A DNA stretch of 64,000 nucleotides from Escherichia phage vB_EcoM_PTE-Eco09 (PQ306574.1); one strand, 5' to 3'. Counted from the stretch's first letter, positions 1-64,000 are shown. Notes: generated from the sequence alone by a model not told the origin. Translations and numbers: made by a program.

Positions 1-17
1 GCTTTCGCCCCCTTTAA

Positions 18-3000
18 TTAGTCTTCCCAGATAAAGTCTACGGTACGAGTCAGATTATTGGCGATGATTTTAACATTACCAACCTTGATCCAGTCACGAA
101 CCGTCATAGAGTTCATTAAACCACCTTCTGCAACAACTGCCCCGATTTCCTGAGCGGTAGGCTTATTCTGTTTGGTGTAAATTTCACCCCATGCGGTCCA
201 TTGACCACCAGTACCGGAACGGATATAATGTTTATGAGTACCATCAGGGGACCAAAGCTGGGTAAGCCCGTCCGCGTCAGTACCCCATTGCATCAGAGTA
301 CCGTTTTTCTTCTCTGGATAAGTTTCTTTGATGTTCTGGGTAGTAACTCGCATATTCCAGAAACCGATGTTACCGATTGCCGGAGCGGTTGCCGCGCTAG
401 CTTCATGCTTAACAGAAACAATAGGCGCATTATCCATAGTCAGCTTGCCGACCATTGTATCGCCAGCATTCTTAACAAACCGACGGTTAAGAACTTCGTC
501 GGCGTTTCCTGCGTGTACGATCTGATATTTCTGTCCGGCGATCTCTGTAGTTAACGTTTGAGAACCTGCCTTGATGTTAACACTTCCACCGTGACCGATA
601 TTCAGCGTACCATCTGGGGAACGAGTCATTGCCGGATTAGACTGGTCAACAATGTATAAACCGCCTTGTTTCGCATACAGGTTACGACCTGCAATAAAGT
701 CTCTATATGCTGTCGCGTCGCCATTGTGTTTCATAGCAAAGGCGTAATGCTCAACGACTCCACCATCATTGATTTTACCGAAAGAGATAGCATCACTATC
801 AACAACTTGCGCTGTTCCAGTACCACCAACGATAATAGACCAAGAGTTTTTCATTCCTTCCGATGCGGTTGTGCCATGCAGAGTAATTCCGGTGTGACCG
901 TCAACTCCACGATCACCCAACACCAGATGACCATTACTCGGAACATCGGTCGAGTTCTTAGTCACAGACAGAGTTTCAAAGGAACCTGATTTTAAGCACT
1001 CTAAATCGCCCTTCACGTTAACGTTTTTATTAAACGTGTAATTGCTCTCTATGGTCTGATCAATGTCTCTACGCGCCCATTTAGAGGCCTCTACGTTACC
1101 CAATTTCAAACTATTCTGAGCGGTTGCCATCTTAGGTAAGAAATTAGCAAGTGCGTAGTTTAATCCTTTAGGGGTAACAGCAATTCCGTCATGCTGGTAG
1201 TTTCCTAGTTCTTGAGTAGAACCTTGCAGATTATCACCAACAAAACAGTTTTCCTGAGTAGCAACTTTCAAGAATCCACGACGCGCTTCGGTTGCTTTCC
1301 ATGTATCCTCTGTCTGAACAACATATTTGAAGTTCTTCGGAGAAATTGCTACATTGTCCATAATACCAGCCACGGTTTCGGCGTGAGTACCAACTCGGAT
1401 AATACCTTCTTTACCTTCGGTGGCCTTTTTGCCTTGCAGCTTTTTAGGCGTGATGATTGTAGTATCATCTTGACCAGCGTCAGTAAGCTGAGTAGTCGCA
1501 ACTTTAGCGACACCTTTTGTATCTTCGGTTGCATCCAGACCGCTGATCATGATACCTTGCCACAAATCACCAGTAAGGTTAAGCCCCTGAGTCGGATCTA
1601 CTTTCAAACGCTGTGCATTCTCAAAGAAGGTTTTAATCTTCAATGGGGTAGAAATGCGATCATCGTCACGACCTGCGTCAAATTCCGGCTGAGTTGCAAT
1701 TTCTGCTAAACCGTGTAAAGTTTCCGTTGCGCGGCGAGTATGCAACTTTTTAGGCGTGATGATATGGTTATCACTTTGACCTAAGTTTGTTTCTTCCTGA
1801 GTTGCAATTTCAGCGATACCAGTGCGCGATTCGGTAGCAGTACGTTTCGTTAGCGTGCGAGTCGTGATTAGTAAAGCATCTTGCGGGGTTGATTCTGTAG
1901 CCCCTTGCACTTCCGCGTCAGTTGCCAGATAGCCAACACCACGGGAAGTTTCGGTCGCCTTGACTTCGTTGATGTTTTGTGGCGTAACAATTTTAGCATG
2001 GTCGTTGATGTTATAGATCCCTGTACCAGCTTCGCCACGTCGAGCGGCAGCACTACCGCCAACCTGAACAATTTCAGCAATACCAGCGAGATCTTCGGAA
2101 GCGCGACGTTCTTCTAATTTCTTAGGAGTTATTGCGCGAGTATCGTCTAAACCTTCATTGGTTTCGTGCTGGGTTGCAATTTCCATCACACCACGACGGG
2201 CTTCGGTAGCAACACAGTCATTTAACTTTTTGGGTGTAACGATAACATCATCCAGGAAGTTGGAACCAGTATCTTGATGCGTTTCCGCTTGAGTCGCAAT
2301 GCGAGCAATACCGCGTCGAGTTTCGTTGGCTGTTTTATTAGACAGCATTTTTGGTGTTACAGCAACTTCGTCGCTAGGATTCTCTTCATGGTTTTTATTC
2401 GTTTCAGTCTGGGTAGCCAGTGCAATTACACCAACACGATCTTTACGAGTCGGATCTACTCGTTCTACAATCGGGTGAGCATGTGCCACCAACCAGTATT
2501 TCTTACCATCATCACCTTCTGAATAAGAGAACTCCAGATAAGGTACATAATCATTTGCAGCGTTGAAAGACAATTCAGACACTCCAGTCCATGTATCGGT
2601 CCCATTGAATGGGTACTCGCTACGCTTAGGAAACTGAACCATGTTTTTCTGCATAAGGATTTTTGTATCCTCTTCTGAGGTAATGATTCGGCAAGTCTGG
2701 TTTCCGTGCATATACTGCATAGAAACTTGAATACGATCACCCGGCTCGACATTGGTCGGCAGCGTCAGAGTAACATCACGACCACCAAATACAGCAACAT
2801 AGCTATTAGGTTGCAAGCGAGTGTCATTGATGATCGGTTTAAGACGAACAGACTGATCACCATCCCACAAACGCCATAAGTTTTCCGTCTTGTCAAAGAT
2901 GAATACACCATGACCGCTACGCTTACCGATAATCTCTTTTAGACCGGACGTGCCAATTGATTGTTCTTCTGCGTGCTCATGAACTTTAACCGTAACGTGG

Positions 3001-3758
3001 TTGGTTGCGGTTAATCCGTCAAGGTCTGTAGTCTGGATCATGTCGCCATTGTTGGCAAACTTAGGAAGCACTAAGGTAATATTACCCAACGAACTACGAC
3101 GAAATACCTGATCACCATTCTGCATTTGAATAGCATCAATCGCTGGCTGTGCGTACACACCGCGTGGCTCTGTTCCTGTCTGATAAACATGCCAACGATT
3201 ACGAACAAAGATGAAATAGTTCATTGCATACGGGGTAGTGCAATACCATTTTCGGTTGTACACATTACCGTTATGGTAAAACTCATGTCCTGTACTCAAA
3301 AACGATAATTCGTTAACACCACACTTGCCACCGATATCTTTTACTGTTATAGTGTCTCCCTCTGCTGGTTTAGTTGGCATAGAGAAAGTCAAGTTTGCAA
3401 ATTGACCATCTGCTGCGATATAATCACCAGACTGTAAAGGAGTATCACCGGAAGTTGCTGCAATATAATCCCAACGTGGGTCCGTGCGCAGTGCTTGCCA
3501 TTTAGTCGGGTCAAAATCACCTGCTGGCTTTGTGATATCTTCTTTTGCATAATACGGACGGTTTTGATAGATTGTAGTTCCGTATTGATCATAACCGCGA
3601 GTTGTGTCATACTGAGTAATGCCATTATGGTAATTGAAAAATTCAACGTTGACCGCATCCGTTGATGTGTTTTTATCTGCGTATGCTACATTGACGACCT
3701 TTTCATTACCAGCGTCAAAGCCAAATGTGGCCTTGAAATGTTGAGAAAAATCTGCCAT
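18..3758 (-). CDS. 34: long tail fiber proximal subunit (gp34-like)
   Basis: 1246-aa ORF; motifs IGGKxGVN, LPKFANNGD, ENLWRLWDGD, VQFPKRSEYP and C-terminal ...NVKIIANNLTRTVDFIWED match the T4 gp34 pattern as recalled; divergent from rnh as in T4. Confidence 0.85.
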   Translation of the reverse strand: MADFSQHFKATFGFDAGNEKVVNVAYADKNTSTDAVNVEFFNYHNGITQYDTTRGYDQYGTTIYQNRPYYAKEDITKPAGDFDPTKWQALRTDPRWDYIAATSGDTPLQSGDYIAADGQFANLTFSMPTKPAEGDTITVKDIGGKCGVNELSFLSTGHEFYHNGNVYNRKWYCTTPYAMNYFIFVRNRWHVYQTGTEPRGVYAQPAIDAIQMQNGDQVFRRSSLGNITLVLPKFANNGDMIQTTDLDGLTATNHVTVKVHEHAEEQSIGTSGLKEIIGKRSGHGVFIFDKTENLWRLWDGDQSVRLKPIINDTRLQPNSYVAVFGGRDVTLTLPTNVEPGDRIQVSMQYMHGNQTCRIITSEEDTKILMQKNMVQFPKRSEYPFNGTDTWTGVSELSFNAANDYVPYLEFSYSEGDDGKKYWLVAHAHPIVERVDPTRKDRVGVIALATQTETNKNHEENPSDEVAVTPKMLSNKTANETRRGIARIATQAETHQDTGSNFLDDVIVTPKKLNDCVATEARRGVMEIATQHETNEGLDDTRAITPKKLEERRASEDLAGIAEIVQVGGSAAARRGEAGTGIYNINDHAKIVTPQNINEVKATETSRGVGYLATDAEVQGATESTPQDALLITTRTLTKRTATESRTGIAEIATQEETNLGQSDNHIITPKKLHTRRATETLHGLAEIATQPEFDAGRDDDRISTPLKIKTFFENAQRLKVDPTQGLNLTGDLWQGIMISGLDATEDTKGVAKVATTQLTDAGQDDTTIITPKKLQGKKATEGKEGIIRVGTHAETVAGIMDNVAISPKNFKYVVQTEDTWKATEARRGFLKVATQENCFVGDNLQGSTQELGNYQHDGIAVTPKGLNYALANFLPKMATAQNSLKLGNVEASKWARRDIDQTIESNYTFNKNVNVKGDLECLKSGSFETLSVTKNSTDVPSNGHLVLGDRGVDGHTGITLHGTTASEGMKNSWSIIVGGTGTAQVVDSDAISFGKINDGGVVEHYAFAMKHNGDATAYRDFIAGRNLYAKQGGLYIVDQSNPAMTRSPDGTLNIGHGGSVNIKAGSQTLTTEIAGQKYQIVHAGNADEVLNRRFVKNAGDTMVGKLTMDNAPIVSVKHEASAATAPAIGNIGFWNMRVTTQNIKETYPEKKNGTLMQWGTDADGLTQLWSPDGTHKHYIRSGTGGQWTAWGEIYTKQNKPTAQEIGAVVAEGGLMNSMTVRDWIKVGNVKIIANNLTRTVDFIWED

Positions 3759-3792
3759 TATTGGGTCTCCTGTTATAATATGAAATTATTTA

Positions 3793-4374
3793 TTGTGTGA
3801 GGTGTTTGTTGTGGCAAAAACAAAATTTTGGGATATCGAGACACAGAAAGCGATAAAAGGTAGATTCTATCATGTCGATGGAATATTATACCATTTAAAG
3901 GATTCTGTAGCTGCTGGATTCCGAAAAGAAGGGTCCATATACAAAAAAGGTGATGTGGTAAGGGTATGTCTCCATAAAGAAGGATATTTATACTTTACAT
4001 TTTACAACAATGGTCATAAACTTAATCTGTTTGTACATAGAGTTGTCTGGTTTTTAGAGTATGGTACTCAGGTTGAACGAATAGATCACATAGACCAAGA
4101 CAAAACTAACAATAGACCGTCAAACATGAGAGAAGCAACCGAACAGCAAAATCAGTTTAACGTCTCAAAGAAAAAGGCTTGCCATAGCAAATATAAAGGT
4201 GTATCATTATCACCAAGCAAGAAAAAGCCGTGGAAGGCGTATATTGTTATCAATCGAAAGAATATACATCTAGGATACTTTGAGACAGAAGTTGAGGCGG
4301 CTAAGGCTTATGACCGTGCAGCACATGAAATAGTTGGCGAGTATGCTTATTTAAATTTTCCAAAAAGAGGATGA
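3793..4374 (+). CDS. HNH homing-endonuclease-like protein with AP2-type DNA-binding domain
   Basis: HNH-like block (IDHIDQDKTNNRPSNMRE) followed by AP2-like block (KPWKAYIVINRKNIHLGYFETEVEAAKAYDRAA); no in-frame ATG at 5' end, probable TTG/GTG start (3793/3802/3811) after SD GAGGTG. Confidence 0.55.
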   Translation: MCEVFVVAKTKFWDIETQKAIKGRFYHVDGILYHLKDSVAAGFRKEGSIYKKGDVVRVCLHKEGYLYFTFYNNGHKLNLFVHRVVWFLEYGTQVERIDHIDQDKTNNRPSNMREATEQQNQFNVSKKKACHSKYKGVSLSPSKKKPWKAYIVINRKNIHLGYFETEVEAAKAYDRAAHEIVGEYAYLNFPKRG

Positions 4375-4380
4375 TATATT

Positions 4381-4566
4381 ATGGTTAAAGTTGATTTGTC
4401 AGAAGGTGCAAAATGGGTAGTTGACAGAATCCCTGATAAGGATTACAATTATTTCCGCGCCGAATTAAACAATGCAATTCTGCGAGTTATGGAGAAGTAC
4501 GGGTATGACCGTGAAGTATCTAACTCGTTTGGCGAATATGTTGTTGTGAGAGTGGAGAGAACTTAA
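4381..4566 (+). CDS. hypothetical small protein
   Basis: 61-aa ORF tightly packed between HNH gene and rnh, ATG start; no recognisable domain. Confidence 0.4.
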   Translation: MVKVDLSEGAKWVVDRIPDKDYNYFRAELNNAILRVMEKYGYDREVSNSFGEYVVVRVERT

Positions 4567-4568
4567 TT

Positions 4569-5516
4569 ATGACGTATAACCCATTTACAAAAACGACCGC
4601 TACACTTAATGATTTCTTCGATGATCCAGAAGATAAACTGCCGGAAGGTGTGCATTTGATTGATATGTCGCAGCTTATGATTGCTACTATCTCACATACC
4701 TTTAAACCGGAAGATCCTATTAATGAAGGTATGATCCGTCATCTTATCCTTGACACCATGCGTTATAATATGACAAAATTCAAAGAGCAATACCCAATTA
4801 CGGTACTTGCCTTTGATTCAAGCAAAGGTTACTGGCGACGTGATATCGCCCCTTACTATAAACGCAACCGTAAGGAAAAACGAGACGCAGATCCGCGTGA
4901 TTGGGAGATGATCTTTGCTGCGATCAATAAGATCACCGAAGAGTTTAAAGAGAACATGCCTTATCACGTTATTAAGGTTGACAAAGTTGAAGCGGATGAT
5001 ATAATCGCTGTATTAACTAAAAAGTTTTCTGTAGAAGGTCGCCAGGTGCTAATCAACTCCGGCGATGGTGACTACACACAGTTGCACAAATACAAAAATG
5101 TGAAACAGTGGGCACCAGTACAGAAAGCGTGGAAGAAATGCAAATATGGTAGCCCTTACAAAGACCTTATGGTAAAATGTGTTAAGGGTGACGCAAAAGA
5201 CGGTGTAGCTTCTATCAAGTGCCGTAGTGATTTCATTATCTCACGACTGGAAGGAGAACGAGCTAAACCAATTGCAACCAAATGGTTAGAGCAAATTTTC
5301 GATGCCGAAGATCCAAAGTCTTTGATGACAGAGGAAGAAGCACGACGCTTTGACGAAAACCGCGAACTTATTGATTTTGAATTTATTCCTGATAACATCG
5401 AATATGAAATTTTGTTAGCATGGGAAAAATCTAAACCAGCACCACGCGGTAAAATTTATAACTATTTTGTAACAAATGCGTTAGTTAAAATGTTGCAGAA
5501 AATTGGTGAGTTCTAA
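4569..5516 (+). CDS. rnh: RNase H (5'-3' exonuclease / flap endonuclease)
   Basis: 315-aa ORF; strong similarity to recalled T4 RNase H (YWRRD..YYK.NR, MPY..., EADD.IAVL.KKFS.EG, GDGD(Y/F)TQLHKY.NVKQW, IPDNI, PPRGKIY.YFV). Confidence 0.9.
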   Translation: MTYNPFTKTTATLNDFFDDPEDKLPEGVHLIDMSQLMIATISHTFKPEDPINEGMIRHLILDTMRYNMTKFKEQYPITVLAFDSSKGYWRRDIAPYYKRNRKEKRDADPRDWEMIFAAINKITEEFKENMPYHVIKVDKVEADDIIAVLTKKFSVEGRQVLINSGDGDYTQLHKYKNVKQWAPVQKAWKKCKYGSPYKDLMVKCVKGDAKDGVASIKCRSDFIISRLEGERAKPIATKWLEQIFDAEDPKSLMTEEEARRFDENRELIDFEFIPDNIEYEILLAWEKSKPAPRGKIYNYFVTNALVKMLQKIGEF

Positions 5517-5526
5517 GGGTTGACAC

Positions 5527-6126
5527 ATGAAAGAACTTGAATTAAAATACTATGCACACTCACAAATTGGCGTCGAAACCATCTGTGATTTGTGGGTGGC
5601 AATGTATGACGGGTACAATCTCTTAGACCGAGATAACATATTAAAACACGAATTTTATTATGATACCGAAGATCATGCGCTACGTCAAAAAGGAATTTAT
5701 GCACGACTTGACTGTAGAAAATCAGAGATCATGGTCAAAATGGGTGATAATGAATCTGGACTATTCAACCGCGAGGAAATGACATTTTCAAATTGGGATG
5801 AGTTCGTCCATTTTATTGATAGTCTAGGGGTAAACTCCGACTATATCACTGCAATAATGCAAGTAATGACATATCGCAAGTCATTGACTCTAGATATGGG
5901 TTGTGGTATAGTGGAAATGTGCAAAGACACTTTCTATTATGGCAAAGTAGGCGAAGGATTGGGAAACACTGCTCATTATGAACTTGAGTTCGAGTTAAAA
6001 TCAGGTGATGAAAAAGCACTTGACATTATCCGAGAAATGATGCTAGAATATGTTGGTGACGATTTAAGTCCTAGCGAAATTTCAAAAGCTGAACGTGGTT
6101 TTCAATTAATGACGAAAGAGGGTTAA
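5527..6126 (+). CDS. CYTH-like (triphosphate tunnel metalloenzyme) domain protein
   Basis: 199-aa ORF beginning MKELELKYY (ExExK signature) with C-terminal acidic HYELEFELK motif; inserted between rnh and dsbA-like gene relative to T4 order. Confidence 0.45.
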   Translation: MKELELKYYAHSQIGVETICDLWVAMYDGYNLLDRDNILKHEFYYDTEDHALRQKGIYARLDCRKSEIMVKMGDNESGLFNREEMTFSNWDEFVHFIDSLGVNSDYITAIMQVMTYRKSLTLDMGCGIVEMCKDTFYYGKVGEGLGNTAHYELEFELKSGDEKALDIIREMMLEYVGDDLSPSEISKAERGFQLMTKEG

Positions 6127-6131
6127 ATATT

Positions 6132-6407
6132 ATGACTGAACAGAAAAAAGAAAAAGTAGTATTCGATGAAAATGTACACGGAAATACCCTGGCACAACTG
6201 ATTAAAGAAGCCAGCGATCAGAAAACCATTCAAGAAGCATATGGCGATAAGATCAAAGAGATCAAACAGCGTGCTAAAGAAGAATTAGGCGTAGATGGTA
6301 AAATGTGGGGCATTCTGTTTAAACTGTATCACCAGCAACAGCGCGAAACCTTCGAAGCAGAACGCGACGAAGCGGTAGAACTCTATGATCGGGTGTTCAA
6401 TGCTTAA
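6132..6407 (+). CDS. dsbA: DsbA-like dsDNA-binding protein (by synteny)
   Basis: 91-aa basic/acidic ORF in the position of T4 dsbA between rnh and 59; assignment by size and synteny only. Confidence 0.35.
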   Translation: MTEQKKEKVVFDENVHGNTLAQLIKEASDQKTIQEAYGDKIKEIKQRAKEELGVDGKMWGILFKLYHQQQRETFEAERDEAVELYDRVFNA

Positions 6408-6654
6408 TGAACATGCGGTAAAAGCCGCGAATAAAACAGCAAACGGTCTTGCAATCGAAAAACTGGTTGTTGAAGAGGGATTGACTTATCTTGAAGCGAC
6501 AACGCAGTTTGTAGAGGAAAACTCTATCGAATATGGTCACTATCAGAAGTATATTCCGGTGTCCATTATTGACAAGATCACACAAGAATGTATAGTAAAT
6601 AGAACACTCAGGAAGGGAGTGATCGACGAACCAACCAACACTCTCGATATTTAA
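6400..6654 (+). CDS. 33: gp33-like late transcription accessory protein (by synteny)
   Basis: ORF immediately upstream of gene 59, overlapping previous ORF; alternative start 6385; assignment by position only. Confidence 0.3.
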   Translation: MLNEHAVKAANKTANGLAIEKLVVEEGLTYLEATTQFVEENSIEYGHYQKYIPVSIIDKITQECIVNRTLRKGVIDEPTNTLDI

Positions 6655-6663
6655 GGGGTATGT

Positions 6664-7344
6664 ATGATCAGAAACCGTCTTCCTCCAGATCCAGATATGC
6701 GAATTAATGCTAAATCTGTGTATATGTTATATTGCATGATGAAAGCTCATATGAACGGGCGTTATGATTGCGTAAAATACAATTGGAGGATGCGGTTGTC
6801 TGATGCCGCATTCAATAAACGCAGAGATAAGTATTATTTCGCAAAATTAGCGGAAAAGTACAATCTAAGAGAATTATACTTCCTATTCCTAAGCAATCTG
6901 GTAGCTAATACCGATGCATGGGTAGGTGAAATCACCGATGTTGACGCATACGGGTTTTACATGGAGTACATCGGTAAAATCACTGATGCGGCAACACGAT
7001 TTGACGATGACATTAAAAGTCTTGTATACTTCTCAGAGAAACGCGGGGTTACTCTTAAAGAGCTAATTACATATAATCCCGCAACCGAAACTAGCGGTAT
7101 CTTTAAACTACTGCAAAATCGGATTATATCGTTTGAGTCGTTTATGTTGTTAGATAGCTTTCTAAATATAATCGACGAACACGACAAGGTAGCCAAAGAC
7201 TTGATTTGGCAAACTTATAGTGTTAAAATGAAGGCGTACAAGAAACTACTTGTTATTGACGCCGCAAAAGCAAGAGCATTATTTGTTAAAGTAGTTAAAG
7301 AGTGTAAAGAAATATCTCAATTAAAAGCCGAAACAAATAGTTGA
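6664..7344 (+). CDS. 59: helicase loader gp59
   Basis: 226-aa ORF; N-terminus (GKSVYxLYxMxKxHMNGxYDxxKYNWxMRxSDAAxxKRRDKYxFxKLxEKYxLxEL...SNLVANxDAWxG) matches recalled T4 gp59. Confidence 0.85.
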   Translation: MIRNRLPPDPDMRINAKSVYMLYCMMKAHMNGRYDCVKYNWRMRLSDAAFNKRRDKYYFAKLAEKYNLRELYFLFLSNLVANTDAWVGEITDVDAYGFYMEYIGKITDAATRFDDDIKSLVYFSEKRGVTLKELITYNPATETSGIFKLLQNRIISFESFMLLDSFLNIIDEHDKVAKDLIWQTYSVKMKAYKKLLVIDAAKARALFVKVVKECKEISQLKAETNS

Positions 7345-7368
7345 CAAGTAAATTTAAATCTGTATAAT
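7341..7368 (+). promoter_or_regulatory. sigma70-like promoter (TTGACA-16-TATAAT) upstream of gene 32
   Basis: TTGACA at 7341-7346, TATAAT at 7363-7368, followed by AT-rich leader before gene 32 (possible translational operator region). Confidence 0.5.
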
Positions 7369-7404
7369 AGTCTAGTAAATTAATCAAAAGAAGGAATAGT
7401 GAAT

Positions 7405-8373
7405 ATGTTTAAACGCCAAGATTCTTCCAAACTGCAAGCTCAACTGGCCGCACTGAAAGGTGGCAACGGTTTCTCCAAAGAAGATCCGAAAGAGTGGAAG
7501 ATTAAGACTGATGCAGCAGGTAACGGTGAAGCCCTGATTCGCTTCCTGCCGTCTAAGACAGAAGACGGTCTGCCGATTGTGAAACTGGTAAACCATTCCT
7601 TCAAAGTTAATGGCAAATGGTATTGGGAAAACTGCTCCAGCACCCACGGTGATTTTGATTCTTGCCCTGTGTGCAAATATATTAACGAAAAAGACTTGTA
7701 CAATACCGATAAAACCGAATGGCAACTGATTAAGCGTAAAGCGTCTTACTACGCAAACATTCTGGTACTGAAAGATCCTCAAGCACCAGAAAATGAAGGT
7801 AAGGTATTCAAATTCCGCTTCGGTCAGAAAATTTATGATAAGATCGTTGCAATGGTGAACGTGAATACCGATATGGGCGAAGTTCCGGTCGATGTAACTT
7901 GTGTGTTCTCTGGTGCTAACTTCCTCCTGAAAGCTAAGAAGGTTGATAAACACCAGAACTATGATGATTCTCGTTTCATGCAGCAATCACAGCTTCCGAA
8001 AATTGAAGACGAAGCATATCAGAAATATCTGATGGAAAACATGGTTGATCTGAGTGAGATTGTAGCGCCTAGCCAGTTTAAACCGTTCGATGAACTGGAA
8101 ACCAAATTTAAGAAAACTATGGGCGTTTCTATGGTAGCTGGTGCTGCGGCTTCCAGTGCTGCGGCAGCGATTAACAGCCAGCTTGACGATTTTGACGCAC
8201 AGATGAATGCATTCGATTCTGGTATGACCGCAGCTAACACTGTAGTTGGTATTAACGCAGCTAGCACGGCGTTAGATTCTTCCGCTGATGACCTGATGGC
8301 ATCTCTGGACCTGGGTGGCGGTACTTCCTCCGCTTCTGATCTGGATGATCTTGACGCTCTGTTAGGGATGTAA
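7405..8373 (+). CDS. 32: single-stranded DNA-binding protein gp32
   Basis: Strong match to recalled T4 gp32 (LPSKxEDG, VNHxFKxNGKWYxExCSSTHGDxDSCPVCxYI, [29 protein letters not shown]); ATG at 7405 preceded by SD AAGGAA. Confidence 0.95.
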
Positions 8374-8384
8374 TGAATTTTACA

Positions 8385-8408
8385 GCCTCCCTCCGGGAGG
8401 CTTTTTTA
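8385..8408 (+). terminator. intrinsic terminator after gene 32
   Basis: GCCTCCC-TCC-GGGAGGC hairpin followed by TTTTTTA. Confidence 0.7.
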
Positions 8409-8433
8409 TTGCCTAAAATTTTATGAAAAGGTG

Positions 8434-8461
8434 TTGACATGCTTATGTGGTAATGTATAAT
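8434..8461 (+). promoter_or_regulatory. early sigma70-like promoter (TTGACA-16-TATAAT) with conserved leader
   Basis: TTGACA 8434-8439, TATAAT 8456-8461, then conserved GCACACATCGAAACA leader and SD. Confidence 0.6.
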
Positions 8462-8491
8462 GCACACATCGAAACAATGGAGGATAAAAAT

Positions 8492-9706
8492 ATGTTAGTA
8501 CGTCAAGCGCATGAAATTGAATGGACTAAGGAGAAACATAATTGTAGAGCGAAAAGCCCAACAGATTTTTATGGTAAAATTTTAGAAATATGTAAAACAG
8601 AAAATTTAGTTTTTGTCGGCTTTGTTGGGGAATGGGAAGGAAACAAAACAAAAATAAAACTTATCTGCGAACATGGTCATGAATGGATATGTTCGATAGA
8701 TAAATTTGTAAGTAAAGGAACAAGATGTTCTCATAAACAATGTAAAGGTAAACGAATATCTAAAAAATTGTCTATATCCGAAACGGAATACAAAACGAGA
8801 ATTTTAGAAATATGTGAAACTGAAAATCTAATTTTCTTAGGTTTTGTTGGTGAATGGAAAGGGTGTGATACTAAAATTCGCATAAAATGCAAATACGGTC
8901 ATGAATGGGATGTATCTATATATAGCTTCACAAAAATGAATACCAGATGCCCTACATGCGCAGGACAGAACAGGACAAAAGACGAATACAAAACGAGAAT
9001 TTTAGAAATATGTGAAACTGAAAATATAATTTTCTTAGGTTTTGTTGGTGAATGGAAAGGATGCCGCACAAAAATAAAACTTAGCTGCAAACACGGTCAT
9101 GAATGGATATCTTCCATATTATGTTTTGTGTATCAAAATACTCGCTGTCCTGTATGTGTTGGTAGATTGTCTATCGACGATAGAATGATACAGATTAATC
9201 AAGTTTGCAATTCTTTAGGTTATGTAATAATTAAGATCCACGAAGAATGGAAAAACACAGAAACTAAAATTGATGTTAAATGTTTATGTGATTATATATG
9301 GACAACAACAATACATAGAGTCATACATGGGACTACAGGTTGCAGAAAGTGTGCTACACATGGATACAATACAAAAAAATCGGGGACTCTTTATATACAG
9401 AAATTAACCAACGATGATTCCTTTGTTGGTGTGAAATTTGGAATAACAAACAGAGACACGAATGAACGAATGAAAAACCAATCATCAAAGTCTAAATTCG
9501 ACCATGAGATCTTTTATGAATTGACTTTACAAGACGGTCAAAAGATCTTAGAATTAGAGAACAAGATCAAGAAAGCGATGAAAGGTAAAACTTCCTATAT
9601 CTCAAAAGAAGATATGCCGGATGGCTGGACCGAAACAGTAGCGCCGTCTGAATTGAGCACTATCATGTATATCGTAAAAACTTTTGAAAAAGAGTTGACA
9701 GCGTAA
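8492..9706 (+). CDS. protein with three tandem Cys/His zinc-ribbon-like repeats and C-terminal T5orf172/GIY-YIG-superfamily-like domain
   Basis: Repeated block YKTRILEICETENxIFLGFVGEWKGCxTKIxxxCKxGHEW...TRCPxC three times; C-terminus LYIQKL...FVGVKFGITNRDTNERMK resembles T5orf172; occupies the segG position between 32 and frd. Confidence 0.5.
   Translation: MLVRQAHEIEWTKEKHNCRAKSPTDFYGKILEICKTENLVFVGFVGEWEGNKTKIKLICEHGHEWICSIDKFVSKGTRCSHKQCKGKRISKKLSISETEYKTRILEICETENLIFLGFVGEWKGCDTKIRIKCKYGHEWDVSIYSFTKMNTRCPTCAGQNRTKDEYKTRILEICETENIIFLGFVGEWKGCRTKIKLSCKHGHEWISSILCFVYQNTRCPVCVGRLSIDDRMIQINQVCNSLGYVIIKIHEEWKNTETKIDVKCLCDYIWTTTIHRVIHGTTGCRKCATHGYNTKKSGTLYIQKLTNDDSFVGVKFGITNRDTNERMKNQSSKSKFDHEIFYELTLQDGQKILELENKIKKAMKGKTSYISKEDMPDGWTETVAPSELSTIMYIVKTFEKELTA
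8578..9150 (+). repeat. intragenic tandem repeats (about 200-225 bp units, 3 copies)
   Basis: Near-identical stretches such as ACGAGAATTTTAGAAATATGTGAAACTGAAAAT...TTTCTTAGGTTTTGTTGGTGAATGGAAAGG at about 8801 and 8999, and a diverged copy at about 8578. Confidence 0.7.
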
Positions 9707-9722
9707 CGCAATAGTGTATAAT
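9695..9722 (+). promoter_or_regulatory. early sigma70-like promoter
   Basis: TTGACA 9695-9700 (inside 3' end of upstream CDS), TATAAT 9717-9722, conserved GCACATATCGAAACA leader. Confidence 0.55.
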
Positions 9723-9751
9723 GCACATATCGAAACAACGGAGGATTAACA

Positions 9752-10081
9752 ATGTTTTTGAATGCCACCCTTTCCCAGAAAAGTGATAAAATCGAACTTC
9801 TGTATGTCATTGCTGATGTGGACGTACAACGAAGAAATATAGATTTAAAAATTCACAAATATTATACTATGAGCGAATATCATGAAATAGAGATCCCACA
9901 TAGTGTGTATCCTGCATTATTGTTAGGAAAAGGAAATCTAAGTGAATATTCTTTGAAAGTCATCAAAGATTCTAAATCAATGCTTGCTCATATGGAAAAA
10001 GATTTTCTTGATGAAGTTTCCGCGCTAGTTATTAAACTGAAAGAAGAAACAGCACCGCTTTTCATGGAACAAAAAGGTTGA
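9752..10081 (+). CDS. hypothetical protein
   Basis: 109-aa ORF with own promoter and SD GGAGGA; no recognisable domain. Confidence 0.45.
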   Translation: MFLNATLSQKSDKIELLYVIADVDVQRRNIDLKIHKYYTMSEYHEIEIPHSVYPALLLGKGNLSEYSLKVIKDSKSMLAHMEKDFLDEVSALVIKLKEETAPLFMEQKG

Positions 10082-10105
10082 CGCCGAACACAGATGATGT
10101 ATAAT
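10078..10105 (+). promoter_or_regulatory. early sigma70-like promoter
   Basis: TTGACG 10078-10083, 16-bp spacer, TATAAT 10100-10105, leader ACAAACATCGAAACA. Confidence 0.55.
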
Positions 10106-10136
10106 ACAAACATCGAAACAAAGAGAGGACTATATT

Positions 10137-10466
10137 ATGTGGACAGTAGAAAAAATCGTTGACGAATCAACCGAAATTGTCTCGTGTGGCACTATTGAAG
10201 AATGTCTTAAAGCCGCTAACCGTGAATGTATTACGGTTTATGAATCCCGTCGCGGTGATGGTAGCTTGATTCAAAGTGATTATCGTTACACCGCACATAA
10301 AATTGTATTCCGTTTCTGGGAAAACGGTGTCAATGTCGGTGTCAGCTTACTGAAAATGTGGCGTGATTATTCCGAACGCTACTATGTTTCTCCTGATGAT
10401 GGTAATGAATTTAAGACAGCAATCACAGAAGAAAATGTAAACGAAAACTATTTCAAACTGATTTGA
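10137..10466 (+). CDS. hypothetical protein
   Basis: 109-aa ORF downstream of promoter; no recognisable domain. Confidence 0.45.
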   Translation: MWTVEKIVDESTEIVSCGTIEECLKAANRECITVYESRRGDGSLIQSDYRYTAHKIVFRFWENGVNVGVSLLKMWRDYSERYYVSPDDGNEFKTAITEENVNENYFKLI

Positions 10467-10481
10467 TGGGAGATTTATATT

Positions 10482-11051
10482 ATGATTCAATGTGTATTTG
10501 CTATTGGTGACACTAAAATGTCAGATGAAAATTGGGCTTTTGGTTTTAAAGGCGGTTTACCGTGGGGGCGTCCAATTAAAAAGGACATGGAAAACTTTAA
10601 AATGCGCACTATGGGAGATGTTGATCTTGCGGCGGTTGTAATGGGACGTAATACCTTTGAAAGTCTGCCTAAAGCACTGGAAGGTCGTCTTAATGTGGTT
10701 ATTAGTACCGATGCCAGCAAGCCGACACCGAAAGCCAAAAACGGCGACCAGCCTAATGTGTATACTGGAATTGAATTAAAGGATCTGTTAAAAGTCCTGG
10801 AGAAAACGCAAGGTTTGGTAAGTGTTATCGGTGGACCTTCCCTGATTGAAAAAGCGGTTGACTTTGCGGATCGTATTGTGTTAACATATGTTCAACGAGC
10901 AGGAATTAATGATCCGTTCGAATATGATGTTGGTATCTCTAAGGAAATGATTCAGGAATTATATTTTGACTTTGCAACAAAAGAAGAACATAATTACTTC
11001 CTTGATGATTACCTGATCAGCGAACAAATTTTAGAACGTAAGAAGGCGTAA
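10482..11051 (+). CDS. frd: dihydrofolate reductase
   Basis: 189-aa ORF in frd position before td; N-terminal region resembles recalled T4 Frd / DHFR fold (GLPWGR, MGRNTFESLP, GRLNVVIS). Confidence 0.8.
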   Translation: MIQCVFAIGDTKMSDENWAFGFKGGLPWGRPIKKDMENFKMRTMGDVDLAAVVMGRNTFESLPKALEGRLNVVISTDASKPTPKAKNGDQPNVYTGIELKDLLKVLEKTQGLVSVIGGPSLIEKAVDFADRIVLTYVQRAGINDPFEYDVGISKEMIQELYFDFATKEEHNYFLDDYLISEQILERKKA

Positions 11052-11144
11052 CATGAAAATTCTGACAGATTATGAGTGCAAACATTGTGGTGAATCTTTG
11101 ATGTTTGCTGGTAGTCGGTGCTTACATTGCGGACGGGAACAATA

Positions 11145-11414
11145 ATGAAAGTCGGTATTATTCAATTATGGACGGCTACCAGTGAAAACTACGCAGTAGC
11201 CGTAGATTATTACGGTTTACAATATCTCTATGATGAAGCGAGCGCATCATGGCTTCCTGTGCAAGAAAATAGCGATATCTCAAGACCTGCTACTATATTC
11301 GACCGTGGCGTTGTCTTTATCGATATTGACGAGACAGTAGCAAAACTGCGTAAGAAAGCAATCAACAAGAAAAAGGTGATGTGGGATGAAAGAATATTTG
11401 AAACTATTGCGTGA
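11145..11414 (+). CDS. hypothetical protein (frd-td intergenic ORF)
   Basis: ORF with ATG at 11145 overlapping td start; no recognisable domain. Confidence 0.35.
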   Translation: MKVGIIQLWTATSENYAVAVDYYGLQYLYDEASASWLPVQENSDISRPATIFDRGVVFIDIDETVAKLRKKAINKKKVMWDERIFETIA

Positions 11415-12606
11415 TGTTCTCGATAATGGCTGGCCTCGTGAAGATCGAACGGGGGTAGGTACGCTCTCTAAATTCGGCGCAGAGATGCGAATTGACTTAA
11501 GCAAGGGTTTCCCATTACTGACCACTAAAAAGATGGCTACAGCCTCTGTAATTGGCGAATTGCTATGGTTTATGGAGGGATCACTTGACCGCCGTCGCTT
11601 ACAGGAAATTACACGCGGTAAGTTTGACGAAGAAGCCTTCGACATTTGGCGCGGCAACTGTCTTGATATGAAAGAAAAGAATCCTTTGCGATTCAATGGT
11701 TATAATGTCGGCAATATGTATGGTATGGCGTGGCGACGCAAACCGATTCATCCACACGGTGAAATCAAAATTAAGCGCGTTAAGAGCAAATATACACATA
11801 CATTTAAGCACCCGTGGGTAGAAGACTTTACGCCAACCAATGAAACAGAAGACCGTTTATGTGCTATCTGGCGTGGTATGCGTTATGAAGAGTTTGATTA
11901 TATTCTGGTAGCAGACCACTGGAAGACTCAATCTAATTTTGTTAATGATGCATATTGCTTGTGGGGATTCCAGGAATGGGTAGATGATGGTTATTTCGGT
12001 TATCTGCTTGATAGTGATTATCTGGGTGGGGATATTATAGCACCGGATACCACGATGTTTGTTAGTATGGACGTAGACACATCAAGCACTAAAGACGATG
12101 AAGAATATGTCTATCGCCCGAAGATTTGGGAAGACCAGTTACAAAACGTGATCGAACAAATTAAAAACAATCCAACGGATCGCCGGATCATTATTGACTC
12201 ATGGAACGTACAAGGAACACATAATGCTGTATTAGGTGTATGTCATCCTTTCGTGCAATTCTACGTCAATGAAGGTAAACTGTCTTGTATGTGGTTTCAG
12301 CGAAGCGTAGACAGCTTTTTAGGCTTGCCCTTTAACGTCGCCAGCTATGCGCTGTTAACTCACATCATAGCGAAAATGTGTGATCTTGAGGTAGGAGAAC
12401 TGATTTTCTCTGGTGGAGATACTCACATTTACAAAAACCATTTTGATCAAGTCATGGAACAGTTAAGCCGTGTTCCGTTTGATAAACCAACAATTGAGTT
12501 GCCGGAATTTAAATCTTTAGATGAGGTATTGACAAAGACTCCGAAAGACTTTAAAATTCACAACTATCAAAGCCATCCAGCGATCACCGCTCAAATGGCA
12601 GTATAA
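11386..12606 (+). CDS. td: thymidylate synthase with large in-frame insertion
   Basis: Canonical ThyA blocks (DRTGVGT, FPLLTTKK, ELLWF, DRRIIIDSWN, CHPFVQFYV, LSCMWFQRSVD, FLGLPFNVASYALL, GDTHIYKNH) but 406 aa versus about 264-286 aa for typical enzymes. Confidence 0.9.
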   Translation: MKEYLKLLRDVLDNGWPREDRTGVGTLSKFGAEMRIDLSKGFPLLTTKKMATASVIGELLWFMEGSLDRRRLQEITRGKFDEEAFDIWRGNCLDMKEKNPLRFNGYNVGNMYGMAWRRKPIHPHGEIKIKRVKSKYTHTFKHPWVEDFTPTNETEDRLCAIWRGMRYEEFDYILVADHWKTQSNFVNDAYCLWGFQEWVDDGYFGYLLDSDYLGGDIIAPDTTMFVSMDVDTSSTKDDEEYVYRPKIWEDQLQNVIEQIKNNPTDRRIIIDSWNVQGTHNAVLGVCHPFVQFYVNEGKLSCMWFQRSVDSFLGLPFNVASYALLTHIIAKMCDLEVGELIFSGGDTHIYKNHFDQVMEQLSRVPFDKPTIELPEFKSLDEVLTKTPKDFKIHNYQSHPAITAQMAV

Positions 12607-12609
12607 ACA

Positions 12610-12629
12610 AAGGGGGCGAAAGCCCCCAA
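12610..12629 (+). other. GC-rich hairpin with GAAA loop (GGGGGCGAAAGCCCCC) between td and nrdA
   Basis: Perfect 6-bp G/C stem with GNRA-type loop; no U-tract on + strand, T-tract on - strand. Confidence 0.5.
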
Positions 12630-12674
12630 TATGGAGGATAAACTTGTTCCTGCTAAAATATGAAGTGAGGTAAT

Positions 12675-14918
12675 ATGATTAAAAATGTTGTTAAGTCTTC
12701 CGGTCTGACTGTTCCGTTTGAAAAAGAAAAAGTAATGAAAATTCTGGAAGCGGCAGCCGAAGGTCATAACGTTGATCCATATGAATTGTTTGATATGGTT
12801 GAACCACTTCTGACAGAAGGTATGTCTACCAATGATATCCAGAAAGTATTGATTAAGGTCGCCGCAGATAACATCACGGTAGAAACACCCGATTATCAAT
12901 ATGTAGCAAGTAACCTTGCAATGTTCGCGCTTCGTAAATCAGTATACGGTCAATTCCAACCTATTGATTTTTATAGCCATATTGAGCGTAATATTGCAAC
13001 CGGAAAATATGATCGCGAAATTCTGCAAAAATATTCCCGTGAAGAAGTGGAATATCTGGAGAAATTCATCGACCATAAACTTGATTTTAAAATGACCTAT
13101 GCTGGTGCGATGCAGTTAAAAGAGAAATATCTTGTTCAGGATCGCAGCACTAAGAAAATCATCGAAACACCGCAATTTGCGTATATGCTGATCGGTATGT
13201 GCTTGCATCAAGAAGAGACCGAAAATCGACTTGAACATGTGATTGATTTTTATAATGCGGTTGCGAATAAGCAAATCTCTCTGCCTACTCCGATTATGGC
13301 AGGTGTGCGTACCCCAACACGCCAATTTAGTTCGTGTGTGGTGATTGAAAGTGATGACTCATTGCAGGGTATTAATGAAACCGCAAATGCAATCATCAAG
13401 TATATTAGCAAGCGTGCTGGTATCGGTATCAACGCTGGCATGATTCGCGCGGAAGGATCTAAGATCGGGCATGGTGAAGTTCGTCATACTGGAGTTATCC
13501 CATTCTGGAAACATTTTCAGACTGCCGTTAAGTCATGCTCACAAGGCGGTATTCGTGGCGGGGCGGCGACTCTCTATTACCCAATGTGGCATTTAGAGTT
13601 TGAAAGTCTGATTGTGTTAAAGAACAATAAGGGGGTGGAAGATAACCGCATTCGTCATCTTGATTACGGCGTACAGATTAATAACCTGATGGTAGAGCGA
13701 TTCCTTAAACGGGATTACATTACTCTGTTTAGTCCAGATGTTGCAGGTGGCTTGTTGTGGGATCTATACTTCCGAGATGAGGAAGGTTTCCGCCAGCTTT
13801 ACGAAAAACTGGAAAAAGATCCGAGTGTTCGTAAAACTCGTGTTAAAGCCGAAGACCTGTTTTTAGCGGTGGCAATTGAACGTTTTAACACTGGTCGAAT
13901 CTACCCAACGTTCACAGACAACATGAACAATCACGGGGCGTTTATTCGTAATGTAGCACCGATTAAACAATCTAACCTGTGTTGTGAAATTGCTCTGCCA
14001 ACAAAACCGATGGGTCGTGATGATTCAGAGATCAGCCTATGCACTTTGGCAGCATATGTTTTAGGTAATTTCGATATCGAAAATATGGAAGAAGTAGAAC
14101 GCATTGCTATGGTTATGGTGCGTGCACTTGACAACCTGTTAGATTATCAGGATTATCCTGTAGAACAAGCTCTGACAGCCAAAAAACGTCGCTCTCTGGG
14201 TGTTGGTGTGACTAACTTTGCATCGTATCTAGCAGATAATTTCTTCACATATGAAGACGCTAGCGAGTTTACGCATAAAACGTTTGAACGCTTGCAATAT
14301 GCTCTGATTAAGGCTAGTGTGCGACTGGCTAAAGAGAAGGGTGCTTGCGAACTGATGCACGAAACACGCTATGGTCGCGGTGAACTTCCTATCGACTGGT
14401 ACAAAAAGACAGTAGATGAACTGGTTGATCCGGTGTATGAGATGGATTGGGAAGAACTGCGCGAAGACCTGAAAAAATATGGCATTCGTAACAGTACGCT
14501 TTCGGCGCTGATGCCCTGTGAGTCATCTTCTCAGGTGTCTAACAGCACAAACGGTATTGAACCGCCTCGCGGGATTGTATCGGTTAAAGGATCGAAAGAA
14601 GGGCAATTTAATCAGGTTATTCCGAACGTAGAGAATAATGCTGATGTTATTGACCTGCTTTGGACACTGATCAAGAAAGGTAACAAGCCCTATCTGACAC
14701 TGGCAGCGATCATGCAGAAGTTTGTAGATCAGGCGATTAGTTCCAATACATCCTATGATCCAAGCACTTATAAGACTGGTAAAGTCGATATTGCTGATGT
14801 GTTAGATGATATGTTGTTCGCTCAACATTACGGTCTGAAAACCCTGTATTATGCGAACGTTCGCGACGGTGCAGATGGTACGGAAGACGCTAGCGAGTGC
14901 TCATCTTGCAAGCTGTAA
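12675..14918 (+). CDS. nrdA: aerobic ribonucleotide reductase large subunit
   Basis: 747-aa ORF with class I RNR alpha features and C-terminal Cys pair (ECSSCKL). Confidence 0.95.
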   Translation: MIKNVVKSSGLTVPFEKEKVMKILEAAAEGHNVDPYELFDMVEPLLTEGMSTNDIQKVLIKVAADNITVETPDYQYVASNLAMFALRKSVYGQFQPIDFYSHIERNIATGKYDREILQKYSREEVEYLEKFIDHKLDFKMTYAGAMQLKEKYLVQDRSTKKIIETPQFAYMLIGMCLHQEETENRLEHVIDFYNAVANKQISLPTPIMAGVRTPTRQFSSCVVIESDDSLQGINETANAIIKYISKRAGIGINAGMIRAEGSKIGHGEVRHTGVIPFWKHFQTAVKSCSQGGIRGGAATLYYPMWHLEFESLIVLKNNKGVEDNRIRHLDYGVQINNLMVERFLKRDYITLFSPDVAGGLLWDLYFRDEEGFRQLYEKLEKDPSVRKTRVKAEDLFLAVAIERFNTGRIYPTFTDNMNNHGAFIRNVAPIKQSNLCCEIALPTKPMGRDDSEISLCTLAAYVLGNFDIENMEEVERIAMVMVRALDNLLDYQDYPVEQALTAKKRRSLGVGVTNFASYLADNFFTYEDASEFTHKTFERLQYALIKASVRLAKEKGACELMHETRYGRGELPIDWYKKTVDELVDPVYEMDWEELREDLKKYGIRNSTLSALMPCESSSQVSNSTNGIEPPRGIVSVKGSKEGQFNQVIPNVENNADVIDLLWTLIKKGNKPYLTLAAIMQKFVDQAISSNTSYDPSTYKTGKVDIADVLDDMLFAQHYGLKTLYYANVRDGADGTEDASECSSCKL

Positions 14919-14926
14919 AATAAGTG

Positions 14927-14955
14927 TTGACGCGGGGAGAAATCCCCGCTATAAT
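14927..14955 (+). promoter_or_regulatory. PeSL-type early promoter (stem-loop in spacer)
   Basis: TTGACG 14927-14932, spacer CGGGGAGAAATCCCCGC (palindrome), TATAAT 14950-14955. Confidence 0.6.
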
Positions 14956-14986
14956 ACAACCATCAAAAACAAGTGAGGATTTTATT

Positions 14987-15154
14987 ATGACCAAATTAAA
15001 ATGTGTTGCTGTAGATTTTGAGCTAGCTGATAGCTTTGTTGTTGGTGATGAATATGATGCTCGACATGATGGGACTTGCTACTACGTCGAGGATGAATAC
15101 GGTGTAGAATGGGCGATTCTTCCTGATGATAAATGTTTTGAGGTTGTCGGATAA
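14987..15154 (+). CDS. hypothetical small acidic protein
   Basis: 55-aa ORF after PeSL promoter and SD GTGAGGA. Confidence 0.4.
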   Translation: MTKLKCVAVDFELADSFVVGDEYDARHDGTCYYVEDEYGVEWAILPDDKCFEVVG

Positions 15155-15330
15155 TGGCTACTGTATGGTTATTGATTGCAATAAGCAATTCAATGTATAA
15201 TTACGGAAATATGTCAAGCATTGAGTTTGCAACAAAGCAGGATTGCGTTAAAGCTCGCGAGATTATCCGCGAAGACAATAAACGCTTTATGAATCTATAT
15301 TGCGTTGAAAAACAAAAGGTGAACTAATGG
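15154..15330 (+). CDS. hypothetical small protein with N-terminal hydrophobic segment (paralog 1)
   Basis: MATVWLLIAISNSMYNYGNMSSIEFATKQDC...; start overlaps upstream stop. Confidence 0.3.
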
Positions 15331-15494
15331 CTACATTATGGTTATTGCTTTCCGTTAGCGTAGGCGTATATAATAAAGGAACTGTTACCAGCGTAGAGTT
15401 TTCATCATATCAAAATTGTTTTGAAGCTGTGCAGGAATTGCAGCAGGATAGCGAAATAAACAGAAATACTAAGTTCTTTTGTGTTAAAAAGTGA
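15327..15494 (+). CDS. hypothetical small protein with N-terminal hydrophobic segment (paralog 2)
   Basis: MATLWLLLSVSVGVYNKGTVTSVEFSSYQNC...; tandem paralog of previous ORF, start overlaps its stop. Confidence 0.3.
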   Translation: MATLWLLLSVSVGVYNKGTVTSVEFSSYQNCFEAVQELQQDSEINRNTKFFCVKK

Positions 15495-15502
15495 TAGTGA
15501 GG

Positions 15503-15562
15503 TGAATTAATCCTTCTTCTGGATACCTGATAAATAATGGTATACAGAAAAGAGGATTAATT
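15503..15562 (+). promoter_or_regulatory. inverted repeat sequestering the RBS of the downstream HNH gene
   Basis: GAATTAATCCT (15503-15513) pairs with AGGATTAATTC (15552-15562); 3' arm contains SD GAGGA, ATG at 15564. Confidence 0.5.
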
Positions 15563-15563
15563 C

Positions 15564-16211
15564 ATGAACTTACAAAAACTACATGACGCAATCATAGAAA
15601 AAGCAAAGACGAGAGGAACCGTTGAAGGGTATAAGGAAACACATCATATTTTACCGCGATCTATGGGTGGCGGTGATGAAGTTGATAACCTGATTGAGTT
15701 GACAGCAAAAGAACATTTCGTGATTCATCATCTGCTAGCAAAAATTCATGGTGGACCTATGGCACAAGCATTTGGTATGATGTGTTTAGCAAAAAATGCG
15801 AAGACCAATAAAAGAGATTATATTGTTTCGTCTAGGGTATATGAACAAGCTAGGGTACTTATCTCTGAACAAAGAAAGGGCAAACCTATGAAAGAAGAAA
15901 CGCGAAGAAAGATTAGCGAATCTTCGAAAGGTGTGTTGAAATCAGAAGAGACAAAAGCTAAAATGCGTAAGCCAAAAACAAAGGAGCACGCGTTAAACAT
16001 TTCAAAAGCTAGAATGGGCAGTAAAAATCCTATGTTTGGGAAACCATCGCCAACTAAAGGAATACCACATAGTGAGGAAATGAGAAAGCTGATTGCACAA
16101 AGGACAAAGGAAGCAACAATGGCAGATCCTTGTCCGCATTGCGGTAAAATTACCAATAAAGGCAATTCTCTACGATGGCACTTTGATAACTGTAAAATGA
16201 GGAATATGTGA
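15564..16211 (+). CDS. mobE: HNH homing endonuclease with NUMOD3-like repeats (mobE-like position)
   Basis: HNH motif (THHILPRSMGGGDEVDNLIELTAKEHFVIHH) and repeated K/R-rich NUMOD-like motifs; located between nrdA and nrdB as T4 mobE. Confidence 0.7.
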   Translation: MNLQKLHDAIIEKAKTRGTVEGYKETHHILPRSMGGGDEVDNLIELTAKEHFVIHHLLAKIHGGPMAQAFGMMCLAKNAKTNKRDYIVSSRVYEQARVLISEQRKGKPMKEETRRKISESSKGVLKSEETKAKMRKPKTKEHALNISKARMGSKNPMFGKPSPTKGIPHSEEMRKLIAQRTKEATMADPCPHCGKITNKGNSLRWHFDNCKMRNM

Positions 16212-17378
16212 ATGGGAAATACGGTATTTAATCGTGAACACGTTGATATTATGAATGAACCGATGTTTCTGGGCAGCGGTTTAGGTATCGCTCGTTATGA
16301 CATTCAGCGTCATCAAGTATTTGAAGAATTAATTGAAAAATCTCTGTCATTTTTTTGGCGCCCCGAAGAAATTTCACTTGCAACCGACCGCATTCAATAT
16401 CTTAATATGGGTGACGTTGAAAAGCGTTTCTTTACTGAAAACTTGAAGTATCAGACATTACTTGATTCTATTCAAGGTCGCGCACCGTCCGCAGCATTTG
16501 GTCCAATTGTATCTGATCCAACTCTCGATACATGGTTGCAAACATGGACATTCAGCGAAACGATTCATAGCCGAAGCTATACACACATTATGCGTAACTG
16601 TTTCATTGATCCGGCTAGTGAGTTCGACCAGATCATCGATAACCCTGCTATCATGAAGCGAGCGGAATCTATCGGGAAATATTATGATGATGTTCTTTAT
16701 TGGATTCGTAAGTATGAGAATGCAAAAGAAGATCTCCGCTATTGGGAAGAACGAGACGACCAGACAGCATTAGATGATGCAAGAAGATTTTTTGAAGATA
16801 CAAAACGAGATCTGATGGCTTCGATTTATCTGTGTGCACACTGCGTAAATGCACTGGAAGCAATCCGTTTTTATGTGTCCTTTGCATGTACTTTCAGCTT
16901 TGCCGAACGTGGTTTACTGGAAGGTAACGCGAAGATCATGAAATTTATTGCGCGTGATGAACAACTTCACTTAAAAGGAACACAATACATTATTCGTCAA
17001 TGGCAAACGGGGGTTGATGGTGATGAGTGGAAACAGATTGCGGAAGAACTTGAAGGCGAAGCAACGAAAATCTTTCTGGATGTTGTCGAGCAAGAAAAAG
17101 AATGGGTAGACCACCTATTCGCAATGGGGGCAATTCCTAACCTGTCACCGGAAATTCTGAAAACCTATGTAGAATACCTGGCAGATTCCCGTATGCGTGC
17201 TGCCGGACTGAAAAGCCCGTTTAGTGTTCGTCGTCATCCGTTACCGTGGATGCGTAAATGGTTGAACTCTGACGAAGTACAGAATGCAGCGCAGGAAGTA
17301 GAGATTATGTATCTGGTATCTCAGGTTAATACCGATTTAACAGACGACGACTACAACCGATTCGGGAAATATCTATGA
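16212..17378 (+). CDS. nrdB: aerobic ribonucleotide reductase small subunit
   Basis: 388-aa ORF with class I RNR beta di-iron/tyrosyl-radical-type fold features; position after nrdA. Confidence 0.9.
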   Translation: MGNTVFNREHVDIMNEPMFLGSGLGIARYDIQRHQVFEELIEKSLSFFWRPEEISLATDRIQYLNMGDVEKRFFTENLKYQTLLDSIQGRAPSAAFGPIVSDPTLDTWLQTWTFSETIHSRSYTHIMRNCFIDPASEFDQIIDNPAIMKRAESIGKYYDDVLYWIRKYENAKEDLRYWEERDDQTALDDARRFFEDTKRDLMASIYLCAHCVNALEAIRFYVSFACTFSFAERGLLEGNAKIMKFIARDEQLHLKGTQYIIRQWQTGVDGDEWKQIAEELEGEATKIFLDVVEQEKEWVDHLFAMGAIPNLSPEILKTYVEYLADSRMRAAGLKSPFSVRRHPLPWMRKWLNSDEVQNAAQEVEIMYLVSQVNTDLTDDDYNRFGKYL

Positions 17379-17851
17379 TATATTTTGTCGATTTAGATTT
17401 TACGATCACAGATCCAACGCATCGACTAGCAAAGATGCCAACCGAAAATCTTGATAAAGTCGAGTCATGGATCGAATATAACAAAGCATGTGGGGGAGAT
17501 TCCCCCATTTACGATGTAATTCGTGTTATTAATGCTCTTTCCGACAACGGGCATTTGATTTACATCCTCACAGGACGAAGTTCACATGCTTACATGGAAA
17601 CAATTGATTGGTTAATTTCTAACGGGGTGTGTTTTGATAAAATCTTTATGAGAGGCCGTACCGATTCCCGTAAAGACTATCACATCAAATTAGAGGTAAT
17701 TAAATCCTTTGATAAAGATGAAGTTGTCGGAGTCTTTGAGGATAACCCAGAAGTGATTAAAGTTTTGCGTGAAAATGGTTATCGTGTCTTTGACGTAGGA
17801 AATCACAAAGATAAGACGCGAGCGGATATTGCAAATCACGGTCATGATTAA
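17375..17851 (+). CDS. HAD-superfamily phosphatase (nucleotidase / 3'-phosphatase-like)
   Basis: N-terminal DxDxT motif (FVDLDFTIT), later ILTGRS and EDNPEV blocks typical of HAD hydrolases; start overlaps nrdB stop. Confidence 0.55.
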   Translation: MIYFVDLDFTITDPTHRLAKMPTENLDKVESWIEYNKACGGDSPIYDVIRVINALSDNGHLIYILTGRSSHAYMETIDWLISNGVCFDKIFMRGRTDSRKDYHIKLEVIKSFDKDEVVGVFEDNPEVIKVLRENGYRVFDVGNHKDKTRADIANHGHD

Positions 17852-17863
17852 TGTTTGTTCAAA

Positions 17864-17888
17864 GTCGCCCATAGTGGCGACTTTTTTG
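17864..17888 (+). terminator. intrinsic terminator
   Basis: GTCGCC-CATAGT-GGCGAC hairpin followed by TTTTTTG. Confidence 0.7.
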
Positions 17889-17898
17889 TTATTGGGTG

Positions 17899-17927
17899 TT
17901 GACAATCGGATCGGGGTATAGCATAAT
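17899..17927 (+). promoter_or_regulatory. PeSL-type early promoter
   Basis: TTGACA 17899-17904, 17-bp spacer, CATAAT 17922-17927, leader GCACCCATCGAAACGGAGG. Confidence 0.55.
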
Positions 17928-17951
17928 GCACCCATCGAAACGGAGGAACAT

Positions 17952-18170
17952 ATGGAAACAGAAGAACAAGTCATTGCATATTTTCATCGTAAAAAGATGA
18001 AACTTAGAATCGAAAAGCAGTACATCAATCACTACATTGACCGAGTTCACTTAACAAGTACACCTTACCTATTCCGGTTGATAAACCCTAGAAAACGGTG
18101 GGAGAAGTTGGATAGAAACACAAAAATAATTGATAAGCTCACCCAGTGGTGGAATGAATACAACAAGTAA
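17952..18170 (+). CDS. hypothetical protein
   Basis: 72-aa ORF after PeSL promoter. Confidence 0.4.
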   Translation: METEEQVIAYFHRKKMKLRIEKQYINHYIDRVHLTSTPYLFRLINPRKRWEKLDRNTKIIDKLTQWWNEYNK

Positions 18171-18177
18171 AAAGTAG

Positions 18178-18206
18178 TTGACACTGAATAACTGGGGTAG
18201 TAAGAT
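18178..18206 (+). promoter_or_regulatory. PeSL-type early promoter
   Basis: TTGACA 18178-18183, 17-bp spacer, TAAGAT, leader ACTCCCATCGAAACGAAA, SD GGAGAATCAAA. Confidence 0.5.
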
Positions 18207-18239
18207 ACTCCCATCGAAACGAAACAAAGGAGAATCAAA

Positions 18240-18458
18240 ATGAAATTTACTTGCACCGACTCTATCAGCAAGCACTTTGTAGTAGGCGAAGTATACGAAT
18301 CTACTACCATTCGCCAGCGTGACCTGATGGGTCGCCTTTACAATCAGCCAGTATTCATTATTGGCGAAGAATTGTTCTACATTGAAAACCGTCCGTGGGT
18401 TGCTTTCAATAAACGAGGACGCAAGGTAGCAAAATTCGAACTTGTCATTAAAAAGTAG
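18240..18458 (+). CDS. hypothetical protein
   Basis: 72-aa ORF after promoter/leader/SD cassette. Confidence 0.4.
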   Translation: MKFTCTDSISKHFVVGEVYESTTIRQRDLMGRLYNQPVFIIGEELFYIENRPWVAFNKRGRKVAKFELVIKK

Positions 18459-18487
18459 TTGACAGCATGAAACGGGGGTAGTAATAT
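18459..18487 (+). promoter_or_regulatory. PeSL-type early promoter
   Basis: TTGACA 18459-18464, spacer with GGGGGTA...TACCCCC palindrome spanning the -10 (TAATAT), conserved leader. Confidence 0.5.
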
Positions 18488-18525
18488 ACCCCCATCGAAA
18501 CGAAATACACTTTAAGGAGAATCAA

Positions 18526-18675
18526 ATGAACAACTTTGACGCGGTACTGAAAATGGCAATCGAAACTTACGCGGAGATCTCCGGCGAGAAAGTAGAGGAC
18601 ATTATCAAAGAATGTCAGAACTTTGAAAGCCAGACAGCCAAGAATGTTCAAATGTTGATGTTTGCGGTTGCATAA
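18526..18675 (+). CDS. hypothetical small protein
   Basis: 49-aa ORF (MNNFDAVLKMAIETYAEISGEK...) after SD GGAGAATCAA. Confidence 0.3.
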   Translation: MNNFDAVLKMAIETYAEISGEKVEDIIKECQNFESQTAKNVQMLMFAVA

Positions 18676-18683
18676 AAAAGCAG

Positions 18684-18712
18684 TTGACAGCATATCACGG
18701 GAGTAGTAAGAT
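18684..18712 (+). promoter_or_regulatory. PeSL-type early promoter
   Basis: TTGACA 18684-18689, 17-bp spacer, TAAGAT 18707-18712. Confidence 0.5.
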
Positions 18713-18745
18713 ACTCCCATCCCAAAACAACTAAGGAGTATCAAG

Positions 18746-19144
18746 ATGATTAAATTTCAAACTCGCAAAGACGTTCTGGACTTCGTTAAAGTTTTCGGTT
18801 ACGCTGCATTGCAACATGCAATGGACAAAATGACCATCTCCCCAGATCAGACTATGCTGATCCGTATGGTTAAAGCAACCGCCTACAAAAACGACATTAC
18901 CCTCTCAGAAATCAACGACGGTAATACTGTCCGCGAGGTAATTGTTTCTTTCGAATCACCGAAAATTGGAGGTTTTCATACCACGATGTTAGGTGAAATC
19001 ACTGTCACTGTATACGGGCAAGGTGGCGGAGTGTTTACCGTCAAAGAAGCAATGGAAAACGGAACACTGAACAAAGAAAAACTGGAATTTGTCCTGAAAA
19101 TCATCAATGAGCGTAACGAAGCTCGCGATATTCTGGAAAGTTAA
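18746..19144 (+). CDS. hypothetical protein
   Basis: 132-aa ORF after promoter cassette; followed by terminator. Confidence 0.45.
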   Translation: MIKFQTRKDVLDFVKVFGYAALQHAMDKMTISPDQTMLIRMVKATAYKNDITLSEINDGNTVREVIVSFESPKIGGFHTTMLGEITVTVYGQGGGVFTVKEAMENGTLNKEKLEFVLKIINERNEARDILES

Positions 19145-19150
19145 TAAGGT

Positions 19151-19176
19151 GGGCGGGAGAAATCCCGCCTTTGTTG
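19151..19176 (+). terminator. intrinsic terminator
   Basis: GGCGGGA-GAAA-TCCCGCC hairpin followed by TTTGTTG. Confidence 0.65.
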
Positions 19177-19194
19177 TGACGTGAGGAAAGGATA

Positions 19195-19656
19195 ATGATT
19201 AATGAGCTAATAGAAAACTATGGATTCGTTAAATATTCATGTTTAGAGTGTAAAGATGGTGACGTGATTCTACCGCCTCAGAAGAACCGTTTAAATGTTC
19301 TTTACGCTATTTCGGTTGATGATGAACTGGTATACATTGGTCAGACTGTCAATCTCAGAAAGCGGATCAATTATTAACGGACTAGCATTAACAGACAAAC
19401 ACCAACAGCGGATACTCGCAAGAGTAAGAATATTCATAAGGCGCTAGAGGAAGGTAAGACAGTAACATTCTATTACCGCCAGTGCTTTGAGTTATATATT
19501 GAGAATCCAACGGGTAAAGATATTATAAGCACTGCCGATATCGAAGAACCTGTTTTGATCACCAAATTTAAACCAGAATGGAACACAAATTATGTCAACA
19601 AAAGAAAACAACAAAAAAGTTTTAGCATTGTTCAAAAATCTGATGGCACTATGTGA
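19195..19656 (+). pseudogene. GIY-YIG endonuclease-like ORF interrupted by an in-frame TAA
   Basis: First 60 codons contain LYAIS...LVYIGQT...LRKRINY; TAA at 19375-19377; same frame stays open another 92 codons containing ...EEPVLITKFKPEWN (GIY-YIG C-terminal Glu/Asn region). Confidence 0.45.
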
Positions 19657-20761
19657 CGGATCTGATACGTTCTATTACAAAGATGAAATTACGGCGATGC
19701 AAACCCGTATGCGCATTTTTAGCTATCTGTACTTGAGCAAACCTGAAATGTGGAATAAACCAGATGCGTTAGAGTGTCGCGGGATCATGTTTGAAATTGA
19801 CGATAAAGGTCGTCCGGTCCGCATCGCATCTCGTCCTATGGAGAAGTTTTTTAATTTGGGTGAGAATGATCGCGCTCGCTTTAAGCCGGAAGATGTGGAA
19901 ATGGTCATGGACAAAATGGACGGTAGTCTAGTAAGCACATACATTGATAACGGCTATGTTCAGTTGAAGTCTAAAGCGGCCTTGTACTCAAGCCAGGCAG
20001 AGAGAGCAAACGGTCTTCTGTATTCAGAGAAGTATGCGGATCTACGCGCTAAGATTGCTGATATTGGGTCTGATTATACTTTCAACTTTGAATATACAGC
20101 GCCCAGCAACCGAATTGTTGTAGAATATTCTGAACCGTCGCTAACACTTCTGAATGTACGCCATAACGTCACAGGAGAGTACGTACCGCATCAAATGCTA
20201 TTTTCTGACGCAATCCTACGTCCTCATCTGGTAAATGCGTTACAGGTTGATTCAGCGCGTTTTAGCAATATTCTTGATGAAGTTCGGACCGCAGAAGGTA
20301 TCGAAGGAATTGTTGCACGCACTAAAGACGGTCAAATGTTCAAAGTGAAGAGTGAATGGTATATTGGTGTGCATAACATTAAAAACACATCGATGTTTCC
20401 TAATAACCTGATCTACTATGTCGTAGAAAGCGAAACCGATGATTTGCGTGCTGCATATGAAGGCGAACCGGAAGCACTGGAACGAATCGAGCTATTCGAG
20501 GAAGCATTCAGGTCTATTCTTCGCAATGCCTTCACGACAGCAACAGAATTTTATAACGCACACGCGGGAGAAGACAGAAAGACATATGCATCAAATGCGA
20601 CTATCGAATCACGTAAACATGGTGATGCACAAGCATATATTTTCATGTGTCTGATGATTGCATTTGATGGTCTTGATTATGACCGTATTCTGGATTCAAT
20701 GAAAACTTACTATCTACGGAATTATAAGAAACTTATTCCGGCTGATAAGATTGATTGGTAA
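19592..20761 (+). CDS. rnlA: RNA ligase 1
   Basis: Strong match to recalled T4 Rnl1/gp63 (PDALECRGIMFE, PVRIASRPMEKFFNL, DGSLVSTY, NFE(F/Y), NRIV, LLNVR.N.TGEY, LRP.LV, NIEG.VA, DGS/Q.FK.KS.WY, DRKTYA, FLKNYKK.IP). Confidence 0.9.
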   Translation: MSTKENNKKVLALFKNLMALCDGSDTFYYKDEITAMQTRMRIFSYLYLSKPEMWNKPDALECRGIMFEIDDKGRPVRIASRPMEKFFNLGENDRARFKPEDVEMVMDKMDGSLVSTYIDNGYVQLKSKAALYSSQAERANGLLYSEKYADLRAKIADIGSDYTFNFEYTAPSNRIVVEYSEPSLTLLNVRHNVTGEYVPHQMLFSDAILRPHLVNALQVDSARFSNILDEVRTAEGIEGIVARTKDGQMFKVKSEWYIGVHNIKNTSMFPNNLIYYVVESETDDLRAAYEGEPEALERIELFEEAFRSILRNAFTTATEFYNAHAGEDRKTYASNATIESRKHGDAQAYIFMCLMIAFDGLDYDRILDSMKTYYLRNYKKLIPADKIDW

Positions 20762-20767
20762 TAATAA

Positions 20768-20791
20768 GCGGGGCTAGTTCCCCGCCTTTTG
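20768..20791 (+). terminator. intrinsic terminator
   Basis: GCGGGG-CTAGTT-CCCCGC hairpin followed by CTTTTG. Confidence 0.6.
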
Positions 20792-20805
20792 TCGTTGGGG
20801 GTAAT

Positions 20806-21129
20806 ATGTCAAAGCTGATATACATTGTTATCATCTCTGTGTTGCTAGGGGTAGGTGGTAATATGTGGTGGGAAAATAAAAAGGAGGTAGATCGACTGAA
20901 TCAGGAATTTACAGAGTATAAGAAAAAGACAGATGAAAAGATGAAGGTCGTAGACTCACTACAAAAGGAGATGTACGGAATAAGAACTAAGTTTGCAGAA
21001 GAACAAAACAAAGCAATGAAAGACGCTACACGAGGCTATGTAGTAGCACAAAAACCAAAGTTGGTAGAGAAACAGCTTAATGATTCATTTAAGGAGTTTA
21101 CCGAAGAATTAAAGGAGGCTACTAAATGA
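20806..21129 (+). CDS. hypothetical membrane/coiled-coil protein
   Basis: N-terminal hydrophobic segment (LIYIVIISVLLGVGGNMWW) then charged coiled-coil-like region. Confidence 0.4.
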   Translation: MSKLIYIVIISVLLGVGGNMWWENKKEVDRLNQEFTEYKKKTDEKMKVVDSLQKEMYGIRTKFAEEQNKAMKDATRGYVVAQKPKLVEKQLNDSFKEFTEELKEATK

Positions 21130-21578
21130 GCATAGAAATATTGCCTACACAAGAGCAGATAAGCAATTTTAATCTGGTTGATTATCTGTGGATAGGTGCA
21201 AGCATTATTATCCTGATGGTGTTTTCAATTTTCGTGATACACTGGATGTTTAAGAAAGCACATAAGAATTTTCAGACCTCCATAATCCATGTCTTCGCTT
21301 TGCCTATTGTATTTGCGCTTTCTTCGTGTACAATGGACCATTATTCACAGGAACCGAAAGTACATCCTCCACTACCAGCACCAATAGAAAAAGTTGACAT
21401 TGACCTGAAAGTGGATACAATAGACGGTAAACCTAGAGTTTCTATGTCGTGGGAGGACTCCCAAAAATTCAGAGTCTGGCTTGCGGATATTAAGAGATAT
21501 ACACTTGAAAGTAAGTTGATCATGTGTTATTATCGAAAAGAACTTAATGAGGAACGGTGCAAACCGAAGGAGAAATAA
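21126..21578 (+). CDS. hypothetical membrane protein
   Basis: 150-aa ORF with hydrophobic helices near N-terminus; start overlaps upstream stop. Confidence 0.4.
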   Translation: MSIEILPTQEQISNFNLVDYLWIGASIIILMVFSIFVIHWMFKKAHKNFQTSIIHVFALPIVFALSSCTMDHYSQEPKVHPPLPAPIEKVDIDLKVDTIDGKPRVSMSWEDSQKFRVWLADIKRYTLESKLIMCYYRKELNEERCKPKEK

Positions 21579-22456
21579 TGCCGAAATGTGAAGTGATTTT
21601 AACCGTTGGTTGTTCTGGGTCCGGTAAAACTACATGGGCGATGGAAACATGTAAACGGTTTAGTAATTATCGTAATGTGAATCGTGATGATCTTCGTCTT
21701 ATGTTGTTTGGTGTTGACTCACATTTGAAATACAAGTATACTAAGGAAAAAGAAAAGCTGGTAGAGTCTATTCAGAGAATGATTGCTCGTGAGACTCTAT
21801 CACGCGGATTGAGTATCATTATCTCCGATACCAACCTGAAAGAAAAACATCGTGTATTCTACAAAGAACTTGCAAAAGAATTTAACGCGGTGTATACTGA
21901 ACAAGTGTTCAATGAATCATTTGAGACACTAAAGAAACGTAATTTCTATCGCGGTGAGAAAGCAATTCCACTTTCTCATTTGCGCAACCAATTTTATCTG
22001 ATGCAGGAATATATGGGTCAAGAAGTATACAAACCGAATACCATGCTGCCAAAGGCAGTGATCTTTGATATTGATGGGACATTAGCGGATAAGGGCGGTC
22101 GTCATCCGTTTGACTGGACAAAGGTCAAAGAAGATAAACCTCGTCCGCAAGTGGTCGAAATGCTTAAACTGTATCGTGATAATGGTTATCGTATCATTAC
22201 ATGCTCAGGGCGTGAGGATGTTTGCGAAGAAGATACTCTGCAATGGTTGCGTGAACAGGGTATTGAACCGAGTGATCACTTTCAACGTGAAACTAATGAT
22301 CGTCGTCCTGATCATGAAGTGAAGAAAGAGATCTTCTTCTCTGAAATTGCACCGCGTTATCATGTTGTTTTGGCGGTAGATGACCGTGATCAAGTGGTTG
22401 ACATGTATCGCTCAATTGGTGTAGAATGTTTTCAGGTTAACTACGGAGACTTTTAA
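21578..22456 (+). CDS. pseT: polynucleotide 5'-kinase / 3'-phosphatase
   Basis: P-loop GCSGSGKTTWA, NRDD, SDTNL, AVPL..LR.Q, HAD-type AVIFDIDGTLA, VVEM, VSGRE, VKKEIF, AVDDRDQVVDMYRSIGVECFQV...GDF match recalled T4 Pnk. Confidence 0.9.
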   Translation: MPKCEVILTVGCSGSGKTTWAMETCKRFSNYRNVNRDDLRLMLFGVDSHLKYKYTKEKEKLVESIQRMIARETLSRGLSIIISDTNLKEKHRVFYKELAKEFNAVYTEQVFNESFETLKKRNFYRGEKAIPLSHLRNQFYLMQEYMGQEVYKPNTMLPKAVIFDIDGTLADKGGRHPFDWTKVKEDKPRPQVVEMLKLYRDNGYRIITCSGREDVCEEDTLQWLREQGIEPSDHFQRETNDRRPDHEVKKEIFFSEIAPRYHVVLAVDDRDQVVDMYRSIGVECFQVNYGDF

Positions 22457-22659
22457 TGTTTACCGATAAACTCAAGCAATTAGGCGAAGCACTTGCTAAA
22501 CGTGGTTTTAGTGTTGATATTGAACCAGCGCCAGTTATGCCGTTTAGCGATGAACGTCGCAGTGTATATGTCATCATGAGAAATAATCATGGTGTGAATA
22601 CATTCAATGTAAAACAGTATAGCGACGGATCAGTAGAATACTTTCGCGTATACGGTTAA
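22456..22659 (+). CDS. hypothetical protein
   Basis: 67-aa ORF, start overlaps pseT stop. Confidence 0.35.
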   Translation: MFTDKLKQLGEALAKRGFSVDIEPAPVMPFSDERRSVYVIMRNNHGVNTFNVKQYSDGSVEYFRVYG

Positions 22660-22680
22660 TTAATATGTGAGGATTATATT

Positions 22681-23187
22681 ATGTTGTCACAAACTTACAT
22701 GCAGATCGCCTATCTGATCGCAAAGAACTCTAAATGTGTTTCGTGGAAGGTAGGCGCACTGATCGAAAAAGACGGGCGAATCATTTCTACTGGATTTAAC
22801 GGAACTCCAGCAGGGCAAGTAAATTGTAGCTGTCATGCACATAAAAACGGTTGGCTGGATGATGACGGCAAAATGATCCCAGAAAAACGACCAGAGCATA
22901 GTGCATGGTCACAGAAAAACGAGATCCACGCTGAATTAAATGCTATTTTGTTTGCTGCCCGTAGCGGTGTATCGATTGAAGGCGCTAGTATGTGGTGTAC
23001 TGCTTCACCGTGTCCAGATTGCGCTAAAGCAATTGCAAACAGTGGAATTAAATATCTATACTATTGCGACACATATGATCGAAATGGTGGGCGTGATTGG
23101 GCTGATATTCTGAATAATGCAGATATTACAATCACGCGTATTCCAAAAGCATTATTGACTGATTTGAAGGGTATTGATAATGACTGA
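22681..23187 (+). CDS. cd: dCMP deaminase
   Basis: CCSWKVGA.IEK.GRIISTG(Y/F)NG.PAG, SEWS.KNEIHAELNAILFAAR.G.SIEGA.M, SPCPDCAKAIA.SGIK match recalled T4 Cd and cytidine/dCMP deaminase zinc motifs. Confidence 0.9.
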   Translation: MLSQTYMQIAYLIAKNSKCVSWKVGALIEKDGRIISTGFNGTPAGQVNCSCHAHKNGWLDDDGKMIPEKRPEHSAWSQKNEIHAELNAILFAARSGVSIEGASMWCTASPCPDCAKAIANSGIKYLYYCDTYDRNGGRDWADILNNADITITRIPKALLTDLKGIDND

Positions 23188-23494
23188 ACAAGTTGATAAT
23201 ATCGCACTTCGTGAAGCACTAAAGAAAATGTTTTCGGTCGGTACTCACTCTTTTCAGTTTACTAAGAAAGATGGTACTGTCCGTGAGATGATCGCCACGC
23301 GAGATCCGGCACTGATGCCGTTTGAAACATACGAAAAGTGGTTAGTTCCGAATGTTGAAAAACCGCGTAAAGAATCAGAAACATCTTTGCCAGTATATGA
23401 AATTGCAGTTGAAGGTTTCCGTAGTTTTGGGCTTGATAGTCTGATTAATGTAGACGGGCTGACTCCAGCGCAGATCGTCGAAATTTATAAATAA
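23174..23494 (+). CDS. hypothetical protein
   Basis: 106-aa ORF overlapping cd stop. Confidence 0.4.
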   Translation: MIMTEQVDNIALREALKKMFSVGTHSFQFTKKDGTVREMIATRDPALMPFETYEKWLVPNVEKPRKESETSLPVYEIAVEGFRSFGLDSLINVDGLTPAQIVEIYK

Positions 23495-23535
23495 TTCATC
23501 ATTAAACTGTATTGATTTGAAGAGGTAATAAAATT

Positions 23536-23859
23536 ATGACCGTTAAAACTCCTAAAGCACTTGGTGACTATGTGATCATTGAAGCTAAAGCAGAAAGCGC
23601 AGGGACAGAAGTAAAAAGCTCTATGGGGATCATTATTGAGCAAAAGCGCACTATGGGCGAGATTCCGCTGGTAGGTAAGATTATTGATATCGGTGAAACG
23701 GTAGATAAAGAATTGCTGGGTAAAACTGTTTTACTGCCACATGGCAAGATGAATAAAGTTCCTCATCCAGACGTTATTAACGGCGTTAAGAAGGAAGAAG
23801 AGATCGACCTGAAATGGACTGTAACACACAAACAGAATATTGTGGTAGTTTACGGTTAA
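23536..23859 (+). CDS. 31: head assembly co-chaperonin (gp31-like)
   Basis: 107-aa ORF; GDYVIIEAK...GIII..K...GEIP..GKII..G..V and KVPHPD resemble recalled T4 gp31; position after cd. Confidence 0.7.
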   Translation: MTVKTPKALGDYVIIEAKAESAGTEVKSSMGIIIEQKRTMGEIPLVGKIIDIGETVDKELLGKTVLLPHGKMNKVPHPDVINGVKKEEEIDLKWTVTHKQNIVVVYG

Positions 23860-23870
23860 TGATTTTAAAC

Positions 23871-23899
23871 GGCGGGAAATAATCCCGCCTATATTTTGG
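23871..23899 (+). terminator. intrinsic terminator
   Basis: GGCGGGA-AATAA-TCCCGCC hairpin followed by T-rich tract. Confidence 0.6.
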
Positions 23900-23940
23900 C
23901 TATATGATTTTGTAAGTTATTGATTATTAAGGAATTTTAT

Positions 23941-24108
23941 TATGAAAACTATGAATGTAAACATCCACGAAATCCATACCGAAGTATTCACCGAAGAAGA
24001 CCAGTTTGGTGTATGGGTAAATCCTCATTCGATTACTATCGATATTCCTAATGACGATTATGATCCGTTCTCTCTGATTAGCGAGATTAGTTTTAATGAC
24101 TTCTGAAA
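23941..24108 (+). CDS. hypothetical small acidic protein
   Basis: 55-aa ORF with SD; overlaps start of next gene. Confidence 0.25.
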
Positions 24109-24575
24109 TTGATATCTATGCGGGTGGACCTTATCCATCGGGTGAATTGAGTAATTTCAATAAAAGACCATTCCGTCTATTTGGTTGCGATATTAACAGC
24201 ACAGAAGGATTTTTACAGGGGCTAAGATTTAAGAACCCTCAGAGACAAAGAGAAATCTTTTTGATGCACGGTGGCAAAGCAAAAAGAACCGGAAGAACTG
24301 AAAAGATTGAGAATCACCTGTTATATTTTCAGGGTCGCCAGATTCATCGAATGAGTGAGCATTATTACAGACTGGTACATCTGGCATTTGTTACGATGGC
24401 ACGGAATAACCCAGAATTTTGTAAAGCATTACTCGCTACCGGAAATAAGAAATTACGTCATAGTATAGGTGGAACTGATCCGTTAAAGACTATATTGACT
24501 GAATCGGAATTTTGTAGTATCCTCAATGATATTCGTGAACGTTTAACAAAACGAGGTGAAAATGTCAATTCTTAA
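24096..24575 (+). CDS. NADAR-domain protein (YbiA-like)
   Basis: GGPYPSGELSNFNKRPF...STEGFLQGLRF...MHGGKAKRTGR...CKALLATGNKKLRHSIGG resembles NADAR/YbiA signature blocks (SNF, SEHYFQAxKF, LLAT). Confidence 0.6.
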   Translation: MTSEIDIYAGGPYPSGELSNFNKRPFRLFGCDINSTEGFLQGLRFKNPQRQREIFLMHGGKAKRTGRTEKIENHLLYFQGRQIHRMSEHYYRLVHLAFVTMARNNPEFCKALLATGNKKLRHSIGGTDPLKTILTESEFCSILNDIRERLTKRGENVNS

Positions 24576-26058
24576 TATCATTAATCAGCTTGCAGCAACA
24601 GACAAAACATCGCTGAAAGAAAAGATTCTGAAAGAATCAGCAAGCAATGAAACGCTGAAAGAATGCTTTTATCTGGCATATTGCAAACAGGTTACGTTTG
24701 GCGTAAAGAAATACGATAAACCGTCTCGCTATTCGTCTGTATTGTCTTTATCCGGTGCATTACAGGTCTTTAAAAATAAACTTGCCACGCGTCAAGTAAC
24801 TGGTAATGCAGCATTACAACTAGTTACCGATACTCTGACTTGCTTGTCAGAGGATGATGCTAAAGTTGCAATGATGGTCCTGAATCGTGATCTGGAATGC
24901 GGCTGTTCCGCTACCACTGCAAACAAGGTATGGAAGAAACTGATCCCCCAGCAACCGTGCCACCTTGCATCGTCATGTTCTGATAAGACTATTGCTAATA
25001 TCAAGTATCCGGCGTATGCACAACTTAAAAGCGATGGCGCTCGTGGTATGGCTGATATTGACGGGGAAACATTAGCAATCTATACCCGCTCAGGTAATAC
25101 CTATCAAGGGCTTGATGATTTGTTTGCGGTTTTAGAGCGTCTACGAGGCCGTGGAATTGTTCTAGATGGCGAATTGGTATATATGCCTACCCTTTCGCAA
25201 ACACCAGCGCAGAACTTCGTTGAAAGCGTTTATGATGGTACTCTGTCATGGATATTTGAAGAAGAGGAAATGCCATTAACGCCAGTAGCGGAAGCAGTGA
25301 AAGAATCCGTTGTTGCAGATCGTCAGACCGGAAATGGTATCCTCAACAAATCACTTAAAGGAACTATTCCAAAAGAAGAAGCCCAATGTATTGTTTACAC
25401 TGTCTGGGATGTTATCGACCGTGATGTGTATTACGGAAACGAGAAAGCAACGAAGCAATATAAAGATCGATTCGAAGAACTAAAACAGATTGTTGAAGAA
25501 CTTAACGATCCTCGTGTTCAGATCATCGAAAACACTGTAGTTAACAATATCGATGAAGCTCGCGAAGTATATCATCGTTATGTCAACATGGGCTTAGAAG
25601 GTATTATCCTTAAAAATTTACATGGTGTATTTGAAGATCGCCGTAGTAAAGATCAGGTTAAATTTAAAGAAGTGATTGACTTCGACGCGGAAATTGTTGA
25701 TGTATATCCGCATAGTAAAGACCCCAATAAGGTAGGCGGTTTTACTGTCCGTAGTGCGTGCGGACGAATGATGACTAACACCGGATCGGGATTAACCGAC
25801 ACTACAACCGAAAAAGGTGATGATGGTATCGAACGTGTAATTCCGTTCGATCGTCGAAATGAACTCGACCGAGAAATGTTATGGGCTGACCGTCATAACC
25901 TGATTGGAAAAGTCATTGAGATGACATGCAACGGGTATATCCGCAGCAAATCACGTAAAGAAGATGAACCGGAGTTCTCTTTATTTCTCCCAATCATCAA
26001 ACGTATTCGCTACGACAAGACCACTGCAAATACAGTAAAAGAGGTATTCGATGTGTGA
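24562..26058 (+). CDS. 30: ATP-dependent DNA ligase
   Basis: Long matches to recalled T4 ligase (LTGNAA, RDLECG, ANKVW..LIP.QP..LASS, PAYAQLKADGAR, GIVLDGELVY, ASNGI.NKSLKGTI.KEEAQC, IENQVVNN.DEA, GLEGIILKN, RSK..FKEVID.D..IV..YPH.KDP.K.GGF, GSGL, LFLPI..R.R.DKT.ANT). Confidence 0.9.
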   Translation: MSILNIINQLAATDKTSLKEKILKESASNETLKECFYLAYCKQVTFGVKKYDKPSRYSSVLSLSGALQVFKNKLATRQVTGNAALQLVTDTLTCLSEDDAKVAMMVLNRDLECGCSATTANKVWKKLIPQQPCHLASSCSDKTIANIKYPAYAQLKSDGARGMADIDGETLAIYTRSGNTYQGLDDLFAVLERLRGRGIVLDGELVYMPTLSQTPAQNFVESVYDGTLSWIFEEEEMPLTPVAEAVKESVVADRQTGNGILNKSLKGTIPKEEAQCIVYTVWDVIDRDVYYGNEKATKQYKDRFEELKQIVEELNDPRVQIIENTVVNNIDEAREVYHRYVNMGLEGIILKNLHGVFEDRRSKDQVKFKEVIDFDAEIVDVYPHSKDPNKVGGFTVRSACGRMMTNTGSGLTDTTTEKGDDGIERVIPFDRRNELDREMLWADRHNLIGKVIEMTCNGYIRSKSRKEDEPEFSLFLPIIKRIRYDKTTANTVKEVFDV

Positions 26059-26527
26059 TAATGAAGGGGCGAAAGCCCCTAAACCTAAAAAATTGTCAAA
26101 GAAAGAGCAACGCCAGATCCTGAAAATGAAATATGGTGGACGTTGTGCCTATTGTGGCGAGGAACTAGGGGATCGCTGGCACGCGGACCACATCAAACCA
26201 GTATTGCGACGCTCAAAGGTAGTCTATGATGAAAATGGACGAATTGCCCGTAATGATGATGGATCATGGAAATATAAGGTTGTAGGAATGCATAAACCGG
26301 AGCATGATATACTTGATAACATGAATCCGGCGTGTGTGCAATGCAATCTTTATAAAAGCTGTATGGGCTTAGAATACTGGCGTAAGTGTATACGCGAGAA
26401 CTTCCAGAAGTACATTCAGCGCAATATGGGATTGCGAGCGGCTAAACGCTTTGGCTTGCTGTCAATCCACGACCAGCCAGTAGAATTTTATTTCGAAAAG
26501 TACGATCGCGAGCATCAAGAAAAATAA
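26051..26527 (+). CDS. HNH endonuclease
   Basis: Cys pairs and HNH core: CAYCG...WHADHIKP...N...CVQCN. Confidence 0.65.
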   Translation: MCDNEGAKAPKPKKLSKKEQRQILKMKYGGRCAYCGEELGDRWHADHIKPVLRRSKVVYDENGRIARNDDGSWKYKVVGMHKPEHDILDNMNPACVQCNLYKSCMGLEYWRKCIRENFQKYIQRNMGLRAAKRFGLLSIHDQPVEFYFEKYDREHQEK

Positions 26528-26539
26528 TTCAAAAAGTTG

Positions 26540-26568
26540 TTGACAGGGGATCGGTGATCCCCTATACT
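26540..26568 (+). promoter_or_regulatory. PeSL-type early promoter
   Basis: TTGACA, spacer GGGGATCGGTGATCCCC (perfect palindrome), TATACT, leader ACACACATCAAAACGAAACA, SD GGAGAATCAAAA. Confidence 0.6.
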
Positions 26569-26613
26569 ACACACATCAAAACGAAACACACTTTCTTAAA
26601 CGGAGAATCAAAA

Positions 26614-26925
26614 ATGAAATACATCGTAACGCTGCCAATGATTGACTTCGACGGAACCATGAACACCCAGAAGACCATGAGCGCGGAGAACCAACTGAAA
26701 AACGCTACCCTGATTCGTGAAGTTCGCAAGGCACTGGCAAAAGAATTTAACACCAAAATTCATTCTGTAACTGGCGAACGTTTCGCGGATCATCTTGATA
26801 TCAACATCAAACCAGTGCGCAACGGTGTTATCTCTGTAACAACCAGCCGCCCACATGCTGACGCTGATAATCTGACCGCTCGCGCAGAAGATGTAATTAT
26901 GACCGTTATCATGGAAAAACTTTAA
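26614..26925 (+). CDS. hypothetical protein
   Basis: 103-aa ORF after PeSL cassette. Confidence 0.45.
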   Translation: MKYIVTLPMIDFDGTMNTQKTMSAENQLKNATLIREVRKALAKEFNTKIHSVTGERFADHLDINIKPVRNGVISVTTSRPHADADNLTARAEDVIMTVIMEKL

Positions 26926-26933
26926 AAAAGTTG

Positions 26934-26962
26934 TTGACAGGGGATCACCGATCCCCTATACT
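26934..26962 (+). promoter_or_regulatory. PeSL-type early promoter
   Basis: TTGACA, spacer GGGGATCACCGATCCCC, TATACT. Confidence 0.6.
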
Positions 26963-26996
26963 ACACACATACCAACGAGATATAGGAGAATCAAAA

Positions 26997-27164
26997 ATGT
27001 TCCAGACTAAAGCAGAATGCGAAGCATACATTGTAGCAAACCACGGCGAAGATTATCTGAAATTTGACATTGTAGTAGCACAGAAGATCACCGGAATGGT
27101 TGCAAAATATCTGGGTGTTAAAGAAGGTTACTATCCGAGCAACGCACCGGAAATCAACAAATAA
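26997..27164 (+). CDS. hypothetical small protein (duplicated family, copy 1)
   Basis: MFQTKAECEAYIVANHGEDYLKFDIVVAQKITGMVAKYLGVKEGYYPSNAPEINK; near-identical copy at 30281. Confidence 0.5.
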   Translation: MFQTKAECEAYIVANHGEDYLKFDIVVAQKITGMVAKYLGVKEGYYPSNAPEINK

Positions 27165-27167
27165 TAG

Positions 27168-27196
27168 TTGACAATGATTAAAGGGAGTAGTAAGAT
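27168..27196 (+). promoter_or_regulatory. PeSL-type early promoter
   Basis: TTGACA 27168-27173, 17-bp spacer, TAAGAT, leader ACTCCCATCAAGACAACAAAC, SD GGAGAATCAAA. Confidence 0.5.
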
Positions 27197-27228
27197 ACTC
27201 CCATCAAGACAACAAACGGAGAATCAAA

Positions 27229-27408
27229 ATGAAAGCTATCGAAGTTCAGAAGTACATGGAAATCATCGTTGAAGGTAAAGCACATACAGTATTGACTACC
27301 CACGTAGGATATGATAAAAATGTGCATATGCTGGTAGACAATATCGGCTGGATGAAGTTTAATCCTAACGAGAACGTACAAGCTCAAGAAATGACCATCC
27401 CTTTCTAA
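27229..27408 (+). CDS. hypothetical small protein
   Basis: 59-aa ORF (MKAIEVQKYMEIIVEGKAHTVLTTHVGYDKNVHMLVDNIGWMKF...) after cassette. Confidence 0.4.
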   Translation: MKAIEVQKYMEIIVEGKAHTVLTTHVGYDKNVHMLVDNIGWMKFNPNENVQAQEMTIPF

Positions 27409-27420
27409 GAGGAATATATT

Positions 27421-27699
27421 ATGATGCGAATTACTGCAACGCTGGATAAGACACACAAAGAAAGATTTTTCGGTATGATCTTAAAAACGCCGATTTTCGA
27501 TAATTACCTTTATGTTGACTATGAAGGTCACATTAGCTATAAATGTAAAAATGATATTCGTGATTCCTTTGGTGATAAATCACAATCTGATATTCATGAC
27601 CACTGGTGGAACCATGACGAACCTTTACGAGTTATCGCAGTTGATGTAAAAACAACAAAAGAAGCTGATAAGGTAGTGAATGATTATGAGCAAATTTAA
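27421..27699 (+). CDS. hypothetical protein, HxxHW-motif family member 1
   Basis: 92 aa; shares YLYVDYEG...IxY, HDHWW and VIAVDV blocks with ORFs at 28123, 28446 and 29147. Confidence 0.45.
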   Translation: MMRITATLDKTHKERFFGMILKTPIFDNYLYVDYEGHISYKCKNDIRDSFGDKSQSDIHDHWWNHDEPLRVIAVDVKTTKEADKVVNDYEQI

Positions 27700-27943
27700 A
27701 GAATACAAAGCATATCAACAGATCCTGCGAGTATACGCACCAGAGTTCGCCGAAAAGATGATGGAAGATGCATCAAAATGCCCGTCCTTTTCTGGAAACA
27801 AAAACCATTATTCTACTCGTATTGTATCATGGAAAGAAACATGCTACACTCAACAGTGGATAAACGTTTTCTCAAAAACAATTGGTTGGAATGGTGTTAA
27901 TTATGGGTATTCAGAGTCAATTCAAAGATTATCGAGTGTATAA
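27680..27943 (+). CDS. hypothetical protein (FKxY...ADKMMxEASxCxSF family, copy 1)
   Basis: 87 aa; paralogous to following ORF. Confidence 0.4.
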   Translation: MIMSKFKEYKAYQQILRVYAPEFAEKMMEDASKCPSFSGNKNHYSTRIVSWKETCYTQQWINVFSKTIGWNGVNYGYSESIQRLSSV

Positions 27944-28121
27944 AGAAATCTGTGCTGTATTTGATGAGAAAACAGCAGATAAAATGATGAAAGAAGCGTC
28001 ACAATGTTCATCTTTTGTTGATAACAAAGATTTAAGAGTAAATGAGATCGTGTGCTGGAGCGACACGAAACATGAAATTGTATGGCGTACCGTGTACTAT
28101 AGCCGCGACCGAGGATTATAA
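27903..28121 (+). CDS. hypothetical protein (FKxY...ADKMMxEASxCxSF family, copy 2)
   Basis: 72 aa from ATG 27903; MGIQSQFKDYRVYKEICAVFDEKTADKMMKEASQCSSF parallels previous ORF. Confidence 0.4.
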   Translation: MGIQSQFKDYRVYKEICAVFDEKTADKMMKEASQCSSFVDNKDLRVNEIVCWSDTKHEIVWRTVYYSRDRGL

Positions 28122-28122
28122 A

Positions 28123-28431
28123 ATGAAATTAACTAAAAAGATTTTCCCAGAATTGCGTAACTGTCTGTTACTGGTTACTGAATATAAGCCGTATACGATC
28201 TACTTGTACGTTGATGAAAATCTGAAAATCCGTTACTATGATTATACGTCTCCAGTGATGCAATCATTTTCTCACTCGATAGCAAATAACTGTATGAATC
28301 ACAATCATTGGGTATCAAAAACGGATGACGATGCGTCAGAAGTTGTAGTGGTTGCATGGAATCTATCACCAGCGGAAGCAGATCAAGCACGCATTCAGCA
28401 TTACGCGAAAAACAACGGTCAAACTTTATAA
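28123..28431 (+). CDS. hypothetical protein, HxxHW-motif family member 2
   Basis: YTIYLYVDENLKIRYYDY...NHNHW...VVVVAWNL; SD GAGGA. Confidence 0.45.
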   Translation: MKLTKKIFPELRNCLLLVTEYKPYTIYLYVDENLKIRYYDYTSPVMQSFSHSIANNCMNHNHWVSKTDDDASEVVVVAWNLSPAEADQARIQHYAKNNGQTL

Positions 28432-28445
28432 GTGAGGAAAATATT

Positions 28446-28724
28446 ATGTTCAAAGTAGGTGATAAGTTTATTCTTAGTCGTGATATTCTCCCTAATCTGA
28501 AAGGTTGTATCATCAATCCTAGTAAAAATTCATGGTTTTATCTGTTTATCGACGACAAACTGAATGTACGCGCAGAATATAAAGAAGGTCTTCGTACTGG
28601 TCTAGGTTTCTTTCACGATCATGATCATAGCCATTGGCTAAACGGTGGATTCGAAGCAACGGTGCTAGCGGTTGATGTGACTTACACGAACATCATAGAA
28701 AAATATCAAAAAATTATTTTATAA
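28446..28724 (+). CDS. hypothetical protein, HxxHW-motif family member 3
   Basis: WFYLFIDDKLNVRAEY...HDHDHSHW...VLAVDVT; SD GTGAGGA. Confidence 0.45.
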   Translation: MFKVGDKFILSRDILPNLKGCIINPSKNSWFYLFIDDKLNVRAEYKEGLRTGLGFFHDHDHSHWLNGGFEATVLAVDVTYTNIIEKYQKIIL

Positions 28725-28730
28725 AAAGTA

Positions 28731-28759
28731 TTGACACCGGATCGGGGATATAGCATAAT
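28731..28759 (+). promoter_or_regulatory. PeSL-type early promoter
   Basis: TTGACA, spacer CCGGATCGGGGATATAG, CATAAT with GGGGATAT/ATATCCCC palindrome spanning -10. Confidence 0.55.
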
Positions 28760-28805
28760 ATCCCCATCGAAACGAGATACACTTTCTAACTAGGAGAATC
28801 AAATT

Positions 28806-29093
28806 ATGGCATACATTACTATCACTCTGAAAGTTAACAAATTCGCTCACGCTGCACACGAAACCGATAATGCAATCCGTAACAACAAGTTCGCACGTCT
28901 GGTACGCGATGCGGTAGCTAAAGAGTTCAACTTCAAATTTGCAGATGGTAAAGTTATCACTAAATGGACTCATGACGGCGAAACTAAAGTAGAACTTGCT
29001 GATAACTTCGCAAATCAGGAATATGCACACCGTCGCATTAATGAAATTATCAGCGATGAACTCTACTACGGTGTACAGGAAGGACTGTTTTAA
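28806..29093 (+). CDS. hypothetical protein
   Basis: 95-aa ORF after PeSL cassette; followed by terminator. Confidence 0.45.
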   Translation: MAYITITLKVNKFAHAAHETDNAIRNNKFARLVRDAVAKEFNFKFADGKVITKWTHDGETKVELADNFANQEYAHRRINEIISDELYYGVQEGLF

Positions 29094-29098
29094 TATAC

Positions 29099-29124
29099 GG
29101 GGCGTTAAGCCCCACCCCTTTTCA
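29099..29124 (+). terminator. intrinsic terminator
   Basis: GGGGC-GTTAA-GCCCC hairpin then CCCTTTTC. Confidence 0.55.
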
Positions 29125-29146
29125 TCCAACTATTGAGGATAATACT

Positions 29147-29455
29147 ATGAAAGATAATATCTTTGAATTTACCCGCGAAAATCTCCCAATGTTCCGAAAG
29201 TCTCTGCTTAAACTAGAGAACAGTAATTATGATGTATATTTTTACATCACCGAAGACCTAGAGATCCTTTACGCAGATTATCCAGGTCCGATCCGTACCT
29301 TCGAAGAAGCATCGCAGTATAAAAATGTTCACGGTCATGAGCACTGGTTACGAGAAAACCCAGGTCGCAAGAAAGCACGCGTTAAAGTGATTGCGATTGA
29401 CGTAACACCAGCATACGCCGACCGGATTGCACTGAATGATTATTTGTCTAAATGA
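29147..29455 (+). CDS. hypothetical protein, HxxHW-motif family member 4
   Basis: YDVYFYITEDLEILYADY...HGHEHW...VIAIDVT. Confidence 0.45.
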   Translation: MKDNIFEFTRENLPMFRKSLLKLENSNYDVYFYITEDLEILYADYPGPIRTFEEASQYKNVHGHEHWLRENPGRKKARVKVIAIDVTPAYADRIALNDYLSK

Positions 29456-29462
29456 TTTTATT

Positions 29463-29487
29463 AGCCGACCTTAGTGTCGGCTTTTTT
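29463..29487 (+). terminator. intrinsic terminator
   Basis: AGCCGAC-CTTAGT-GTCGGCT hairpin followed by TTTTTTA. Confidence 0.7.
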
Positions 29488-29512
29488 ATTGCATAAAATT
29501 TTAAAAAAGTTG

Positions 29513-29541
29513 TTGACACCAGATCACGCCTATAGCATAAT
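29513..29541 (+). promoter_or_regulatory. PeSL-type early promoter
   Basis: TTGACA 29513-29518, 17-bp spacer, CATAAT 29536-29541, conserved leader and SD. Confidence 0.55.
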
Positions 29542-29581
29542 ACACCCATCGAAACGAGATACCACTTAGGAGAATCAAACA

Positions 29582-29851
29582 ATGGCGCTGACTAAAACCA
29601 CTACCAACTTTGCAAAACGTCACGGCTTCGACCTTGAAATCAATAGCTTTAACGATTACACCCTTCTGTGTGTATATGAAATCGAAAATGATTGCGAGTG
29701 GATGTTCAGCTATCGCGTAAACGAAGACGGATCTTTCACTTGGAACGGAAATATCTATCTTGCACAGGAAGTAAAAGAAGAACTACCGGCGACTATCAAA
29801 GATGAGAAGCATTTACGTCAAGTTTTAAAATTTATTTCTGAAAATATCTAA
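29582..29851 (+). CDS. hypothetical protein
   Basis: 89-aa ORF after cassette. Confidence 0.45.
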   Translation: MALTKTTTNFAKRHGFDLEINSFNDYTLLCVYEIENDCEWMFSYRVNEDGSFTWNGNIYLAQEVKEELPATIKDEKHLRQVLKFISENI

Positions 29852-29859
29852 AAAAGTTG

Positions 29860-29888
29860 TTGACACCAAAGTAAGAACATAGCATAAT
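29860..29888 (+). promoter_or_regulatory. PeSL-type early promoter
   Basis: TTGACA 29860-29865, 17-bp spacer, CATAAT 29883-29888. Confidence 0.55.
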
Positions 29889-29921
29889 ACACACATACCG
29901 AAACGAACTGGAGAATCAAAA

Positions 29922-30203
29922 ATGAAATTCATCAAAGCAACCGAAATCCTGAAAAACAAAGAAGCATACATCGGAAACATCGTTGGTATGAACATTCGCG
30001 GCGCTGGTAGCCAGTGGACCAAACTGGTTGATGTTAAAGCTAAAGGCGATAAAATTGAGTTCACTGTAAAAATGCTTACTCATAACGCACATATGGGTAT
30101 CAAGACAAAAACGATGGCAGCAGATAAAAGCATCAACTATCAGGATCTGGGCGATTGGCTGAACTGGTGCAAAATACACAACATCGAAACTAATCACGAA
30201 TAA
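29922..30203 (+). CDS. hypothetical protein
   Basis: 93-aa ORF after cassette. Confidence 0.45.
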   Translation: MKFIKATEILKNKEAYIGNIVGMNIRGAGSQWTKLVDVKAKGDKIEFTVKMLTHNAHMGIKTKTMAADKSINYQDLGDWLNWCKIHNIETNHE

Positions 30204-30217
30204 TTTTAAAAAAGTTG

Positions 30218-30246
30218 TTGACGGGGATCGGGAGATCCCCTATAAT
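30218..30246 (+). promoter_or_regulatory. PeSL-type early promoter
   Basis: TTGACG, spacer GGGATCGGGAGATCCCC, TATAAT. Confidence 0.6.
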
Positions 30247-30280
30247 GCACACATACCAACGAGATATAGGAGAATCAAAA

Positions 30281-30448
30281 ATGTTCCAGACTAAAGCAGA
30301 ATGCGAAGCATATATCATTGAAACCCACGGCGAAGATTATCTGAAATTTGACATTGTAGTAGCACAGAAGATTGTAGGGATGGTTGCGAAATACCTCGGA
30401 GTTAAAGAAGGTTACTATCCTAGCAACGCACCAGAAATTAACAAATAA
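30281..30448 (+). CDS. hypothetical small protein (duplicated family, copy 2)
   Basis: MFQTKAECEAYIIETHGEDYLKFDIVVAQKIVGMVAKYLGVKEGYYPSNAPEINK; differs from 26997 copy at a few residues. Confidence 0.5.
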   Translation: MFQTKAECEAYIIETHGEDYLKFDIVVAQKIVGMVAKYLGVKEGYYPSNAPEINK

Positions 30449-30462
30449 TTTTATAAAAAGTG

Positions 30463-30491
30463 TTGACAGGGGAGGATAACTCCCCTACAAT
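30463..30491 (+). promoter_or_regulatory. PeSL-type early promoter
   Basis: TTGACA, spacer GGGGAGGATAACTCCCC, TACAAT. Confidence 0.55.
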
Positions 30492-30531
30492 ACAACCATC
30501 AAGACGAGATACCACTTAGGAGAATCAAACA

Positions 30532-30783
30532 ATGGCTAACATCGAAACCGCAAAGAAAATCGCTAAAGACCTGAACGTTAAAGGCTTCCGTAAACTGAAA
30601 TTACAGCGTGTACGCTACACCATCGGCAAACAGTGCTCTTTCATGAGCGAAGAAGTTGCTAACAGCCTGATTGATAACCTGATTGCGGCTGGCTGGGAAG
30701 TTGCGGATCTGAAAACTTGCCGCGAACTGGCTAAAAAAGGTCTTTTAGATTCTGTTACTATCAAACCAATGGGGGCAGCGTGA
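30532..30783 (+). CDS. hypothetical protein (first gene of coupled operon)
   Basis: 83-aa ORF after cassette. Confidence 0.45.
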   Translation: MANIETAKKIAKDLNVKGFRKLKLQRVRYTIGKQCSFMSEEVANSLIDNLIAAGWEVADLKTCRELAKKGLLDSVTIKPMGAA

Positions 30784-31025
30784 AAAGAAAATTAATTAAA
30801 CGCAATAAGGAATTTCTTAATAACTGCATTAAGGCCGCTAATGGTTGGCCTTTGTGCCTCTTCCTTTATGATTGGTATTCTAAACAATCAGTTGAGGAAG
30901 CACGACACTATAAGAAGATCAGAAAAGAATCACACACAAAACAAGGTCGCATTAACGGACTTTACTTAATGTGGCACGGTAAAGAACCGACTAAAATCTG
31001 TGCTGGGTTAAAGGGTCGTATATGA
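30780..31025 (+). CDS. hypothetical basic protein
   Basis: 81-aa ORF, GTG start overlapping upstream stop. Confidence 0.35.
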   Translation: MKRKLIKRNKEFLNNCIKAANGWPLCLFLYDWYSKQSVEEARHYKKIRKESHTKQGRINGLYLMWHGKEPTKICAGLKGRI

Positions 31026-31738
31026 AACAAAAATTAATATTCTGCAACTTTGACGGATCGGGAATAATGGGGCTAGAATGGGCTAAAGCAGGTCATAAGG
31101 TAGTCTGCTTTAATGCGGATGACGCCGACCACGGTACATACAAAAAGTATAATACCAGATTTGAACATCCAAACATTACCTATGTAAACACATGGATTGA
31201 TTTGAATTGGCTGGAAAGAGCAATGGACCTTGAATGGGGGAAACCGGATATTATCTTTGCATTCCCACCGTGCACCAATTTAGCTGTTAGTGGCGCTGCG
31301 CACTTTGAACGAAAGAAACTAGAACAAGGACCATTGATTCAAGTTCATGATGTAAGGGCAGCTAAAATAACCGCTTATTTGGGTGAATGGCTAGGAGTTC
31401 CCTACATGATAGAGAATCCTGTAAGCGTTATCTCTAGTATGTGGCGTAAGCCTGATTACATGTTCCATCCGTGGGAATATGGCGGTTATTTGCCGGAAGA
31501 TGATAAACATCCTACTTTTCCTGAGTATATCGCCGCCCGTGATATGTACCCGAAAAAGACTTGCTTATGGACCGGACAAGGCTTTATAATGCCAGAAAAG
31601 AAACCGTTGCAGATTAATAAAGGGTACAGTAAACAGCATTCTAAGCTAGGCGGGAAAGGAACGAAAACAAAGACTATCAGGTCACTTACCCCGCGAGGAT
31701 TCGCAAAGGCAGTATTTGAAGCCAATAAGGATCTATGA
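31022..31738 (+). CDS. short DNA (cytosine-5)-methyltransferase-like protein
   Basis: Motif I-like FCNFDGSG, motif IV-like FPPCTNLAVSGA (PC catalytic dipeptide, T instead of Q), motif VI-like IENPVS; only 238 aa, no obvious target-recognition domain. Confidence 0.5.
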   Translation: MKQKLIFCNFDGSGIMGLEWAKAGHKVVCFNADDADHGTYKKYNTRFEHPNITYVNTWIDLNWLERAMDLEWGKPDIIFAFPPCTNLAVSGAAHFERKKLEQGPLIQVHDVRAAKITAYLGEWLGVPYMIENPVSVISSMWRKPDYMFHPWEYGGYLPEDDKHPTFPEYIAARDMYPKKTCLWTGQGFIMPEKKPLQINKGYSKQHSKLGGKGTKTKTIRSLTPRGFAKAVFEANKDL

Positions 31739-32067
31739 TGAGATTGTTTAAGTATTCGCTAACGTCAAATTACGATAAACAAGGTCATTGCATCCGTTGC
31801 CCTGATTGTCATAGCCATAACATCGAAAGCAAGATCACCGATCATATTGATGGACTTTGGTCGCCAGCAAGTGAAATAGAATACTATTGCGCTGATTGTG
31901 GAATTGTAGTAGCATATTGGGCATACGGATCATATGATCCATACTTCCAGATGGGAGAGCGTTCAATCCCTGCGCTTATCTGGAGAATTAAGAACAATAT
32001 CCGGCATTCATGGGATGAGTTCTTAAAAGATATTGATTTACGTGATGACCCATTCAGGAGACTATAA
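31735..32067 (+). CDS. zinc-ribbon protein
   Basis: CIRCPDCHSHN...CADCG Cys4 arrangement; start overlaps upstream stop (ATGA). Confidence 0.4.
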   Translation: MMRLFKYSLTSNYDKQGHCIRCPDCHSHNIESKITDHIDGLWSPASEIEYYCADCGIVVAYWAYGSYDPYFQMGERSIPALIWRIKNNIRHSWDEFLKDIDLRDDPFRRL

Positions 32068-32068
32068 C

Positions 32069-32587
32069 ATGAACCGTTTAACGCCTAAACGCCGTTACTA
32101 TACCAATACTAAAAACTTTGTCATCTCTGTTTATGATGCATGGTTAGAAGATGGCTATATCAACATGAACCCAGATTATCAGCGTCCTTTAGTATGGGAC
32201 ACCGAAAACAAACGTATGTTTATTGAAAACCTGATTAATGATTTTCCGGTTGGTGCTATCGCAATGGCTAAGATTGATGATGGCTCTCGCTATGAGATCG
32301 AAATCGTGGACGGTAAACAGCGTTTAAACGCAATATTCTCCTTTATGAAGGATGAGTTTAGCATTGCTTGTAATGATGATTCTATGTTGTATTACAGTGA
32401 TTTTACGCCAGCAGAAAAGCGACGTTTCCGAAATCTCGGACTACCCGCGATCATGATGGAAGAGAGCACACGAGAAGACCGATTAGAGTATTTCTACAAA
32501 ACAAACTTTTTCGGTGTACCTCAATCGGAAGAACATCGCCAGCATGTGATTGCATTATTGCAAGATGAACAATTAAAAAATAACTAA
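32069..32587 (+). CDS. DUF262 / ParB-like nucleotide-binding domain protein
   Basis: NPDYQRPLVW and VDGKQRL (DGQQR-type) motifs typical of DUF262/ParB-Srx fold; ATG 1 nt after upstream stop. Confidence 0.5.
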   Translation: MNRLTPKRRYYTNTKNFVISVYDAWLEDGYINMNPDYQRPLVWDTENKRMFIENLINDFPVGAIAMAKIDDGSRYEIEIVDGKQRLNAIFSFMKDEFSIACNDDSMLYYSDFTPAEKRRFRNLGLPAIMMEESTREDRLEYFYKTNFFGVPQSEEHRQHVIALLQDEQLKNN

Positions 32588-32594
32588 AAAGTTG

Positions 32595-32623
32595 TTGACA
32601 GGGGATCGGTGATCCCCTATAAT
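32595..32623 (+). promoter_or_regulatory. PeSL-type early promoter
   Basis: TTGACA, spacer GGGGATCGGTGATCCCC (identical to 26546 copy), TATAAT. Confidence 0.6.
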
Positions 32624-32659
32624 GCACACATACCGAAACGAACTACTAAGGAGTATCAA

Positions 32660-32872
32660 ATGGCTAACATCGAAATCATCATTACCGACGTAACTTATGA
32701 CCGCATTAACGAAATCGGTACTGCATTACTGGAAGATGGAACAACTCGTACCATCAACTACGCAGAATACGTTGAAATGCGTGGTTGTATTAAACGAGTA
32801 GGAAAATATATCCTGATTGAAAAAGACTATTCAGGATACACCTTAGAGCAATTGCTTGATGGTGCATTATAA
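32660..32872 (+). CDS. hypothetical small protein
   Basis: 70-aa ORF (MANIEIIITDVTYDRINEIG...) after cassette; followed by terminator. Confidence 0.4.
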   Translation: MANIEIIITDVTYDRINEIGTALLEDGTTRTINYAEYVEMRGCIKRVGKYILIEKDYSGYTLEQLLDGAL

Positions 32873-32878
32873 TAAAAA

Positions 32879-32900
32879 GGGGCGTTAAGCCCCGTTTTCA
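32879..32900 (+). terminator. intrinsic terminator
   Basis: GGGGC-GTTAA-GCCCC hairpin followed by GTTTTCA. Confidence 0.6.
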
Positions 32901-32939
32901 TAAATATAGGTTTATAGGTTATCAACTAGAGGATATAAA

Positions 32940-34991
32940 ATGTTTAACTTAGAAATCGACGATCTAATGATTGAATCTTTCGAGAAATGGCTGTTGACGG
33001 AAGAGGAAGAAAACTTTGGCAGTATTGCTCCTGTACAGTGCTTAAAGCCTAAGCAGAATCCTAAACAGCTTTTTGCAGTACAGACACGCGATAAAGATGT
33101 GATTGTCCGTCTTTGCAACTTCACCAACAAAACACCTAAAATCATTCGTATGGGTGACAAGACCGCACATGTTGTACTGTGCGAAATGAACAAAAGCGGT
33201 CGTATTGTACAGCTTAAAAATGGTCTAGGCGATAACCCGATTGCAGTTATGTCAAGTGCTTTTGATGTGGTTATGGAAACAGCCCGTAAAGCGCAATTAG
33301 ACGCTGTTATGTTCCGTTTTAACGTATCCCGCATGAAAGGTAAGACCGAACTGGTTAAGCGCGTTATAGAGCGTTTGGTGCGTCGTACACCGAAGTTTGA
33401 AGTATTCCAGCAGGAAGTAATGACCAGCAAAAAGATCGCTTTAGTTGTTGTCAAGCGTCGCGGTATGGCGATTGATAAGATTAAAGGGATTAAACTTGAT
33501 GATTCCTTGTTCACTAAAGTAGAAAGTGATTTAGGTGATCGCTGGGTATCTAAGGCTACTGGTGAATCTCTGACTAAAGATGAGGCATATGCGGCTAGTC
33601 TTGTGTCAGAAGAAGAACGAAACGCGGAAGCGGAACAACGCGTAGCGGCTAAATCTCGTTTGACTAAAGAAGAAATGCTGAAAACTCAAGCGACCTATAA
33701 CAGCGACTATGTGAATCATCCAGAAAAAATTAATCTTAAACCGGAAGAAGATATCACCGAAGCCGAACCTAAGAAACAGTTTAATACTCTGATTGATCGT
33801 CAAGCCTTAGAACGTTCAACCGCCCGTTCTCTGAATGACTGGACAAGTGATATTATCACTCGCTATGGTTTCATGCGTACTATTTTTGAAAGCGAAGCCG
33901 ATGCAAAATACGCAGTAAGCGAACTGGTAAAAGTTCAGGATCAATATGATCCGTTGTCTGCGGAAGTTATCGCAGCATCAATCAAACGCTTAAAAGAAAT
34001 CATGAGCGAGGAAGTATTCGAAAACAAGATCACCGCCCGGGCAATGGATCGAGTAGACCAGTCTATGCCAGCAGATGTAAAAGCTGAAATGCTGCGTAGT
34101 CATATCACCCAGATTAAAACCGATGCCCTACGTAATGTTGCGTCCGGTATGTTTGAAGCAATTGCTAGCAACATGGGTGAAATGATGGCAGATATTGATC
34201 TTGATCTGCCAGGCGCGGAAGGTTTTGTGTTGAGCGAATATGCCGATGCAGCATACATCAATATGAACAACTTCCTAACTGATCGTAAGCTGGAAGAGTT
34301 TGAAGGCATCGCAGATCCAGAAGAATTGGTCAAGATGTGCGATGCACTGGATAATGCCTTCTCCAACTATGGCGTTAAACTTGATCCGGGTACTATTCTG
34401 TATCGTGGTATGGACTTCCGGTCGCAAATGTGGGAAACTGCACGTAAGCAAAAAGCGTTTTACTTTAAAAACTATGTGAGCACTTCCCTTGCACCTAACA
34501 TTTTTGGCGGCTGGAATGCAAACGTGGCTAGTGCCGTTGCTGGTGTTGATTCTATGGCTGGCTCTCGCGGTGAAGGTGGCGCTAATGTTGCTTTCTCCAT
34601 TGCTGGCGCGGAAAACATCCCTGTATTGCCAGTAGGTAACAAAGCATTTGCTTACAAAGAATGCGAGATTTTACTTCCTCGCGGTGTTGTGTTATCCTTT
34701 GATACGGTAACTCGTGCTACGGCATCGACGGATTCACAAGAAACTTATTACATTGAGGCACATATTATGAACAAAAATGAACTGGCAGCATTACAAGAAT
34801 CTGGCGAGATGATCGCGGACGGTGATGCATTCATCCGTGAAGGTGTTATTAAACCTGCTTCTGACCTGTCTTTCTCCAGCTTTATTACCGAAGCTAAAAC
34901 CGAACGTAAGAAAGCAGATAAGGCAACTCTACGTCAGCTTATCGCTGATCTGGTATCTGTAGACGCAATGCCAGATAAATTTAAAATGTAA
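32940..34991 (+). CDS. alt: ADP-ribosyltransferase Alt-like
   Basis: 683 aa (T4 Alt about 682); C-terminal ART triad R (LYRGMDFR), STS (YVSTSL), ExE (KECEILLPRG); position next to baseplate gene 54. Confidence 0.8.
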   Translation: MFNLEIDDLMIESFEKWLLTEEEENFGSIAPVQCLKPKQNPKQLFAVQTRDKDVIVRLCNFTNKTPKIIRMGDKTAHVVLCEMNKSGRIVQLKNGLGDNPIAVMSSAFDVVMETARKAQLDAVMFRFNVSRMKGKTELVKRVIERLVRRTPKFEVFQQEVMTSKKIALVVVKRRGMAIDKIKGIKLDDSLFTKVESDLGDRWVSKATGESLTKDEAYAASLVSEEERNAEAEQRVAAKSRLTKEEMLKTQATYNSDYVNHPEKINLKPEEDITEAEPKKQFNTLIDRQALERSTARSLNDWTSDIITRYGFMRTIFESEADAKYAVSELVKVQDQYDPLSAEVIAASIKRLKEIMSEEVFENKITARAMDRVDQSMPADVKAEMLRSHITQIKTDALRNVASGMFEAIASNMGEMMADIDLDLPGAEGFVLSEYADAAYINMNNFLTDRKLEEFEGIADPEELVKMCDALDNAFSNYGVKLDPGTILYRGMDFRSQMWETARKQKAFYFKNYVSTSLAPNIFGGWNANVASAVAGVDSMAGSRGEGGANVAFSIAGAENIPVLPVGNKAFAYKECEILLPRGVVLSFDTVTRATASTDSQETYYIEAHIMNKNELAALQESGEMIADGDAFIREGVIKPASDLSFSSFITEAKTERKKADKATLRQLIADLVSVDAMPDKFKM

Positions 34992-35007
34992 TTTTAAGAA
35001 ATAATGG

Positions 35008-35036
35008 TTGACTCAAACGGGGACTAGTTTTATACT
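35008..35036 (+). promoter_or_regulatory. PeSL-type promoter doubling as terminator hairpin for alt
   Basis: TTGACT, spacer CAAACGGGGACTAGTTT, TATACT; stem AAACGGGGACTAGT/ACTAGCCCCGTTT followed by TCTG. Confidence 0.5.
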
Positions 35037-35068
35037 AGCCCCGTTTTCTGTTATATGGGAGGCTTAAA

Positions 35069-35893
35069 ATGTTCAAGAAATTACAGGATTTTCGTATTTC
35101 AGAAGAATCACGCGAATCAATGATGGAACGTATGGATAATTACATCGAAACATATGACATTGAGGGGATTAATGGTTACATGATCACTGAGATGATCAGT
35201 GATCAGATTAACTTTGATGATTATGTGAAGGTTATCCGCTTCCTTGAGCGCGAGACACAAGATTATGGATTTGTCAAGAAAATCATTAATGTGATGTATG
35301 AAGTACACTCCGAAGAATTTGGAGATAATGTATTCAAACATTACAAACATAACAACATAACCCCAGCAGAATATAATGCAATCTGTGATTATGTGTCTGA
35401 ACAATACGAATGGGTAAATGGTGCTCTCTTAGGGGAAGAAGACATGACCGATGAGATATCAGAGATTGTCGATTTGATGGATTGCGTCATGGATAAAACC
35501 GAAAAGTTAAACGGTACTCTTTATCGAGGTCAACATCTTGACATTCAGACAATAGAGCGTATCATTGAAGATAAGGAGTTTACCTTTAAAAACTTTGTAT
35601 CTACCAGCATGACACCGATCATATTTGGAGGATGGCTATCAAACAGCACTAGCCTTTATTGTGAGAATCGATATGAATCAATGACCGGAAAGATGCAACA
35701 TTCTTGTAATGTATCATGGGTAATTGACGTAAAAGATCATAAAGGTTTTGTTGTTGGGTCAATTGCATGGAACCCTTGCGAATGTGAAGTAATTTTACCG
35801 CGAGGGACTTGCGTCAAGGTAAACGACGTAGTAGAATCTTTCGGCGATGAGAATCGTAGACAATTTACAATTTTCGGTGAGGTGACTAAATGA
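35069..35893 (+). CDS. second ADP-ribosyltransferase (Alt/Mod-like paralog)
   Basis: 274 aa; R (LYRGQHL), STS (FVSTSM), ExE (CECEVILPRG); catalytic region similar to C-terminus of upstream Alt. Confidence 0.7.
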   Translation: MFKKLQDFRISEESRESMMERMDNYIETYDIEGINGYMITEMISDQINFDDYVKVIRFLERETQDYGFVKKIINVMYEVHSEEFGDNVFKHYKHNNITPAEYNAICDYVSEQYEWVNGALLGEEDMTDEISEIVDLMDCVMDKTEKLNGTLYRGQHLDIQTIERIIEDKEFTFKNFVSTSMTPIIFGGWLSNSTSLYCENRYESMTGKMQHSCNVSWVIDVKDHKGFVVGSIAWNPCECEVILPRGTCVKVNDVVESFGDENRRQFTIFGEVTK

Positions 35894-36402
35894 AAATGAT
35901 TAAACTGATTGGTCTTGCGGCTTTGGTTGCTATGCTTAATGGGTGCGCTGTACATGAACTGGCACTGGCATCTAAGAATACACACGAGTTTGTACGGTCA
36001 TGTGAACGATGGCAGAAAGAGTCACGTTTTCCATTTAATAGCGTTGAAGATTGCGTGATTGACTACCTTGAAAAGAAAGACGCCTCATTACAGCGTTTAG
36101 GTCGTCAACCGGAATCAGCAGAACAGATCGCAAAGATTAAGGCAGATAAAGAAGCAGAGAAGAAACGCATTTACGAATATTATTATGGTCGTGAAAATTC
36201 AATTGAAGAAATGAATCGCAAAGCAATGGAAGATGCCGACCGTCGTAGACAATTTGGAGTATGTGTAATCGGGACGGAAGCAGCATATCAAGATGATCTT
36301 AATAGTGCGTATGATAACGGAGACTACGAAAAAGTTAAAATGCTGCGGTCTAAAGAATACCGTTATAAGCTACGTAAACAATGCGAACAGTTATTAAAAT
36401 AA
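35890..36402 (+). CDS. putative lipoprotein
   Basis: Signal peptide with lipobox-like LNGC (MKMIKLIGLAALVAMLNGC), charged remainder. Confidence 0.5.
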   Translation: MKMIKLIGLAALVAMLNGCAVHELALASKNTHEFVRSCERWQKESRFPFNSVEDCVIDYLEKKDASLQRLGRQPESAEQIAKIKADKEAEKKRIYEYYYGRENSIEEMNRKAMEDADRRRQFGVCVIGTEAAYQDDLNSAYDNGDYEKVKMLRSKEYRYKLRKQCEQLLK

Positions 36403-36403
36403 T

Positions 36404-36432
36404 AAAAGGGGGTATAATCCCCCTTTACATTT
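36404..36432. terminator. bidirectional terminator between convergent genes
   Basis: GGGGGTATAATCCCCC hairpin flanked by AAAA upstream and TTTACATTT downstream. Confidence 0.6.
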
Positions 36433-37360
36433 AGAATAACCTAGTAATAGAGTTGACTATCCTACCACCAACACCCTGTAATCTTGACAATGCACTACCA
36501 GCAAAGGTCAACGAACTTTTTTTACCCTCACCAACAGTATTTTGAATAAGATTTATTGCCTTATCCTCAATCCATTCTCGCGCGGCTTGCTCTCCTACTG
36601 CACCAGTTTGCATAGAACGATATGCGAAAGTAACATCGAATGTTGTGATCTCGTTGTTATTTTCATAACTCAATTCAGGAGAACTAACACCAACTGGAAT
36701 ACATCCACTAAACATCATAATTGTATGTGGTACACCCATTCGGTTATGTAAGTTAACCTGAATATCGGCTTCAACGTCAACAGGAAGCGCACGAAGCCCT
36801 GTAACGGGGTCTTCTACTGAGTTAACCCAATCCTGCATCGCACGGTAATTTGATGCGCTAGCGTCCATTCTAAAGCTCAACACAATCGGATCAAAATCAC
36901 GTCCGGTAATTCGAATGTTTGGCGCATTGTGGTTACGGTCCATTTCATAATTCAATCTGTTTTCTGGAACCTTAACAGCATACACCAGAAGACCGCTTGT
37001 CTTATATGCCATATTGAACCAATCCATGACATATGTACCAACTTCAAATTGCCCCAAAAGAGATTGAACTACTCGTGATGACATTGCACCCAACAAATAT
37101 TTTTTAACACCGGACGAGCTAACAGCTTTACGCACACCACCAATAGCAAGATTTGCTACCGCGTCAGTATAATCCCCACGAGTAATACCAAAATAATCAT
37201 TTAGTTTACCTGGTATAATATCATATACAGCACCACCAAAATTTTCTAGAATTTGCTGCGTCTTGCTACTAGGAACGGTGGCAAACGCCACCGAAAATAG
37301 ATTAGAACGCTGGAAGTCTAGATTAGCGGCTTGTTCATTGAAATCGTTTAAATCAAACAT
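36431..37360 (-). CDS. 54: baseplate tail tube initiator (gp54-like)
   Basis: 309 aa (T4 gp54 about 320); first gene of the 54-48-29-28-27-51 block adjacent to alt; assignment mainly by synteny and size. Confidence 0.65.
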   Translation of the reverse strand: MFDLNDFNEQAANLDFQRSNLFSVAFATVPSSKTQQILENFGGAVYDIIPGKLNDYFGITRGDYTDAVANLAIGGVRKAVSSSGVKKYLLGAMSSRVVQSLLGQFEVGTYVMDWFNMAYKTSGLLVYAVKVPENRLNYEMDRNHNAPNIRITGRDFDPIVLSFRMDASASNYRAMQDWVNSVEDPVTGLRALPVDVEADIQVNLHNRMGVPHTIMMFSGCIPVGVSSPELSYENNNEITTFDVTFAYRSMQTGAVGEQAAREWIEDKAINLIQNTVGEGKKSSLTFAGSALSRLQGVGGRIVNSITRLF

Positions 37361-38418
37361 TATAATTGACTCCCAAATACAGTACCACGGGAAAGAGTAA
37401 GAATCTCCCTGAACGATACTTCCAAAACAAAAGTGCTCGGTAAATTAGGAGATATTGCAAGCCCACCAAATTTACCATCTGGGGATTTATCAAGTCTTAC
37501 GTTAGAAATTTGCGCTGGTCCGAAAACATCACTTCTTCCCTCATATTCAGAACGTTTTCCAAAGTTTGATATCATCCATATAGTAGGATTCGATACAGTG
37601 GTTACGTTTGTCAAAAAGTCAGTTATTCCCTCAAATACAGTACCCGTTGTATCAGCACCTTCTGGAACCGTTTTAGAAAGAATTGTCTTTTTATACCATG
37701 CGTCAACTTCCGCTTTTAATTGTTTTGCGGTACTGGAAATACCACTAGACCCATAAGATAACTCTACAAACGTCTCATAGATAATCAGGATATTTCGTAG
37801 GTCTTCAATACTGCGTGGGGTTAAGTTCCAAACATAGTTTTTAGTTCTAGGATCTGCCCCAGCATACATGCTACGAGCGGTATTATAGATTTGCTCGTTT
37901 TTATCCGCAAGATAACCACCCGTCAAACTTTCCAACCCACCAAATACTGCGGTCGATGCCATAGTAGATAATGCGCCAGAAATAGTGCCACCGCCACGCG
38001 TAACGAGAGATTCACCAACATCATTAAACTTGTGACTTACCGCATCAACATCTGATTGACTACGAGGAAGTAGAATATTAGCAACGGCCTCACGTTCAAA
38101 TCCAACTCCCCTATTACTCGTATATTCTGCCTTACCACCATTAGAAATAGATAGACCAAACCCCTTGATCGTGTTTCCTTTATTTCTGAAATCTCGTAGA
38201 GAGTCGGTAACACGACTTTTATAATCATAGGCAGTAAACAACAAGCCGTTATTATAAAGGTCATTTATGTATATACCAGATGAATCATTGCCGCTAGCTC
38301 GTTCAGATGGAAATTGAGCGGTTAAAGTTGACTTGTCTTGTTTTTGAGTAAAACCAGCAGACGCTTTGACGCCTTTGTTAAAGGCGTCTTTAGCATCATC
38401 CAAAATTTGAATTTTCAT
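37360..38418 (-). CDS. 48: baseplate tail tube cap (gp48-like)
   Basis: 352 aa (T4 about 364); synteny. Confidence 0.6.
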   Translation of the reverse strand: MKIQILDDAKDAFNKGVKASAGFTQKQDKSTLTAQFPSERASGNDSSGIYINDLYNNGLLFTAYDYKSRVTDSLRDFRNKGNTIKGFGLSISNGGKAEYTSNRGVGFEREAVANILLPRSQSDVDAVSHKFNDVGESLVTRGGGTISGALSTMASTAVFGGLESLTGGYLADKNEQIYNTARSMYAGADPRTKNYVWNLTPRSIEDLRNILIIYETFVELSYGSSGISSTAKQLKAEVDAWYKKTILSKTVPEGADTTGTVFEGITDFLTNVTTVSNPTIWMISNFGKRSEYEGRSDVFGPAQISNVRLDKSPDGKFGGLAISPNLPSTFVLEVSFREILTLSRGTVFGSQL

Positions 38419-38419
38419 A

Positions 38420-40105
38420 TTAAACTATTCCTTTCTGTAATAGACCGGGAGAAGGTGTACTAGTTTGAGGTCTGGTTATCTGAACCGTTCTATTATTGTT
38501 ATAGATCTGCGTGTTTGCAACGTTGGCAGTATTAGTAACAGTATTATCGTTTCTAATATTTTGTAGCTGACCTTGTTCTATAGACTTAGCTTGTTTTGCT
38601 GTATCGGTTTCATCCGGTGGCGGTGGAGTAACAGCAGGTGCGTTCTTAGTAATACGAATCTTGTCGTATTGGTCAAGAAGTTCTTTAATTTTCTGTCTGT
38701 CTGTAGAAAGAAGGTCTGGATTGTCCAACACTTTACGCTGTTCATTAACATCATTATCAAGCGCAGCTAATTTATCTGGAAGAGTACCCGGTTTTACGGT
38801 CTTTAACATAGAGATATTTCGAACCATGTCACCCTCAACGTCAATAGTGATATTGCTACTCTTTCTATAGGCATCATCACTAACAGATTTTAGCTCTTTC
38901 ATCCTAGTAACTTCATATTTTTCCTGTTCAGTTAAAATAGGCTCTACTTGCATACTTGCCATACTGCTATATTGCTGATTAGCAAGTTTTGCTTGAGTCT
39001 GCATACCTTTCTGAATTTCTTCTTCTTTCTTCATACGGGCGTACAACTCTTTTTCTCGTTCATCCATTTTAACACCGCTACGCGCTTGTGCTTGTTTTAA
39101 AGCACCATATTCCAGAGTATCAGCCAACGAACCCATACCAGGAATAGAACGAAGTACCGACGCAAGACCTTTAGTTATTATTCTATCAAGCTGAAAAAAC
39201 GCATCAACCAACACATCAGCCAAACCACTAACAAGCTCGGTTACAAGTTCACCATATTCTTTATTTTCCCAATAGTTTTGTATACTTTCAACGGAAGTTA
39301 AAACTTTATCTAATGTAGAACCCCAATTTCCTGCCTTCCTCATAAACTCGCCAAAGTTCTCGTCAAACTGCTTACTCCAGTATCTAAAATGAATCATTAG
39401 AGTATCAACAGCAACAACGATCCCCAGAAGAATAGCTCCCCATTTGACAACCTCAAACATTGCGGTCACCGTCATTTTAAACAGCATAGAGAATATCTTG
39501 TTGGATACACCAACAGTCTCTTTAAATCCACCGCGAACCGCTTTGAGTAGCAGTTGCATATTATTGTCACGGTCGCTATTCTTATCTTTCTTTTTCTTTT
39601 TATTATCGTCTTTAGGCTTCTTAGGTAACGTAGGGTAGTTATCGTTATTTTGTTGTTCCGGTACACTCGGCAAAACTGGTTGCGGTGATGGCATAGTTTG
39701 TTCCGGCTGTTTATCATCCTTGATGGCATTTTCGATTGCATCGAGACCACTGGTGATCTTAGAAACGACGCTGAATCGACGTTCCATCATGACACCAAAA
39801 CCGCGTAATTTCTCATTCATTTGAGAAGAAAAGCTATTCAACTTCTGCAATTCTTCATAGGTTTTTTGAGTATTGCCAGCGGTAGATTGTGTGTTTTCTG
39901 CCGTTAATTCGTTGGCTGCGGTGTTATCCTCCACCGCTCCAATAACTTCATTAGATTTTTGTTCTACTGTCTCCGCCACCAATTCACTTGCAGCTTGAAG
40001 ATTATCAATAGAATCAAGTTTATCTAATTTGTTAAGTTTATCAATCGGGTTTTCTTCCGCTTCCTTGCGCATCCCGCGAAATGATGTTAATGCGTCATTA
40101 TTCAT
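38420..40105 (-). CDS. 29: baseplate hub / tail length determinator (gp29-like)
   Basis: 561 aa (T4 about 590), coiled-coil-rich with hydrophobic central segment; synteny. Confidence 0.6.
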   Translation of the reverse strand: MNNDALTSFRGMRKEAEENPIDKLNKLDKLDSIDNLQAASELVAETVEQKSNEVIGAVEDNTAANELTAENTQSTAGNTQKTYEELQKLNSFSSQMNEKLRGFGVMMERRFSVVSKITSGLDAIENAIKDDKQPEQTMPSPQPVLPSVPEQQNNDNYPTLPKKPKDDNKKKKKDKNSDRDNNMQLLLKAVRGGFKETVGVSNKIFSMLFKMTVTAMFEVVKWGAILLGIVVAVDTLMIHFRYWSKQFDENFGEFMRKAGNWGSTLDKVLTSVESIQNYWENKEYGELVTELVSGLADVLVDAFFQLDRIITKGLASVLRSIPGMGSLADTLEYGALKQAQARSGVKMDEREKELYARMKKEEEIQKGMQTQAKLANQQYSSMASMQVEPILTEQEKYEVTRMKELKSVSDDAYRKSSNITIDVEGDMVRNISMLKTVKPGTLPDKLAALDNDVNEQRKVLDNPDLLSTDRQKIKELLDQYDKIRITKNAPAVTPPPPDETDTAKQAKSIEQGQLQNIRNDNTVTNTANVANTQIYNNNRTVQITRPQTSTPSPGLLQKGIV

Positions 40106-40623
40106 GATAGGAGATCCAATATGTTAATGCCACCATAGATAGTACCTTCTGGAGTATCTAAGGCAACGGTTTTTCTTAATCCTGTAGCCCAATTCATAAT
40201 AAACGCTGGGAATTTATGAAAGTCTACACTAGGATCGTGATAGTGATTGCTTAGGAAATTTGCATCATCATGTGTATATTCAGAAGAGAGCATAGGAGGC
40301 GTGAACTTGAATTTCTCGCCATTAAATTCAAACTCCGATTCTGTACAGATATAAACATCATCCAATCGCAAACCATCTTTTTCTTCTAGGCATTTGCCAT
40401 TAAAAGAGCATAAGTGAAGCATAACATATTCTGCTTCGGCTGCATTTAGTCCTGGGTGAATGGAATCAAGTAGAATTTTTAAAGTATCTTCACAGCTACG
40501 AACATCTTTTAATAATCTGTGCTGTTTGATCCCCATTTTAGGGATCTTGATATGTTTCCCGTTAACGGTAATATTTTTAACAGGAACAACAAATTTTAGA
40601 GATGGTTTAGTATCAGTCATCAT
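40102..40623 (-). CDS. 28: baseplate hub distal subunit (gp28-like)
   Basis: 173 aa (T4 about 177); synteny. Confidence 0.55.
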   Translation of the reverse strand: MMTDTKPSLKFVVPVKNITVNGKHIKIPKMGIKQHRLLKDVRSCEDTLKILLDSIHPGLNAAEAEYVMLHLCSFNGKCLEEKDGLRLDDVYICTESEFEFNGEKFKFTPPMLSSEYTHDDANFLSNHYHDPSVDFHKFPAFIMNWATGLRKTVALDTPEGTIYGGINILDLLS

Positions 40624-41729
40624 ATTTTACCTTCAAATTGTACATCTTTCAAAATCTCACTATGACTAAACATGTGAATATGTGTTAATGATTGTTCTCG
40701 ACAAATTTCATGAACAACTTCATCGACAATAAAATCGGTGCGAATTTGCTGTTTAGCATCAAAGAATCTTAGCTTTTGTGCTGGACGTAGAGAGAAATTA
40801 CCATGACACACCGCGCTGGCATAGGAATCAAATTGTCCAAAAGTTGCCAGTTTAGAACCTTCAAGATACGCGTTTTTATATGTCAAATTACCATAAGCGC
40901 CACCATGAGCAAAATGAGCTATGTTATCACCATTACCCACTACAATCTTGTTATACTGCTTCGTGATGAAATCAATTGTTGTGTAAGTGACATTAGCGAA
41001 TGAGTTTTTTGTTACCGCATTACTCTTAGTATCCCACTCAAAGTTAAACACCATCAAATATTCGCTCATATCCATGAATTGTCCTGTTAGGGTAGGCTCG
41101 GTGACGATAGCAGGAATTGGATCACCCTGCATCAGTAGTTTATGATCGGTGATCTTGATCCCGTCAAAGTCCTCCCAACAATAAACGAACGATTCGTTGT
41201 CTACACTCTGACCATGCGTTCTCACATATTCAAAATAATCGTTAACGGTGTTCACCCACGGACACTTAGGAATGAATACGTTTACTCCCGTAATGGCAGG
41301 TTTCCACAATGGAACATTTTTATAGATCGCGTCTATCATACTGGTGATGTTATTCACCGCGTTAGTGTCGGTAGCGCGAGAAAACTTTAGATTCAGCGTT
41401 TCATGGTAGCTCTTTAACTGGAAGGTTATTATATTATCGGCCTTAGAGTCAACCGTCACATTACTATGCGCGATACCATATATCCGGTTGAATACTTGTT
41501 CAGTATTAGCCGTTGATAATGAAATTTGTATAATCTCTGTTCCTGCTAATTTCGTATGAAGCGCCTTAGAATCATATATTTGTAACAATCCTTCATTGAC
41601 ACCACGAAGAGAATCACGTAATGTCATTGTAATGAAGGTAGCACCCAATTCAACAAATCTATTTTCCAAAAATGCTTCATAATCTTGATATAGCTTTATA
41701 GAGACGTTAGGAAATCCGGGTCTTTGCAT
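40620..41729 (-). CDS. 27: baseplate hub subunit (gp27-like)
   Basis: 369 aa (T4 about 391); synteny. Confidence 0.6.
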   Translation of the reverse strand: MQRPGFPNVSIKLYQDYEAFLENRFVELGATFITMTLRDSLRGVNEGLLQIYDSKALHTKLAGTEIIQISLSTANTEQVFNRIYGIAHSNVTVDSKADNIITFQLKSYHETLNLKFSRATDTNAVNNITSMIDAIYKNVPLWKPAITGVNVFIPKCPWVNTVNDYFEYVRTHGQSVDNESFVYCWEDFDGIKITDHKLLMQGDPIPAIVTEPTLTGQFMDMSEYLMVFNFEWDTKSNAVTKNSFANVTYTTIDFITKQYNKIVVGNGDNIAHFAHGGAYGNLTYKNAYLEGSKLATFGQFDSYASAVCHGNFSLRPAQKLRFFDAKQQIRTDFIVDEVVHEICREQSLTHIHMFSHSEILKDVQFEGKI

Positions 41730-42480
41730 TATTTGCCTCTTTAACGTCTTTTTCTACTAATGTTAGGGCGATATTTCTTTCTACTGGCAACATATCCATT
41801 AGATCACCAAACGAATAACTACTTTTCACAAGCAGATGATTAATCCTATAAAAAGTAAAAAGCTCATCTGGATTAAGGATTAGTTTATATAACCCCAACA
41901 AATCGGTATATCTTAATTCGTGTGTATCACAGCATTTGATCTTCTGCTCAATCAAAATGGTGTGCATTTTCTTTACTATGGTTTCAAATTCTGAGAAGGA
42001 TATCGAATCTATAACCTGATCGCGCACTTCCTCCGGCAATTCGGTCCATGCATACTCATTATCACCATCAGAAACGCTCTCAATCGCTTCTAGAAACGTT
42101 TTTGCGTAGTCGGTTGATGGTTTCACATACTTAAACTTAATTTTAAGTCCAGCCGTTTCTAGGACGATTGGTTGCAGTGCCGGAACAGCAAGGTTTAACA
42201 ATATTCGCTTTTCCTTACCGCAGGTCGGACACTTAAAAGAAAGTGGTAATTTTGTTTTACCTATTGAGCTAGTAAAAACGTTCAGGAAAATATATTCTCG
42301 GAATATCGGGTCCACATCAGGGTATAATTCCTCCAACAATTCATCTAGAATCAATTGTTCCTCCGATGGATTGCCCTTCATATCAGCCGAAACTAAAAGA
42401 AAATCACGATAATCTTTTACAGTGAATGGCTTAAAACGTTTAGCCCCGCCATCTGGCATTTTAATTCGTATAACATTCAT
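41707..42480 (-). CDS. 51: baseplate hub assembly catalyst (gp51-like)
   Basis: 257 aa (T4 about 249); synteny; TATAAATA late promoter 21 nt upstream. Confidence 0.55.
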   Translation of the reverse strand: MNVIRIKMPDGGAKRFKPFTVKDYRDFLLVSADMKGNPSEEQLILDELLEELYPDVDPIFREYIFLNVFTSSIGKTKLPLSFKCPTCGKEKRILLNLAVPALQPIVLETAGLKIKFKYVKPSTDYAKTFLEAIESVSDGDNEYAWTELPEEVRDQVIDSISFSEFETIVKKMHTILIEQKIKCCDTHELRYTDLLGLYKLILNPDELFTFYRINHLLVKSSYSFGDLMDMLPVERNIALTLVEKDVKEANNAKTRIS

Positions 42481-42500
42481 AATACAATCCCCCTTTCGGG

Positions 42501-42508
42501 TATTTATA
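42501..42508 (-). promoter_or_regulatory. T4-type late promoter (TATAAATA) for gene 51
   Basis: TATTTATA on + strand = TATAAATA on - strand just upstream of gene 51 start. Confidence 0.55.
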
Positions 42509-42540
42509 AAATACTAAATAATTTCTATGTATCATAAGAG

Positions 42541-43179
42541 GTGTATACTATGCAACATATTTTCAAGATTAAGTTAGGTGATAAGACGATCACCGCTAGA
42601 GCATTCACCTATGAAGAATTTCAGAAACTAGTAGAATATAAGAGCACCGGACGTCTTAAGGAAGCGGTATTAGACATTATCAATGATTGCACAGGAATTA
42701 ACGCATTAGAGTTAGAGAAATGCGAGGCTGAATACCTATTCCTTATGCTATGGTGTCATAGCCTAGCAAAAGAAAATTTCAAATCTACGTGGGTGTGTGG
42801 AGTATGTAACAAAGAGAAAGAATATAATCTTAATGTTGAACGGACACAGATCCCAGACACAGAACCATATCTGTTAGATTTAGGAGGGGTTAAAATCAAA
42901 TTCCGTCCTCCGCGTTTTACAGAAGATGACGATATCATGCAGATGGTAATTGCTTGTATTGATTATATTGTCATTGATAATCAGGAATTTGATATTCATG
43001 ACCTAAACGAACAAGACTTCGACACCATACTAAGTATGTTGACAACAGAACACGTAGAGACTATCATCGATGAATTGACAGGTCCACAAATCACACTGGC
43101 AGTACCGATCAAGTGTGATTGCGGGGAGTCCGGTATTCATTCGATCAGGGGTCTTAATGAATTTCTGACGATCCTTTGA
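42541..43179 (+). CDS. 26: baseplate hub subunit (gp26-like)
   Basis: 212 aa (T4 about 208), divergent from gene 51 and directly upstream of confirmed gene 25. Confidence 0.6.
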   Translation: MYTMQHIFKIKLGDKTITARAFTYEEFQKLVEYKSTGRLKEAVLDIINDCTGINALELEKCEAEYLFLMLWCHSLAKENFKSTWVCGVCNKEKEYNLNVERTQIPDTEPYLLDLGGVKIKFRPPRFTEDDDIMQMVIACIDYIVIDNQEFDIHDLNEQDFDTILSMLTTEHVETIIDELTGPQITLAVPIKCDCGESGIHSIRGLNEFLTIL

Positions 43180-43186
43180 GGTAGTT

Positions 43187-43573
43187 ATGACAACAGTTAA
43201 CCAGATGTACACTGACTTAAACCTAGAGTTTAAGCTAGCATGGAACAACGATATTAAAAAGAACACAGGGATTAAAGCGATTAAAGATTCCATATTGCTG
43301 ATCATAACCACGGCTAAGGGATCTCGCCCGTTTGATCCGAACTTTGGATGCGATCTAAACCGCGCACTATTCGAAAACATCAACCCATTGACTGTGGATA
43401 CCTTGTCTAAGAACATAACCGAATCGATAAGAAACTACGAACCACGAGTAAAAAGGCTTGACGTAGACGTCACTCCGCAGTATGATGAGAACTCGATTAT
43501 AGTAACGGTTTATTTTTCTGTTATAGACAATCCAGATGAGTTAGAACAACTTAGAGTTAGATTGTCTAAATGA
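43187..43573 (+). CDS. 25: baseplate wedge subunit gp25
   Basis: Strong match to recalled T4 gp25 (IITT.KGSRPFDP.FGCDL...LFEN..PLT.DT....I..S.RNYEPR...L.V.V.P.YD...I.V...FSVIDNPD..EQ). Confidence 0.9.
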   Translation: MTTVNQMYTDLNLEFKLAWNNDIKKNTGIKAIKDSILLIITTAKGSRPFDPNFGCDLNRALFENINPLTVDTLSKNITESIRNYEPRVKRLDVDVTPQYDENSIIVTVYFSVIDNPDELEQLRVRLSK

Positions 43574-43588
43574 TTGAGGTGTTTTATT

Positions 43589-43996
43589 ATGGATCTGAAT
43601 GAACTAAAAGACCAGCTTGACGCTGACGTCAAGATCGACGCAACAAAGCTACAATGGGAAGCACTTAATAACCCTGTAGTTTACTCTAAATGGCTGCGTG
43701 TGTATAGTGAAGCAAAGCGCGAGATCATTGCGCTGGAAGCAAAGAAAAAGAAAGCCACAAAAAATAAACTTGACTTTTACACTAATCGTAGTGATGAATG
43801 GTGTAGAGTGGAGTACGCCACATCAGAATTGAAAGTTGTGATGGCGGCAGATGATGATATCCTACCATTGGATACAAAAATTGCTTATTATCAAATGGTT
43901 ATGGATTTTGCTGGCAAGGCTCTTGATATAATCAAATCACGAGGATTCGCGATCAAGAATGCTATAGAGTTGCGTATGCTTGAGTCTGGAAAGTAA
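43589..43996 (+). CDS. uvsY: recombination mediator UvsY
   Basis: Matches recalled T4 UvsY (D.TKLQ.EA.NN...YSKWL, DEW, LDF...ALD.IKSRGFAIK, E.GK at C-terminus); ATG 43589 after SD GAGGTG. Confidence 0.85.
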   Translation: MDLNELKDQLDADVKIDATKLQWEALNNPVVYSKWLRVYSEAKREIIALEAKKKKATKNKLDFYTNRSDEWCRVEYATSELKVVMAADDDILPLDTKIAYYQMVMDFAGKALDIIKSRGFAIKNAIELRMLESGK

Positions 43997-44008
43997 GACA
44001 CTAAATAT

Positions 44009-44200
44009 ATGCAGGAGGAAGGATTTATGACTTGTATTTGTGCTGTATGTAAACAGCCAATCGAAATGGCGTTGGCTGTTAAAATCGAAAATCATGTTGT
44101 TCATCCGGGATATTGCGAAGAATTTGCAAGCCGGAATCATTTGAGCGAATCAAGTGCAGAAGAACAAGAACAACTGGTAGAAACTACTTTGATTCTCTAA
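44009..44200 (+). CDS. hypothetical Cys-rich small protein
   Basis: 63-aa ORF with CICAVCKQ...C motif after uvsY. Confidence 0.35.
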   Translation: MQEEGFMTCICAVCKQPIEMALAVKIENHVVHPGYCEEFASRNHLSESSAEEQEQLVETTLIL

Positions 44201-44238
44201 AGGAATTTGTTGATAACCGATTTTAATTGGTTTATTTC

Positions 44239-44264
44239 GCCCCATCAATGATGGGGCTTTTTTG
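44239..44264 (+). terminator. intrinsic terminator
   Basis: GCCCCAT-CAATG-ATGGGGC hairpin followed by TTTTTTG. Confidence 0.7.
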
Positions 44265-44278
44265 TATCCGATGATTTA

Positions 44279-44515
44279 TTAAAAATCCTCTTCCGGCTCC
44301 TCTTCCGGCTCATTTTCACTCTCTAACTGTTTTCTTCGACCTGCGATTGCATCACGAATAGAGATATCATCTGACGGTTTGAGATCGGTCTCTTTCTTGC
44401 GCTTTTCATAATATTTTTCAAGCTCGTCCAAACCTTCCATAGTATTACAAGAATAGATTTTATTCATGAAACCATCAATAACCGCCTCGGCTAAGAATCG
44501 TTTAAAACTAATCAT
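44279..44515 (-). CDS. uvsW.1: UvsW.1-like small acidic protein
   Basis: 78-aa ORF immediately downstream of uvsW (T4 UvsW.1 about 76 aa); assignment by position and size. Confidence 0.4.
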   Translation of the reverse strand: MISFKRFLAEAVIDGFMNKIYSCNTMEGLDELEKYYEKRKKETDLKPSDDISIRDAIAGRRKQLESENEPEEEPEEDF

Positions 44516-44536
44516 TTTTAATCTCCGTAAAAATAA

Positions 44537-44556
44537 GGGGCATACAGCCCCTATTT
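44537..44556 (-). terminator. hairpin/attenuator between uvsW and uvsW.1
   Basis: GGGGC-ATACA-GCCCC hairpin with T-rich flank on - strand. Confidence 0.45.
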
Positions 44557-44557
44557 A

Positions 44558-46060
44558 TTAAATTTCGATTGTTTTGGTTGAATAATCGAATTTATCTTCG
44601 TTGTACACTCGAACCCTTTCTATGCCGTGCTTAGTTGCGTAATTGAGATGACTATATTGCTTCTTAGCGGTCTTACTCTTTGTCTTTATACCCAACAAAT
44701 CAATAATATCCCATACATAAGCAATATCCTTAGAACCATGCTTACGCAATGCACGACCAATACTTTGACGAACAATAGTAGACTCTTTGACAGGATGACC
44801 GAAAATTACATGGTGTAAGTTCTTGATAGAAACGCCAGTAGAGAAAACGCCGTAGGAGGCGACGCAAATGATCCCGGTCTCTCCTTCCGCTAATTTTTTG
44901 AACTCGTCTCGTTCCGCAGTCTTAACCCCACCATCAATGTAGTAAACCTTATCATGTACCTTCTGTAAGGCTTCATACATCATTTTTCCGTGTTTAGTGT
45001 TGCGAAACATTAAAAAGACGTTTTCGTTCTTCTTAGCGAGTTTTAGTGCCAAATTACACACAAACTTATTCCGTCTGCCGTGTGAAGTTATATATTTGAT
45101 CTCTTCCGCGTATTCTTTCCCCTTAATAGCCGCGCATTCATCATCAGCATATTTTAGGAATAGACAGTTGATTTTCAGTTTTGTAACTTGTCCTTCATCC
45201 ATAAGACGATCAATACTTACGATCCTAGATATATCTCCAAACAATCCAACGTATTGCAAAGCATTACACTTACCCTCACGAGGTGAACCAGTCATACCAA
45301 TCTTAAATTGGCAATGAGTCATATCATTTACAATATTTTGAAGGTTTTTAGCGGTTGCTTTGTGACATTCATCGACAATAACCATTCCGTATTGCTGGAA
45401 CCACTCTTTAGGCATCTTACATGCAGATTGCCAAGTTGAAACAGTTATCAATCGTTCCCCCGGATGTTTTTGGCTACCACTCATCATTGTATGGATAGCC
45501 TCAAAAGGGAATAGCCTATAATCAATGAAGTCATCACGCATCTGGAGAACAAGAGAAGTAGTTGGAACAATGATTAACACCTTTCCCTCGTAGTTTTCCA
45601 GATACCATCGAGATAATAAACAAGCAATCAAACTTTTACCAGCAGAAGTAGGCAAAACTAACATTCTACGACGATTATGTATACCCTGAAATACAGCTTC
45701 ACTTTGATACCAGTGAGGGGTGATCTTATTAGCGCCAGAATATATCGCCAACGAACCGATCCAACTGTCAATGTCTTCTTTAGTGATTTTCTCCTTTTCC
45801 AGAAGACGGGGATCAATCCAAACAGAATAGCTCATATTCTTAGCAAAGATACCCAAAGTTTTGATCAGTCCGATAGGAAGAGTGTTTTCATAGGTAAATA
45901 GCCGGATTCGCCCATCCCATTGCCCGTAGCGATAACGAGGATTAAATCTTGCACCTTCAATCTCAAAAGAAAAATAGTCTCGTAGTTCCATAGATATTGA
46001 ATCAGAGCATTCAATTTTAACAAAACTATAATTCATAAAATGCACATGAATATCTTGCAT
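44558..46060 (-). CDS. uvsW: DNA helicase UvsW
   Basis: Extensive match to recalled T4 UvsW (HWYQ, NRRR.L.LPTSAGKSLI, YLENYEGK.LIIVPTT, DEC, GSPR.GK.N..QYVG.FG.I, KLKIN, HG..NK..., VASYGVFSTG.S.KNLHHV, KHGSK.IA.VWD.ID, Y.HLNY..KHGI.R). Confidence 0.9.
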   Translation of the reverse strand: MQDIHVHFMNYSFVKIECSDSISMELRDYFSFEIEGARFNPRYRYGQWDGRIRLFTYENTLPIGLIKTLGIFAKNMSYSVWIDPRLLEKEKITKEDIDSWIGSLAIYSGANKITPHWYQSEAVFQGIHNRRRMLVLPTSAGKSLIACLLSRWYLENYEGKVLIIVPTTSLVLQMRDDFIDYRLFPFEAIHTMMSGSQKHPGERLITVSTWQSACKMPKEWFQQYGMVIVDECHKATAKNLQNIVNDMTHCQFKIGMTGSPREGKCNALQYVGLFGDISRIVSIDRLMDEGQVTKLKINCLFLKYADDECAAIKGKEYAEEIKYITSHGRRNKFVCNLALKLAKKNENVFLMFRNTKHGKMMYEALQKVHDKVYYIDGGVKTAERDEFKKLAEGETGIICVASYGVFSTGVSIKNLHHVIFGHPVKESTIVRQSIGRALRKHGSKDIAYVWDIIDLLGIKTKSKTAKKQYSHLNYATKHGIERVRVYNEDKFDYSTKTIEI

Positions 46061-46064
46061 CACA

Positions 46065-46796
46065 TCACCTTTTAACAAGTTTTCCAAGAACAAAACCATC
46101 AGGAGGGGTGTCACCGCGTTTCACGACCTTATTAACTACCCCGTTGTTATACCACTTACTACCAGTATGAAAATCGTTAAGCCTTGCTACACGCTCGGCG
46201 AGAGCACCGGACTCACGATCCTTTTGGACTTGTCTTAGACACATTTCCCTGTTAGCGGCTTTGCGTTCCTCCGTCCATTCTATATGGTCCCACCCAACAT
46301 GTAAATTACCCTTGACGAATCCGTCAGGTGGAGTTTCTCCATCTCGAACTCGTATAGATTTAACACCGTCGTTGTACCATGTGCTGCCGGAAACACTATC
46401 TCGCATACCTACTATTGCTTTTTTTAGTTTTCCAGTTTTCATATCACGTTCTACGCGCTCTTTGGCAGAAGAAGACATTTTAGCGCGTACAGAGTCTGAG
46501 TATACCTGGTCTCCGTCATAACGACCGCCAGTAACTACATTATAATAATTGGGATCTTTTACAATGTCAACAGTGACAAGTTCTTTTTCGTATAGGTAAG
46601 CATCTTGCTCGGTATCAAACATTTTTAATATGCGCTTCTCGAAGTTCTCAATGCCATATTTTTCAAATGCAGCACGAAGAAGGTCACCAGACCCCATATA
46701 TCCATCATGCATATTGTTAGTAGAATGTTTACCTATATACAATTTGCCGTTTACAAGATTCTTTATCTCATAAACATAATGAAATCTTTTAGCCAT
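46065..46796 (-). CDS. GIY-YIG homing endonuclease (Seg-like)
   Basis: N-terminal FHYVYEIKNLVNGKLYIGKHS GIY-YIG motif; C-terminal repeated DNA-binding modules (GSTWYNDGVKSIRVRDGETPPDGFVKG / GSKWYNNGVVNKVVKRGDTPPDGFVLG). Confidence 0.75.
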   Translation of the reverse strand: MAKRFHYVYEIKNLVNGKLYIGKHSTNNMHDGYMGSGDLLRAAFEKYGIENFEKRILKMFDTEQDAYLYEKELVTVDIVKDPNYYNVVTGGRYDGDQVYSDSVRAKMSSSAKERVERDMKTGKLKKAIVGMRDSVSGSTWYNDGVKSIRVRDGETPPDGFVKGNLHVGWDHIEWTEERKAANREMCLRQVQKDRESGALAERVARLNDFHTGSKWYNNGVVNKVVKRGDTPPDGFVLGKLVKR

Positions 46797-46868
46797 AGTA
46801 AAAATCTCCGTATGCAATAAATACAGTATACAAATATTTATACAAACACCCCCAATCAGGAGAATAAC

Positions 46869-47597
46869 ATGTTTGATAAAGAATATTTCGAAGAACTCCG
46901 CGCTATTGCGGCGTCCGACGACAAAGAATCACAGAAAGCCACTAAAACAGAATTAGCGGACTACGCAAAACAATTTGATATAAAGGTCAAAAAGACGCTC
47001 TCGCTAGAGAACATGATCGAGTTCGTAGAAACAGAATTAACTAAACTGGCTTCCGAAATGGAAGAAGAAACTCCGGCAGAAGGAACCAGTATTAACGATC
47101 TTATTCTGGCAGCAGACACCGCAGATGATAAAGTGGTATTCGACGAAGTTGATCCGTCTCTGGTTGAAGCAATGAAAGAACCAGAACAAAAAGAAGAACC
47201 AATTACAATTGAAGTTGTAGAAGAAGCCAAACCACACACAGTACCAGTTACAATTGAAGTTGTAGATGTACCGGAAGTTAAAGTGGAATCTCCGGTAGCC
47301 AACCTTTTCTCTGACGAAGCAGATCATCGTTCCCCAGCACATGACACTGATTCATTTTGCGATCTTACTGGCTTCCGTCCGACCATTTGCTTGATCGGTG
47401 GCGGTCGTGGTTACTACTCCTGCCCGTGGTGGATTTTCGACTGGATCGTTAATACTCCAGATTGGAAGAAGTATCCAGAGCGTTTCCCGCACGCGTATGT
47501 ACACGACACCCTCAAGTCACTGATCTATTATATCAAACGCGATGGGTCTGTCAAGGTGCGAGAGACTAAACATAGCCAATTCCACACACTCAAGTAA
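46869..47597 (+). CDS. acidic repeat protein with Hoc-like C-terminal WW(I/V)FD motif (possible Inh-like capsid protein)
   Basis: 242 aa; internal repeat PITIEVVEEAKP/VPVTIEVVDVPEV; C-terminal GYYSCPWWIFDWIVN resembles Hoc C-terminal IGWWVFDEIVK; occupies the inh position between uvsW side and hoc. Confidence 0.4.
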   Translation: MFDKEYFEELRAIAASDDKESQKATKTELADYAKQFDIKVKKTLSLENMIEFVETELTKLASEMEEETPAEGTSINDLILAADTADDKVVFDEVDPSLVEAMKEPEQKEEPITIEVVEEAKPHTVPVTIEVVDVPEVKVESPVANLFSDEADHRSPAHDTDSFCDLTGFRPTICLIGGGRGYYSCPWWIFDWIVNTPDWKKYPERFPHAYVHDTLKSLIYYIKRDGSVKVRETKHSQFHTLK

Positions 47598-47862
47598 TTT
47601 TTGGGTGATAAAAGTTGTGAAATATTTGTTATAATTTTAATTGTAGTTCCGTTATGCAATTAAAAAGAGGATACTACATGTCTAACAAAATCAATGTATT
47701 ACATCAAACAGAACAAATACCCAGACGAGATCGATACTATTTCGGCCTCGTTGCATCACTATTCTAATACTCATGTATTGGAATCTCGCAATGGTTATCT
47801 GGTTGATGGCAATCAACTATTTCAATTAATTAAATTCGGATTTTCTATGGGAGTGGCTTTAT

Positions 47863-49077
47863 ATGGCTTTCACAGTATCAATTAAATCTGACAAAAGATG
47901 TTTTCTTGCTGGAGATGGTTTCACCTTAACGGCGACTGTAGCGGGTGACGAACCATTACCCAGCAATTTGACATATACATGGACAAAAGACGACCAACCA
48001 CATGAAAATAGCACAGCTACGCTATCTGTAGTAGGTGCAACAAGTGAAAATGCGGGTAGCTATAAAGTAACGGTACAGGATACCGATACGATGGAATCAG
48101 TAGAATCTGAAGTTTTCCTCATGGAAGAAGCTGAATTAATCGTAAATATCACCGAACCGCAGCATTTCTACGTATCATCACAAACAGACGTAGAATTACA
48201 TGCAACAGTAAAATTTTCTGGTGGGAAGACTCCAGCAGACAACTATGAACTACATTATAGTTGGAGTAAGGGCGAAGACGTTATAGACACAACACAGGAT
48301 ATTACGATCCAAAAATTTACAGCAGATAAAAACGGCGTGTATACTGTAAAAGTGTGGGGTGAGTCGGAAGATTCAGCCGCTAGCGCATCGACTAAAATCA
48401 TGCTGGCAACAATGAACGTAGATCAGGATGTGGTGGAATCAAAGACCGTGGCACTAGGTAAGGAGATCTTACTTAATTATGTTGTGTCAGAGGACATTGT
48501 AGGCGATTCTAGCGGTATGCCTAAATTGACGATCAAACATAACTGGTATTTGCAGCGCGAAGGGCAACCGTCACCGACTCTGATCGGTAGTGAGGACGGC
48601 GAAGCACTGGAAGGATTTTCTATCATGCCAGACGGTCATCTGTTCAAAGAGAGTGCTACTTACGATGACACAGCCAAATTCTGGTGTGTTGCTAAACTAT
48701 ATCAACAGATTGAAGATGAACCAGTAGAAGTTGCAACAAGTACAAGTAGAAAATGTTCAATGGAAGTTGTTAAAATGTTTCGTTACGTACACCCGATCCC
48801 GTGGCGCAAAACTTCATTTATCTACATTGGATGGTGGGTATTTGACGAGATTGTTAAATTCAATGAGGCTGGGTTAGAGTGGCGTGACCGAGAAGTTTAT
48901 TCTACCAGCAAGTACGCCAAAGATCTGGAGACAATCGCGGCAGCGGAAGAAAAATATAGTGATTGCACTTGCATGGAATCTCGCAATGGTTTCATGTATC
49001 ATTCCAAAGAGTTACATAAACTGGACCGAGATACGTTAGAGCGAGTTCTACGCATTCGTGAAACGCATCCTGCTTAA
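47863..49077 (+). CDS. hoc: highly immunogenic outer capsid protein Hoc
   Basis: Ig-like repeat signatures (LTYTWTKDD...AGSYKVTVQD) and C-terminal capsid-binding region matching recalled T4 Hoc (YVHP.P.R.S..YI.GWWV.DEI.K..E.G..W......ESRNG...H). Confidence 0.8.
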   Translation: MAFTVSIKSDKRCFLAGDGFTLTATVAGDEPLPSNLTYTWTKDDQPHENSTATLSVVGATSENAGSYKVTVQDTDTMESVESEVFLMEEAELIVNITEPQHFYVSSQTDVELHATVKFSGGKTPADNYELHYSWSKGEDVIDTTQDITIQKFTADKNGVYTVKVWGESEDSAASASTKIMLATMNVDQDVVESKTVALGKEILLNYVVSEDIVGDSSGMPKLTIKHNWYLQREGQPSPTLIGSEDGEALEGFSIMPDGHLFKESATYDDTAKFWCVAKLYQQIEDEPVEVATSTSRKCSMEVVKMFRYVHPIPWRKTSFIYIGWWVFDEIVKFNEAGLEWRDREVYSTSKYAKDLETIAAAEEKYSDCTCMESRNGFMYHSKELHKLDRDTLERVLRIRETHPA

Positions 49078-49088
49078 TGAAATCTATC

Positions 49089-49115
49089 AGCCATCCTTCG
49101 GGGTGGCTTTTTTGT
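49089..49115 (+). terminator. intrinsic terminator after hoc
   Basis: GCCATCC-TTCG-GGGTGGC hairpin (UUCG loop) followed by TTTTTTGTTTTT. Confidence 0.7.
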
Positions 49116-49124
49116 TTTTAGTGC

Positions 49125-49152
49125 TTGACAGAGCGATTTAGATGCCTATAAT
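49125..49152 (+). promoter_or_regulatory. sigma70-like promoter (TTGACA-16-TATAAT)
   Basis: TTGACA 49125-49130, TATAAT 49147-49152. Confidence 0.5.
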
Positions 49153-49279
49153 GGCACGCATCGACATGCTACTGTCCATAGTGAGGCGAATAAAATATTA
49201 TGAATATGGGGGTTGAAATGGCGTTGATAACTGTTACTGTATTATTCGTTGTTGTGTTTATGAATGTATGAGGTGAAGT

Positions 49280-49477
49280 ATGAATGAGATTGTACGATTG
49301 ATCAAAGAAGCACCAATCGAGATGTATTTTCTGGCTTTGGTTGCAACAATGGTCTATCAGCTAGTCGCATGTCATGTGTGGAAGTCGGAAAATGCTTTTA
49401 TCCGGTTTTTTGGTACTGTCATGATCCAGTTTCCGGTACTGATCACTATCCTGTTAATCGTCAATGGGGCGAAGTGA
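49280..49477 (+). CDS. hypothetical small membrane protein
   Basis: 65-aa ORF with two hydrophobic segments. Confidence 0.4.
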   Translation: MNEIVRLIKEAPIEMYFLALVATMVYQLVACHVWKSENAFIRFFGTVMIQFPVLITILLIVNGAK

Positions 49478-49752
49478 TGGACAAGAAAACAGCGTTAATG
49501 GTTTACATGCTACGAGAAGACCACGGTCTTAATTTTGTTGATATTGCTAAAAAGATTGGCGGGATCAGCGGACAAGATGCGGCTAAGGCATGGTTGATGG
49601 TAAAAGATGCACGCGAGGCTTACGCCAGCCGCGAAAAGGTTGTTTATCGTAAACACCATATCAACAAAAAATTTAAAAATAAAGTTCAAAAACGTGTTGA
49701 CAAGCCAAATAACACTGTTATAATGGACGCATTCAAACGGGCAATGTCCTGA
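49477..49752 (+). CDS. hypothetical basic protein
   Basis: 91-aa ORF, ATG overlapping upstream stop (TGATG). Confidence 0.4.
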   Translation: MDKKTALMVYMLREDHGLNFVDIAKKIGGISGQDAAKAWLMVKDAREAYASREKVVYRKHHINKKFKNKVQKRVDKPNNTVIMDAFKRAMS

Positions 49753-49798
49753 TTTGTAATTAATATTCTGAATAACTAATCAATAGAGGTGACTAATT

Positions 49799-50236
49799 AT
49801 GAAATTCCGTAAAAACCACGTAGCAATGAAAAAGGCAATGTTCGAAGCATTCAAAGCAGTTGATCAGGGCGGTGTTACTCTGATTGAGCAAATTAATGTT
49901 GATGTTTGGCAATCTCCGGCGATCACCTGCTCCCGTCTTGCTACGGCTGGCCTTCTGAAAGTTCACAGCTCTACCGCATACGACGAAGCATTGCAAGTCA
50001 TTAAGGCTTTTGCGGGAGACGTTACCAGCAAGTGGGTCTATGTGAATAAAGGTGAAATTGCGGTTGCTCACGTAGGCAACAATATTCAGATGGAAATCAA
50101 GATTAAGGAAGGGTCTAAACGCAATCAGATGCTTGTTCGATTCCAACCATACAAAACTAACGTAGTGCCGGATGATCTGATCATCTCTAAGAGTAATGTT
50201 ACCATTCGCCGAAATCAGATCGTTATCAACAAATAA
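49799..50236 (+). CDS. hypothetical protein
   Basis: 145-aa ORF with SD GAGGTG; followed by terminator. Confidence 0.45.
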   Translation: MKFRKNHVAMKKAMFEAFKAVDQGGVTLIEQINVDVWQSPAITCSRLATAGLLKVHSSTAYDEALQVIKAFAGDVTSKWVYVNKGEIAVAHVGNNIQMEIKIKEGSKRNQMLVRFQPYKTNVVPDDLIISKSNVTIRRNQIVINK

Positions 50237-50244
50237 TTAACATT

Positions 50245-50271
50245 AGCCGTCCTTCGGGGCGGCTTTTTTGT
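50245..50271 (+). terminator. intrinsic terminator
   Basis: AGCCGTCC-TTCG-GGGCGGCT hairpin followed by TTTTTTG. Confidence 0.7.
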
Positions 50272-50322
50272 ATATGTTATTAACATAATTTTAGTTTACA
50301 TGTGCACAATATTAATACTGTT

Positions 50323-50497
50323 TGATTAAATTATGATCAAAACGAAGAAAGATCTTTAGAACATAGAAAATGTATCTTTGGTTAATTATTAATCACTACA
50401 TATTGTAACACAAATGTTATACTCCGTAGGAGTTCGCGAAGCGATATCCTTTTGTGTAGTTTTTACATGTATGATTAAATTATGATCAAAACGAAGA
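50323..50497 (+). repeat. pair of 26-bp direct repeats in a 380-bp non-coding region
   Basis: TGATTAAATTATGATCAAAACGAAGA at 50323-50348 and 50472-50497, each preceded by TTTACATGT and containing TGAT/ATCA dyad elements. Confidence 0.7.
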
Positions 50498-50650
50498 CTT
50501 ATCTTATAGAATAATAAAAATTTGTTTCGAACATTTATTAATCAATTACTGGAAGTGTTTTTAATGCTCGCTGTGCTCGCTTCCGCTACGCGGATACTTG
50601 TATTTGTTATTAACTTGTAGTATGATATTGCTTTCTATGGAGGAAATATT

Positions 50651-51238
50651 ATGTTTGACCAGTTACAAGATCTATTTGGAGTAAAACCACTTCGTAGATG
50701 TGCTTTAATCGGCTCTAGAAAAGCGCCTAGCGACATTTTGATAATGGCTAGTACCATTGGGAGGGTATTGTCAGAAAATCGCGTTGTAGCGCATTCTGGA
50801 GGGGCTTACGGTATGGACAATGCTTTCATGAAGTATTACGATCCAGAGTATAGAAAAATTTTCATTCCAAATTGGAAGTTTTATGACCACAAGCATAACG
50901 GTCATGATGTGATTGCATGGCAAACCTTAGAACAAAAAAATCTGGCGATGGATGAATTAGAACACGTTTATGATAATCCTCGTTCTATACCGTTATACAT
51001 GCAAAATCTGTTTTCTAGAAATGTTGCTCAAGTCTTAGGTGAGACACTTGATGATCCTGTAGATTGTGTGATATTCTGGGCGAAAGAAGTTAATGGAATC
51101 GTTTCTGGAGGAACTAGAATTGCTGTTTATGTTGCCCGTAGACATGGGATACCATGTTTTAACTTATATCATCAAGAAAATAGATCCGCCGTCGAAAAAA
51201 TCTTGGGCGGATCTGACTTGTCTTGGTTAGATATTTAG
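50651..51238 (+). CDS. DprA/Smf-like Rossmann-fold (SLOG superfamily) protein
   Basis: ALIGSRKAP, VAHSGGAYGMDNA, LFSRNVAQVLG and IVSGGTRIAVYVARRHGIPCF blocks parallel DprA signature (GSR ... SGxAxGxD ... FxxRN ... SGxxxTAxxA ... G). Confidence 0.5.
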   Translation: MFDQLQDLFGVKPLRRCALIGSRKAPSDILIMASTIGRVLSENRVVAHSGGAYGMDNAFMKYYDPEYRKIFIPNWKFYDHKHNGHDVIAWQTLEQKNLAMDELEHVYDNPRSIPLYMQNLFSRNVAQVLGETLDDPVDCVIFWAKEVNGIVSGGTRIAVYVARRHGIPCFNLYHQENRSAVEKILGGSDLSWLDI

Positions 51239-52480
51239 TTAAGCGTTGTCAATCTCAAGCGGTGGCAGTTCGATTCCTAAAATGTAGGACATTTCTGAAC
51301 GTCCAGCCATTTTACCCCAATCGTCACCCTTGATGACCTGGTGTTCTTCCTGATCAACTTTTGATGTATATGGGTTGACAGAGAGTGAATAACGATTCAT
51401 AATAGCTACATGATGCTGGAAGCTATTAGGGTCAATTACACTCTTATACGCGCCAGCGCCGTCGGCTTCTGTATATGGGGAGTAGAACAGAGAACCTACA
51501 CTCTCCATATCACCGATCATGTGCTTACAACCAACGAGCATATAATCGAAAGGTGTTGTCGTGTCTGCGTACACTTCCAGACCGCAACGTAGACGACCTT
51601 CGCTTAGAGCATTGTCGGTTTCTTCCATCCAACCGGAAGATTGCAGGAGGCCAACCACGCGAGAAGACGCCAAAACGTATGTACCAGCAAAGGAGGAAGT
51701 CCGCAACATTTGATTGCTCATTTCGCAAGCATAGCGGTAAAGTTCACGCGCTTGTGTTGGTGCATCCTGAACGCTAACGAGAGAAAGTACGCCATCAGGG
51801 GTGATCCCTTTAATTTTATAGCGAGATGATACAGTGATCAACTTCTGAATAATATCTTTGTTGATCTCTTCGGAAGCAACAGTAGCCAGAAGATCAATTA
51901 CAGAGTTTTCAGAGTTGATTTGGCTTGCCTCAAGATCCTGCATCAATTCGGTCGTGAATGAGGTTTTCAGTTTACGAGAACCTACATTAACTTGCCACTT
52001 GTCAAACTGCATAGAGGTAGACGCAATTTCGGTGTTTTTATCTTCAAAGTATTCTACCGATGCACAATCGCTATAGAAACGAATTTTGTTTGTCATTACG
52101 CCTTTAAAGATCGCAGCTTCTGGAGTTGCGGCATCTTCACCGACTGTACCAGCGGTCACAACTTCGTATACAACATCGCCTGATTTGAATAGTGCGCCTT
52201 CGTCATAAGATTTTTCTTTTGAAAACTCTTCAATCTCTGTGCGATCACCAACCGCGCCACCGTAGGTTGCAGCAGTTCGGAAAGTCATCTGACCATCATG
52301 ATTAAGATAACGTAGGCCGTACAATGCAGATACTGGTTGATCCGTTGGCTGGATTGCTACCAGATCAGAGAAAATCAGGTTGTTTACCGCGCGAGTTAAT
52401 GATAATAGTTGCGGTCGCGCTGTCTGGTTAGCTACTGAGGAAGTAGATTCCCGCAACAGTTCAGTAAAAATATGAGTCAT
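51239..52480 (-). CDS. 24: head vertex protein gp24
   Basis: Matches recalled T4 gp24 (ELLRESTS...RP.L..LTRA...LI.SD.VA.Q.T.QPV.A.YG..YLN, KWQ..V.SRKLKT..T.EL.QDLEA, DLLAT....EINKDI.Q.LITVS.RYK..GIT, LYR..CEM, SIFY.PYTE, NPYT, DKMAGRS); ATG taken at MTHIF (52480). Confidence 0.85.
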   Translation of the reverse strand: MTHIFTELLRESTSSVANQTARPQLLSLTRAVNNLIFSDLVAIQPTDQPVSALYGLRYLNHDGQMTFRTAATYGGAVGDRTEIEEFSKEKSYDEGALFKSGDVVYEVVTAGTVGEDAATPEAAIFKGVMTNKIRFYSDCASVEYFEDKNTEIASTSMQFDKWQVNVGSRKLKTSFTTELMQDLEASQINSENSVIDLLATVASEEINKDIIQKLITVSSRYKIKGITPDGVLSLVSVQDAPTQARELYRYACEMSNQMLRTSSFAGTYVLASSRVVGLLQSSGWMEETDNALSEGRLRCGLEVYADTTTPFDYMLVGCKHMIGDMESVGSLFYSPYTEADGAGAYKSVIDPNSFQHHVAIMNRYSLSVNPYTSKVDQEEHQVIKGDDWGKMAGRSEMSYILGIELPPLEIDNA

Positions 52481-52517
52481 GTTTATGAATCCTGTATTTG
52501 CCTTAATGGATATATCA

Positions 52518-52525
52518 TATTTATA
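52518..52525 (-). promoter_or_regulatory. T4-type late promoter (TATAAATA) for gene 24
   Basis: TATTTATA on + strand about 40 nt upstream of gene 24 ATG on - strand. Confidence 0.55.
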
Positions 52526-52564
52526 CAAAAAGAAAAAGGAATCCAAAGGATTCCAAAAATAAAC

Positions 52565-52717
52565 TTACTTCTTCCTAGAAACATTATCAACGCTACGGTT
52601 AACTTTGTTTACCAGATTAATTGCATGATCAGAACGAATAATTGCATAAGCTAATGCTAACATCAATTCGTTGTATTCCTTACGAGTCATAACATAGCTG
52701 TTTTCTTTCTTACTCAT
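52565..52717 (-). CDS. hypothetical small protein
   Basis: 50-codon ORF (MSKKENSYVMTRKEYNELMLALAYAIIRSDH...) with strong SD AAGGAGG 5 nt upstream of ATG. Confidence 0.35.
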   Translation of the reverse strand: MSKKENSYVMTRKEYNELMLALAYAIIRSDHAINLVNKVNRSVDNVSRKK

Positions 52718-52974
52718 GCATTCCTCCTTATGGAGAATTTTGGGTTAGTTCAGGGAACAGCGTACCAAAACCAAAAATTACCGCTAGCGTCACGCTGGAA
52801 TGCCATAACAAGGTCCGTCATACACCAGATCTTGTATATCTATCAAATCTATCCGACCCAACATCAGCATGAACGCTCATTTCATTCATTGGTCCCTTTG
52901 CCATGCAGTTACTACGAAAATTGGTGGAATTGTTTGTTGTGTGTATCTATTTTCGCTCCCAATAGAATATAGGC

Positions 52975-53108
52975 TTGCAACCTTATTTATGACGGGTTAT
53001 AATACGCAAAAAGGGAAGACCCTTTCGAGTCTTCCCTTTGGAATTAACACTTTACACTGTCATAAGGTTTATGATAGGTCGGGTATTGCACCCGACCGGA
53101 GTTTTTCA
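52975..53108 (+). ncRNA. candidate small RNA (promoter to terminator unit, antisense to gene 23 3' region)
   Basis: TTGCAA (52975-52980)-17 bp-TATAAT (52998-53003), then about 95 nt with two stable hairpins, the second (GGTCGGGT...ACCCGACC) followed by GGAGTTTTT; no ORF with RBS inside. Confidence 0.3.
53005..53036 (-). terminator. intrinsic terminator downstream of gene 23
   Basis: GGGAAGAC...GTCTTCCC hairpin followed on - strand by TTTTTGCG. Confidence 0.6.
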
Positions 53109-53121
53109 GGAATTGCTTATA

Positions 53122-54705
53122 TTAGCAACCTTTAACCCAAACACGACGGAAGTATGCGTTTTTACCTACGCTGTCTTTGCTCAACATACCGGAGGTGATG
53201 CGAGCGGACGGTGACTGGGATTTGCTGTCTGCAAACGGGTTAATACCGATGCCGTAGCGAGTCTTGAAGCCAAGAACCGGGTGGAAAGACTGCGGGTCAG
53301 TTGCACGCAGCGGAGTCAGAGCAACATACGGAGCATAGTAGATACCAGCATCCATTTCGTTATCGCCTTTGTAACCTACGGTGAAGTAGTCCTGACGAGC
53401 ATACTGGTCGATGAATACTTTGTACTTACCAGCCAGAACACCAGCGAAAACAGCTTTAGTGGTGTCGGTATTCAGACCCTGTGCAGCACCCTGCATAGCA
53501 AGACTGATACCCTGATCAGCAGAAGCCAGAATGTTTACAACGTTACGGGAAGCGATAATAAAGTTACCAGCACCGCGACCAGTCTGACGAGCGATTTCAG
53601 CAGCTTCTTTGTCGATCTGGTAGATCAGAGATTTGAAGGATTCACCAGCCCAACGAGCACCGCGAGTATCGATCGGGTCTTGCAGGTCAAATACACCAGC
53701 TTTAGAACCAACGGTCTGAGTCATACCAGTCTTACCAACCTGAGCGGTAAAGTTGATCACATCAACGATTTCGCGGTTGATTTCCAGCAGAACTTCGTTA
53801 GCCAGGATAGCATTCAGTTCGGCATCAGCATCCATACCGTGTACAGCACGCAGATCCTGCGCAACTTCGATAGAGTAACGAGCTTTCAGTTGGCGAGATT
53901 TCGCTTCAACAACCTGTTTGTCAATACGCATTGACATTTCGTTCCACGGGTTATTCTGAGAACCATTAAACCCTTGCTGCAATTCAGCGATGGAAGTAGC
54001 CATACCAGCAGCAATTTCAGCCAGTTCGCCTTTTTCGATCAGCTTCATTACGCATTCATCAAGGGTATCTCCCGCCTGAGTAGGTGTTACGGTAGAACCT
54101 TTAACGTTTTGCAGATATGCAATACCAGTCTGTTCGAATACGTGATATACAATATCACCTTCGTTGATTGCTTGGCTGTTTTGCAGTTTCTGGAATGCAG
54201 TACCAGTCGGAGAGCTTGCGGTTGCGTCTTTAGCGGCAAGAGAGCTATGATATACATCCGGCGCAAACATCGGGTGGAATGCTTCGCGAGCATCGGATTT
54301 CAGCGGATCGCCACCGTATACAGAACGGATTGCAAAGATCTGGCTAGTCGGAGTGCTCATCGGCTGAACGCCACAAATATCAAATGCGATCAGGTTAGGG
54401 ATAGCACGGCGAACCATACCGATAACAGCCGGACCTACGTTGGTGATTGCACCAGTGGTCTGACCTGCGGCGATTTTGGATGCATCGTAACCGTGGTCGC
54501 CAGCAACTTCTGCTTCGGTGATAAAGCCACCAAATGCTTCAACAACTTTTTCATCCTTATAGATCGGGTCTACAGCAAAATCCGCTTCCTGAGATTCCAG
54601 AATTTTAGCAACCAGTTTCTGCTTAGACGCAGTTGCGATTTCCGGCAGTTTTTCGTTCTCCAGCAGCGGGGACCATTTTTCCATCAGTTCTTTGGTAGTT
54701 TTCAT
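53122..54705 (-). CDS. 23: major capsid protein gp23
   Basis: Strong match to recalled T4 gp23 (KW.PLLE.E.LPEIA, GGDHGY.A..IAAGQT.GA.T..GPAV.GMVRRAIPNLIAFDICGVQPM..PT.Q.FA.R.VYG.DP). Confidence 0.95.
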   Translation of the reverse strand: MKTTKELMEKWSPLLENEKLPEIATASKQKLVAKILESQEADFAVDPIYKDEKVVEAFGGFITEAEVAGDHGYDASKIAAGQTTGAITNVGPAVIGMVRRAIPNLIAFDICGVQPMSTPTSQIFAIRSVYGGDPLKSDAREAFHPMFAPDVYHSSLAAKDATASSPTGTAFQKLQNSQAINEGDIVYHVFEQTGIAYLQNVKGSTVTPTQAGDTLDECVMKLIEKGELAEIAAGMATSIAELQQGFNGSQNNPWNEMSMRIDKQVVEAKSRQLKARYSIEVAQDLRAVHGMDADAELNAILANEVLLEINREIVDVINFTAQVGKTGMTQTVGSKAGVFDLQDPIDTRGARWAGESFKSLIYQIDKEAAEIARQTGRGAGNFIIASRNVVNILASADQGISLAMQGAAQGLNTDTTKAVFAGVLAGKYKVFIDQYARQDYFTVGYKGDNEMDAGIYYAPYVALTPLRATDPQSFHPVLGFKTRYGIGINPFADSKSQSPSARITSGMLSKDSVGKNAYFRRVWVKGC

Positions 54706-54738
54706 GTTCTTTAAACCTTGTTTGTTGTTAACCTAAAG

Positions 54739-54746
54739 TATTTATA
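54739..54746 (-). promoter_or_regulatory. T4-type late promoter (TATAAATA) for gene 23
   Basis: TATTTATA on + strand about 34 nt upstream of gene 23 ATG. Confidence 0.6.
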
Positions 54747-54764
54747 AAGTAGATTTGAATTACA

Positions 54765-55559
54765 TTAGATGAAATTCAGGTAGCGGGATACGCCGGAATC
54801 TACAGTTGCCTTTTTCTCTGATTCTTCGACAGCTTCTGCAATAACATTCAGCTTGTCGGCATCAGTATTTAGTGATTCTTCAATCTTCGCTGGTTTGTCT
54901 TCTTTCTTAGCAACCATTTCGACAATTGCAGTTAATTTCTTATCGAAAGTTTCGCTATATTCCAGACCTTCAATCAGCGCGGTTACTTTTTCTTTCTGAG
55001 TATCGGAAAGATCACGAGTGCTTTCATTGATCGCTTGTTCTCGCTTCATGCCACGAATTTCGCTTTCAAGTTGCAGTTTGGCATCAAAGAGTTCAGAGGT
55101 TTTTTCTTTTTCTTCTTTGAGTGCTTCGTCAAGTTCAGCAACAACGTCTACAGATTCTTCCGGTACTACAACATTGTGAGTAACGAAAACATCTTTCAGA
55201 GAACCAATCAGGGATTCGCACAGATCCGCTTTAATATTACGGGTGACGGCTTCTTTATTTTCTGCCAGCCATTTAGCGCCTAAGTGATTCAGGAATTTGT
55301 CTGCATCTTCGTACAGTTTGGTTTCAATCTCGGTGCGTGCTTCTTCGACCTTTGATTCTACCAGTTCATCGGCTTTAGCGGCGATTTTTTCAATGTGGCT
55401 TTCTGCCAGAGCAACAGCATTAGCTTTTACCGCCTGAGCGTAGATAGTACCAAAATTTTCTTTTACTTCCGGCGACAGTTCGACGGATTCAAACAGGTCA
55501 TCGAGAGCAACGTCTACGGTGATCTGTTTTGCTTCTTCGAGCAGCATTTCTTTAAGCAT
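54765..55559 (-). CDS. 22: prohead core scaffold protein gp22
   Basis: 264-aa Glu/Lys/Ala-rich coiled-coil protein (T4 gp22 about 269 aa) between 21 and 23. Confidence 0.75.
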   Translation of the reverse strand: MLKEMLLEEAKQITVDVALDDLFESVELSPEVKENFGTIYAQAVKANAVALAESHIEKIAAKADELVESKVEEARTEIETKLYEDADKFLNHLGAKWLAENKEAVTRNIKADLCESLIGSLKDVFVTHNVVVPEESVDVVAELDEALKEEKEKTSELFDAKLQLESEIRGMKREQAINESTRDLSDTQKEKVTALIEGLEYSETFDKKLTAIVEMVAKKEDKPAKIEESLNTDADKLNVIAEAVEESEKKATVDSGVSRYLNFI

Positions 55560-55590
55560 GGTTATAACCTTCTTGTTGATAACGACGTTA

Positions 55591-56286
55591 TTATTTATAG
55601 CGTTTAGATAACGCTTCTGCGAGCGCCATAAACGCGCTATTATTCGATTCTACGATGTTTTGTTGTGAGGCTGTAGGGTTAGTCACTTTTTCGGTTTTGT
55701 CGCTTTCTGGTGCGTCTGACGAGCTAGAATCGCTATCCGTTGACTCAACCACCGGAGTTACCCACGCATCAGGTGCGCTCGGACCCCATACAACATCAAC
55801 ACCAACCGTCAACACAAAACCTTCCTGTACAATATTGTATCCGCGACCGGAGTCTTTCAACCGACCCAACCCACGGGAGGAAACGCCAGGAATCCAGCCA
55901 GCGCGAATCAGTGCAGCAAGTTTATCACCTGCGCCTTTATCCCCTTCAATAACACGGGCTTTACCCATCACGTTATTACCTTCCCACCATAATTTTTCAA
56001 TTATGATGCAAGCATTAGATGGATCTGGCATTGCTCTTGCTGGGTGATTAAGTTCGCCTAGAGCTTGATGTGTCTCAACTTGTTCATGTATGTATTTAGT
56101 AACCGCATTTTCTAGAACACTGCGAGGATACCAGCGTTTATTGCGGTTTACTGTTTCGGCTTGCAGGAAAATCCCTTGAATATAGAGATTTCCTGTAGCC
56201 TTATCATCAAATGATTCAAGCAATGACGAACTACCGCGAGCACAAGGAACGCCCCATTGTTCGATCAGTAATTCGTTCTTTTCCAT
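55591..56286 (-). CDS. 21: prohead core protease gp21
   Basis: LLIE.WG, N.NKR.YP, GELNHP blocks match recalled T4 gp21; position between 68 and 22. Confidence 0.8.
   Translation of the reverse strand: MEKNELLIEQWGVPCARGSSSLLESFDDKATGNLYIQGIFLQAETVNRNKRWYPRSVLENAVTKYIHEQVETHQALGELNHPARAMPDPSNACIIIEKLWWEGNNVMGKARVIEGDKGAGDKLAALIRAGWIPGVSSRGLGRLKDSGRGYNIVQEGFVLTVGVDVVWGPSAPDAWVTPVVESTDSDSSSSDAPESDKTEKVTNPTASQQNIVESNNSAFMALAEALSKRYK
55592..55599 (-). promoter_or_regulatory. T4-type late promoter (TATAAATA) for gene 22
   Basis: TATTTATA on + strand about 33 nt upstream of gene 22 ATG, within the 3' end of gene 21. Confidence 0.5.
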
Positions 56287-56297
56287 GTTGTTTCCTG

Positions 56298-56705
56298 TTA
56301 TAATCCTAACGCCTTACGTTTACGCATTGCTTTTTTGCGCTTACGTTCCGCATGACGTTCGATAGATGGATTTGCACGTTTGGTTTTTGCAGCACGACGG
56401 GCAATTTGACGGCGTTTAGCTTTGCTTAGGCCAGTAGTCATGTAAGCATTACGCTCACGGGTTTTGCGATCTTTCTTACGTGCAACTTCCCCGCGTGCGT
56501 TTACATGTTTAACCATTGCTTCATTTACAGTAATTCCGTCGATGATAGACAGCATTGCTACCGCCAGTTCCGGCTCATCCTCGGAGATACCTTCAACGAT
56601 TTTCAATAGTTCTTCTGACTCAAACATAGCCAACATGTCCAATTTTTCCTGTGCTTCCGGCAGAAAAGTTTCTAAGTCAGCTTTAGGAGTAAAATCTTTA
56701 ATCAT
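56298..56705 (-). CDS. 68: prohead core protein gp68-like
   Basis: 135 aa (T4 about 141), basic C-terminus; synteny. Confidence 0.6.
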   Translation of the reverse strand: MIKDFTPKADLETFLPEAQEKLDMLAMFESEELLKIVEGISEDEPELAVAMLSIIDGITVNEAMVKHVNARGEVARKKDRKTRERNAYMTTGLSKAKRRQIARRAAKTKRANPSIERHAERKRKKAMRKRKALGL

Positions 56706-56717
56706 GTTGGCTTCCTA

Positions 56718-56957
56718 TTATTCGTCGTCTTCTTTATCTTTTTTATCGTCTTTGCGATCTTCGTCTTCGTCGTCCTCATAATCCATATCTTCATCATCGC
56801 GGTCTTTTTCTTCTTCGCCTTCGATCATGATACTGGATGCGATTTCGACACGCTGAGATTCGATGATCTGGGCTTTTTTAGCCTCCATGATCTTATCAAA
56901 TTCTTTTTCGATCAGCGTTAGATCGCGAGTTTTAATTGCTTCGATAAATTGTTTCAT
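56718..56957 (-). CDS. 67: prohead core protein gp67-like
   Basis: 79-aa ORF with highly acidic C-terminal tail (T4 gp67 about 80 aa); synteny. Confidence 0.6.
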   Translation of the reverse strand: MKQFIEAIKTRDLTLIEKEFDKIMEAKKAQIIESQRVEIASSIMIEGEEEKDRDDEDMDYEDDEDEDRKDDKKDKEDDE

Positions 56958-58523
56958 TTAAAAATCCTCTATTTCATCGGGAGTTTGTTTAAAGCGCGGA
57001 TCGTTCGCTTCTTCTTCGATCTGTTTCTTCTCGGTGTCCATCTGGTCATCGGTATATTTCAGAATGTCACGCATCACTGTCTGGTTAGAGAAATATTTAC
57101 CAATGTAAGGTGTAATACGTTCGATTAGACCGATTCGACGTTCTAAAATTTCCGCGTCTTTAACTTCTGTATAATAAGAGTCCCGATGGAAAACCACCTT
57201 GATATTATTTATTTCACGATCCCAATCGTCTTCCGTAATTACATTTTTGAGAATCAGATTATATTTCAGAGGATCGCGCAATACTTCCGAAAACTGTGAT
57301 TGCAGAGTTCTAATGAATTTCGAAAATTCCAACTCATCGCGAGTAATTTCTGAACCGTCACCACCGATCACCATATTAGCATCGGAGAGATTACTGCGTG
57401 ACAATGGCACACGCAACGCTTCATACAATTTACGGTTAAAGTAGCGAATATCATCGATATCACTCATACCGGATGCACCGGGTAAAGTAGTAACGTCGGT
57501 GATTGCTTTACCATCTCGACGCTGTAACCAGTAGTCCTCTGTCATTGATAGATTTGCTTGCTGGTTTTTAAGTTTACCAGTCGATGCATCATAAACAACG
57601 CGGTTTTTAAAAGACTGTGCCACTGAGTTCATGTGCTGTGCAGCCTTGCGGTTGTTCATGTTTCCGGTATCAATAAAGAACACTCGGCGTTCCGGTGCAC
57701 GCGTGATACGATAAACGACCATTGCGTCTTCCAACAATTTAAGCTGGTTTGCTGGCTTAACAGCCCGATGCAAATAACCAATGATATATTTATCATCGCA
57801 ATCCATCAAGCCGCTGTGAGCGTATGTAATAGCACTACGCGGGATTTTAACGCGACTATTAGGAGAGAATACTTGACCACCTGCGCAATAAGAGCTATTG
57901 CCTACAGTGTAAATGAAATATTCTTTCGTTGCTTTATAAATTTTACCTTCCGGTGTGTCTTCTGTAATGATCTCTCGAACGTATTCAAGATTACGTGGGT
58001 CAAGCTGGCGTAATTCTACGATACCATCTTTTGGATTTTTGCCGATGATTTTATGGAAGAAAATACGCGAATCGACATACCAGCGACGGAACATATCCTG
58101 ACCGCGCCTATCAAACTGGATAGTGTTTAAAAGATCTTTAAATTCTTCATGAATGCGCTCTTTTACAGATTCACTAAAGCCAGTCGCCTCAAGATTTAAT
58201 GAAACAACTTCATGACCTTCTTCAAATACAATCGCATCGTTAACGATATTTTGTACAGCGTTTTCGACTTCATGGTTATTCATCAAACCGCGATATGTGT
58301 TAACTAATTGCTTAGTTGTGCTGATTTTCTGGTCGGTGCTGTAAAATTGCTGGGTAAGAGAGTTCCACGCGCTAGCAGGTAAATTATCATTAATTTCTAC
58401 TTCCGTAGCACCATCATTGTTTTTAGGTGCGGCGATAGACTCTGCTTTATCTTTAATTTGTTCTTCGTATTTGTCGTTGTCAAAATCAGCCCAACGCGCA
58501 AGCATTTTTAATCTACTAAACAT
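56958..58523 (-). CDS. 20: portal vertex protein gp20
   Basis: 521 aa (T4 about 524); position upstream of 67/68/21; portal-sized acidic protein. Confidence 0.8.
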   Translation of the reverse strand: MFSRLKMLARWADFDNDKYEEQIKDKAESIAAPKNNDGATEVEINDNLPASAWNSLTQQFYSTDQKISTTKQLVNTYRGLMNNHEVENAVQNIVNDAIVFEEGHEVVSLNLEATGFSESVKERIHEEFKDLLNTIQFDRRGQDMFRRWYVDSRIFFHKIIGKNPKDGIVELRQLDPRNLEYVREIITEDTPEGKIYKATKEYFIYTVGNSSYCAGGQVFSPNSRVKIPRSAITYAHSGLMDCDDKYIIGYLHRAVKPANQLKLLEDAMVVYRITRAPERRVFFIDTGNMNNRKAAQHMNSVAQSFKNRVVYDASTGKLKNQQANLSMTEDYWLQRRDGKAITDVTTLPGASGMSDIDDIRYFNRKLYEALRVPLSRSNLSDANMVIGGDGSEITRDELEFSKFIRTLQSQFSEVLRDPLKYNLILKNVITEDDWDREINNIKVVFHRDSYYTEVKDAEILERRIGLIERITPYIGKYFSNQTVMRDILKYTDDQMDTEKKQIEEEANDPRFKQTPDEIEDF

Positions 58524-58539
58524 TATTCACCTCGAATTG

Positions 58540-58562
58540 GGAGAAATTAGGCGGGGAACTTC
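58540..58562 (-). terminator. hairpin between gene 19 and gene 20
   Basis: GCGGGGA-ACTTC-TCCCCGC hairpin. Confidence 0.4.
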
Positions 58563-58581
58563 TCCCCGCATGATAATATAT

Positions 58582-59076
58582 TTATTCTACCCAATCGATA
58601 GCAAAAGTAACTTCAAACGTTTCAACTTCGTTGTTTTGTTCCCAATCGAGGGTTACTTCACCAACGTTGGTCGGGAAAATACCGTACAATGTTTTTTCGC
58701 TAGTTGATTCGGTGTTACGGTTAAGTTGACGAACAATAGCTTGTTTCTTATATTGTGCAGGAGTTGCACCAGTGATCGCCGAACCAGTGCCGTGTGTCTG
58801 ATCGCTCCATGCAACGATAGCATCACGGATCTTGTGTGCGTCATCGTTGAATACAGTGATGGTCCAGTCGTCGTATACACGGTCGCCAGCGATGTTAATT
58901 TTACGGTTTTGATAGCCTATAGCAATTTTTTCTACGGTAGCAGCCGGGACAGTCGCAGCCTTACACATCAGCTTAAAGTTTTGCCCCAGATACGGGATCT
59001 CAACTTCAAACAGGTTAGGACGAGCAAAATCGCCAGACTCGAAACCGCGTGTAATATCATTCAAATCGAGTGCCAT
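58582..59076 (-). CDS. 19: tail tube protein gp19
   Basis: Strong match to recalled T4 gp19 (FESGDFARPNLF.VEI.YLGQNF...CKA...PA..VEKI..G..NRKIN.AGDR..DDWT.TV.ND.AH, AEYKK.AIVRQ, WPTNVGE..LDW..NNE..TFEVT). Confidence 0.9.
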   Translation of the reverse strand: MALDLNDITRGFESGDFARPNLFEVEIPYLGQNFKLMCKAATVPAATVEKIAIGYQNRKINIAGDRVYDDWTITVFNDDAHKIRDAIVAWSDQTHGTGSAITGATPAQYKKQAIVRQLNRNTESTSEKTLYGIFPTNVGEVTLDWEQNNEVETFEVTFAIDWVE

Positions 59077-59096
59077 AATTGATATTCCTTAATAGA

Positions 59097-59120
59097 GCGG
59101 GGATTTTCTCCCCGCTTGAT
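59097..59120 (-). terminator. hairpin/attenuator between gene 18 and gene 19
   Basis: GAGCGGGGA-TTTTC-TCCCCGCTT hairpin downstream of gene 18 stop. Confidence 0.45.
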
Positions 59121-59149
59121 TTAACTTTTAATCTATGCTAATTTACTGA

Positions 59150-61153
59150 TTATGCCTGGTTAGCTGGACCGATAATTTCGTCAAAATCAGAACCAGTTGC
59201 AACAGCAGTGAAATTGAGCATGATATAGTTGATCGATTTTGCTGGTTTGATGAACATACTAGCAACAAATTCGTTACGATCAATTACATCCGGCGTGTTA
59301 TTCGTGGTGTCGCATTGTACTCGGAAGTCATAAATGCCACCCAGAGAGCGAATCGTGCTGAGATATTGCGAAACCTCCATACGGAAGGAAGCGCGAGTAA
59401 AGTTATCGTTGTTTTCAAACAGTTTGTATTTGCTTGAATCGCCGATATTCTTTTTCAGCATGTTAAACAGACGACGAACGTTAATGCGGTCAAACGGGCT
59501 AGGAACAGTCGTAGCGGTTTTATCACCCATCAGGATAAAACCTTCACCACCAGCACCGATTACCGGGTTAATTGCGGCCTGATACAGACGATCGCGGTGC
59601 GCCTTGCGAGGCTCAATTGCCAGTTTAACCACGTTCATGATCTGACCACGGTTATAACCTGCCGGACTCATCCACGGCTGGGATACAGCATCAGTACGAG
59701 CGCACAAACCAGCAATATCAGCAGCCAACGGAACCCAACGGTTTACGTCGTTGTATTTGTCATACTGATATTTGTAGTTACCATCAATAACCGCGTAAGT
59801 GGTATTAATGTTCATGTTGTTTTCATTATAGTTTCCTGAACCTTCGCGCCATGCAATCAGGTTATCAATTGCGGTAGTCACCGGAATATTAACAACAGTG
59901 CTACGCGGCGGAGAAACCATTACTAAGCAATCCTGACGCTCATCACCGATGGAAACAGCATGTTTCTGTACGGTAGAGAACGCATCGCCTTCGCCAGCAC
60001 ATGCACCAGCGATCAACAGGTTTACGTGAATAGATTCTCGTTCAGCAAACAGATCCCAACCTTGCATCATCGCACCGATGAACGGATCAGCACCAACTCC
60101 ACCAGTCGTTGCTTCGTTAGCAGAAACACCACCAGCAAGAGAGATAATACCACTGAAACCATCTACCCACCCTTGAGCGGTTGCATAGATGTACTGGCTA
60201 GAACCACGAGCAAAGAAGTCGTCCATGTAGATAGAATTGCCGTATACGTCTTTATCCCCTTTCAGAGTAGACAGTACATAGGATTCTACCACAACACCAT
60301 CACGACGAACAATAAATGCATATTGATTATCATTCTGCGGTGCATATGGAATCAGGTTGCGTGCTGCGGCACGAGTTCCGCCGAACGGATACATAGTTAA
60401 TTCAGGTGCTACCGCGCCACTGAACGCGCTACGTGCCAGAATTTCAACTTCCAGCGAGTTGCCAATCTCACCAGCATAGATCGCGCTTACCGCTGGCATA
60501 TCATACTTCTGGAGTTTAGTCAAGAAAGTCTGATTTGTGATATTGGCGCGGGAAGTTTCCAGATCCGTTAACAGAAGACCGGAATCAGTAACAATTTTAG
60601 TTACTGACAGCGCCGCACTACCGTTACCTGACGAAGAAGTGAACTCTGCCGTCCAACCGCCATCAAGTTCTGGATATACACCGATTGCTTTAGCGTGAGC
60701 GATAATTTTACCAGATGGGATAAATACGCCCTTAACTTTACCATCACCATCAACTTTAGTTACTTTACCAGCAGTTTCAATATCTTGACGGTTATGTTTA
60801 ATCTTGATGGTATCGCCTACTTCATAGTTTGAACCTTCGTTTGTGATTTCAAACTCGATGTTACCAGCTAGGGCAGTTGCGTTTTTCGCTTTTTCTTTAT
60901 TCAATACACGAACAACACGCAGGTCATTGCCATACTGGAGGAAGTTAGCCCCGCTCATGAAATAGTCTGCGGTGTTATTATCCGGCTGACCAAATTTATT
61001 AACTAATTCAACTTCATTAGTTACTTGAATAATCTGGAAAGCTGGACCCCATTGGAATTTACCTACCAGTGCAGCGCGACCAGTCGCAGATTGCACAATG
61101 GTAGTGGAGAGAGTAGTTTCTTTCGTTTCGAAACCCGGTGATAATAGAGTCAT
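59150..61153 (-). CDS. 18: tail sheath protein gp18
   Basis: 667 aa (T4 about 659); position between 17 and 19. Confidence 0.85.
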   Translation of the reverse strand: MTLLSPGFETKETTLSTTIVQSATGRAALVGKFQWGPAFQIIQVTNEVELVNKFGQPDNNTADYFMSGANFLQYGNDLRVVRVLNKEKAKNATALAGNIEFEITNEGSNYEVGDTIKIKHNRQDIETAGKVTKVDGDGKVKGVFIPSGKIIAHAKAIGVYPELDGGWTAEFTSSSGNGSAALSVTKIVTDSGLLLTDLETSRANITNQTFLTKLQKYDMPAVSAIYAGEIGNSLEVEILARSAFSGAVAPELTMYPFGGTRAAARNLIPYAPQNDNQYAFIVRRDGVVVESYVLSTLKGDKDVYGNSIYMDDFFARGSSQYIYATAQGWVDGFSGIISLAGGVSANEATTGGVGADPFIGAMMQGWDLFAERESIHVNLLIAGACAGEGDAFSTVQKHAVSIGDERQDCLVMVSPPRSTVVNIPVTTAIDNLIAWREGSGNYNENNMNINTTYAVIDGNYKYQYDKYNDVNRWVPLAADIAGLCARTDAVSQPWMSPAGYNRGQIMNVVKLAIEPRKAHRDRLYQAAINPVIGAGGEGFILMGDKTATTVPSPFDRINVRRLFNMLKKNIGDSSKYKLFENNDNFTRASFRMEVSQYLSTIRSLGGIYDFRVQCDTTNNTPDVIDRNEFVASMFIKPAKSINYIMLNFTAVATGSDFDEIIGPANQA

Positions 61154-61184
61154 TAGAATTTCCTCATCTTTTTATGCATTATCG

Positions 61185-64000
<2,816 letters not shown>

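Follow-up and report, generated by a model that had tools for sequence, protein, structure and literature searches.

Background

The dimer surface of the bacterial protein DprA also serves RecA binding. How a DprA protein holds ssDNA was described by Wang et al. for Helicobacter pylori (HpDprA): in the DprA-ssDNA structure one thymine sits in a small conserved pocket lined by R52, Y108, R143, N144 and G164, the Rossmann domain by itself suffices for ssDNA binding, and the dimer contacts (P183, L196 and F205) lie in a longer C-terminal segment (PMC3950713). The same authors gave two motifs that mark ssDNA-binding DprA domains, G-S/T/A-R and F/L/Y-x-x-R-N/D, and contrasted these with the LOG-type proteins, which bear P-G-G-x-G-T-x-x-E; not every DprA carries SAM and winged-helix domains (PMC3950713).

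SLOG domains of viruses were treated by Iyer, Burroughs, Anantharaman and Aravind (2022), who noted SLOG-NADAR, SLOG-Macro and SLOG-DUF4326 fusions in a survey of viral NAD/ADP-ribose systems and who predicted, arguing from gene context, that the SLOGs of viruses serve to sense or to degrade signals derived from ADP-ribose (PMC9503650). Phage NADARs strip ADP-ribose from DNA and counter DarTG1, the T4 homolog being gp30.3/AdfN (PMC11825919). NARP1 regenerates NAD from ADPR, and RyDEP, an unrelated accessory protein found in a NARP1 locus, converts cyclic ADPR signals to ADPR for the NARP1 pathway (PMC13232231). When we searched the literature for experiments on DprA-like or SLOG proteins of phages, only annotation mentions came up, and the family that is the subject here (PHROG 768) is not mentioned in recent papers on NARP3 or on phage phosphatases countering RES defence.

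Genomic position of the SLOG gene

The window analysed comprises 64,000 nucleotides (64 kb) of Escherichia phage vB_EcoM_PTE-Eco09 (PQ306574.1), and all positions are counted from its first letter. A megablast search with 49200-51400 recovered 58 phage genomes over the full length at 92-99% identity, all of them Krischvirus (RB49/JSE-type coliphages); by sequence, the source of the window is itself a Krischvirus (RB49/JSE-like). The ORF of interest (50651-51238, + strand, ATG to TAG) encodes a stand-alone SLOG (DprA-like) domain of 195 aa and 22 kDa that belongs to PHROG 768. A Shine-Dalgarno sequence, GGAGG, is read from the sequence at 50639-50643 (+), 7 nt before the ATG, and at the 3' end the ORF abuts the convergent gene 24 base-to-base. 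This is a real gene, as had been assumed in an earlier note on this DNA, and the gene is kept in 58 of the 58 sequenced Krischvirus genomes.

The placement of the ORF in a slot between hoc and gene 24 is borne out by the RefSeq annotation of phage JSE, in which the order is: uvsW, inh, a small ORF, hoc, three small ORFs (one of which is a 24.3 homolog) and the SLOG ORF, followed on the opposite strand by gene 24 and then gene 23. In T4 it is rnlB, encoding RNA ligase 2, that adjoins gene 24, and the T4 region around gene 24 is devoid of a SLOG gene. The slot from inh to gene 24 holds the SLOG gene in Krischvirus, Marfavirus, Cinqassovirus and Klebsiella phage Roth68. Within it, rnlB lies directly upstream of the SLOG gene in Roth68 and Marfavirus and about 3 kb upstream in Cinqassovirus; in Krischvirus the slot contains no rnlB. 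In Klebsiella phage Lychee rnlB is found just upstream with an inserted HNH gene between, and no capsid gene occurs within 4 kb.

Family assignment and predicted fold

The protein matched the PHROG 768 profile with E=1.3e-60 (205 bits; residues 15-187 on profile positions 4-181 of 191). The copy of phage kaaroe is 100% identical and that of JSE (YP_002922241.1) 99.5% identical, the latter carrying the RefSeq name 'DprA-like DNA recombination-mediator protein'; the DprA-like naming of the gene is already in public annotation and hence not new. Other phage members of PHROG 768 (the JSE protein, PaoP5_014 and JSF12 gp142 among them) have the same size, motifs and stand-alone architecture and show no material difference from the protein studied here, the family name being a homology label only.

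In the HMM search against DprA and SLOG families that the earlier note had proposed, the DprA models remained below threshold: PF02481 (Pfam DprA) reached 22.3 bits against a cut-off of 29.6, with only residues 15-60 aligned, and TIGR00732 14.4 bits against a cut-off of 191. By sequence the family as a whole inclines towards DprA: 86 of 122 diverse members matched the Pfam DprA model (best E-value 8e-7) and 16 of the 122 the 'SLOG cluster 4' model, with no match among the 122 to the Pfam models for YpsA, YspA/YAcAr or LOG (PF03641). Likewise, comparison of the family profile to the sequences of three DprA crystal structures gave E-values of 1.5e-5 to 1e-2, against 0.14 for a LOG and 0.53 for a MoCo-carrier protein. 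Past the first 50-70 residues no sequence similarity to DprA can be detected, and hhalign comparisons to Smf alone and to a shallow enterobacterial DprA profile (built from sequences at least 71% identical) covered 48-63 columns with a probability of 33-58%.

An AlphaFold2 model based on seven homologs (pLDDT 85, pTM 0.85) has a Rossmann-like three-layer fold whose nearest structural neighbours are SLOG members. A Foldseek search against the PDB ranked H. pylori DprA first (E about 1e-5), followed by ShosA, the MoCo-carrier proteins and the LOG enzymes. In the fold search of BFVD, some 19 uncharacterised phage proteins matched at TM 0.6-0.78, and viral YspA/DUF2493 SLOG proteins appeared in a lower tier at a TM of about 0.42. 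The SLOG fold of the product is beyond reasonable doubt. Neither the PF06908 and PF10686 profiles nor the nearest structure places the protein in the YpsA/YspA (YAcAr, DUF2493) clades. Structure alone barely favours DprA, and it is therefore the sequence comparison that settles DprA as the nearest relative. PHROG 768 is a distinct phage-centred clade with the DNA-binding domain of DprA/Smf as its nearest cellular relative. The earlier call of a DprA/Smf-like, SLOG-type Rossmann domain was right on family and structure, as the profiles, the Foldseek ranking and the collinearity of the motifs with Smf (see below) all show.

The protein differs from DprA (PF02481; 4LJK/4LJR, 3MAJ, 3UQZ) in several respects. 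It is a single domain without the SAM and winged-helix domains (E. coli DprA homologs additionally carry PF17782 and PF25317); it deviates in a middle segment of 40 residues (74-115); it has GGT where DprA has SGS at the second Gly loop; and it is phage-encoded. After the last strand of the model only about 23 residues (one helix) follow, so that the segment that makes the dimer contacts in HpDprA is largely missing. The viral SLOGs of Iyer et al. are likewise stand-alone in large phages and likewise show NADAR and DUF4326 fusions and sporadic fusions to nucleic-acid enzymes, but most of them were put in a 'YpsA-like clade', whereas PHROG 768 matches DprA models (PMC9503650).

Conserved motifs and pocket residues

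The four sequence blocks that the earlier note had picked out (GSR, SGGAxGxD, FSRN and SGGTRIAxxxA-RRHG) are all present in the translation, and the genomic association of the residues with the DprA motifs is as follows, all on the + strand. G21-S22-R23 (codons 50711-50719) represent DprA motif 1 (G-S/T/A-R; HpDprA G50-R52), which in DprA supplies the switch Arg of the ssDNA pocket, and this GSR aligns with the GSR of both HpDprA and Smf in HMMER and hhalign. The stretch S49-GGAYGM-D56 (50795-50818), the counterpart of SGxAxGxD in DprA, makes up the Gly-rich loop that follows strand 2. L120-F-S-R123-N124 (51008-51022), within the model helix 115-129 that precedes the second Gly loop, corresponds to DprA motif 2 (F/L/Y-x-x-R-N/D; HpDprA F140-N144) and includes the third block, F121-S-R-N124. 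The second Gly loop, G153-G-T-R-I-A158-V-Y-V-A162 (51107-51136), lies within the full fourth block, S152-G-G-T-R-I-A-V-Y-V-A-R-R-H-G166.

Motif 2 matches F208-R211-N212 of E. coli Smf in order and spacing, its equivalence to DprA being based on collinearity. In E. coli Smf the arrangement is GSR, 28 residues, SGxAxGxD, 62 residues, FxxRN, 20 residues, SGS, and in the phage protein it is GSR, 28 residues, SGGAxGxD, 67 residues, LxxRN, 30 residues, GGT.

Conservation was evaluated in an alignment of 140 diverse representatives that are 26-59% identical to the phage protein. G21, S22 and R23 are conserved in 99, 89 and 98% of these relatives, respectively, and L120, R123 and N124 in 81, 99 and 96%. 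Both Gly-rich loops, whose absence on alignment would have spoken against a DprA-like protein, are present, with S49-G50-x-A52-x-G54-x-D56 and G153-G154-T155 conserved at 96-100%. Conservation of 81-100% was also found for P26, F59, Q127, G130, A158, A162, I167, P168 and N171. The blocks are thus not chance resemblances: they are among the most conserved positions of a very large family. Position 158, the site of the catalytic Glu of LOG (PGGxGTxxE), is Ala in 95% of the 140 relatives. With a pI of 6.4 the protein itself is slightly acidic; over the family the median pI is 8.4 and the spread is wide, so that a common DNA-binding charge signature is lacking.

Fusions and gene neighbourhoods of the relatives

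Thirteen of the best 150 representatives were longer than 250 aa and ten of these 13 were scanned against Pfam. Five of the ten proved to be NADAR-SLOG fusions (P0047, P0123, P0154 and the giant P0017 and P0019), one a DUF4326-SLOG fusion (P0137) and one a full RecJ exonuclease with a C-terminal SLOG domain; the remaining three had no other Pfam match. The RecJ fusion and the DprA motifs are equally compatible with plain ssDNA binding.

In the neighbourhoods of the relatives, various genes related to NAD and ADP-ribose were encountered: a NADAR gene 0.5 kb downstream of the SLOG gene (L009), a Nampt gene 1.3 kb downstream (phage Lychee), a SIR2 gene at 4 kb (W22), and a pair of Prs-like and NAPRTase-family genes (NARP1-type) just upstream in Pseudomonas phage PaoP5, the same pair being found independently, again just upstream, in a T4-like metagenomic contig that is unrelated to PaoP5 (L007). 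In Vibrio phage JSF12 the SLOG gene is flanked by pieces of a NAD-dependent DNA ligase, and in L012 DUF4326 and a set of RNA ligase, kinase and phosphoesterase genes lie nearby. Anti-defence genes were also found: a Gad2-family gene that overlaps the start of the SLOG gene (L010) and an Acb2/Tad1-like gene at 1.2 kb (L005). A gene related to NAD or ADP-ribose lies within 6 kb in only about 7 of 17 sampled neighbourhoods, and since accessory genes cluster in large phages anyway, this adjacency is to be read as suggestive and not as statistical. Within the Straboviridae it is RNA ligase 2 rather than an ADP-ribose enzyme that most consistently neighbours the SLOG gene. None of the neighbourhoods examined has uvsX, uvsY, recA or SSB genes beside the SLOG gene.

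In the phage at hand no NAD/ADP-ribose gene adjoins the SLOG ORF, the neighbours being the small ORFs on the hoc side and gene 24. The same phage does encode a NADAR of the gp30.3/AdfN type (24096-24575, +; 129.6 bits against a cut-off of 36), 26 kb from the SLOG ORF, and this NADAR is a possible functional partner of the SLOG protein. We also considered whether the SLOG gene could be the AdfN-potentiating factor of T-even phages (PMC11825919), which is unlikely given that the equivalent slot of T4 is without a SLOG gene.

Predicted function and alternative explanations

Taken together, the motifs, fusions and neighbourhoods lead us to predict, at somewhat less than even odds (probability about 0.45), that the SLOG protein is a binder of nucleotide or ssDNA that acts in NAD/ADP-ribose-linked counter-defence and not in recombinase loading. 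The pocket of the DprA type would hold one nucleotide moiety, by analogy to the HpDprA pocket that takes a single flipped-out ssDNA base. The ligand may be an ssDNA base, with ADP-ribosylated ssDNA also a candidate, or else a soluble nucleotide derived from ADP-ribose, and the protein would then be an accessory counter-defence factor in the NAD/ADP-ribose network of the phage. It might recruit or assist de-ADP-ribosylating enzymes, e.g. the phage's own NADAR (AdfN, gp30.3), or it might trap ADP-ribose-type products, or convert them, for the rebuilding of NAD. RyDEP offers a precedent for such an accessory gene, located in a NARP1 locus and supplying its pathway (PMC13232231). The NADAR fusions would be expected of a SLOG domain that delivers a DNA-directed glycohydrolase to ssDNA, and the adjacency to NARP1-type genes would be expected if the protein handles a soluble ADPR derivative. 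A more specific proposal, which we put forward only tentatively and hold to be rather doubtful as it stands, is that PHROG 768 constitutes a novel class of counter-defence proteins that reuses the single-base pocket of DprA, predicted to act on ADP-ribosylated or exposed ssDNA or on an ADP-ribose-derived nucleotide, and that would, alone or fused to NADAR or DUF4326, direct or enhance the removal of host-imposed ADP-ribose marks of the DarT type or else channel ADP-ribose products into NAD reconstitution.

Several other explanations have to be weighed against this prediction. The earlier note had offered two roles, the one being an extra mediator in a phage with UvsX/UvsY recombination; this may be spelled out as a minimal DprA that binds ssDNA, loads UvsX or host RecA and supplements UvsY. 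It would agree with this role that DprA is the best match in both sequence and structure, that the two motifs of the ssDNA pocket are conserved, that the Rossmann domain of HpDprA binds ssDNA on its own (PMC3950713) and that one relative is fused to RecJ, a ssDNA exonuclease; yet the scores stay below the cut-offs of PF02481 (22.3 versus 29.6 bits) and TIGR00732 (14 versus 191), SAM and winged-helix domains are lacking, no more than about 23 residues extend past the last strand where HpDprA has its dimer contacts in a longer segment, the fusions are mainly to ADP-ribose enzymes, and recombination genes (uvsX, uvsY, recA, SSB) do not occur as neighbours in the neighbourhoods examined. A role as loader of UvsX or RecA is thus without support from the comparison and is the less likely one; we consider a minimal mediator quite improbable. 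The other role, that of a nucleotide-binding SLOG protein with a different task, fits better than the mediator, in view of the fusions (NADAR, DUF4326, RecJ) and of the neighbours (NAD salvage, RNA ligase, anti-defence). The recurrent proximity of RNA ligase raises the alternative that the protein is an RNA-repair accessory of Rnl2 (rnlB), which would hold broken RNA or tRNA ends or handle a nucleotide by-product: in Roth68 (overlapping stop and start), R3_1 (53-nt gap) and Lychee (HNH gene between) a co-oriented rnlB directly precedes the SLOG gene, in Ah1, L007 and L012 rnlB is found within 3-6 kb, with a kinase and a metallophosphatase also present in L012, and the T4 slot equivalent to that of the SLOG gene holds rnlB. 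However, the SLOG gene is kept here with no Rnl2 homolog in the 64-kb window and T4 keeps rnlB with no SLOG gene in the slot, from which it follows that neither gene needs the other nearby, and the Straboviridae cases may represent one inherited gene order and not independent associations; this alternative appears improbable to us.

Destruction of immune messengers by a LOG-like enzyme that cuts the N-glycosidic bond of AMP-type or cyclic ADP-ribose signals would be in keeping with the proposal of Iyer et al. for viral SLOGs. The LOG catalytic motif (PGGxGTxxE) is, however, absent from the phage protein, which reads V-S-G-G-T-R-I-A with the conserved Ala158 at the position of the Glu, the profile E-values to the LOG/MoCo-carrier/ThsA-SLOG group are only 0.1-0.5, the LOG Pfam model is matched by 0 of 122 members, and no acidic residue was identified as a catalytic candidate save Asp56, which is also found in DprA; catalysis of this kind is, in our estimate, as hard to credit as the mediator. 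Finally, the protein could be an antitoxin mimic, i.e. a phage copy of ShosA/PsyrA that silences PRTase-type toxins of the host during infection. The only PADLOC matches were indeed to PsyrA (4e-5) and ShosA (3.5e-4), both partial (residues 15-61), and the crystal structure of ShosA ranks near the top among structural matches. Neutralisation of the toxin by ShosA runs via ssDNA and RecA, without ShosA binding the toxin (PMC12961424), and the strategy of an orphan antitoxin has been proven for phage NADARs (PMC11825919). ShosA and PsyrA share with the phage protein a DprA-type Rossmann domain in a context of phage-host conflict (weak profile and structural similarity), but they are host-encoded, paired with a toxin and equipped with a SAM domain, to which ShosA adds a further helix at its C-terminus; the SLOG ORF lacks both a SAM domain and a toxin-like neighbour gene, and the similarity to ShosA/PsyrA does not exceed that to ordinary DprA. 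A mimic of this type is very improbable.

Should PHROG 768 prove to be such a counter-defence class that reuses the DprA pocket, a function would be assigned to a gene that about 3% of sequenced phages carry. For the family, 'recombination-mediator protein' is probably a misleading name, however widely propagated: the DprA pocket is kept, the partner-binding parts apparently are not, and it is ADP-ribose and NAD enzymes, now known as phage counter-defences (AdfN/NADAR, NARP1), that accompany the family. Establishing the function by experiment would help to annotate thousands of phage genomes and could contribute a new anti-defence mechanism.

The spacer upstream of the SLOG gene

The SLOG gene is separated from the upstream ORF (49799-50236) by an AT-rich spacer of 414 nt (50237-50650, +; GC 0.30), which is 95-100% conserved in the 58 Krischvirus genomes. 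It had been described as a repeat-rich non-coding region of 380 bp; the repeats are real, being beyond chance in comparison to shuffled sequences, and the length has to be corrected. The spacer contains no ORF longer than 32 aa. Its first element is a strong hairpin resembling an intrinsic terminator (50245-50264) with a T-run, together 50245-50270 (+), that would end the upstream transcription unit, and a 90%-identical copy of this hairpin is located after hoc at 49086-49115. Two direct repeats of 38 nt follow, the first at 50319-50356 (+), containing a 26-nt exact core TGATTAAATTATGATCAAAACGAAGA, and the second 149 nt downstream at 50468-50505 (+). The exact 26-nt repeat, at 50323 and 50472, and a 17-mer, present as TTGTATWTGTTATTAAC at 50268-50284 and as TTGTATTTGTTATTAAC at 50598-50614, each had two matches in 0 of 100 shuffles. 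The direct repeats are part of two diverged blocks of about 78-150 nt that are offset by 149 nt.

The second copy of the 17-mer, which is preceded by a small hairpin (50582-50594), falls in a segment (50598-50626, +) that, read as TTGTAT-17-TATGAT, is only a weak (8/12) sigma-70-like promoter candidate. On the + strand of 50237-50650 the best promoter score was 8/12, with none at 9/12 or more, and no T4-type late or MotA-dependent promoters were found before the SLOG gene. The PeSL cassettes of RB49-type phages consist of a consensus sigma-70 promoter and a stem-loop (Arbiol et al., PMC2839356). The spacer does not qualify as such a cassette, as it has the stem-loops (50245-50264 and 50582-50594) and lacks the consensus promoter; PeSL-like units do occur upstream of it at 49089-49152, and another 12/12 promoter is located at 49697-49724.

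Various other explanations for the spacer were discarded. Its fold z-scores (-1.2 to -2.3 on either strand) are unremarkable for a structured RNA, a search of the spacer against Rfam gave no credible match (best 24 and 22 bits against gathering thresholds of 95 and 80), and the near-identity of its relatives rules out a covariation test. A tblastn search with three Rnl2 proteins yielded nothing significant in the 64-kb window, which speaks against the spacer or the upstream 145-aa ORF being a remnant of rnlB. Nor is the spacer a repeat dispersed over the genome: only the terminator hairpin recurs in the window (49086-49115).

Distribution and naming of the family

Homologs were found by tblastn in 1,419 of 50,697 phage records (~3%), and an exhaustive profile search retrieved 4,319 clusters at E<=1e-3, or 2,729 at E<=1e-10. 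The phages that carry them are mostly large and virulent, with as hosts Klebsiella, Pseudomonas, Escherichia, Vibrio, Aeromonas and Acinetobacter. The names that depositors have given to the homologs are inconsistent and include 'DprA-like', 'YspA SLOG family protein' and 'LOG family protein'. In phage Skers the same ORF is labelled 'putative RNA ligase'; a Pfam scan of the SLOG ORF found no RNA-ligase domain, and the label was probably transferred by position from T4 rnlB.

Genetic context of the SLOG gene

In other Straboviridae the SLOG gene was found directly downstream of the gene encoding RNA ligase 2. The pair was recovered in the loci of phages Roth68 (L013, 2991-4546; overlapping stop and start), R3_1 (L002, 3012-4555), Lychee (L014, 2446-4564; with an HNH endonuclease inserted between the two) and, at a distance of 3-6 kb, Ah1 (L018). 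In T4 the same slot contains only rnlB, and in Krischvirus it contains only the SLOG gene. The SLOG ORF of phage Skers (GenBank MW748999.1, 25264-25848, equivalent to 50651-51235 of the window) is labelled 'putative RNA ligase' and lacks an RNA-ligase domain; the label was probably transferred by position from T4 rnlB (gene 24.1), the occupant of that slot. In Klebsiella phage R3_1, the SLOG gene is separated from gene 24 by a gene (L002, 4577-5779, minus strand) whose product, annotated as 'hypothetical protein', is a second gp24 paralog, with 43% identity to the gp24 of the window.

The region between hoc and the SLOG gene

Downstream of hoc, a terminator hairpin lies no more than 20 nt ahead of a sigma-70 promoter with a perfect 12/12 match, TTGACA-16-TATAAT (49086-49152, plus strand), and a second perfect sigma-70 promoter with an extended -10 TG (49697-49724, plus strand) is located inside the ORF encoding the DUF2774/gp24.3 homolog (49477-49752). 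Both elements agree with the PeSL cassettes described for RB49-type phages, in which a promoter is combined with a stem-loop (PMC2839356). Two further small ORFs, 49280-49477 and 49799-50236 (both plus strand), matched only function-unknown PHROGs (16558 and 15652, respectively) and no Pfam family.

The SLOG gene is preceded by an AT-rich spacer of 414 nt (50237-50650), 95-100% conserved across 58 Krischvirus genomes, in which we found no ORF, no match in Rfam and no clear promoter. The spacer carries two exact copies of a 26-mer (at 50323 and 50472, spaced 149 nt). A 17-mer also occurs twice in it, both times right behind a hairpin. The 26-mer includes a near-palindrome, TGAT...ATCA, and might be a protein-binding site.

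NADAR-related observations

The window also encodes a gp30.3/AdfN-type NADAR protein (24096-24575, plus strand; Pfam Phage_30_3, 129.6 bits), the gene of which overlaps by 20 nt with the DNA ligase gene directly downstream (24556-26058). The T4 counterpart of this protein strips ADP-ribose from DNA and acts against DarTG1 (PMC11825919). Two giant metagenomic proteins, P0017 (1475 aa) and P0019 (1488 aa), contain a PHROG 768-type, a YspA-type and a cluster-4 SLOG domain together with a C-terminal NADAR domain; this domain mix suggests multi-tool ADP-ribose-processing polyproteins.
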